A DNA stretch of 35,357 nt from Nitrosopumilaceae archaeon (GCA_965200155.1 CBDATR010000007.1:1-35357); one strand, 5' to 3'. Shown: positions 1 through 35,357, counted from the first letter of the stretch. Notes: generated from the letters alone by a model not told the origin. Numbers and translations are program-made.

Positions 1-1
1 T

Positions 2-781
2 AACCTGCCCAAGACCGTCGACGCCAACACGCTTCTTGTGTGTAGTAGTGTATCCGGAGATACCGCGGAGACACTGAGTGTCATGGGGAAGGCATCTGAG
101 ACCCCGTGCCATAAAGTGGCATTCACTTCTGGAGGGAAACTATCTAAATACTGTGACAGAAATAACATTCCATGCCATGTTGCAAGTTTCATCCACTCGC
201 CGAGGGCATCCTTTGTATCATTCCTGTATACCATGCTGGGGGTATTGGGTCAGGATATAGTATCTCGTACTCAGGTACGCCATTCCATAGCGAAAATTGT
301 ACGAATTCATGCACAGATAGGATCACAGAACATGACGCATAGTAACCCAGCCTTGGAGTTGGCACAGTGGATACGGGGCATACCAATAATCTATTATCCA
401 TGGGGATTCAAGGCAGCAGCCACCCGGTTCAAGAACTCGCTGCAGGAGAACGCCAAAAATCACGCCATGACCGAAGATGTCCTGGAAGCCAGTCACAACG
501 GATTGGTGGCATGGGAGAGAACTGCGCCCGTGTGTCCCATCATGATAAGTGGGCCCGATGACAACCCCAAGACCAAGGAGAGGTGGGACATTTTCTCAGA
601 ATACTTTGATGAGAACTCCATACAGTATAGAATAGTACGCGCCCAAAAAGGGCACATAATATCAAAGTTGGTTGGGCTCATATATACATTGGACTACACC
701 TCGATTTATCTTGCAGTCCTGAATCAGGTTGATCCCACACCTGTACGCCCCATCAATTTTATCAAAAAGAGGACAGATTGA
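2..781 (+). CDS. Bifunctional phosphoglucose/phosphomannose isomerase (SIS domains), 5'-truncated by window edge
   Basis: Frame is open from base 2 (NLPKTVDANTLLVCSSVSGDTAET). Motifs SxSGxTxET, TSGGKL, PRAS, RFKNSLQENAK and EASHN are typical of archaeal PGI/PMI. Confidence 0.88.
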   Translation, partial: NLPKTVDANTLLVCSSVSGDTAETLSVMGKASETPCHKVAFTSGGKLSKYCDRNNIPCHVASFIHSPRASFVSFLYTMLGVLGQDIVSRTQVRHSIAKIVRIHAQIGSQNMTHSNPALELAQWIRGIPIIYYPWGFKAAATRFKNSLQENAKNHAMTEDVLEASHNGLVAWERTAPVCPIMISGPDDNPKTKERWDIFSEYFDENSIQYRIVRAQKGHIISKLVGLIYTLDYTSIYLAVLNQVDPTPVRPINFIKKRTD

Positions 782-2124
782 AGGCCCACAGACTTGTCAT
801 AGCTGGAACCGGCAGCGGAGTTGGAAAGACCAGCGTAACCTGTGGTATAATACGAGGTCTTGTTACAATGGGATACTCGGTGCAGCCATTCAAGGCAGGA
901 CCGGACTATATAGATCCCGGGCACCTAGCTGCCGCCGCGGGTATAGAGGCACACAACCTAGATGCGTGGATAATGGGAAGGAGTGGGGTTGCCAAGAGCT
1001 TTTCCCGTAATGCGAATCGTGACATATCAGTCATCGAGGGCGTTATGGGATACTATGACGGCTTGGAGGGGAACCGGAATTTGGCCAGTACTCACCATAT
1101 AGCGCAGATAACTGGCTCCCCCGTAATACTTGTTGTCGATGCACGGGGAGCGGCTCGCTCGGTTGCCGCCACCATTCTGGGTTTTATTAGATTCTCTGCC
1201 AAGTCCGGGATTAGTGCCATAATTCTGAACAATATAGGAAGCAGTAGACACAAGGAGATGTGTGTGAAAGCCATTGCTCCCCTGGGAGTACCGGTAGTAG
1301 GGGTCATACCGCGCAATCCAGACATTGCACTCAAGTCGCGACACCTGGGGCTGGCTCCAGCCACCCATGATATGGAAGTTCAGAAGGACGTAATGAGGCA
1401 AGCCAGTTTTATAATGGATCACCTAGATATGGCGCACATACTGCATCTGGCAAAATCAGCAGAACCCATCAAGGCGCCCAAGACAGCCAAAGTTATGGAA
1501 GCCAAAACTAGGATTGGTGTGGCGCTAGACGGCAGCTTTAACTTTTACTACAAGGACAATCTGGAGCGGCTAAGAAATTCAGGAGCGGAGATTCATCTCT
1601 TTAGTCCCGAGACAGGATCCTTGCCGGAGGTGGACGGACTCTATATCGGAGGAGGCTTTCCCGAGGTGCGGGGAGACATATTACAGAATAATGATGCCAT
1701 GTTGCACGCAATAAAGAAAATCATACAGGACGGGGCCCCCACATATGCTGAGTGTGGTGGGCTGATGTACCTGGCCAAGGACATAACACATGATGGCAAG
1801 AAGTTCCGCATGGCAGGCATCTTTGATGTTACCACGGTCATGAAGAATAAGGCAACCCTAGGATACACGCAGGGCATAATGAGCGAGGGACCGCTGGTAA
1901 CATCACATGCGACCTTCCGGGGTCACGAGTTCCACTACTCCGCGCTAGAGGGTGTGTCAGAGGATTCAAGATTTGCACAAGAACTGAGTATGGGTACTGG
2001 TATTATAGACGGAAAGGACGGTATCATATCACACGAAGCCATGGCATCATACGGGCACCTATACCTAGGCAAAGGTATGGCACAAAATATGATACACCGG
2101 TGTGTCTCATACTCAAGAAGATGA
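778..2124 (+). CDS. cbiA: Cobyrinate a,c-diamide synthase
   Basis: SGVGKT P-loop, FKAGPDYIDP, EGVMGYYDG, SRHLGL, FNFYY, GGGFPE, AECGGLMYL and GHEFHYS glutaminase motifs. TTG start overlaps the upstream stop. Confidence 0.95.
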   Translation: MKAHRLVIAGTGSGVGKTSVTCGIIRGLVTMGYSVQPFKAGPDYIDPGHLAAAAGIEAHNLDAWIMGRSGVAKSFSRNANRDISVIEGVMGYYDGLEGNRNLASTHHIAQITGSPVILVVDARGAARSVAATILGFIRFSAKSGISAIILNNIGSSRHKEMCVKAIAPLGVPVVGVIPRNPDIALKSRHLGLAPATHDMEVQKDVMRQASFIMDHLDMAHILHLAKSAEPIKAPKTAKVMEAKTRIGVALDGSFNFYYKDNLERLRNSGAEIHLFSPETGSLPEVDGLYIGGGFPEVRGDILQNNDAMLHAIKKIIQDGAPTYAECGGLMYLAKDITHDGKKFRMAGIFDVTTVMKNKATLGYTQGIMSEGPLVTSHATFRGHEFHYSALEGVSEDSRFAQELSMGTGIIDGKDGIISHEAMASYGHLYLGKGMAQNMIHRCVSYSRR

Positions 2125-2751
2125 GCGTATAATCTTAAAGAGTGCATTAATTACTGCGGCGGCCGCGGCGCTACCGCCCTTCCTACCGCGATTTGTCACA
2201 TATGGAGCAGCGCCAGATAGCGCAGCAAGCTCTGCCTTGGACTCGGCGGCCTGTATGAACCCCACAGGCAGACCAACCACAAGGGACGGATGTGTTAAGT
2301 CATCTCGCATCATTGAGATTAACTCCAATAGTGCAGTGGGCGCGTTACCAATGACAACCACTGCATTATCCATTTCATTTACGCTGTATCGCATGGATGC
2401 CTTGGCACGGGTAATATTCTGTTCATGGGCAATCTTTACCACCGCGGGATCAGATATGCGGCAGAAGGCATCATTTCCAAACTCCGCAAGGTTCTGCTTG
2501 TTGAGCAGACCCAGGACACCATTTACATCACAGATTATGTTGCAGCCGTTCTTGAGAGATTCCATTCCATTATGTATTGCAGATTCATGAAATAAAATAC
2601 CGCCCTCCCGGGCAAAATCAAAATCCGCAGTCGAATGTATTATTCGGCGCACAATTGGCCACTCTTCTTGACTGTATGGATGGGAGCCTATCTCATCATC
2701 GATTATGGCCATGCTGGCATCTTCTATGGATTGACCCTTTCTAGTCTGCAC
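2113..2751 (-). CDS. cbiC: Precorrin-8X/cobalt-precorrin-8 methylmutase
   Basis: RRIIHSTADF, IGNAPTAL, GLPVGFIQAAESK and GRKGGSAAAAAVINAL motifs. Confidence 0.96.
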   Translation of the reverse strand: MQTRKGQSIEDASMAIIDDEIGSHPYSQEEWPIVRRIIHSTADFDFAREGGILFHESAIHNGMESLKNGCNIICDVNGVLGLLNKQNLAEFGNDAFCRISDPAVVKIAHEQNITRAKASMRYSVNEMDNAVVVIGNAPTALLELISMMRDDLTHPSLVVGLPVGFIQAAESKAELAALSGAAPYVTNRGRKGGSAAAAAVINALFKIIRSSS

Positions 2752-3493
2752 CCTCTACCTCCCGTGCGCGCTCAAGTATCAAGTTGATCATTTTGTCATC
2801 TGTACCCAAGTGTTTTGTTATACAGACATTTTGGATGGTTGATTTTTCCAGTGCAGGTAATAAATCCGCATTTATGTCCCGCTTAACATGAGCGCCCTCA
2901 TGTAGAAAGTAAAAGACTACCGCCAAGACTTTGGGATTATCTTTCTGGCATGACTGGATGCCCGCGTTTATGTCTGGCTGCTCTATCTCCAAGAAGCAGC
3001 GGGAGACTCGACGGTACGTCTGTTGCAGATTCTTTACCACGTAGTTGATGGATATTTGGGCATTGATATCAGTGCTGCCGTGTCCAATTATGAGTACGTC
3101 AGTATCTTGACGCGGAATGGTATGACCATACTCTAGTAGAGCAGCCTGAACACGATTATCCACCAATTGGACCATAGTTGGATGCATACTCATGGGTCTT
3201 GTTACCAGAAATTTTATCTCTGTCTTTTCCTGGTATTTCATGGCATCCCGAACTGCTACCTTTACCTTTTTGCCCGGATAAAGAAAGTAGGGCACAATGG
3301 TCAGTGTATCGAGTTTTTGTGTCAGGCATTTTTTCATGGCATCATCTATGAAGGGGGGCAAAACTTCCAAAAAGCAATAGTCCGCGTAGTCATACTGACC
3401 TCCAGACATGGCCCGCTGAGTTATTACGCGCATTTCATCGTGAGCTTCTTTCTCGCGACTCCCCCTGTCTATGATAAGTAATCCGCGCCTCAT
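2741..3493 (-). CDS. cbiX: Sirohydrochlorin cobaltochelatase (two-domain CbiX)
   Basis: Duplicated CbiX fold: RGS..CFLE..PYFLYPG and GHGS..CFLE..YFLHEGAHVKRDI. Lies in a cobalamin operon. Confidence 0.9.
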   Translation of the reverse strand: MRRGLLIIDRGSREKEAHDEMRVITQRAMSGGQYDYADYCFLEVLPPFIDDAMKKCLTQKLDTLTIVPYFLYPGKKVKVAVRDAMKYQEKTEIKFLVTRPMSMHPTMVQLVDNRVQAALLEYGHTIPRQDTDVLIIGHGSTDINAQISINYVVKNLQQTYRRVSRCFLEIEQPDINAGIQSCQKDNPKVLAVVFYFLHEGAHVKRDINADLLPALEKSTIQNVCITKHLGTDDKMINLILERAREVEGAD

Positions 3494-4536
3494 TTACTGG
3501 CCACCGCAATAGTAAGATTCGGAGGGAATTTTTGCTTTTTTATAATCAAATCACCCCCAGATACTAGGAGGGCAGCAGCTTCGGATACACTGGGCGTACC
3601 CTCAAAACGCTCAACCACCGCAGAGGGGTTTGGCGTGGCCACCTTTGCCAAGGACTCCCTATCCAACAGTTCCACGGGCACATTCAGGATTTGACCAGCC
3701 TCCTGTAGTCCCTTGACGGGTTTGGGTTTTTTCACCGAGACCAGTTTTGCTACAGACAACATGCTCATATTGTACTTGTACAGTGATGTCTCAAGCCCGC
3801 GTATAATTGTATGCGCCGTAGTGTCATGGTGGAGGCCCACACCCACAACCAAAGACGGCGGCCGGTACACTACGCTTTTCTTCATTAAATCATCTGGTAG
3901 TAGCCCGTCAGTTATTACAAGAAAGGCACTACAGTTTGACTGACGGAGGGTATCAATGTTATCATATACATGGACGTTGCCAGGCAGTGAGCCGGGCCAC
4001 CAGTTTCGCTCACCGGCATCCTGGTATAGACCTATTTTGTCATTATTTACCATGTGTGCGCTGGTAGCGGTTACTGTTGAGTCATCCTCTATGCGCCACC
4101 CCAAGTCTCTCCCCACCAAATCTACGGCTATGGTATTGTTCACATCCGCGGCAGTAGTTATTACTGGTATGGCACCGGTCCGGCTTGCCATATCCCGGGC
4201 TAGCTGGTTGGCTCCGCCTATGTGGCCCGATAATACACTAATGACATAATTGAGTTTATCATCGATTACTAGTATGGCGGGATCCACCTTTTTGCTTTTC
4301 AAGTGTGGTGCAATAAGTCGCACGACGGCGCCTAATGAAAATATACAAACAATTCCCGGATACCGGGAGAATAGCCTGCCCAGTATGTCAGGGGTGGAGT
4401 CGCTGTACCACTGAATATGAGGTGCGCCATTATCCAACTTTTTTGGGGCAAAAACGGTCATGTTTGTGAATTTTTGTGCCAAATCAATGGCAATATTTAC
4501 ACCATTTTTTGTTATGGCAAGTATGGCGACATTCAT
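3490..4536 (-). CDS. cbiG: Cobalt-precorrin-5A hydrolase
   Basis: GAVVRLIAP, DPAILVID, LSGHIGGAN, VITTAAD and SVSEAAAL motifs. True start is likely the ATG at 4536 (MNVAILAIT); the ORF-track extension to 4602 runs into a MITE. Confidence 0.93.
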   Translation of the reverse strand: MNVAILAITKNGVNIAIDLAQKFTNMTVFAPKKLDNGAPHIQWYSDSTPDILGRLFSRYPGIVCIFSLGAVVRLIAPHLKSKKVDPAILVIDDKLNYVISVLSGHIGGANQLARDMASRTGAIPVITTAADVNNTIAVDLVGRDLGWRIEDDSTVTATSAHMVNNDKIGLYQDAGERNWWPGSLPGNVHVYDNIDTLRQSNCSAFLVITDGLLPDDLMKKSVVYRPPSLVVGVGLHHDTTAHTIIRGLETSLYKYNMSMLSVAKLVSVKKPKPVKGLQEAGQILNVPVELLDRESLAKVATPNPSAVVERFEGTPSVSEAAALLVSGGDLIIKKQKFPPNLTIAVASK

Positions 4537-4556
4537 GATTAACAGTGTCGCGCGGA

Positions 4557-4564
4557 TTATAAAA
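4557..4564 (-). promoter_or_regulatory. TATA box (TTTTATAA) of cbiG-cbiX-cbiC operon
   Basis: Lies 21-28 bp upstream of the cbiG ATG, the usual spacing for a leaderless archaeal transcript. Confidence 0.6.
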
Positions 4565-4569
4565 TACTT

Positions 4570-4670
4570 GTATGAGTTCACGTCTTCCGGAATCTTATGC
4601 ACAAATCACATTAACTAGAACAACCTGTTCCATCAGTTATGCGTAAATTTAGACACAGGTGAACTCATAC
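4570..4670. mobile_element. MITE copy 1 (101 bp variant, no TSD)
   Basis: TIR GTATGAGTTCAC...GTGAACTCATAC; flanks differ. Confidence 0.9.
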
Positions 4671-4726
4671 AAGAGAGAGTCAAGTGGTTTAAGCAGTATA
4701 TCAGGGACGTCGTTACGTCACTAAAG

Positions 4727-4827
4727 GTATGAGTTCACGTCTTCCGGAATCTTATGCACAAATCACATTAACTAGAACAACCTGTTCCATCAGTTATGCG
4801 TAAATTTAGACACAGGTGAACTCATAC
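4727..4827. mobile_element. MITE copy 2 (101 bp variant)
   Basis: Identical to copy 1; 8-bp TSD CACTAAAG. Confidence 0.93.
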
Positions 4828-5308
4828 CACTAAAGATGCAAAATAGGCAGTCAGACAAATAACACCAGGAATCGGACTTGACAGAAAATAGATGATAGTA
4901 CGCTTTTGAACGCTGGAATCACGATGTGATATCAGGGTAGTGGTATTATGGTACCGCAACATGTCACTGGCAAGACCACATAATGCTATTCACTCATGTA
5001 TTCACCAATTTTATATACAAATCGTACGGAGTTGATATTTGTCACGTGATTGGTGAGTTCATGTAGGTCGCTCAAGCAATTTTCCGGTATACACCAACAG
5101 AGACTAAATCCTGCCGCTTCGTTTACAAGGCAGGGTTAGGATTGACGTGGGATCATTTCTTACCGGATTTTGTACCATGAATCAATTCGGAACGACATAA
5201 ACGGTTACGATTCATGCCATATGGGACACAATGCAGGTACGCCACTATAAATATACACAAATGCATACCGTGAGATGACCAAACTTTAGTCATCACCCTA
5301 CTCACAAG

Positions 5309-5665
5309 CTACTTGCGGAGTTTGCTGCGCCCGCCTGTAGCTGTACGAAAGACGTTCATGCCTATGTGATAATTCTCATACAGGTGATCTAGGGTCTTGA
5401 GATCTTCCTGTGCCAGCCGTATCCTTTGTGCATTACCATCAGGATTCTCCTGTAGGGACTCCAAGAGTGCAACGGTCTCCTTACGTACCAGACGGATACC
5501 CTCCTCATAGTTGGAGGTACCCTTGTACTCGGGGCTTAGTATATGACTGGGATTATACTCGGGAGTCTGGTCCTGGAACAGCTCTACCTTACGGGCAATA
5601 TCTGCAATCTCCTCTTTGGTGTATTCCCGAGGCTTGGGTTTCTCATCCGCATTATCAGTAGACAC
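5309..5665 (-). CDS. Hypothetical protein (charged, helical)
   Basis: 118-aa ORF with protein-like composition and an AT-rich TATA-like segment upstream (~5689-5700). No recognised motif. Confidence 0.6.
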   Translation of the reverse strand: MSTDNADEKPKPREYTKEEIADIARKVELFQDQTPEYNPSHILSPEYKGTSNYEEGIRLVRKETVALLESLQENPDGNAQRIRLAQEDLKTLDHLYENYHIGMNVFRTATGGRSKLRK

Positions 5666-5719
5666 TACTTGCGGATGTAATTCATGTCAAATTTTAACTT
5701 TGAGTATCATGGGCGTGGT

Positions 5720-6767
5720 TCAATAGTACGAAAAGTAAGTCCGCTTAGGATCCGGCGTACAGTAGTTCAGATTGCACAAGCCAGATGGTAAAGAGAATAA
5801 CAGAGGAATCAAGACAAAAGAGGCGTTGCCGCCACCAAAATAGCTCAAGACCTGAAACAAGACACGTACGAAGATTGTGAACCAGAGAACGGGAACGACT
5901 CGAGTAAAGATGGGCAGGCCCATGATACCAATCACCGCCACCCAGATACGAATGGTAACTGAAGCATACAGCAAGGACCCCGCCGGAGTAGTACGTATTG
6001 CAAAGAGGCTTAGACATGATACATATCGCGCAGTATATCGCATAATGAAAAAGAACGGCACGACAGTCTCACCACCTGCAGAGTGGGTACGCTATGAGCG
6101 TAAATATTCCAATGCAATGTGGCACTGGCATGTCATGAAAAATGAGCGCTTCAGGGGACTGAATCTCATAGATGATGCATCCAGGTGTATAGTCGGGGCG
6201 GCACTATTTGGGCATGCAACCTCAGAGAACGCCGTTCTATTACTGAGACTGGCGATAAAGAGATTCGGCGCCCCTGCATCTCGGATAACGGCGCGTGTTT
6301 CGTAGGACAATAAAAGGGCAAAAAGAACTGGAAACGTATGAGTTCACCTGTGTCTAAATTTACGCACAACTGATCGCGACAGTTAATGTGATTTGTGCAC
6401 AAGATTCCGGAAGACGTGAACTCATACCTGGAAACCCACTATTCGAGGAAGAACTGCTGGATCAAGACATCATGCTAATCAATTCCAGACCATACCACCC
6501 GCAGACAAATGGCAAACTGGAGCGCTTCCACAGAACGATTGAGGACGAGGGGACTCTTATTTAAGAGTCCAACGAGATATGGCATTATGACAGTCTCCGG
6601 GATTATGTGGACTTACAATGAGAGAAGATTGCACTTCTCACTGGATATAGATAACGGCGAAACACCGCTTCAGGAATAAAAAGGCGACCCAGACAATTAG
6701 GGCAAATGATGCAAAATGGATGGAGCGAGATGCCAATGACTAGCGGACCGACTTTTCATACATTACA
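5720..6767 (+). mobile_element. Degenerate IS481-family element (transposase pseudogene) with nested MITE
   Basis: Imperfect ~26-bp IRs (TCAATAGTACGAAAAGTAAGTCCGCT / TGTAATGTATGAAAAGTCGGTCCGCT). Fragments encode WVRYER..SNAMWH, DDASR, RPYHPQTNGKLERFHRTIE and a frameshifted YNERRLHFSLD. Confidence 0.85.
6336..6427. mobile_element. MITE copy 3 (92 bp)
   Basis: TSD CTGGAAAC; the empty site is visible in the second IS481 copy (~8991-8998). Confidence 0.95.
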
Positions 6768-7318
6768 CTCAAGCAGTAACAACCCCGTTGGAGCAAGCCC
6801 GCTCTTTCTACATATGATACTAGCATGTTCGCGGATTGGAGGAGTCATTACGGTGTAGCGGGAACATGCATCATGTATCCCGGATTACATACAAGCTTGG
6901 GGGTCGTTTTTTGGTTCTACGCGCGTCTCAATCTGGGACAAATTAGGCCATTAGGCAGTATTGCGCCTATTCCACTGTACATTTGACATACCTCGCAAGT
7001 TGGTGCATATGATGAACACACGTTATTAAAATTAGGTTGGCCCGTTCATTCCGCAACACATGCACATGTTATTCGTTCACCATAGAGTGAATCACTTGGT
7101 CGGTATTAGTCTTTTTTTGATCATACACGAATGCTACGAGGTGCACCAGGCAAAAGACCCGGTGCAGTCACTATAATGACTGGAAGAGTACACGCGCCGG
7201 GAACCATATCAGGACTTTGGAAATAATCCGACCATGATAAGCCATACCTGACATCAATGGACACCATGCAACAAGTGATCTAGCAGATAGCAAGTAAAGG
7301 AACCCCACACCACAAATG

Positions 7319-8008
7319 TCATGATAAATTACTATTATGCCAATCCATGGAGGCGGCCAGTCGCTCACTTGATATCATGTTACCAGTAGTTATCATTCTG
7401 AACATGTCTGGATAGACAAACGCCCGTCTAGAGTATTGCAGTATTTCATCATATTCGCCGGAGAAATAGCATTGAGTCATATTCTTGTCTGTATCACTTT
7501 CTGATGCCAATCCATATGCGTGTGCTAGGATTTGGTGTTTGAGTCCCACTGCACTCATGCCGTTTATGGGCAGGTGTACTTGTAATAGATCCATAATGAG
7601 CGGTCCGTTCATGAACCAATACTGTAGCCAGTACTCATCATCAATATCGTGTATCCTCATCCTGTTATACATAAAGAACATGTCAAAGGATAGTATGTTA
7701 TGCCCGATTATGTGCAGGGGATTTTTTTTCTTGTAGCGCTGTAAATCCTGTACTAGAAGGTAGAATTTTTTCAGTATACCCCGCTCACCCTTCTCCCACT
7801 CCTTAAGATAAAGTACCGGCAAATCGTTTATGCGATATGTGATGAGTATGACCCTACCATGAGTGTATCTTAGGGCACCATGCATGTACTTCCAGTACTT
7901 GTCACTGTCAGTGCCCAGCTCCCCGGCCTGTATGGCCTGAGTAGTATGAGAGTAGTCATCAGAGTTCACATCCGGCACAGTCATGATGTCAACGAATAAG
8001 TCAACCAC
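7319..8008 (-). CDS. RNase H-like / PolB 3'-5' exonuclease-fold (YprB-like) protein
   Basis: LFVDIMTVP (ExoI-like), IIGHNILSFD (ExoII) and EILQYS (ExoIII-like). Start trimmed to GTG 8008 because the ORF-track start lies within the tRNA. Confidence 0.65.
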   Translation of the reverse strand: MVDLFVDIMTVPDVNSDDYSHTTQAIQAGELGTDSDKYWKYMHGALRYTHGRVILITYRINDLPVLYLKEWEKGERGILKKFYLLVQDLQRYKKKNPLHIIGHNILSFDMFFMYNRMRIHDIDDEYWLQYWFMNGPLIMDLLQVHLPINGMSAVGLKHQILAHAYGLASESDTDKNMTQCYFSGEYDEILQYSRRAFVYPDMFRMITTGNMISSERLAASMDWHNSNLS

Positions 8009-8036
8009 GACATAGTTGTCGTATTCTGTTTTTAAG

Positions 8037-8113
8037 TGGTGGACCGGGTGGGATTTGAACCCACGATCTGATCCATGCCAAGGACCCATCCTGCCAGGCT
8101 AGACGACCGGCCC
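8037..8113 (-). tRNA. tRNA-Ala(GGC), CCA encoded
   Basis: Cloverleaf: acceptor GGGCCGG/CCGGTCC-ACCA, anticodon loop TTGGCAT, T-loop TTCAAAT. TATA TTTAATA at 8141-8147. Confidence 0.95.
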
Positions 8114-8377
8114 ACTGTTACAATAACTATATCATACCGATATTAAATGGTAAGGTGTACTCTGCCAATAATGCAAGTTGCTACAGGAGCCCCTGTTGTA
8201 CAGAGCTCGCCTTTTCGTGCATAAATTCAGGCCACATGATAATCATATGCAATCTACATGTCATAATGGGCACCTGGCTCAGTAATAAAATTAGGCATGT
8301 CAATCCAAGTCATGCCATCACAATTGCCAGAACAGGACTTGCGTGACGCGATTCTTTGGTGGTGGCAAGCAAGAGGT

Positions 8378-8524
8378 TCATGCCACGATTGTAGACATAC
8401 GCACACCATGTATCAAATTCAAAAAAATAGGATGCTGCTTATGCGGGTTCTTGCCTGAAGGCTTCCCTGTCTTACTGGCTCCGCCGGCCTTACCTGAGCC
8501 GCCGCCTTTTCCTTCTGTTGCCAT
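8378..8524 (-). CDS. Small Gly/Lys-rich protein (48 aa; below ORF-track cutoff)
   Basis: MATEGKGGGSGKAGGASKTGKPSGKNPHKQHP...; TATA-like TTTTATTG ~24-31 bp upstream. Confidence 0.5.
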   Translation of the reverse strand: MATEGKGGGSGKAGGASKTGKPSGKNPHKQHPIFLNLIHGVRMSTIVA

Positions 8525-8693
8525 TACATGCAAATGCATGCTACACGCAATAAAAGCACGATGTCATAATAATTCGATATTGTATCAACCACAAGTCTTG
8601 GCATATGTTTTTTCATTGCACACATGAGGTGGTCTGACAAAGCCGTGTAGGACTTTGCACATAGATATAGTGTGGACGCGCACCGCAATCTAG

Positions 8694-9723
8694 TGTAATG
8701 TATGAAAAGTCGGTCCGCTAGTAATCGGCATCCCGCTCCATCCATTTTGCATCATTTGCCCTAATTGTCTGGGTCGCCTTTTTATTCCTGAAGCGGTGTT
8801 TCGCCGTTATCTATATCCAGTGAGAAGTGCAATCTTCTCTCATTATAGTAGTCTACATAATGCCGGAGACTCATATCTCGTCCTCAATCATTCCATGGAA
8901 GCGCTCCAGTTTGCCATTTGTCTGCGGGTGGTATGGTCTGGAATTGATTAGTACGATGTCTTGATTCAGCAGTTCTTCCCAGAATAGTGGGTTTCCAGTT
9001 CTTTTTGCCCTTTTATTTCCCTACGAAACACGCGCCGTTATCCAAGATGCAGGGGCGCCGAATCGTTTCATTGCCAGTCTCAGTAATCGAGTGGTGTTCT
9101 CTGAGGTTGCATGCTCAAATAGTGCCGCTCCGACGATGCACCTAGATGCATCATCTATGAGATTCAGTCCCCTGAAGCGCTCATCTTTCATGACATGCCA
9201 GTGCCACATTGCATTGGAATATTTACGCTCATAGCGTACCCACTCTGACTTTGCAGGTGATGAGACTGTCGTGCCGTTATTTTTCATTATGCGATATACT
9301 GCGCGATATATTGTAATTCTGTCTAACCTCTTTGCAATACGTACTACTCCGGCGGGGTATGAGTTCACGTCTTCCGGAATCTTATGCACAAATCACATTA
9401 ACTGTAGCGATCAGTTGTGCGTAAATTTAGACACAGGTGAACTCATACCCGGCGGGATCCTTGCTGTATGCTTCAGTTACCATTCGTATCTTGGTGGCGG
9501 TGATTGGTATCATGGGCTTGCCTATCTTTACTCGAGTCGTTCCCGTCCTCTGGTTCACAATCTTCGTACGTGTCTTGTTTCAGGTCTTGAGATATGTTGG
9601 TTGTGGGAACGCCTCTTTTGTCTTGATTCCTCTGTCATTCTCTTTGCCATAGCCTTTCGTGGCTTGTGCAATCTGAACTACTGTACGCCGGATCCTGAGC
9701 GGACTTACTTTTCGTACTATTGA
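8694..9723 (-). mobile_element. Second degenerate IS481-family copy with nested MITE
   Basis: Reverse-complement near-copy of 5720-6767 with both IRs. Confidence 0.85.
9357..9448. mobile_element. MITE copy 4 (92 bp)
   Basis: TSD CCGGCGGG; the empty site is present in the first IS481 copy (~5979-5986). Confidence 0.95.
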
Positions 9724-9788
9724 GGCTGGAGGACGATGACAAATTACAAGACCTTGTACTGTCTGTATTTCACGCTACCACAATTCAA

Positions 9789-9880
9789 GTATGAGTTCAC
9801 GTCTTCCGGAATCTTATACACAAATCACATTAACTGTCGCGATCAGTTGTGCGTAAATTTAGACACAGGTGAACTCATAC
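9789..9880. mobile_element. MITE copy 5 (92 bp)
   Basis: TSD CAATTCAA. Confidence 0.95.
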
Positions 9881-10149
9881 CAATTCAAATGGGCACGATA
9901 AAAATTACTGAGAACCACAAGGGAAAGACGTTTATCAAGAACCAGCCCCCTCCCATATCCCCTCCAAATTAACCGCACAACAATAGAATTCAATGATGCG
10001 CCATACCATAGAATCATATCTTACACACACGAACCTTGGTGAGTTCTGTGAGATAAATGAACTCATGATTGACCATCATGACAGTAACCGTTTAGGTCAC
10101 CGTTGGATAATCGTTTAAAATGCGCCGCGAACATGTCCGCTCTCACTTT

Positions 10150-10241
10150 GTGTGAATTCACCTGTGTCTAAATTTACGCATAACTGATCGCTACAGTTAA
10201 TGTGATTTGTGCATAAGATTCAGGAAGACGTGAACTCATAC
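10150..10241. mobile_element. MITE copy 6 (92 bp, left TIR with 2 mismatches)
   Basis: TSD CTCACTTT. Confidence 0.92.
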
Positions 10242-10469
10242 CTCACTTTTCTATATTACATATGCCCATGGATTTATCGCCTAGATTTACACAACCCAAA
10301 CGGCTGCGAGTTATGAACGCCACTACCTGCGGTCTTGAGATACATGCAACCGGCGCATCTCATGATGTGAACCAACTTTTCAGTAGTGACCACGTGAAAT
10401 TTGGACCCGTCCAGGGATCCATCCTGCCCGGCCACCCACGACACTACTGGTAAATACCAAATCACCCTC

Positions 10470-11057
10470 TCACCAGCCGGTACGGGGAAACTTCATTCCC
10501 AGGACGCGCATAGTATCATCATTAGACGCGGCAAACTGCACAACTGTATCCCACTCCTGCCGTACTATATCGGCAACCGGTTTAGGCACATTACTCACCC
10601 AGTCATCATCTCCTCCCGACACTGCATCATACATTCCCTCCTTGACCGATGTGGCCGAGAGGGCACGCCGCTGCCCCACCCTGGGCCGCAACCCAAACAG
10701 CCTAAGCATGAATGCCTCGGCGCGATCACCCGTATACGAGAAATAGTCTCCCTCCACGTCATGAATGATACGGCGGCGCAGTGACCAGGAACGGGGGGTC
10801 AGCAAGTATCGCTTGAAGGGGGCAGTAAAGGAGTAGTCTGGGCTTATGTCAATTTCATCACCAAAGACCGCCCGTAGCATGCGGTAACGCACATCATACG
10901 GAAATGGAAAGCTGCGGCTACCCAGCTCCCGCTCACGATCAAAAAATACCACGGGCATCACCTTAACACGGGTAGCCTGAGTCATCAGGTCACGTATTAT
11001 ATCCACGTGTGCATTAGTTACGGGGTTCAGGTGAGCCAGATATAGTGCCGTAGTCAC
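10470..11057 (-). CDS. Cytidylyltransferase-like (HxGH-superfamily) nucleotidyltransferase
   Basis: N-terminal LAHLNPVTNAH (variant of FxPxTxGH), FPYDVRYRML, and LSATSVK (SxT motif) followed by W..NVP..V. Confidence 0.75.
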   Translation of the reverse strand: MTTALYLAHLNPVTNAHVDIIRDLMTQATRVKVMPVVFFDRERELGSRSFPFPYDVRYRMLRAVFGDEIDISPDYSFTAPFKRYLLTPRSWSLRRRIIHDVEGDYFSYTGDRAEAFMLRLFGLRPRVGQRRALSATSVKEGMYDAVSGGDDDWVSNVPKPVADIVRQEWDTVVQFAASNDDTMRVLGMKFPRTGW

Positions 11058-11071
11058 AAAAAGTCACCACA

Positions 11072-11145
11072 TAGGGACGGCGGGACTTGAACCCGCGATC
11101 TCCAGCACCCGAAACTGGCAGTATACCATGCTAACCTACGTCCCT
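11072..11145 (-). tRNA. tRNA-Pro(CGG)
   Basis: Acceptor AGGGACG/CGTCCCT-A, anticodon arm CCAGT-TTCGGGT-GCTGG, T arm GCGGG-TTCAAGT-CCCGC. Confidence 0.93.
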
Positions 11146-11189
11146 ATCATTCAGGAAAAACCAAAGAATATTTTACTCTAGCGTAGAGA

Positions 11190-12038
11190 CTAGCCATAGG
11201 ACTCGAACTTGACCTCAAAGCTACCATCTTGGCGCTTTTTGCGGTTGGTTACAAATCCCTTGGGAGTAAGCATCTCCATGGCACCATCAATTGTACCCTG
11301 CCATCCACATATGTAGAATATTGTATTCTCCCGGGTTATCTTGTCTCCCACTAGTTCCTCCAGTGGCATGACACCGTTACTTGTCGGTCTTAGGAAGGAC
11401 TCTACTCTGCCTACCTGGCCTGTCCAGTCCCGGTTCTCCTTGGGTCGGCTTATGGACGCGCGGTACGTAAAATTCCACTTGTCCTTGCCCTTGTCCAGGC
11501 TCTCCTCCTGTAGTTGGTTAAAGAGGTCTTGATAACCCAGCTCATCCACGTAACTGGCGCCGTGCAAGACTACCAGTTCACGCTTGTCACCAACATCATG
11601 CAGGTGCTGTGCAAAGCTTACAAATGGCGCCAAACCGGTTCCGCCACCTAGGCATACTATACGTCGTTCGTCCTTCTCTCCTGTGTGTAGTGTATCGTTG
11701 ATATTCAGATCGGCACCCCGGGGAGCCATCCATTTCATCTCTGCGCCTACCCTGGCATTGAAGAGCTGAGTGGTTAATCGGCCGGGGAGGGGTTTTCTGA
11801 CCCAGCGTATGTACAGTTCAATGTATTTGCGGTTCTCCGGGTGCGACGCTATGGAGTACGCCCGGCGCACCATCTTGTTTTGTTCGTTGGGGTTTGGCAT
11901 TCCCAGTATAATGTACTGGCCCGCCTTGTACTGTGGAACATCCGCATCAGTGGGTACTATCCTGCATATCATGAGATCATCTTTCAGCTTGTCAATGTAT
12001 GTTAGTTGTGCAGTTTTTTCGCCCTTCACGAATTCCAT
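11190..12038 (-). CDS. fpr: Ferredoxin-NADP+ reductase
   Basis: RAYSIAS FAD motif, GGTGLAPF, YICG and C-terminal ESYG. Confidence 0.9.
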   Translation of the reverse strand: MEFVKGEKTAQLTYIDKLKDDLMICRIVPTDADVPQYKAGQYIILGMPNPNEQNKMVRRAYSIASHPENRKYIELYIRWVRKPLPGRLTTQLFNARVGAEMKWMAPRGADLNINDTLHTGEKDERRIVCLGGGTGLAPFVSFAQHLHDVGDKRELVVLHGASYVDELGYQDLFNQLQEESLDKGKDKWNFTYRASISRPKENRDWTGQVGRVESFLRPTSNGVMPLEELVGDKITRENTIFYICGWQGTIDGAMEMLTPKGFVTNRKKRQDGSFEVKFESYG

Positions 12039-12083
12039 TCCAGCTAATAGCGGTTAAATATTTTGCTATAGCGTGAACAGCAA

Positions 12084-12343
12084 TGTAATGTATGAAAAGT
12101 CGGTCCGCTAGTCATTGGTATCTCACTCCATCCATTTTGCATCATTTGCCCTAATTGTCTGGGTCGCCTTTTTATTCCTGAAGCGGTGTTTCGCCGTTAT
12201 CTATCCAGTGAGAAGTGCAACCTTCTCTCATTGTAGTAGTCCACATAATCCCGGAGACTGTCATAATGCCATATCTCATCCTCAATCGTTCTGTGGAAGC
12301 GCTCCAGTTTGCCATTTGTCTGCGGGCGGTATGGTCTGGAATT
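12084..12343 (-). mobile_element. IS481-family 3' fragment (right IR retained), truncated by MITE
   Basis: Matches the right ends of the 5720-6767 and 8694-9723 copies. Confidence 0.85.
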
Positions 12344-12435
12344 GTATGAGTTCACCTGTGTCTAAATTTACGCATAACTGATCGCGACAGTTAATGTGAT
12401 TTGTGCATAAGATTCCGGAAGACGTGAACTCATAC
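12344..12435. mobile_element. MITE copy 7 (92 bp, no TSD)
   Basis: Intact TIRs; joins an IS481 fragment to unrelated DNA. Confidence 0.92.
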
Positions 12436-12593
12436 ATTTAAGTTGCTCCTGTACAGATGTCTCCCTCACGGAAGTCACTTGAGGATACACAAGACTATTC
12501 CAGACTGGAAAGTGTACTGGAGAGGTGCAGGATGAGGGGCATGGATTTCTACCGTTACATCGAGTATATGATGAATTCTACTTTTAAAAAAAA
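12436..12593 (+). pseudogene. Probable IS66-family transposase C-terminal remnant
   Basis: Translates to ...RKSLEDTQDYSRLESVLERCRMRGMDFYRYIE, resembling the IS66 TnpC tail (SxxxTCxxxGxxFxxYL). Paralogous scrap at 31525-31584. Confidence 0.5.
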
Positions 12594-12644
12594 GAATTAT
12601 ATAGTTAAGTTACATTTATAAAGTAGTAAGAACTATGTTAACCT

Positions 12645-13574
12645 ATGCAACAAGCACCAGGAAAATCATTCAGAAAGGGAGTTACAATGGCCGAATTGTT
12701 CCAAATGTTCCCGGATGAAAAGACCGCCATGAAGTGGTTCGAAACCACTCTCTGGAAGGACGGTAGAAAATGCCCCCGATGCGGTTCCAGTATGACGTCC
12801 GAGTCCACACATAGAACAATGCCTTACCGCTGTGTAGACTGTAAGCAGTTCTTTAGTGTTAAAATGGGGACCATAATGGAACGATCCAAAATCAGTTACC
12901 AGTCTTGGGCGATAGCAACATACCTGTTTGCCACCAACCTGAAAGGTGTCAGTTCCATGAAACTACACCGTGACTTGGGTATTACTCAGAAGTCGGCATG
13001 GTTCATGGTACACCGACTAAGAGAGTCATGGGGAACATTGGTCAGTGATAAGATGGAGGGATCAGTCGAGATAGACGAGTCCTATTTTGGCGGTAAAGAG
13101 AAGAACAAACATGGAACGAAACGTCTTAACGTGAAAGGCGGTTCCGGTGGCAAGACAGCCGTTGTTGGTATGAAAGACCGCAAGACTGGAATGATTCGCG
13201 CGGAACCACTCCCGGATACAACCGCGGCACGTCTCGGCAAATTTATTCAGGAGAACGCCAAGGCGGATGCCGTGAAATATACTGATGACAATCCTGCATA
13301 CCGCTCACTAAAGAACCATGGAATAGTGAAACATAGTGTAGGTGAATATGTCAAAGAACAGGCTCACACCAATGGTATCGAGTCATTCTGGGCGATACTA
13401 AAACGGGGGTATTACGGCATATTCCACCATGTTTCCGCGAAACACCTACACCGTTATGTGAATGAATTCGCCTGGAGATTCAACATTAGAGTACAAGATA
13501 CCATTTCAATGATGGAATCGATAACACGTTCCATGACTGGCCACAGGCTGACATATCAGCAGTTGATATCCTGA
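12645..13574 (+). CDS. IS1595-family (ISXO2-like) transposase, apparently intact
   Basis: Zn ribbon CPRC..YRCVDC, HTH (SSMKLHRDLGITQKSAWFM), VEIDESY, YTDD, HTNGIESFW and HLHRYVNEF..RFN. TATA TTTATAAA at 12615-12622. Confidence 0.95.
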   Translation: MQQAPGKSFRKGVTMAELFQMFPDEKTAMKWFETTLWKDGRKCPRCGSSMTSESTHRTMPYRCVDCKQFFSVKMGTIMERSKISYQSWAIATYLFATNLKGVSSMKLHRDLGITQKSAWFMVHRLRESWGTLVSDKMEGSVEIDESYFGGKEKNKHGTKRLNVKGGSGGKTAVVGMKDRKTGMIRAEPLPDTTAARLGKFIQENAKADAVKYTDDNPAYRSLKNHGIVKHSVGEYVKEQAHTNGIESFWAILKRGYYGIFHHVSAKHLHRYVNEFAWRFNIRVQDTISMMESITRSMTGHRLTYQQLIS

Positions 13575-13610
13575 TGATTCATTTAAACCACCCTTCCATG
13601 ATGAAATCAC

Positions 13611-14942
13611 ATGGTAGCGTGTAGATCTATTAACGGTCATGCGAACATGATTTTGTATGGTATGATATTCGGGAACAAACATCGCGGAACAAACATCGCG
13701 GAACAAACATCGCGGAACAAACATCGCGGAACAAACATCGCGGAACAAACATCGCGGAACAAACATCGCGGAACAAACATCGCGGAACAAACATCGCGGA
13801 ACAAACATCGCGGAACAAACATCGCGGAACAAACATCGCGGAACAAACATCGCGGAACAAACATCGCGGAACAAACATCGCGGAACAAACATCGCGGAAC
13901 AAACATCGCGGAACAAACATCGCGGAACAAACATCGCGGAACAAACATCGCGGAACAAACATCGCGGAACAAACATCGCGGAACAAACATCGCGGAACAA
14001 ACATCGCGGAACAAACATCGCGGAACAAACATCGCGGAACAAACATCGCGGAACAAACATCGCGGAACAAACATCGCGGAACAAACATCGCGGAACAAAC
14101 ATCGCGGAACAAACATCGCGGAACAAACATCGCGGAACAAACATCGCGGAACAAACATCGCGGAACAAACATCGCGGAACAAACATCGCGGAACAAACAT
14201 CGCGGAACAAACATCGCGGAACAAACATCGCGGAACAAACATCGCGGAACAAACATCGCGGAACAAACATCGCGGAACAAACATCGCGGAACAAACATCG
14301 CGGAACAAACATCGCGGAACAAACATCGCGGAACAAACATCGCGGAACAAACATCGCGGAACAAACATCGCGGAACAAACATCGCGGAACAAACATCGCG
14401 GAACAAACATCGCGGAACAAACATCGCGGAACAAACATCGCGGAACAAACATCGCGGAACAAACATCGCGGAACAAACATCGCGGAACAAACATCGCGGA
14501 ACAAACATCGCGGAACAAACATCGCGGAACAAACATCGCGGAACAAACATCGCGGAACAAACATCGCGGAACAAACATCGCGGAACAAACATCGCGGAAC
14601 AAACATCGCGGAACAAACATCGCGGAACAAACATCGCGGAACAAACATCGCGGAACAAACATCGCGGAACAAACATCGCGGAACAAACATCGCGGAACAA
14701 ACATCGCGGAACAAACATCGCGGAACAAACATCGCGGAACAAACATCGCGGAACAAACATCGCGGAACAATACTAGTTTAGGTTTCCACCACGATACCGC
14801 CAAGGATGGAATAGTATTTGACTGGTTCGGGTGGAGTAACCGATTCTTTAACGAGGGGGCGCCGAATAGTTCCCTGTCCAGGGGACTTAATAGAACCCGT
14901 TCCACAACCAGCGAGGGCGCTACGCGCAACGAGGGCGTCTAG
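13611..14942 (+). CDS. Possible repeat-containing leader ORF (NKHRGTNIAEQTSR)x26
   Basis: TTTAAA at 13582-13587 (24-29 bp upstream of the ATG); stop is 2 bp before the R-M start. The array has no stops in any frame, so its openness is not evidence of coding. Confidence 0.3.
   Translation: MVACRSINGHANMILYGMIFGNKHRGTNIAEQTSRNKHRGTNIAEQTSRNKHRGTNIAEQTSRNKHRGTNIAEQTSRNKHRGTNIAEQTSRNKHRGTNIAEQTSRNKHRGTNIAEQTSRNKHRGTNIAEQTSRNKHRGTNIAEQTSRNKHRGTNIAEQTSRNKHRGTNIAEQTSRNKHRGTNIAEQTSRNKHRGTNIAEQTSRNKHRGTNIAEQTSRNKHRGTNIAEQTSRNKHRGTNIAEQTSRNKHRGTNIAEQTSRNKHRGTNIAEQTSRNKHRGTNIAEQTSRNKHRGTNIAEQTSRNKHRGTNIAEQTSRNKHRGTNIAEQTSRNKHRGTNIAEQTSRNKHRGTNIAEQTSRNKHRGTNIAEQTSRNKHRGTNIAEQTSRNNTSLGFHHDTAKDGIVFDWFGWSNRFFNEGAPNSSLSRGLNRTRSTTSEGATRNEGV
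13672..14770. repeat. Perfect tandem repeat, 14-bp unit GGAACAAACATCGC x78 plus 7-bp partial
   Basis: 13672-14763 = 1092 bp = 78 units, then GGAACAA. No variant unit seen. Confidence 0.97.
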
Positions 14943-14944
14943 CC

Positions 14945-17710
14945 GTGGCCGATGTCGAGACCACGCTGAACACCCATCTGGCAAGACTACTGAACGATAT
15001 GAGGTATAACTGGACAGCAAAAGCTGAGCAGGGACACATGATGAAAAAACGCGCCCAGATAGATGTACTGATTGAAGAGCCGGGCTGGAAGCGTGTCATT
15101 GTAGAATGTAAAATCGGCATGAAACCGGATGACATTCGTAAACGGTTTGAGAATAGATTCCGGGACGATAACACAGTTCCAGCTGTAATATTCGAGGTCA
15201 AGTATGACGAATCATTACAGTCATGGAGTGATTTAGAAACAACAGAGAAACTACACTACTCTTTACACTATGATGCTAACACAAGATACCCAAATAATGG
15301 CTTCTTGACCGGAACTGTTCGTGATTTGGCAGTTTCAATACAATATGGTCGAGTCATTCCGGGGGATCATGAAGCCGCCATAATGCACGATGCCGTGAGT
15401 GGTGCAGGAGTGATTATAGGTAGAACAAGTGCACGTTCCAAAATATCACAAATTTTGTCTCAGGAGGTATCAATACAGACAGATGTCATGGCCGCACTTA
15501 CACTGGCAGGCGCCCTTTCATTTCATGACACAGCGGCTGTTCCTGAGGGAATCACAACGCTAGGTGGCATAATGTTTAGTGGTAAAGCTGACGTTGCCTC
15601 ATTATTAGAGTCGTGGAGGCGGATATTACTCATCAATTATTATCCGATTTTTGATCCCGCAAGAAAAATACTCGCCGCTCTACCAATGAATGAGGCATCC
15701 GAGATAATGGGTATGTTGTATAACGCGAATAGTCGTATACACGCACAAGGAGAGTCACCGGACTTGTACGGAATGGTATTCCAGAGAGTGATAAATGATA
15801 GAAAAAGACTGGCGGCATTTTATACCAAACCGGCATCCGCGGCCTTACTAGCTGCTGTCACAATACCGGATCAATGGCATGATACAGAATCTGTCAAAAA
15901 CATACGAGTGGCAGATTTTGCTTGCGGAACAGGAGCACTATTACATGCCGCATACAAAAGAATATCTGCAAACTATGAAGCTGCATCCGGTCTTTCCATG
16001 AGAGATATACACCCGCACATGATGGCACACTCCTTAATTGGGGCTGATGTATTGCCCATATCTACACACCTTACCGCCGCTGGGCTAACTAGCATGTATC
16101 CAAAACGGAGTTACTCTCATACAAAAATATACCAACCGATCCAAGGTGGTAGGGATAATAGACTGGGTTCTCTGGAATGGATAAAGAATGATGCCACCAT
16201 TGACCAGTCAGAGCTCCGCCTGACCGGTAGTGGAATAAGTGGTGAGATGGACGCACCGCCACATCACTCTTGTGATTGTATTCTGATGAATCCACCATAC
16301 GTCCGTTCACAGGGACCAGGTGGGAATAAAAACAAGTCAGATACTCGACAAATGTTTACTGCATTCGGCGCTACCAGTGCAGAGAGGGAAAAGATGAGTC
16401 AGCGTGCCATTCAACTATTCAAAAAGAATCGTTCCTGTTCAAACAAGCAGGCGGGGCTTGCAACATTCTTTATGGATCTAGCACATAAAAAAATAAAGAA
16501 GGGTGGCTATCTCGGAGTGATTCTCCCCATGACCGCGGCGACCGGTGTCAAGTGGGAGCAGTTCCGCAATTTAATATCGAAACATTATGATGATGTCATT
16601 ATAATATCGGGGCAGTTCTCGGCAGATACCGGGATGAAGGAAATCATTGTATCCGGTCGTAGAACTGAGAAACCGTCAGGACGCGGAATATTTGTGTCAT
16701 TGAATGAAACACCACAATCAACCCTGGAAGGTGTATGTACAGGTATGGCTATATGGGAAAAACCCATCCTACCAATAGACGGGAACAGACCAACTGGCGG
16801 AACCAGCATAAAGGTTGGAGATGACTGTATCGGTACGGCCATTGAGGGAACGATAGATGGGACGTGGTCGGCTGTTGGTATGTCAAACTTCACTCTACTA
16901 CAAATAGCACATCATTTAGTGAATGGGCAGTTATTCAGTCCGCCATCTTTCATATCCGAACCATTACACATCATTCCTCTACGTGATATAGCAAGTGCAG
17001 GCCCATCACACTTACAGATTCGTGGTACTGAATCACTCCATGACACAACAAGTCGCATGACAGGTTATTCTGGGCCATTCAACTTAGTACAATGGTGGGA
17101 TGGTTGCCTTTATCCCACTCTCTGGAATAATGATCATTCAACACAACATTCCATGATGGTTAAACCGGATCACTCCTTGGAGCCACGTCAGGGCAGTAGT
17201 GATGATGTGATTGAACGGATATGGGATACCCGTTCACACGTACAGATGAATATTACAGCTAGAACCACCAGTCAGAGACTGATGTGCGCTTACACAGAAC
17301 AGCCGGTAGTGGGAGGGAGTGCATGGCCGAGTATCATACTAAAACGGGAATGGGAAGAAAACATTCCCGCACAGAAAGAGTCTGTAGAAAAAGGGTTGGT
17401 TGTATGGTGTAATGGAACGCTCGGTATTCTAATGAGGTGGTATATTTCTGGACACCAACAATCTGGTCGAAGTATTACCACACGTACTGGAGTGATGGAT
17501 TTGCCGGTACCTGCCATCCCATTGCTGAAACGACTGGGATCAATCTATGACGAATTCAAGAATCTGCCCCTTGATAGAATGATGAACCTGTGGAAGGATG
17601 AGAATCGTATTAGGATGGACGATGCCATTCTGGAACGGTTGGGACTTGACATAAATCTGGATTATATCCGCAAACACTTGTGTGCAGAACCCACCATGAA
17701 TGGTTCCTAG
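14945..17710 (+). CDS. Type IIG-like restriction-modification enzyme (PD-(D/E)xK nuclease + N6-adenine MTase + putative TRD)
   Basis: N-terminal QIDVLI...VIVECK; MTase motifs X (FYT), I (DFACGTG) and IV (MNPPY), plus GGYLGVILP; long C-terminal region; 921 aa. Confidence 0.85.
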   Translation: MADVETTLNTHLARLLNDMRYNWTAKAEQGHMMKKRAQIDVLIEEPGWKRVIVECKIGMKPDDIRKRFENRFRDDNTVPAVIFEVKYDESLQSWSDLETTEKLHYSLHYDANTRYPNNGFLTGTVRDLAVSIQYGRVIPGDHEAAIMHDAVSGAGVIIGRTSARSKISQILSQEVSIQTDVMAALTLAGALSFHDTAAVPEGITTLGGIMFSGKADVASLLESWRRILLINYYPIFDPARKILAALPMNEASEIMGMLYNANSRIHAQGESPDLYGMVFQRVINDRKRLAAFYTKPASAALLAAVTIPDQWHDTESVKNIRVADFACGTGALLHAAYKRISANYEAASGLSMRDIHPHMMAHSLIGADVLPISTHLTAAGLTSMYPKRSYSHTKIYQPIQGGRDNRLGSLEWIKNDATIDQSELRLTGSGISGEMDAPPHHSCDCILMNPPYVRSQGPGGNKNKSDTRQMFTAFGATSAEREKMSQRAIQLFKKNRSCSNKQAGLATFFMDLAHKKIKKGGYLGVILPMTAATGVKWEQFRNLISKHYDDVIIISGQFSADTGMKEIIVSGRRTEKPSGRGIFVSLNETPQSTLEGVCTGMAIWEKPILPIDGNRPTGGTSIKVGDDCIGTAIEGTIDGTWSAVGMSNFTLLQIAHHLVNGQLFSPPSFISEPLHIIPLRDIASAGPSHLQIRGTESLHDTTSRMTGYSGPFNLVQWWDGCLYPTLWNNDHSTQHSMMVKPDHSLEPRQGSSDDVIERIWDTRSHVQMNITARTTSQRLMCAYTEQPVVGGSAWPSIILKREWEENIPAQKESVEKGLVVWCNGTLGILMRWYISGHQQSGRSITTRTGVMDLPVPAIPLLKRLGSIYDEFKNLPLDRMMNLWKDENRIRMDDAILERLGLDINLDYIRKHLCAEPTMNGS

Positions 17711-17955
17711 TTGGTGGCAGAGCTGACCCTTGTTACGCGTAATGCAGTACCCCATTCCCTTGTTGGATTGTTATTCTGCACTCTTGAAGAGTGAATCACT
17801 CCCAAGAATGGCACTATCATTCCCAAACAAGTAACTTAACTATATAATTCCCAAAAAATCTAGACAGATACCAGTCTCCCTGCACACATTGAAATATTAT
17901 TTCCCCAATGGAGATACCGCTAGATTAATACGAATGCCATTTATCATTACAGTCC

Positions 17956-18867
17956 ATGGCACTGGAGCCCCAGAATACCGTATGGTTTGATGGTAAGCTA
18001 ACTTCACTAAGCCAAGCCACCGTACCCATAACCACTCACGCACTGCACTATGGCACCTCCGCCTTTGAGGGCATTCGCGCCTACTGGAATGATGACAATT
18101 TGTATATATTCCGGCTGAACGATCATGTACGCCGCCTGCAACGTTCTGGCACATTCTACAATATTATGCTGCAATACAGTCACGAAGAGATATGCGATGC
18201 CATCATACAGACATGCAAGACCAATAAAATGAAAGAGGACACGTATATCCGGCCACTCTACTTTGTAGGCGACCATGACATAAACATACACGTGACCGGG
18301 GAGGCGCTCACCCACATGGCAGTTATAATATTCCCCCTGAAACAGTATCACGACGAGAACGGCATATCCGCGTGCTTGTCATCATATAGGCGTTTCAGCG
18401 ATCAGGCTACCCCGGTCCAGGCAAAGATGGCAGGGAATTATCTGAATTCCATAATAGCTACCTCCGAGGCCAAGCGTAATGGGTTCCAGGAGGCAATAAT
18501 GCTGGATCACTCAGGTAACATAAGCGAGACGCCCGGAGCCAACATATTCCTGGTCCAGAACGGGACGCTGGTAACGCCGGATGCCGCATCATCAGCACTG
18601 GACGGAATCACAAGGGACACGGTAATGTGGCTGGCTGCCAGGGACAACATAAAGACGGTACAAAGGCGGGTCTCACCCAGTGAGTTGTATACATCAGATG
18701 AGATATTCATAACCGGCACTGCCACCGAGGTCGTTCCCATCATAAAGATAGGCGAGCACTCCATTGGGGCGGGTCCCATAACCAATCTCCTGATGAACAG
18801 GTACAGGGATCTTGTCATGGGCAGGGGTAATACGCCCCTAGAATGGATTACGCCGGTGTATCAGTAA
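17956..18867 (+). CDS. ilvE: Branched-chain amino acid aminotransferase
   Basis: HALHYG..FEGIRAY, YIRP, AKMAGNYLNS, LDGITR and EIFITGTATEVVP. Confidence 0.96.
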   Translation: MALEPQNTVWFDGKLTSLSQATVPITTHALHYGTSAFEGIRAYWNDDNLYIFRLNDHVRRLQRSGTFYNIMLQYSHEEICDAIIQTCKTNKMKEDTYIRPLYFVGDHDINIHVTGEALTHMAVIIFPLKQYHDENGISACLSSYRRFSDQATPVQAKMAGNYLNSIIATSEAKRNGFQEAIMLDHSGNISETPGANIFLVQNGTLVTPDAASSALDGITRDTVMWLAARDNIKTVQRRVSPSELYTSDEIFITGTATEVVPIIKIGEHSIGAGPITNLLMNRYRDLVMGRGNTPLEWITPVYQ

Positions 18868-18868
18868 C

Positions 18869-19789
18869 ATGATAAAAGCTCTCCAAATAGGAGTTGGCGG
18901 CTGGGGCAAAAAGCACGCCAGGGTACTACACGAAATGAATGCCCTGGCAGGAATATGCGATACTGACGAAAATTACACGCTGGCCAAGCAGTATGGCGTC
19001 CCCCACTACACGAATGTAGAGACAGCCATAGAGTCATTACGCTTTGACGCGGCCATAGTTGCCACCCCCACCATAACCCACCATGACATTGCACACAAAC
19101 TGATACAGGCAGGCAAACATACACTGATAGAAAAGCCCTTTACGTACGAGCCGGATCAGGGAAGGCAATTAACCGGTCTAGCCCGGAAGAAGGGAGTCAT
19201 TATAAGCTGCGGTTACATTGAAAGGTTCAATCCGGCCATACAAGCAGTACGGGAGATGGTGGACAGGAAGACATACGGCAGGCCTGTTCTGCTGGAGTTT
19301 CACCGGGAGAACCGCATACCCGTTCACATCAAAGATGTGGGTATCATTTATGACACGGCAGTGCATGACATTGATACAGCCAACTGGCTGTTCGGCGAGA
19401 TGCCCCATGTAGTGTTTGCACGGTTCGGCAGAATAGAGCATACCCACGAGGACTATGCTACTATAATGCTGGGATACCCAGGCAATAATACGGCCATAAT
19501 ATCATGCAACTGGCTCTCGCCCCGGCGCGTCAGGGTATTTCGCGCTGCATTCACCGATGCGGTAGTGACAGGCGACTTTATAACACGGGAGATAGACGTG
19601 GACGGTCATAAAATGGCAGTCCGGGATGCAGAGCCGTTAAGGATGGAATTGGAGTCATTCCTGGAGGCAGCCCGGATTAAACGGGACCCAATAGTGCTAC
19701 CGCAGCAGGCAGTTTGGGTCAGCGAGATAGCCCGGGCCGCCCTGGCATCAGGTAAGCAGAATGCACCCATACATTTGGATTTACGATGA
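18869..19789 (+). CDS. Gfo/Idh/MocA-family oxidoreductase
   Basis: IGVGGWG, ATPT..H, LIEKP, GYIERFNPA and DTAVHDID. Confidence 0.92.
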   Translation: MIKALQIGVGGWGKKHARVLHEMNALAGICDTDENYTLAKQYGVPHYTNVETAIESLRFDAAIVATPTITHHDIAHKLIQAGKHTLIEKPFTYEPDQGRQLTGLARKKGVIISCGYIERFNPAIQAVREMVDRKTYGRPVLLEFHRENRIPVHIKDVGIIYDTAVHDIDTANWLFGEMPHVVFARFGRIEHTHEDYATIMLGYPGNNTAIISCNWLSPRRVRVFRAAFTDAVVTGDFITREIDVDGHKMAVRDAEPLRMELESFLEAARIKRDPIVLPQQAVWVSEIARAALASGKQNAPIHLDLR

Positions 19790-20058
19790 GGCGCATAATG
19801 CTGGATATACTGGCTTGCCCCATGGACAAGCACCACCCGCTGGAATTGTACGGGGACGGGGACGAATCGGACATACAGTCAGGAGTACTATACTGTACTG
19901 AATGTAGCCGCTTTTACATGATACTGCAAGGGATACCGGTATTATTGCCGGATGAATTGCGTAATGAAAAGCAGGAACTGGCCGCCTTAGAGAAGATACA
20001 GGATATGATACCAGACACCATAAAGTATCACGGAAAGCCCTGGAATATTTCGTCATAG
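19786..20058 (+). CDS. trm112: Trm112-family methyltransferase activator
   Basis: LDILACPMDK, GVLYCTEC and GIPVLLPDE. Confidence 0.9.
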   Translation: MRRIMLDILACPMDKHHPLELYGDGDESDIQSGVLYCTECSRFYMILQGIPVLLPDELRNEKQELAALEKIQDMIPDTIKYHGKPWNISS

Positions 20059-20247
20059 TATGATACGCCGTATGCGTATTAGAATGATAACCCACAATAT
20101 CACCAACAGTATGGCAATACCGCCCTTTAGTATGGAGTTGCCAAAGCCCCACTGTGTATCCAGCGGGCCCAGAACCAGTACTGCTACACCGCCGCCCAGT
20201 ATTATGAGAGCCCACATTACAAGGACGAAGGTGTACAGGCGTATCAT
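20053..20247 (-). CDS. Small two-TM membrane protein
   Basis: Two hydrophobic helices and a basic tail; start overlaps the upstream gene stop (ATGA). Confidence 0.7.
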   Translation of the reverse strand: MIRLYTFVLVMWALIILGGGVAVLVLGPLDTQWGFGNSILKGGIAILLVILWVIILIRIRRIIL

Positions 20248-21221
20248 GGCAGTACCATCAAAATGCCTGTAAATATGGCAAGGGCCGCAGACAGGTATCC
20301 CAGTCGGAATATGGCTGCCACTACGCCCGCCTCGTTTTTGGGACCGCCACTCAGTATGAGTCGCACCAAAGTAACCGGTGCCCGCTCATCTCCGCTGTCC
20401 CGGAGCATCATGTTATCATCCTGTATGACTGAGCGGTACTTAATTTGGCGGTGCTCTACAATGCGACGGACACTGTGCAGGAATAGAAAGGAGTTCATTA
20501 TACATGGCAGTATGGCAACCGCGGCCACCACCTCCACGCCGCCATATATGGTTACACAGCCATAAGTGACCCCCAATACAAGGGCGCCGGAATCGCCGGG
20601 AAATATTCTGCTTGGCAGGCGGTGATACCGGTAAAAGGCACAGGACGCCGTCAGTAGTATGGCGCCAAACACCAAGGCATCCCACCGCTGTAGTACGGCA
20701 AGAACCACACAGATGGCCGCAGTGGCGATGCATATGTAGCCGCTGGCCACGCCGTTCATGACGTCAATTGAGTTTATGGTATTTCCCGTGATTGATATGA
20801 TGGCAATAATGACGCCCATATACAGGATTGGTATGGAGACAGCATCAAAGGCCGGGAACACAAGGCGTGTATCATACGTGCCAAGGAATATCACGGGAGC
20901 GGATACAGCCGCAAGTCCCAGGGGCTTGAACCAGCCGGGCATGACATGTTTGTCATCGGCATAGCCTATACACAGGGCGCCGCATATGGTAATAATCATG
21001 GCCAGGATACCCGTGTCGCCAGTATACCAGAATAATATTATCATACCACTGCATATACCAAGGGCTATGGCCGGCCCCCCCGGTCTTGGTATGGGAGGAT
21101 GACCACTCTTGTTCATGTCCGGGACACTCATTCCGTGGCGACGCAGGTATGAGATCAGGGCGGGCATGGTACCATAGACTACAATGAAGGATACGGCGAT
21201 AGCCACGATGTAATGAATCAT
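20244..21221 (-). CDS. aglH: MraY/GPT-family UDP-GlcNAc:dolichol-phosphate GlcNAc-1-P transferase
   Basis: DMNK, PRPGG, GYADD, NSIDVMNG and IFPGDSG; multi-TM. ATG 21221 overlaps the hel308 stop (TAATG). Confidence 0.85.
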   Translation of the reverse strand: MIHYIVAIAVSFIVVYGTMPALISYLRRHGMSVPDMNKSGHPPIPRPGGPAIALGICSGMIILFWYTGDTGILAMIITICGALCIGYADDKHVMPGWFKPLGLAAVSAPVIFLGTYDTRLVFPAFDAVSIPILYMGVIIAIISITGNTINSIDVMNGVASGYICIATAAICVVLAVLQRWDALVFGAILLTASCAFYRYHRLPSRIFPGDSGALVLGVTYGCVTIYGGVEVVAAVAILPCIMNSFLFLHSVRRIVEHRQIKYRSVIQDDNMMLRDSGDERAPVTLVRLILSGGPKNEAGVVAAIFRLGYLSAALAIFTGILMVLP

Positions 21222-23332
21222 TATGAGAGTCGCGCGGCCTCCCTGCGGATACGGGCAGCAGTACGGGGACCCGTCCTGCATATGGAGGCGATTTGGGATG
21301 CGCTAATTCTATTCACGTCCGAAATGGTGCGTACACCCGCCCCGTATAGACGCCGGGCGCGAACGCGGCCCACATCCCGGATGGCAACCAATGGTACAAT
21401 ATCTTTGGATATGCCGTATGATATCCGGACTGACAGGGAGTCCAGTTGTGATGATATAGAGTGATTCCCCTCATGAATGGCAAGACGGGACATGCATGTG
21501 GCGAGCCAGGAACCGGCTTCTGCCATGCGGTGTATGTCGCCGGATTCTACTCCATACTCATCAGAGAGCACATCCTCGGTTACCTCGCTTATCCAGGCAT
21601 ACAATCCGATGAGGCTCCTTGAGGCATTATGGTATGGTATCTCCTCTAATAGCTGGGATCGGTTACCATCAATCAACGCACAGGCATTCTCCATGTCCCT
21701 CTCCCGTAGATACAGTAATGGCGGGAACTCGGCGCACCTTGTCATGGAATATAGAAAGCCCAGGGAGTAGTCACCCTTGCCCGCGTTCCGGATTAACCTA
21801 ACAAAATCATGGGCGGTCTGTGGTCTCAGGTACAGTTTTGAGGTCAAGGAGCCCAATGGGGTAGAACGGTAGGAATCATCGCTGATTGGTCTTATCATGC
21901 GCATCTCTTCGAGATCGTACAGGGCATCATCAATGTCATATTCCAGGTCACGCTGCCGGCCGCCCAGGGTAGTAGAAAAGAAGTCGTGTATTTCAGGCGT
22001 GGTGATGCGCGGTTTCTGAACTATTATGGATAGTACGTGGGAGGGTATGGATTGGGGATCCCCCATGTGTGATAGGATGGGTTCCGGCGTCCCGTGTATG
22101 TAAGTGGTCATGATATCATCGTATGTGTTCCAGTTTGCCACTATAACTGACTGGCCAGCATCATCGTACTGGGGCCTACCGGCACGGCCGCATAACTGCT
22201 TGTATTCAAGAACGCTGATGGGCATGTTCCTGCCATGATTCCCGTCATATCTGGTGATGTTTGGAATGATTACCAGCCTGGCGGGAAGGTTCACGCCCGC
22301 GGCTAGGGTGGTGGTTGCCGCCAGCACCTTTATGAGGCCGTCCCGAAAATTCTCCTCTACAATATGGCGGCAGTGCTGATCCAACCCCGCATGGTGAAAG
22401 GCAACACCCCTCTTCACAAGGTCTGCCAGGGAACGTATCAGTCCGCTGGTCTGGTTTTTCAGTATCTCGCTGGATACCTCGGCCAGTCTCATCCTGTCAG
22501 TGTCAGAGAGTAGCGACTTTATGCCGCCGGCCGCCTTGGTTGCCTGTGGAATGGTACCCCGGCGGGTATTGGCGAATATGAGAGCCTGTCCACCACCCCT
22601 CACGCACTGTGCGGCAAGATCCGCGGCCGGACCCCGGGAGCTTTTGTGGACTTCATACGCGGTGTTATCCTGCATGGTTACCATGCCGTCATTGTATACA
22701 CCCTCGTGTAATGGGACCGGTCTCCACTCACTGTGTACTAGATGGCAGTCCAGCCATTGTGCCAGTTCTTGGGCGTTGGTTATGGTGGCAGAGAGTGCCA
22801 CTATCTGCAAATCTGGGCGGCGCAATTGGGCGAGTACCATCTCCAAGGTTGCCCCCCTATACTTGTCGCCGATAAGGTGTATCTCATCGGCTATGACCAG
22901 GTCAACTTCCTGCAGCCATTTCTCCTGCTTGCGGAATGCCAAGTCCATTCGCTCGTTGGTCATGCACAATAGGTTTCCTGGGAGCCTGCCGGCAGTGCCC
23001 AGATCCCCGGCCGAAACTGATACCCGTAAAGAGGGCAGGAATTTTTTGAGTACCTTGAATTCCGCGTACTTTTCTGATGCCAGTGCCCGTAACGGACTCA
23101 GGTATACGGCCCGGCGACCCCCACGCTGCAGCAGGGCAGATACGGCCAGCATGGCTACCAGGGTCTTGCCGCTAGCAGTGGGCGCAGACACCATTACGCT
23201 ATTGCCGTCCAGCAGACCGGCATCTATGGCGTCCCGTTGCGGCGGGTATAGTTCCGTAATGCCCAGAGTCTGCATGTAACTGATCATTTCGGGGGGGCAG
23301 GTATCCGGTATCATGATGATATGGTGACTCAC
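21221..23332 (-). CDS. hel308: Ski2-like DNA helicase Hel308
   Basis: LYPPQ, APTASGKT, DEIH, LSAT, HHAGL, TLAAGVNLP, GRAGRP and a C-terminal HhH (VGRVRARRL). Start may be ATG 23314. Confidence 0.93.
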   Translation of the reverse strand: MSHHIIMIPDTCPPEMISYMQTLGITELYPPQRDAIDAGLLDGNSVMVSAPTASGKTLVAMLAVSALLQRGGRRAVYLSPLRALASEKYAEFKVLKKFLPSLRVSVSAGDLGTAGRLPGNLLCMTNERMDLAFRKQEKWLQEVDLVIADEIHLIGDKYRGATLEMVLAQLRRPDLQIVALSATITNAQELAQWLDCHLVHSEWRPVPLHEGVYNDGMVTMQDNTAYEVHKSSRGPAADLAAQCVRGGGQALIFANTRRGTIPQATKAAGGIKSLLSDTDRMRLAEVSSEILKNQTSGLIRSLADLVKRGVAFHHAGLDQHCRHIVEENFRDGLIKVLAATTTLAAGVNLPARLVIIPNITRYDGNHGRNMPISVLEYKQLCGRAGRPQYDDAGQSVIVANWNTYDDIMTTYIHGTPEPILSHMGDPQSIPSHVLSIIVQKPRITTPEIHDFFSTTLGGRQRDLEYDIDDALYDLEEMRMIRPISDDSYRSTPLGSLTSKLYLRPQTAHDFVRLIRNAGKGDYSLGFLYSMTRCAEFPPLLYLRERDMENACALIDGNRSQLLEEIPYHNASRSLIGLYAWISEVTEDVLSDEYGVESGDIHRMAEAGSWLATCMSRLAIHEGNHSISSQLDSLSVRISYGISKDIVPLVAIRDVGRVRARRLYGAGVRTISDVNRISASQIASICRTGPRTAARIRREAARLS

Positions 23333-23347
23333 CGACTTATGAGTTTG

Positions 23348-23572
23348 TCATCTGTTCCAGTCCAGGAGTGGGTCGGGCTCTGCATACCATCCCCCGGATA
23401 TCATGACCAGTGATATCGAGATAATAGACGACAGCAATCCCAGGAGAAGACAGTTTCGGGCTACCGGACTGGTGTCGCGAACCATGTATCGCAGTATGAA
23501 CCACGCCATGGCACCACCAATGATTCCCAGGAATACGGGAAGCAGATACCAGAGCCACCTATACGAGTACAA
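23348..23572 (-). CDS. Small membrane protein
   Basis: WYLLPVFLGIIGG..AW...ARNCLLLG with two TM helices, co-oriented upstream of hel308. Confidence 0.7.
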   Translation of the reverse strand: MYSYRWLWYLLPVFLGIIGGAMAWFILRYMVRDTSPVARNCLLLGLLSSIISISLVMISGGWYAEPDPLLDWNR

Positions 23573-23698
23573 TGTAATTCAATGGAGTGTTTACGTATAT
23601 TGGGGTTTTTGTAGTCATGAATCACCATCCTACAAGAAGATATGTTGCCAAAAATCTAATCTGCCCTCCGGTCTCATTCCAGATTATGATGGAGTGGC

Positions 23699-23781
23699 GT
23701 GTGAGTTCACCTGTGTCTAAATTTACGCACAACTGATTGCTGCAGTTAGTGCACAAGATTCCGGAAGACGTGAACTCATAC
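23699..23781. mobile_element. MITE copy 8 (83 bp, internal deletion, no TSD)
   Basis: GTGTGAGTTCAC...GTGAACTCATAC. Confidence 0.88.
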
Positions 23782-23988
23782 ACACAAGAACGACGTGGTA
23801 GGAAAGTGCAAACCGTGTTTGGCACGTATCGTAAATGCATAATGCCACATCATAGGCGCTGTCCGCTTCCTACTTGGTTACATGTGTGGCACCATATCTG
23901 TTAGGGATTTCAAATCACTCACAGACACATTAATGCCCCAGTACGATTGGTAATTTGGCATAAAGATCTTCCAAGTACATGGAGTAGT

Positions 23989-24444
23989 TCAATTCCGGAC
24001 CAAGTCAATGCCGCTTTCAGGGCTTTTTTCCAGCTGCGATGCATATGCGCGATAGCTTATTTGATTTTGTGCCTCTGAATCATTCTCTGTCGCGGTCTGA
24101 AGATCCAAAAGTGCGAGTTCCATGAACACCGAGCCGGACTTTGCGTCATTGATGTAATTTAGATTGCATTTTAGTATTTGGTTACCGTACAATTCTACTC
24201 CAGTATTGACGGTGTTATCACGATCATGTCCACACCTATGCTTATACCATCATATATTGATGCGGCCTGCCACACGTATGTTGGTGCCATCTGGCATGAC
24301 AATCAGGATATCTAATGTCACTGTACTTGTTGTGATCACCCTAGGACCCAAATGATATGACCGACAGTGGATCAAAGTCATGAACCACTCTATCGCGGAT
24401 GGGTTGTATTGCGGCCATCGGCTCAACCACGTGAATGTTTTCAC
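23989..24444 (-). pseudogene. Possible pseudogene of unknown family
   Basis: ORFs 24250-24444 and 23989-24192 are in the same frame, separated by a single TGA (24250-24252). Confidence 0.3.
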
Positions 24445-24711
24445 CAGGTAGAATGGTTGCCATACTATGATTGAATCATCGGCATTGTATTAGTCGCATT
24501 GGCATCTGAGAATAGCGTCAGACATGCCAAGTGGATTGGTACCGCAAACGGTATAGCGGCGCTCATAACTCCATGCCTGAATATTGCATCGCTATTCCTG
24601 AATGACAAGTTCCGTAATGGACTTATTATTACCCTATGTCTTTATATTAGTACGGTATAATATGAACATAATGTCACAAAACAAACCCAAAGGTTATAGC
24701 ATTATGGAAAG

Positions 24712-25239
24712 ATGCGTGTCATGAAACCCCAGCACATACAGACACTGTATCAGGCAGGATACATGATCAGTGACATAAAGGCAACCCTTGCCACGGATGC
24801 CACCCTGGAAGTGGGCGGCGTAAACGTAAAGGGCAGGCAGGGCGAGGTCGTGAGTATACCACTCAGGGTGGGTAGAATATTGCAGAGATCAGGCATTGTT
24901 GATATGGAGCTGCCCAATGCGGTGACCGAGTTAAAGCAGGCACTAATACGGGAAAAGGTGGTAGGAGAGTACCAAATGGCCACCCTGGACAAGCAGTTCT
25001 ACATACGGCTAAAGTATCAGATAGAAGAGATGGAGGAGAGGGACCGGGACGATGTAGGTGGCATGATGATGGAGCTGGTCAGGCTGCGCCGGGGAAAGAT
25101 AGTCCGGCTGGCAGATGCACCCAAGCTTAGTACTGACATACAGTCCAAGATAACCATAGAGGAGCGCGTGTTCTTTGATGCCATTAGTCAGGAGAGCAGG
25201 AGATTTGAGGAGGCGGTAAGGTATAGCAATCGAGGTTGA
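24712..25239 (+). CDS. GINS complex subunit (Gins23-type, B-A domain order)
   Basis: Beta-rich N-terminus (GEVVSIPLRVGRIL) followed by a helical domain (FYIRL, RLRRGKIVRLA, TIEERVFF); directly upstream of mcm. Confidence 0.85.
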   Translation: MRVMKPQHIQTLYQAGYMISDIKATLATDATLEVGGVNVKGRQGEVVSIPLRVGRILQRSGIVDMELPNAVTELKQALIREKVVGEYQMATLDKQFYIRLKYQIEEMEERDRDDVGGMMMELVRLRRGKIVRLADAPKLSTDIQSKITIEERVFFDAISQESRRFEEAVRYSNRG

Positions 25240-25273
25240 GGTTCGCGAGTATACTGATGACGCGCTAGCCAAC

Positions 25274-27313
25274 ATGGTGAGGGAGTTTTTGTCCCGGTTC
25301 CGGGACTCCCATGGTGACTACAAGTATCTGGATTTGATAGACAGTATGATACCCAGCCGTTCCACGCATATTACAATAGACTATAATGATTTGGTGGCAG
25401 AGCCGGAGATAGAAAGGTTCTTTCACAAGGAGCCGGACCGCATACTGAGCGCCTTTGCCATGGCCATAGGCAGCGTACTTAGTACCAGGTATCCGGATTA
25501 TGCCACAAAGATACTGGACTCCATACGCGCCCGCATAGCCAATTACCCGCTGCATCGCAGGCTGCGGGAGGTGACCGCGGTGACCATAGGTAAGCTGACC
25601 AGTGTGTCGGGCATGGTGGTGCGCGCCTCAGAAGTGAAATCGCTGGCACAGGAGCTGGTGTACAGGTGCCCGGATAATCACAAGACCATCACCGTCCCCA
25701 CTCAGGGAACTATTGCCAATGCGCCGCCGGTCTGCTCTAACCCGGACTGCAAGCACCGCAATTTGGTTATGAAACCAAAGGAGAGCCATTTTATCGACTT
25801 TCAGATACTGCGGCTGCAGGAGCTGCCAGAGGATCTGCCCCCCGGCCAGATACCATATCACATAGACGTGAACATAAGGCAGGATTTGGTGGATCATACC
25901 AGGCCGGGGGACCGCATAGTTCTTACGGGAATCGTACGCATAGAGAAGGAGCCGGTATCCGGCTCGGCCCAGACAGGAGGCGGGTTGTATCGTTTACGTG
26001 TAGAGGGAAATAACATTGAGTTTCTGGGGAGTCGCGGAAACAAGACCGAAAGAAAGATGGAGCGGGAAGAGATATCGCCGGACGAGGAGAAGATAATACA
26101 GGGACTGGTGCACAGTCCGGACATTTATGAGCGGCTGGTGGACTCCTTTGCGCCCCATATAACGGAGCATGAGGCGATAAAAGAGTCCATAATGTTACTG
26201 GTGGTGGGTGCCACGCCAAGAAGAATGCCCGACGGCTCCCGGACCAGAGGCGATATCAACATATTCCTGGTGGGCGACCCCGGTACGGCCAAGTCCGAGA
26301 TGCTCAAGTTTTGTTCCCGAATAGCACCCCGTGGCCTTTACACCAGCGGAAGAGGTAGCTCCGCGGCGGGACTCACCGCTGCCGTAGTCAAGGACAGGAC
26401 GGGAATGATGATGCTGGAGGCCGGAGCGGTGGTTCTTGGGGATCAGGGACTAGTATGCATAGACGAGTTTGACAAGATGAAGGCCGAGGACAGCTCCGCC
26501 CTGCACGAGGTAATGGAGCAGCAGTCAGTCAGTGTTGCCAAGGGTGGAATAGTGGCCACCCTGAACGCGCGCACATCCATACTGGCAGCGGCCAATCCCA
26601 TATGGGGCCGATATGACGTATACAAGACCATAGTGGACAACATAAAGGTCCCCATACCACTACTGACCAGGTTCGATCTCATATTTGTAATACGGGATGT
26701 CCCCTCAACAAAACGGGACGAGCGCATAGCCCGGCACATACTGGCCCGGCACAGTAGCAGGGGAATAAGTGAGCGGAATGTGATTGAGCCGGACATACTT
26801 ACAAAGTATTTTGCATATGCCAGGCGTTCAAATCCGGAAATGACCCATGAGGCAGAAGATGTCATACTGGATTATTACCTAAAGATGCGTTCAGGGGAGA
26901 CCAGTGATACCACCATGGTTACACCCCGGCAACTGGAGGGAATAATACGGCTGGCAACAGCCCGGGCACGGTTACTCATGAAGGGATCAGTAGAGATAGA
27001 GGATGCGGAGCGCGCCATATTCCTGGTATCCAAATCCCTGGAGGAGTCCGGGAGAGACCCCGAGGGTAACAAGGTTGACTTGATGGTACTACATGGCAAG
27101 GGCAGCGCTGATATGAACAAGATGCAATTATTCATGGACATACTACGGGAGCTGGAGGGAGACGTAAAGAGACCCGTGCCAGAGACAGAGTTGCTGTCAA
27201 ACATGAGGGATACAGAAAAATTTAATGACACCGACGCCAGGGCGTTCCTGCAAAAGATGATACAGAGTGGTACAATATACGAGTCCAAGTCAGGTCATTA
27301 TAATCGGGTATGA
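25274..27313 (+). CDS. mcm: MCM replicative helicase
   Basis: Zn finger, FIDFQILRLQE, GDPGTAKS, GLTAAV, IDEFDKM, AAANP, TRFD and TPRQLE. No intein. Start is possibly ATA 25223. Confidence 0.97.
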   Translation: MVREFLSRFRDSHGDYKYLDLIDSMIPSRSTHITIDYNDLVAEPEIERFFHKEPDRILSAFAMAIGSVLSTRYPDYATKILDSIRARIANYPLHRRLREVTAVTIGKLTSVSGMVVRASEVKSLAQELVYRCPDNHKTITVPTQGTIANAPPVCSNPDCKHRNLVMKPKESHFIDFQILRLQELPEDLPPGQIPYHIDVNIRQDLVDHTRPGDRIVLTGIVRIEKEPVSGSAQTGGGLYRLRVEGNNIEFLGSRGNKTERKMEREEISPDEEKIIQGLVHSPDIYERLVDSFAPHITEHEAIKESIMLLVVGATPRRMPDGSRTRGDINIFLVGDPGTAKSEMLKFCSRIAPRGLYTSGRGSSAAGLTAAVVKDRTGMMMLEAGAVVLGDQGLVCIDEFDKMKAEDSSALHEVMEQQSVSVAKGGIVATLNARTSILAAANPIWGRYDVYKTIVDNIKVPIPLLTRFDLIFVIRDVPSTKRDERIARHILARHSSRGISERNVIEPDILTKYFAYARRSNPEMTHEAEDVILDYYLKMRSGETSDTTMVTPRQLEGIIRLATARARLLMKGSVEIEDAERAIFLVSKSLEESGRDPEGNKVDLMVLHGKGSADMNKMQLFMDILRELEGDVKRPVPETELLSNMRDTEKFNDTDARAFLQKMIQSGTIYESKSGHYNRV

Positions 27314-27326
27314 TAAGCCATGATTT

Positions 27327-27428
27327 GTATGAGTTCACCTTTGTCTAAATTTACGCAATAACTGATGGAACAGGTTGTTCTAGTTAATGTGATTTGTACA
27401 TAAGATTCCGGAAGACGTGAACTCATAC
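27327..27428. mobile_element. MITE copy 9 (102 bp variant, no TSD)
   Basis: Same internal variant as copies 1-2. Confidence 0.9.
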
Positions 27429-27438
27429 CTATTATTTG

Positions 27439-27529
27439 GTATGACTTCCCCCTGTCTAAATTTACGCACGACAGATGGCGGCAATTAGTATGATTTAACC
27501 GCACGATCTGGGAAGACGTGAACTCATAC
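27439..27529. mobile_element. MITE copy 10 (diverged, older)
   Basis: GTATGACTTCCC...GTGAACTCATAC; near-TSD ATTATTTG/ATTATTCG. Confidence 0.85.
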
Positions 27530-27652
27530 ATTATTCGAGATATCCTAAAATCATGACAGGGGGCGATTTTATAGTGAGCACCATAATTTTTACATGCAAG
27601 ATGGGGGTTGTGTCCGTCAAATGCAGGATTTGTCACCCAGAGACTTATGATG

Positions 27653-27751
27653 GTATGAGTTCACCTGTGTCTAAATTTACGCATAACTGATCGCGACAGT
27701 TAAAGAACCGGTTCTTTTGTGCATAAGATTCCGGAAGACGTGAACTCATAC
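27653..27751. mobile_element. MITE copy 11 (99 bp variant)
   Basis: TSD TTATGATG; internal palindrome AAAGAACCGGTTCTTT. Confidence 0.95.
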
Positions 27752-27921
27752 TTATGATGACTGCTATAATCACAAGGTAGTTGACAAATGGCCGAAGCCT
27801 CGCACCACGAATGGCACAGTAGGAATATGCTGGCGGTCATGCCATTACAAGGGGATTATGTAGTGTGATGAATTAATGCTGCGCGCATAATATAACCCGG
27901 CGTCAGGAGCCCCACTCAGGG

Positions 27922-28590
27922 ATGAATTCATTGCATGATCTGAACCTTGAGATACTGCAATGTACCGCCTGCCCTCGACTGACAGAGTATACACGGGAGG
28001 TGTCCCGCACCAAGACTCGGCGATTCTACGACCAGAAATATCACGGCAGGCCGGTACCGGGCTTTGGTGACATGCATGCCCAATTACTGGTGGTGGGCCT
28101 GGCTCCCGCAGCTCACGGTGGAAACCGTACCGGACGCATGTTTACAGGCGACTCGTCCGCGGACTGGCTCATGAAGGCCATGCACAATAACGGCTTTGCG
28201 TCATTACCCACCAGTGTATCAGCTGATGATGGTCTGGCGCTGCATGATGCATACATTACCGCCGCGGCCCGGTGCGCCCCGCCACAGAATAAGCCCACTG
28301 CCGGGGAGCTGCGCAACTGCTCCAATTATTTGGAGCGGGAGATCTCCCTTCTTGATAACATAAGGGTAATTCTATGTCTTGGCCAGATATCCTATCGTAC
28401 TATCTGCCGCATATTGGGAATTAGACCGGACAAATTTGGACATTTAAGGACATATGATCACAACTCCATTACCATAATGACATCCTATCATCCTTCCCGG
28501 CAGAATACCCAGACCGGCAGACTTACCTGGGAGATGTGGGATGCAGTCTTTGCCAGGGTGAGAGTCATTCTGGACAAAACACCATATTGA
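27922..28590 (+). CDS. udgB: Family 5 uracil-DNA glycosylase (4Fe-4S)
   Basis: CTACPRL, GLAPAAHGGNRTGRMFTGD, RCAPPQNKP and YHPSRQNTQTG. Confidence 0.92.
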   Translation: MNSLHDLNLEILQCTACPRLTEYTREVSRTKTRRFYDQKYHGRPVPGFGDMHAQLLVVGLAPAAHGGNRTGRMFTGDSSADWLMKAMHNNGFASLPTSVSADDGLALHDAYITAAARCAPPQNKPTAGELRNCSNYLEREISLLDNIRVILCLGQISYRTICRILGIRPDKFGHLRTYDHNSITIMTSYHPSRQNTQTGRLTWEMWDAVFARVRVILDKTPY

Positions 28591-28606
28591 TGGTGACATT
28601 TCAGTC

Positions 28607-29077
28607 ATGTCAATGGACATGTATGATACCATACTGCTCATATTATATCATCGACGGGGCGCAGACTTGGGCCGGGTTGCCATACAGCGACTGGCCTATG
28701 TGTCATCATGTACAATTCCCTCATTGCACAGCCCGTCATATGTCATGCAGTATGATGGAATATACAGCGAGGGACTGTCCCACGCACTGGAGCGGCTCAT
28801 ATCACACTCCTTCGTTATGGAGAGTAAGGTACAGGCAAGTTCTGAAACATACTGCTATAAGCTCAGCGATGATGGTATTGCCATGGCCCGGCGGCTAAAT
28901 GGAACGCCGGAATCCCGTTCAATTCAGTCCATGATGGCGCACTGCATGGACATATGCAGGTGTGACCCGGATATATTGGCCTCTGTTACATTGTCATTGC
29001 ATGGTATTAATCATGATTCCGGCAATGGCGGTTCTTTGGCCTTGCAGATACTAAAGGCACTGGGGGTGAAACCGTGA
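28607..29077 (+). CDS. Winged-helix protein (YwgA-like)
   Basis: GRVAIQRLAY, YDGIYSEGL..ALERL and YKLSDDG resemble the GRtklQKlvY / yGPYS / Y.LT..G pattern; coupled to the HD gene. Confidence 0.65.
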   Translation: MSMDMYDTILLILYHRRGADLGRVAIQRLAYVSSCTIPSLHSPSYVMQYDGIYSEGLSHALERLISHSFVMESKVQASSETYCYKLSDDGIAMARRLNGTPESRSIQSMMAHCMDICRCDPDILASVTLSLHGINHDSGNGGSLALQILKALGVKP

Positions 29078-30327
29078 CTATATCGATACATGATCCATTA
29101 TACGGGCTCATGGACATGTCAGACACCGAGATACGCATTATAGACTCGCCAGCCTTTAGGCGCCTGCACCGCATACGGCAGCTAAGCCAGGCCTATATGG
29201 TGTACCCTTCCGCGTCCCATACACGTTTTGAGCACTCACTGGGCGTATGCCATATGGCAGGTCAGGTAGCCAAGAAGGTTGGCATCGATGAGAAAAAGAT
29301 ACCGCTGGTGCGGCTGGCGGGCCTGCTCCATGACATTGGACATGGTCCCTTCTCCCACCTCTTTGAGCCCGCCATTACCATTACTAACAGAAAGGGCGTG
29401 ACCCATGAAACCATATCTCACCATATAATCAGAAACGAGGAGTGTCTTGTGACCATACTGGGAGAAGACACACTGCGCATAACTGCCATACTTGATCACA
29501 AGCCGGTACCGGGATGGGATACGCGCGAGAGCGCCCTAGCATCGGAAATCATATCCGGTCCCCTGGATGTGGATCGTATGGACTATTTGAGGCGGGACTC
29601 GTATCACCTGGGTGTCTCTTATGGCAAGTTTGATGCGGCCCAGCTGGTTCACTCCATAACCACGACCCCGGATGCGCCAGGCAGGTTATGCATAAGCATG
29701 AAGGGCTGGGGCGCCGCGCAGGGGTACCGACTGAGCCGATTTTTAATGCACGCACAGGTGTATCATCATCATACCATAATGGCCGCAAACCGCATGCTCA
29801 TGTATACGCTGGAGTCTGCCCTGGAAGAGGGTGTACTGGATTCCGGTACCCTGAATATGGAGTCTGATAAATTCCTGGCCAACTACATGATGCTGGATGA
29901 TCAATCATTGGTGAACATGATACTGTCTAATGGTACAGTATCGGCCAGAATGATGGGACGGCTACAGCGGCGAGACATACTAAAGCGTGTATACCAGATA
30001 TACACGGACCGGGATATCCCCGATGCCGGGGCGCGACTCCAGCTTGCAAGAATGACTAATACGCAGTGCGATGAGATGGCTAGAGAGATTGCCGACACGC
30101 TGAATCTGGAGTATCATGATATTATCGCGCATTCCTCGCATATACCAGTCAATCATAACGAGAACCAAATACTGGTATTATGGAAAAATCAGACCGGCAG
30201 CCTGAACCAGCATTCGCCCATGATATCCAGTCATTCGCCCATTGACCGGTTCTATGTATTTGGGCCGGATACCGCTCATGTCAGACAGGGAGTATCAAAG
30301 TACATGAGTGAGCGATTCGGCATATGA
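29074..30327 (+). CDS. HD-domain dNTP triphosphohydrolase (SAMHD1/YwfO-like)
   Basis: IHDPLYG, RLHRIRQL, HTRFEHSLG, LLHDIGHGPFSH, DVDRMDYLRRD and VYHH. Confidence 0.92.
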   Translation: MTISIHDPLYGLMDMSDTEIRIIDSPAFRRLHRIRQLSQAYMVYPSASHTRFEHSLGVCHMAGQVAKKVGIDEKKIPLVRLAGLLHDIGHGPFSHLFEPAITITNRKGVTHETISHHIIRNEECLVTILGEDTLRITAILDHKPVPGWDTRESALASEIISGPLDVDRMDYLRRDSYHLGVSYGKFDAAQLVHSITTTPDAPGRLCISMKGWGAAQGYRLSRFLMHAQVYHHHTIMAANRMLMYTLESALEEGVLDSGTLNMESDKFLANYMMLDDQSLVNMILSNGTVSARMMGRLQRRDILKRVYQIYTDRDIPDAGARLQLARMTNTQCDEMAREIADTLNLEYHDIIAHSSHIPVNHNENQILVLWKNQTGSLNQHSPMISSHSPIDRFYVFGPDTAHVRQGVSKYMSERFGI

Positions 30328-30330
30328 TGG

Positions 30331-31296
30331 CTATTTGAGGGCGCCTATCTCTGCGAGCATTGCCGATATCTGTATCTCCGGATTTGCGCCCGAGAGTATG
30401 CGATAATCGTACTCTGCTATTATCCGTATAATCGCGGAGCGGTCTGCATTCTCCACCTGCATGGCTGACGCGGTTATGTACTTGAGAAAGTCCGACTCGG
30501 ACATGCCGTATACCTTTATGAGCTCGATGGCCCCTTTTCGTGCCTGCGCAAATTTCCCATTAACGGCCATCTCCAGTATGTTATTCACCTCGTTATTCCT
30601 GGATAATCCCACTATATCCTCCAACGTCTCCATGGTTATATTGCCGGACGCCGCACATGTCTGTAGTATGTTTATGGCATGGCGCATGTCCCCTGCTGAA
30701 TGCTGGTATATGGATTCGAGGGCCGCATCCTCGGCTTTTATATTCTCTTTAGTGGCGATATGTGTCAGGTGTTCTATGGCATCCTCCTTTGATACTGCCG
30801 GGAACCGAAATACGGCGCACCGTGACTGGATGGGATCAATTATCTTTGAGACGTTATTGGCTATTAGTATAAAACGACAATATGCCGCGGCATCCTCAAT
30901 GATGCGACGCAGGGCAGTCTGGGCGCCGGACGTCATCTCGTCAGCCTCGTCCAGTATTATTATCTTGAAAGGCACATCCCCGATGCTGGCATACCTTGAG
31001 AAACGCTTGACTTTTTCGCGCACCATGTCTATGCCGCGCTCATCTGAAGCATTGAGCTCCTGAGTGTAGCTTTGGCGGTGCTCGCCCAGTATCTGCTGGG
31101 ATATGCACAGGGCTGCGGTGGTCTTGCCAACACCTGGTGAGCCGGAGAACAGCAGGTGGGGCATCTGGTGAACATCCCGCAGTAATCCCTCCAGACTCCC
31201 GATTACCTCCTTTTGTCCTATTATGTCTGATAGTTTTGATGGGCGGTACTTTTCTACCCACATTACTCCCATGTCGTACAGGGGATACTCCCCCAC
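30331..31296 (-). CDS. rfcS: Replication factor C small subunit
   Basis: WVEKYRP, GSPGVGKTT, ELNASDERG, ILDEAD and QSRC. True start is probably ATG 31272 or 31263. Confidence 0.96.
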   Translation of the reverse strand: MGEYPLYDMGVMWVEKYRPSKLSDIIGQKEVIGSLEGLLRDVHQMPHLLFSGSPGVGKTTAALCISQQILGEHRQSYTQELNASDERGIDMVREKVKRFSRYASIGDVPFKIIILDEADEMTSGAQTALRRIIEDAAAYCRFILIANNVSKIIDPIQSRCAVFRFPAVSKEDAIEHLTHIATKENIKAEDAALESIYQHSAGDMRHAINILQTCAASGNITMETLEDIVGLSRNNEVNNILEMAVNGKFAQARKGAIELIKVYGMSESDFLKYITASAMQVENADRSAIIRIIAEYDYRILSGANPEIQISAMLAEIGALK

Positions 31297-31380
31297 TAAT
31301 AGATATTCGGTATCTGTCTACGTTTGAGGTGATAAATTGTACGGTATGCGTTCACGTTTTCCTTAAATTGCTTAAATTAT

Positions 31381-31479
31381 GTATGAGTTCACCTGTGTCT
31401 AAATTTACGCATAACTGATCGCGACAGTTAAAGAACCGGTTCTTTTGTGCATAAGATTCCGGAAGACGTGAACTCATAC
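31381..31479. mobile_element. MITE copy 12 (99 bp variant)
   Basis: TSD TAAATTAT. Confidence 0.95.
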
Positions 31480-31524
31480 TAAATTATTGCGATTCAGCGT
31501 TCGTGAAGCAAAGCATGGATAAAC

Positions 31525-31584
31525 CACTTGAATATACAAGACTATTCTGTACTGGAAAGCATACGCGAGACATGCAGAACATGG
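31525..31584 (+). pseudogene. IS66-like transposase C-terminal scrap, cut by MITE
   Basis: QDYSVLESIRETCRT; nucleotide similarity to 12476-12545. Confidence 0.45.
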
Positions 31585-31676
31585 GTATGAGTTCACCCGT
31601 GTCTAAATTTACGCATAACTGATCGCGACAGTTAATGTGATTTGTGCATAAGATTCCGGAAGACGTGAACTCATAC
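31585..31676. mobile_element. MITE copy 13 (92 bp, no TSD)
   Basis: Intact TIRs. Confidence 0.92.
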
Positions 31677-31795
31677 TACAAAGTAGTTGGTACACCATTT
31701 CATGCCACTCTGATCAGGGAATAAGTGGTGGATTTTTGTGCGTGATCGTTCTAGAGGCCCATACATGTGCACAGTCATTATACGCCGCTAAACTC

Positions 31796-31887
31796 GTATG
31801 AGTTCACCTGTGTCTAAATTTACGCACAACTGATCGCGACAGTTAATGTGATTTGTGCACAAGATTCCGGAAGACGTGAACTCATAC
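31796..31887. mobile_element. MITE copy 14 (92 bp, no TSD)
   Basis: Intact TIRs; same sequence as copy 3. Confidence 0.92.
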
Positions 31888-32176
31888 TCATGAAGTATTC
31901 CATGTCCATAAAGTGTGGTAGGGTACATGCATCTGTGGATTCAGCCTGTCTGCAATCCCTGTTGTGATATTTTATGGAAAATTACCGCCAAGACTTATGG
32001 TGACTGCTATATGGCGTGTTTCACAAGTCTGGCAAGACGTGGATTATATGGAAATGTGTTACCAGGTGGCATGGATCAGTGGTAATACACTAACGCGTTT
32101 TTGAACTGGTCAGTCTTTTGGTATCCCGATGACCTCAACAAGATTTGTGTGACCCAAACGGTTACGAGCTTGCCTG

Positions 32177-32383
32177 TTAGGTCCATTTATCAGGATTATT
32201 CTTTCGTACCTCTTTGCCGTCTATAGTAACGGTGGTGTCATCTTCCAGAACGGTATGCCACCGACCGTCACTGGGAAATATTTGGTCCATCTCGTATATG
32301 CGCCTACTAGTGGGTGGCTGGTTCATTAGCGCCCCCCATTTCATGTTGTCCACCTTGGGCATGATGTCGTTGATATCTCTCAT
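32177..32383 (-). CDS. Small conserved hypothetical protein
   Basis: [23 protein letters not shown]; ATGA-coupled to the upstream gene. Confidence 0.7.
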
Positions 32384-34035
32384 GATAGCGGTATTATCCC
32401 CTCTTGTATCATGTACTGGAGTGCTGAAATGAATGACTGATCATCGATATCACCGGCGGCCCACCATCCTGCGCTGTTCCTCACCCACTGTGGTATTTCG
32501 GTGTCTGCCTGGTTCCCGGGCTGGGAGTATTGCACCGTTATAATTCCCTCTTGTATCATGTACTGGAGTGCTGAAATGAATGACTGATCATCGATATCAC
32601 CGGCGGCCCACCATCCTGCGCTGTTCCTCACCCAGTCCTGGATGGCCACATCCGTACCCTGGTCGCCCGGCGCCCTTGTGCTAGGACCTATATCCAGCAG
32701 GGCAGTACCTATACCTGCATTGGTGGGATCATAGTCCAGACCGGTCCCATGAACCAGTATGTTCAACATGTACTGGCCCTGGGAGGGAATCATCAAGTTT
32801 TGTGTGTCGATACCCTCTACGGCCAGTATACCAGGATTGTTAGGATCATCACCATGGCCCTCGATTAGCGTCTCCTGGCCATGGTCCAGCCAGTAGCTGT
32901 ACCGCACATCTTTCAGTAAATTCGCCTGTGAGTCAAAGAATGCAATATCAAAGGGTATGCTGTCGCCAGCCCCATACTCAGAGTCCCACTGCACTACTAC
33001 ATCTGTTGGTACACGCTCAAAGTTCTGCAAGTTAACAAGATAGAACTCGGATGTATTCTCCACTATCGAATCTTGCGGCACCAGTTTTAGTGTCATGAGA
33101 TTACTATCATAGTCAGTACCCTGTACCTCGTTTATGTTTGCCAAATCCGTATTGGTAAGCAGAAAGTGAATTACGTTGGTGTCATCATAAGAGTAGGGAT
33201 CATGTATCAGGGCGCGTGATCCTACCTCCACATCATTAACATAACCTATGAACTGCCGCCCCTCCGAGTACGGAACAAACTCTTTTGGCACCCGCACTTC
33301 TTGGTGTACCACAAATACCTGCTCTACATATGAGGGATCCCAGTCAAAGGGCATCTCAAAGTATATGGAGTTATCCGTATCATCATAGTCAAAGTATGTT
33401 ATTTCGTCATAGTATGTCTTGATTACAGTAGGGTACTCGTTTGCGTCCGCGGTACGTATGGTAAAGAACTGATCCTGTGCCACGCTAACAAAGGTGTCAT
33501 ATGATAGGGTGCTCTCTAGTAGCGCCTTGGGACTGGTGGCACCCTCAATGTCTATCTTTATGTTATACAGACCGCCCCGCTCAAATATGGGCCCCGTTAT
33601 TACGGGTCTCTGATCCCCCTGTGCATACAAGGCACCGGGCGCGCTAATGTGCTCGGAACCATAGTAAGTAGTACATCGCCACAGATCTGTTTCAGAGCAC
33701 CCTCCCTTGGGTCGTATCTCCACATCCAGGACGCCATCATTATCATAAAAGAGACTACGCGCCAATAATACGCCGCTCTGGTATACCTCCACACGATAAG
33801 TCACTTGCGGCAGGGTCTGGTTGGTAAGCGTATCAAAGAAGCGTATCTGCATGTTTGCCGTATCCAGCTCCGCGGCCACTAGATCCGAGGGACTAAGCTC
33901 TGTACGTACGGTAACCTCCATATCGCCAAAGGTTACAGCCGGTGCCTGGTCCCCACCCAATCCGTGACCAAATGCTACGGGTACTCCCAAGGCAAGTACT
34001 GCCAATATGGGCACATACAGATTCAATAAATTCAT
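32380..34035 (-). CDS. Exported thaumarchaeal surface protein with two C-terminal WxxNxAGWW repeats
   Basis: Signal peptide (…[12 protein letters not shown]), acidic beta-rich body, and twin [32 protein letters not shown] modules. Confidence 0.85.
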
Positions 34036-34516
34036 TTCCTGTGTTCCTTATTTAAATCTCAGAATGGTCTTTGTTGTAACAGAAAGTTGTCGCAAGGTAA
34101 CAATCCATGTTTAGTACGCGTCCGGTCATCTGCGCGTATGAAATAGAAACCGGTACACAGAAATCTTGCTTGGTCCCCACACAAGTAGATATCATCCCTG
34201 TATACCGCATGGTCAGATTCAATGCCATGATAAAGATTGCCATCTAACATATGGCACATTCCACACAAGTCCGGGAAATACAAGACGGGGATTGGATGTG
34301 GCAGGTATTACCAATAGAAGTACGGGAATGACCAAAATCCTGAGTCACAAGTACAGTCATGCGCTACCTTATATGCCATTCATGTATGGCTAATCAAGTG
34401 TAACCACAATAGGAATGATCAAGGTTATACCTGCCCGAACCGTATGTTGCCAGTATATGGAATAGTCCGGCTCCGCGTGGACCATGATACTGTCCCCGGT
34501 TACGTTGCTCTGGCCC

Positions 34517-35065
34517 TCATTTCAGGATAGTGTTACAGTAGTGTAGCCGGGGGGAATTATGCCCGATAGTTGAATCGTAAATGTGGAGCTGGCATTCCTT
34601 AGTGATACAATAGTCTGGGAGTAGGCGGGCGCACTTATCGACTATAACATGTATGGATACGTCATGGGTCGTTTCGTCCGGATATGTCCCGCTAAGCCAA
34701 AAGTGCCCGTCTGACTCCGGTCCCAGCAGTAGCGTGGTCTGGACTATGCCGTATCCAAGTATCTCGCTTGCACCCTGCAGGTCATGAGTGTATGCAGAGA
34801 CATAGCCTGCGGGCAGTATGTTACTCAGTCGTATTGACAAGTTGTCATTATCACCCAGTGTAGTCATGATACCGCCGTACCTATAGGATGACTCATCATC
34901 CTCGGTAACAGTGACGGTTATGGTTCTGGCAAGGCTGTTTTGCGTAGCTTCTATCTTGAACTGACCGTCCGGCTCTGTGCGTATAACCAGCGTGTCAGGA
35001 CTCTCTTCCGGGAATAATGTACTGGTGCCCTCATTCTTCGTTATGGTAACATGATGGCCGGAAGG
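34517..35065 (-). pseudogene. 3' part of a Thr-rich, beta-type (surface?) protein interrupted by IS481 element
   Basis: Frame of ORF 34517-34867 stays open for 66 more codons up to the IS end at 35066. Confidence 0.55.
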
Positions 35066-35357
35066 TGTAATGTATGAAAAGTCGGTCCGCTAGTCATTGG
35101 CATCCCGCTCCATCCATTTTGCATCATTTGCCCTAATTGTCTGGGTCGCCTTTTTATTCCTGAAGCGGTGTTTCGGCGTTATCTATATCCAGTGAGAAGT
35201 GCAACCTTCTCTCATGGTAGTAGTCAACATAATCCCGGAGACTGTCATAATGTCATATCTCATTGGACTCTTAAATAAGAGTCCCCTCGTCCTCAATCAT
35301 TACATGGAAGCGCTCCGGTTTGCCATTTGTCTGCGGGTGGTATTGTCTGGAATTGAT
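35066..35357 (-). mobile_element. Fourth IS481-family copy (right end; runs off window)
   Basis: TGTAATGTATGAAAAGTCGGTCCGCT IR followed by sequence matching the other copies. Confidence 0.88.

Follow-up and report, generated by a model that had tools for sequence, protein, structure and literature searches.

A plausible phase switch of a Type IIG-like restriction-modification gene by a tandem array within an upstream leader open reading frame of a sponge-dwelling archaeon

In the genome of a sponge-dwelling archaeon, a perfect tandem array of 14-nt units lies inside a leader open reading frame (ORF), which ends immediately before a Type IIG-like restriction-modification (R-M) gene. We tentatively propose that this array is a hypermutable minisatellite which arose in the leader ORF, as the 5'-most and leaderless cistron of a bicistronic transcript that also carries the R-M gene, and that its slippage sets the translation of the R-M enzyme. 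We regard this reading as possible, although somewhat short of probable, and phase switching of the R-M gene by the array as plausible but unproven. If true, this would be a case of repeat-driven phase variation of a defence enzyme in an archaeon, exerted via an upstream leader ORF. All positions refer to the window, i.e., the whole stretch of DNA that was analysed (35,357 nt), and all features are on its plus strand.

The tandem array and the leader ORF

The array (positions 13672-14770, 1099 nt) consists of 78 units of GGAACAAACATCGC, followed by 7 nt, GGAACAA. TRF returned a period of 14, 78.5 copies, 100% matches and 0 indels, and a pattern search recovered 78 exact units versus a chance expectation of 0.19, a number that was reached in 0 of 100 shuffles. 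Such identical short tandem units form a slippage-prone tract, as is characteristic of contingency loci. There is no stop codon in any of the six frames of the array, nor a start codon on its plus strand; as the three minus-strand frames are also open throughout, the unit by itself accounts for this openness. TRF, the pattern search and the frame scan thus agree with the initial annotation, which had described a 14-bp unit, stop-free in every frame and present in 78 copies.

The leader ORF (13611-14942, 443 codons) begins with 20 unique codons, continues with the repeat peptide (NKHRGTNIAEQTSR)n and a further 57 unique codons, and is closed by TAG 14940-14942. Start codons preceding the array occur solely in frame 0 (ATG 13611, ATG 13647, TTG 13653 and ATG 13662), and a search for them in plus-strand frames 1 and 2 found none. 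On the other side of the array, the frame scan revealed that frame 1 stops at TAG 14779-14781, frame 2 at TAG 14774-14776, and frame 0 continues to TAG 14940-14942, which bears out the earlier claims that the leader leaves the array in the sole continuing frame, with its stop codon two nt before the GTG of the R-M gene, and that the two other exit frames halt within about 12 bp. By frame arithmetic, a unit number ≡ 2 mod 3 leads to TAG 14774 and one ≡ 1 mod 3 to TAG 14779, located 168 and 163 nt from GTG 14945, respectively. It should be stressed that 78 ≡ 0 mod 3 was observed once, with a chance of 1 in 3, n mod 3 being taken from one assembly, and that, since 78 = 3 x 26, an array-less form would keep the identical reading frame.

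A search with the leader ORF as a whole found no homologue, and its 57-aa tail matched no Pfam family, giving merely weak multi-stretch matches to repeat proteins. An Rfam search of the region yielded no family, and the array RNA showed no stable structure (its centroid fold is unpaired). All this tells against a function of the array product itself, be it the RNA (as an abundant repeat transcript) or the 443-aa protein (as a disordered repeat chain), in which case the R-M gene would simply happen to lie next to it. The absence of the array from a paralogous locus and from all related genomes searched (see below) speaks against it as well, and so does the perfect identity of the units, which indicates a very young expansion. 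Although the promoter and start of the ORF are of the canonical leaderless kind, and array k-mers are abundant in two RNA libraries, we consider such a function very unlikely.

Promoter of the leader ORF

A TATA-box-like hexamer, TTTAAA (13582-13587), starts at -29 from the ATG of the leader (13611-13613) and constitutes a candidate leaderless promoter directed into the array. Its placement 24-29 bp before this ATG had been pointed out already, and the genome-wide survey gives it more weight: among 997 ORFs of at least 200 aa of this genome, the starts of TATA-like hexamers peak at -29 (35), -30 (28) and -28 (28), as compared with about 2 per position elsewhere, so TTTAAA sits exactly where the TATA element of leaderless genes is most often found in this genome. 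With a promoter weight matrix built from 81 leaderless-type genes on other contigs, the 13611 site obtained 9.9 bits, which is the top score within 13450-15050 and falls in the range of the training genes (5th percentile 7.9); its promoter-plus-ATG context was equalled by 0.58% of 2592 random genomic ATGs. The promoter-only score was 6.9 bits at 13612, a value reached at 14 of 35237 plus-strand positions of the window. The arrangement is that of an archaeal leaderless promoter, with a TATA element at a fixed distance from a predicted 5'-terminal ATG at 13611.

Between the end of the array and the start of the R-M gene, there is a unique spacer of 174 nt (14771-14944). Neither a consensus TATA hexamer nor a T5 run occurs in it, and its predicted RNA fold is not significant (z-score -0.11). 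A separate transcription start of the R-M gene in this spacer was one of the objections foreseen in the initial annotation; no comparable promoter was detected there on either strand, the best promoter-only score being 1.1 bits (at 14876) versus the 6.9 bits of the leader. The TATA pattern detects a promoter for about 10% of ORFs (97/997), and hence a non-consensus promoter may be present in 14771-14944.

The R-M gene

The R-M gene (14945-17710) encodes a 921-aa single-chain protein, for which 385 homologues were found, the full-length ones being 919-931 aa long. The GTG at 14945, taken as its start from the beginning, aligns exactly with the N-termini of these 919-931-aa proteins (13 homologues were compared), which share the pattern M-x-D-V-E-T-x-L-N, with E5 and N9 invariant in 14 sequences. 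The protein matches the Pfam Eco57I family (2.3e-7, 31.5 bits versus a cut-off of 25.3) and carries methyltransferase motif I ADFACGTG and NPPY, of which ADFACGTG and N449-P450-P451 are invariant in the 14 sequences. These are gamma-class N6-adenine methylase motifs in an Eco57I-type domain, as in Type IIG enzymes. The N-terminal part bears a putative nuclease pattern, D40...E54-x-K56, with D40, E45 and E54 invariant in the 14 sequences, and no nuclease family or solved structure was matched by this part; the C-terminal region is conserved among homologues. Curated models scored below their cut-offs (NCBIfam met_A_Alw26, 27.7 versus 353.5; BREX_1_MTaseX, 18.9 versus 500), and the matches to PADLOC REase_MTase_IIG (8.6e-5 over ~100 residues) and to BrxX in the PDB were weak. 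As the curated Type IIG, Alw26I and BREX PglX models do not recognise the protein, it was named Type IIG-like, with no subfamily.

It is also worth mentioning that codons 34-35 of the R-M gene include an A6 tract (15044-15049), which reads A7 in one RNA-library contig (run X6, depth 12.6). This variant, which would shift the frame, was not seen in runs X1, X5 and X4.

Translational coupling of the leader and the R-M gene

TAG 14940-14942 is followed by 2 nt and GTG 14945, which is the co-directed, short-gap layout of a termination-reinitiation pair. When 14771-14944 was shuffled 20000 times with its dinucleotide content preserved, 2.4% of the shuffles had a given frame open and ending between -4 and +20 nt of the GTG, and 6.8% had any of the three frames doing so.

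Judging from the genome-wide promoter geometry, transcription would begin ~24 nt past TTTAAA 13582, at or next to ATG 13611. RNA synthesis would then cross the array and enter the R-M gene, there being no T-run terminator (at least 5 T) between 13611 and 14945, and RNA-library contigs do bridge this junction. Ribosomes starting at the 5'-terminal ATG would traverse the array in the sole frame having a start. If the unit number is ≡ 0 mod 3, which is the case in this assembly, they would stop at TAG 14940, and reinitiation at GTG 14945 would be possible. The gain or loss of one unit would move the stop to TAG 14779 or TAG 14774, 163-168 nt 5' of the GTG, a range at which reinitiation is abolished in the archaeal pairs tested so far. 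Because slippage of the array shifts the leader stop relative to the GTG, R-M translation would rise or fall in a heritable and reversible manner. As the presumed nuclease and the methylase form one polypeptide, both activities would be lost together, so that switching off would be safe for the cell, to which such variation might be of benefit.

The coupled gene pairs of Haloferax and Escherichia coli (Huber et al. 2019, PMC6728339; Huber et al. 2023, PMC10666635) resemble this locus in that their ORFs are co-directed, with a gap of +2 nt here and +1 nt in the native Haloferax pair. In the cited accounts, archaeal coupling was strict in 13 of 14 gene pairs tested (PMC6728339), and termination-reinitiation in Haloferax, which belongs to a different phylum from this thaumarchaeon, proceeds at +1 nt and fails once the gap is 22 nt or more (PMC10666635). 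There, placing the upstream stop 22-23 nt away abolished downstream translation (PMC10666635), and a frame change of the array would place it at a distance of 163-168 nt. The pairs described by these authors, however, specify two genuine proteins, which in many cases belong to one complex, whereas here the upstream ORF has no conserved product.

An SD-like GAGG (14931-14934) starts at -14 from GTG 14945. In a survey of this genome's genes that have no TATA at -29, SD-like tetramers were enriched at -14 to -10 (26, 33, 40, 37 and 30 versus a background of ~11). As GAGG falls inside this window, the R-M gene may initiate independently of the leader; internal cistrons of archaeal operons are said to initiate translation on their own. 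The ON/OFF control through leader coupling put forward in the initial annotation therefore stands in part: the anatomy, the promoter and the R-M start agree with it, but the GAGG and the length of the 1.1-kb tract weigh against a strict switch. Known switch tracts usually have tens of units at most, and a tract of 1.1 kb might slip so often that the result would be noise more than a switch; together with a 443-aa junk peptide it looks costly and could be a runaway expansion.

The array in sequencing runs

The right junction of the array was found in Logan contigs of four of the four runs, which come from two studies and comprise both DNA and RNA, and the same four runs contain a high-depth 44-nt array cycle. 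With the junction seen in all of them, an artefact of this one assembly can be dismissed as the source of the array. That cells lack the array, or an array of this length, is thus extremely unlikely, although the window is one contig of a metagenome-assembled genome (87.6% complete), a perfect 1.1-kb array is beyond short-read sizing, and the depth ratios given below disagree with the assembly; other long perfect arrays are resolved in the assembly as well, so that the reads were probably long and accurate. That the array exists is safe, and the exact number of 78 units, which comes from this assembly alone, is the sole uncertain point.

The ratio of array to flank k-mer depth, which is taken from unitig depths and reflects copy number poorly, was 59 in X1 and 18 in X5 (both DNA), where the assembly implies 76. 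The array depth thus differs between samples, and the ratios suggest ~61 units in X1 and ~20 units in X5, to which technical causes may contribute. In two RNA libraries the ratio was 103 and 146, versus 18 in the DNA run of the same study. The RNA-library contigs that bridge the array into the R-M gene (X4, 14741-15619; X6, 14741-15694) give no strand or 5' end and may stem from contaminating DNA.

These ratios would also fit an excess of array RNA over R-M RNA, as expected if the length of the array, and not its frame, tuned the R-M gene, e.g., through transcript loss over 1.1 kb or through faster decay. In line with this, the array sits between the sole recognisable promoter and the R-M gene, and expression-tuning leader repeats are known in bacteria. 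However, the RNA and DNA runs come from different samples, whose array lengths may differ, and unitig depth is a poor measure of expression; moreover, the array has neither a terminator-like T-run nor a stable structure, and the frame geometry is left unexplained. We therefore regard length-dependent tuning as unlikely.

Origin and distribution of the array

A decayed paralogue of the R-M gene is present on another contig (C22) of the same genome, where the corresponding site reads ...ATGATATCCGAGAACAATGTTTAGG and the array is absent, as are nucleotides 14849-14929. The paralogue has TAA, 2 nt and GTG, i.e., the same stop-start gap with no array, which indicates that the coupling geometry is older than the array and did not form around it. 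The array is, as judged by this comparison, the derived state. Within this genome such an array occurs only here; it was not found in three public collections (genome_contigs, metagenome_contigs and viral_contigs) or in the related genomes searched, in sets of 60 and 200, the latter being other genomes of the family. At the thaumarchaeal homologue loci L021 and L022, no ORF adjoins the R-M start upstream.

Directly upstream of the leader lies a gene for a 309-aa IS1595-family transposase (12645-13574), with matches above cut-off to Pfam DDE_Tnp_IS1595 (1.8e-39) and NCBIfam transpos_IS1595 (5.5e-55), as expected for a DDE transposase of the ISXO2/IS1595 type. It shares frame 0 with the leader ORF, and five stop codons (13572-13604) separate the two. 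A second IS1595 copy, on contig C13, has 84% identity, the homology ending near 13557; a search for terminal inverted repeats of the element identified none.

Such a setting is compatible with an incidental runaway minisatellite, which would have grown when a short direct repeat, GGAACAA, slipped and a 14-nt unit was amplified in a dispensable leader region beside an insertion sequence. Its unit number would have no meaningful effect, the R-M gene would be expressed from its own weak promoter and/or SD sequence, and the in-phase state of the assembly would be a 1-in-3 coincidence. The array is unique to this lineage, the genome contains many other long perfect tandem arrays, and the tract far exceeds the usual switch tracts; the GAGG at -14, the leader peptide with no homologues and the stop-start geometry older than the array point in the same direction. 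Nevertheless, this account leaves as coincidences the leaderless promoter leading into the array (0.58%), the single entry frame and the exit 2 nt before the GTG (2.4%), and it does not explain why the array adjoins an R-M gene, given that short repeats recur in R-M genes of this genome and of the family. Moreover, should the leader be translated and coupled, changes in the number of units whose length is not divisible by 3 are bound to act on the coupling, whether selected or not. We take this alternative seriously, while thinking it rather doubtful.

The recurrence of repeats concerns two groups of genes. There are about 10 Type ISP-like R-M paralogues in this genome, each with a 7- or 8-nt repeat inside its specificity domain, and four of the 79 homologue loci of the R-M gene analysed here carry a short repeat in or at the gene, with the frame broken there: (GA)18.5 in L071, C19 in L067, G22 in L022 and (GACAGCC)8.4 in L090.

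Comparison with known repeat-controlled systems

Phase-variable R-M genes of bacteria include the Type III mod genes (Haemophilus, Neisseria) and the Type IIG gene cj0031 of Campylobacter jejuni (PMC4889913, PMC13076061). As described in these sources, they resemble the proposed switch in having a perfect short repeat, not a multiple of 3, on an R-M gene, in which a change of one unit shifts the frame, and in the case of single-chain enzymes both activities are lost together. In the systems covered there, the repeat lies inside the R-M frame and its 1-8-nt units number from a few to some tens, whereas here it is placed in a separate upstream ORF, has 14-nt units in ~78 copies and occurs in an archaeal host, the switch being proposed from sequence. 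The Type ISP-like paralogues of the same genome are similar in that an Eco57I-type methylase is fused to other domains and the repeats are perfect, with 7- or 8-nt units that are not multiples of 3; however, they have 5.6-9.1 units within the specificity domain, and the array described here is upstream, in the leader ORF, and more than 10x longer.

In Moraxella catarrhalis, the AGAT repeat of uspA2 is located in the mRNA leader and tunes expression. Similarly, the G-repeat in the mRNA leader of Helicobacter pylori tlpB, a target of the sRNA RepG, is described as tuning the expression of this gene (PMC8295292). Both share with the array the position of a variable repeat between the transcription start and the start codon of the regulated gene, but they are untranslated and act by RNA pairing or through the amount of mRNA, in contrast to the translatable ORF found here, for which the proposed read-out is the frame.

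Finally, the homologue L090, from an alphaproteobacterial metagenome-assembled genome, has its perfect (GACAGCC)8.4 repeat, whose unit is likewise not divisible by 3, immediately ahead of the conserved N-terminus, and an upstream ATG (1774) reads through this repeat. It differs from our locus in that the repeat belongs to the R-M frame itself (open at 1799-4786), with no intervening stop and no coupling. As this ATG is one frame off, L090 is a classical in-gene switch caught out of phase.

Anatomy of the array and its leader ORF

The sequence elements described in the initial annotation were all found on the plus strand: the TATA-like hexamer TTTAAA (13582–13587), the ATG at 13611 opening the leader ORF, the array of 78 perfect GGAACAAACATCGC units followed by GGAACAA (13672–14770), and the TAG (14940–14942) that closes this 443-codon ORF just ahead of the GTG (14945) of the restriction-modification (R-M) gene. 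Ahead of the array, start codons of this strand occur in frame 0 only, and the unit itself carries neither a start nor a stop codon. The two other exit frames stop early, as had been proposed, at 14779 (frame 1) and 14774 (frame 2). It should be stressed that all three minus-strand frames are open through the array as well, so the passage of an ORF across it is trivial; the geometry of entry and exit, however, is not trivial. Dinucleotide shuffling of the 174-nt stretch 3' of the array (20000 shuffles) left any one given frame open, and ending between −4 and +20 nt from the GTG, in 2.4% of cases. As 78 equals 3 × 26 units, a form lacking the array would keep the frame, and its leader ORF would then comprise about 79 codons.

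The ORF of the upstream IS1595-family transposase and the leader ORF lie in a common frame, split by five in-frame stops (TGA TGA .. TAA .. TGA TGA) at 13572–13613. The 443-aa leader product used as a query gave no match among 8000 scored candidates, itself included, and this search is possibly blind to such repeats. The 57-aa tail retrieved six weak matches, each composed of several short stretches in a long repeat protein, and one of these proteins is an FG-GAP_2 repeat protein; the matches were taken to be due to chance. The Pfam matches of the repeat peptides (DUF4322, zf-CCCH_2, and PAM2) were dismissed as low-complexity noise, no single stretch of them passing alone.

Promoter and translation signals

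Within the 997 ORFs of this genome that encode 200 aa or more, the first base of TATA-like hexamers peaks at −30 to −28 of the ATG (28, 35, and 28 cases, versus about 2 elsewhere), a pile-up that marks leaderless mRNAs. The first base of the TTTAAA in the window is placed exactly at −29 of ATG 13611. With a promoter weight matrix built from 81 leaderless-type genes on other contigs, the ATG 13611 site reached 9.9 bits, the top score of the 13450–15050 region and inside the training range; this score was exceeded by only 0.58% of 2592 random ATGs. The best promoter-only score between the array and the GTG was 1.1 bits. An antisense promoter directed into the array was rejected (best minus-strand score of only 2.8 bits, at 14792), and no T-runs of at least 5 nt were found between 13611 and 14945. 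These scores and the lack of a T-run place the closest promoter that can be recognised for the R-M gene upstream of the array, keeping in mind that the TATA pattern detects a TATA box for only about one tenth of ORFs and that a weak promoter may escape it.

Explanations at the RNA level were rejected. Screening of the region against Rfam gave no families, two tRNAs elsewhere in the window being the only ones to reach the threshold. The centroid of the array fold was unpaired, and the fold of 14771–14960 was no better than shuffles (z −0.11).

Ribosomes starting at the 5'-terminal ATG would, depending on the unit number modulo 3, stop 2 nt short of the GTG or else 163–168 nt upstream of it. In published experiments, 13 of 14 overlapping gene pairs of Haloferax volcanii and Escherichia coli were strictly coupled for translation of the downstream gene (PMC6728339), and a native pair spaced by +1 nt was coupled, while gaps of 13–14 nt caused a 40–60% loss and those of 22–23 nt abolished reinitiation (PMC10666635). 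These results make the switch proposed in the initial annotation, in which unit number turns the R-M gene ON or OFF, mechanistically credible. The anatomy, the position of the promoter, and the lack of a rival promoter speak for it, but a clean ON/OFF behavior is opposed by the SD-like GAGG at −14 of the GTG, lying within the SD-enriched window of this genome, and by the extreme length of the tract. The proposed switch is judged partly supported: a real frame-dependent effect on R-M expression is put forward tentatively, at somewhat less than even probability, and an incidental expansion without consequence is held to be only slightly less probable. The remaining probability is shared by three other readings: an effect of array length, a product made by the array itself, and an assembly error.

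Array depth and RNA-library coverage in sequencing runs

The right flank of the array with three units was used as a query against sequencing runs. In all four runs (two studies), the array appeared as a 44-nt high-depth cycle, with a contig beginning 30 nt inside the array and continuing into the R-M gene. The array-to-flank depth was 59 in DNA run X1 (2310.7/39.2) and 18 in DNA run X5 (368.6/20.3), as compared with about 76 implied by the assembly. Taken at face value, the ratios would correspond to about 61 and 20 units, respectively, and hint at copy-number variation, although unitig depth is a poor measure.

Contigs of two RNA-library runs, X4 (14741–15619) and X6 (14741–15694), cross the junction, as transcription running out of the array and on into the R-M gene would do, while strand, 5' end, and even RNA origin are not fixed by these contigs. 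Coverage in X4 ceases past 15619 and that in X6 has a hole at 15694–15850; such holes prove nothing. The array-to-flank ratios of these libraries (103 and 146) do not discriminate between more array RNA, longer arrays, and DNA carry-over.

Origin of the array

At about 56660–56970 of contig C22 of the same genome (1330–1640 of locus L019), a decayed paralogous remnant of the junction was identified, in which the array is absent. Retained are the last bases (3' end) of the IS1595 element, then the leader region, and finally some 42 codons from the start of the R-M gene, at which point it breaks off. At the array site the remnant reads ...ATGATATCCGAGAACAATGTTTAGG, as opposed to ...ATGATATTCGG, the array, and GGAACAATACTAGTTTAGG in the window. 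This indicates that the array is a young, lineage-specific expansion within a pre-existing leader. The remnant also lacks the counterparts of window positions 13567–13614, where the TATA-like hexamer and the ATG lie, and 14849–14929, and it keeps a TAA 2 nt ahead of the GTG, so the stop-start geometry predates the expansion.

The 48 nt missing from the remnant held the in-frame stops, and the transposase and leader frames run together there. The 81 nt absent from this paralogue are flanked in the window by direct repeats, i.e., CGAGGGGGCG (14852–14861) and two copies of CGAGGGCG (14912–14919 and 14930–14937), the last of which supplies the SD-like GAGG; this arrangement suggests a deletion or duplication between short repeats. 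For the insertion sequence, no convincing pair of terminal inverted repeats was found.

The 28-nt array dimer had no matches in the genome_contigs, metagenome_contigs, and viral_contigs collections, nor, with up to two mismatches, in 200 other genomes of the family. The upstream and 5' region of the R-M gene was absent from 60 related genomes, bar a 22-nt chance match, and the R-M start pattern was absent from metagenome_contigs; no further allele whose units could be counted came from these searches.

The R-M gene and its homologs

The 921-aa R-M product matched Pfam Eco57I above the cut-off and had 385 homologs, many of them full-length (919–931 aa). It aligns with them from its first residues, which fixes the start at GTG 14945. 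Conserved features in the alignment comprise motif I (ADFACGTG), NPPY, and, near the N-terminus, a D...ExK pattern. The product reached the cut-off of none of the curated subfamily models, and a single-sequence search of solved structures gave no hit at E 0.001, while a profile search returned matches to the methylase core only, with no close solved relative; the enzyme was therefore labeled Type IIG-like.

In the A6 tract at 15044–15049 (R-M codons 34–35), one contig of RNA library X6 (depth 12.6) has A7, and X1, X5, and X4 have A6; the difference reflects either a frameshifted allele in the X6 sample or an assembly or RNA error.

Judged by their record titles, many of the 79 loci homologous to the R-M gene (L021–L099) belong to sponge-associated lineages from unrelated phyla (Poribacteria, Poriferihabitaceae, Dehalococcoidia, Cenarchaeum, and Nitrosopumilus), and one Poribacteria genome carries four copies, which suggests that this R-M family circulates within sponge microbiomes.

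Repeats in related R-M genes

Type ISP-like R-M segments (Pfam Eco57I and Type_ISP_C; 75–100% identical over 2 kb) are present as about ten paralogs in the genome of the window, including those at C34:79282, C42:7350, C9:11015, C22:25824, C24:11885, C43:97224, C10:137531, and C24:241017 (contig:position). Each paralog contains a perfect 7- or 8-nt repeat (5.6–9.1 copies) at a shared position of the specificity domain, the unit varying between paralogs (AGCCAGTC, AACCAGTC, AGTCCACC, and TGGTGAG). In L100, the gene is split at the repeat.

Among the 79 loci homologous to the window's R-M gene, four carry a repeat within or next to the gene, and the reading frame breaks at that point: (GA)18.5 in L071 (4384–4420), C19 in L067 (4388–4406), G22 in L022 (4775–4796), and (GACAGCC)8.4 in L090 (1805–1863), where the lengths of the two homopolymers may be wrong, as can happen in long-read assemblies. 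In three of them the frame changes mid-gene, whereas the 7-nt repeat of L090 is located 5' and is read by an out-of-phase upstream ATG. The repeats in these four loci and in the Type ISP-like paralogs raise the prior for a switch. No upstream ORF adjoining the R-M start was found in L021 and L022.

It seems rather unlikely that the whole constitutes an archaeal contingency locus of novel design, i.e., a 14-nt minisatellite in a leaderless upstream cistron gating a single-chain R-M enzyme by termination-reinitiation, with n mod 3 setting defence and methylation cell by cell and the repeat-bearing Type ISP paralogs completing a multi-locus switchable R-M set in a sponge-symbiotic thaumarchaeon. 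To our knowledge, almost all cases of repeat-driven phase variation come from pathogenic and commensal bacteria, and the effect, if real, would extend it to a domain of life where it is hardly documented. If the locus switches, it would show that archaea living in an animal host rich in phages hedge both restriction and methylation, and that a repeat outside both gene and promoter can control the gene via the stop position of upstream ribosomes. A 2025 review leaves archaeal distributions to future work, and a term search of it gave no occurrence of "translational coupling", "upstream open reading", "leader peptide", or "untranslated region" (PMC11868660); a term search of a 2024 review of archaeal R-M systems gave none of "phase variation" (PMC11033074). 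Literature searches confined to open-access text turned up neither a repeat placed in a coupled upstream ORF nor archaeal R-M genes subject to phase variation.

Genomic setting

The window is the whole contig C7 of a 51-contig, 2.38-Mb metagenome-assembled genome (MAG; 87.6% complete), and a helicase of the Hel308 type that carries the archaeal domain 4, encoded at 21221–23332, identifies it as archaeal. The runs containing the locus bear sponge-metagenome labels, and the nearest named homologous loci of the R-M gene are those of Cenarchaeum and Nitrosopumilus MAGs. Short contigs C2, C4, C6, C8, C26, and C33, unlike the rest of the genome, contain homopolymers of 25–42 nt, (GT)102, (CA)47, and (TAT)n runs, and may be contaminants of the bin, from the host or elsewhere. 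Moreover, a MITE of 92–93 bp with 16-nt terminal inverted repeats is located at 12340–12439 of the window and has more than 80 matches genome-wide.
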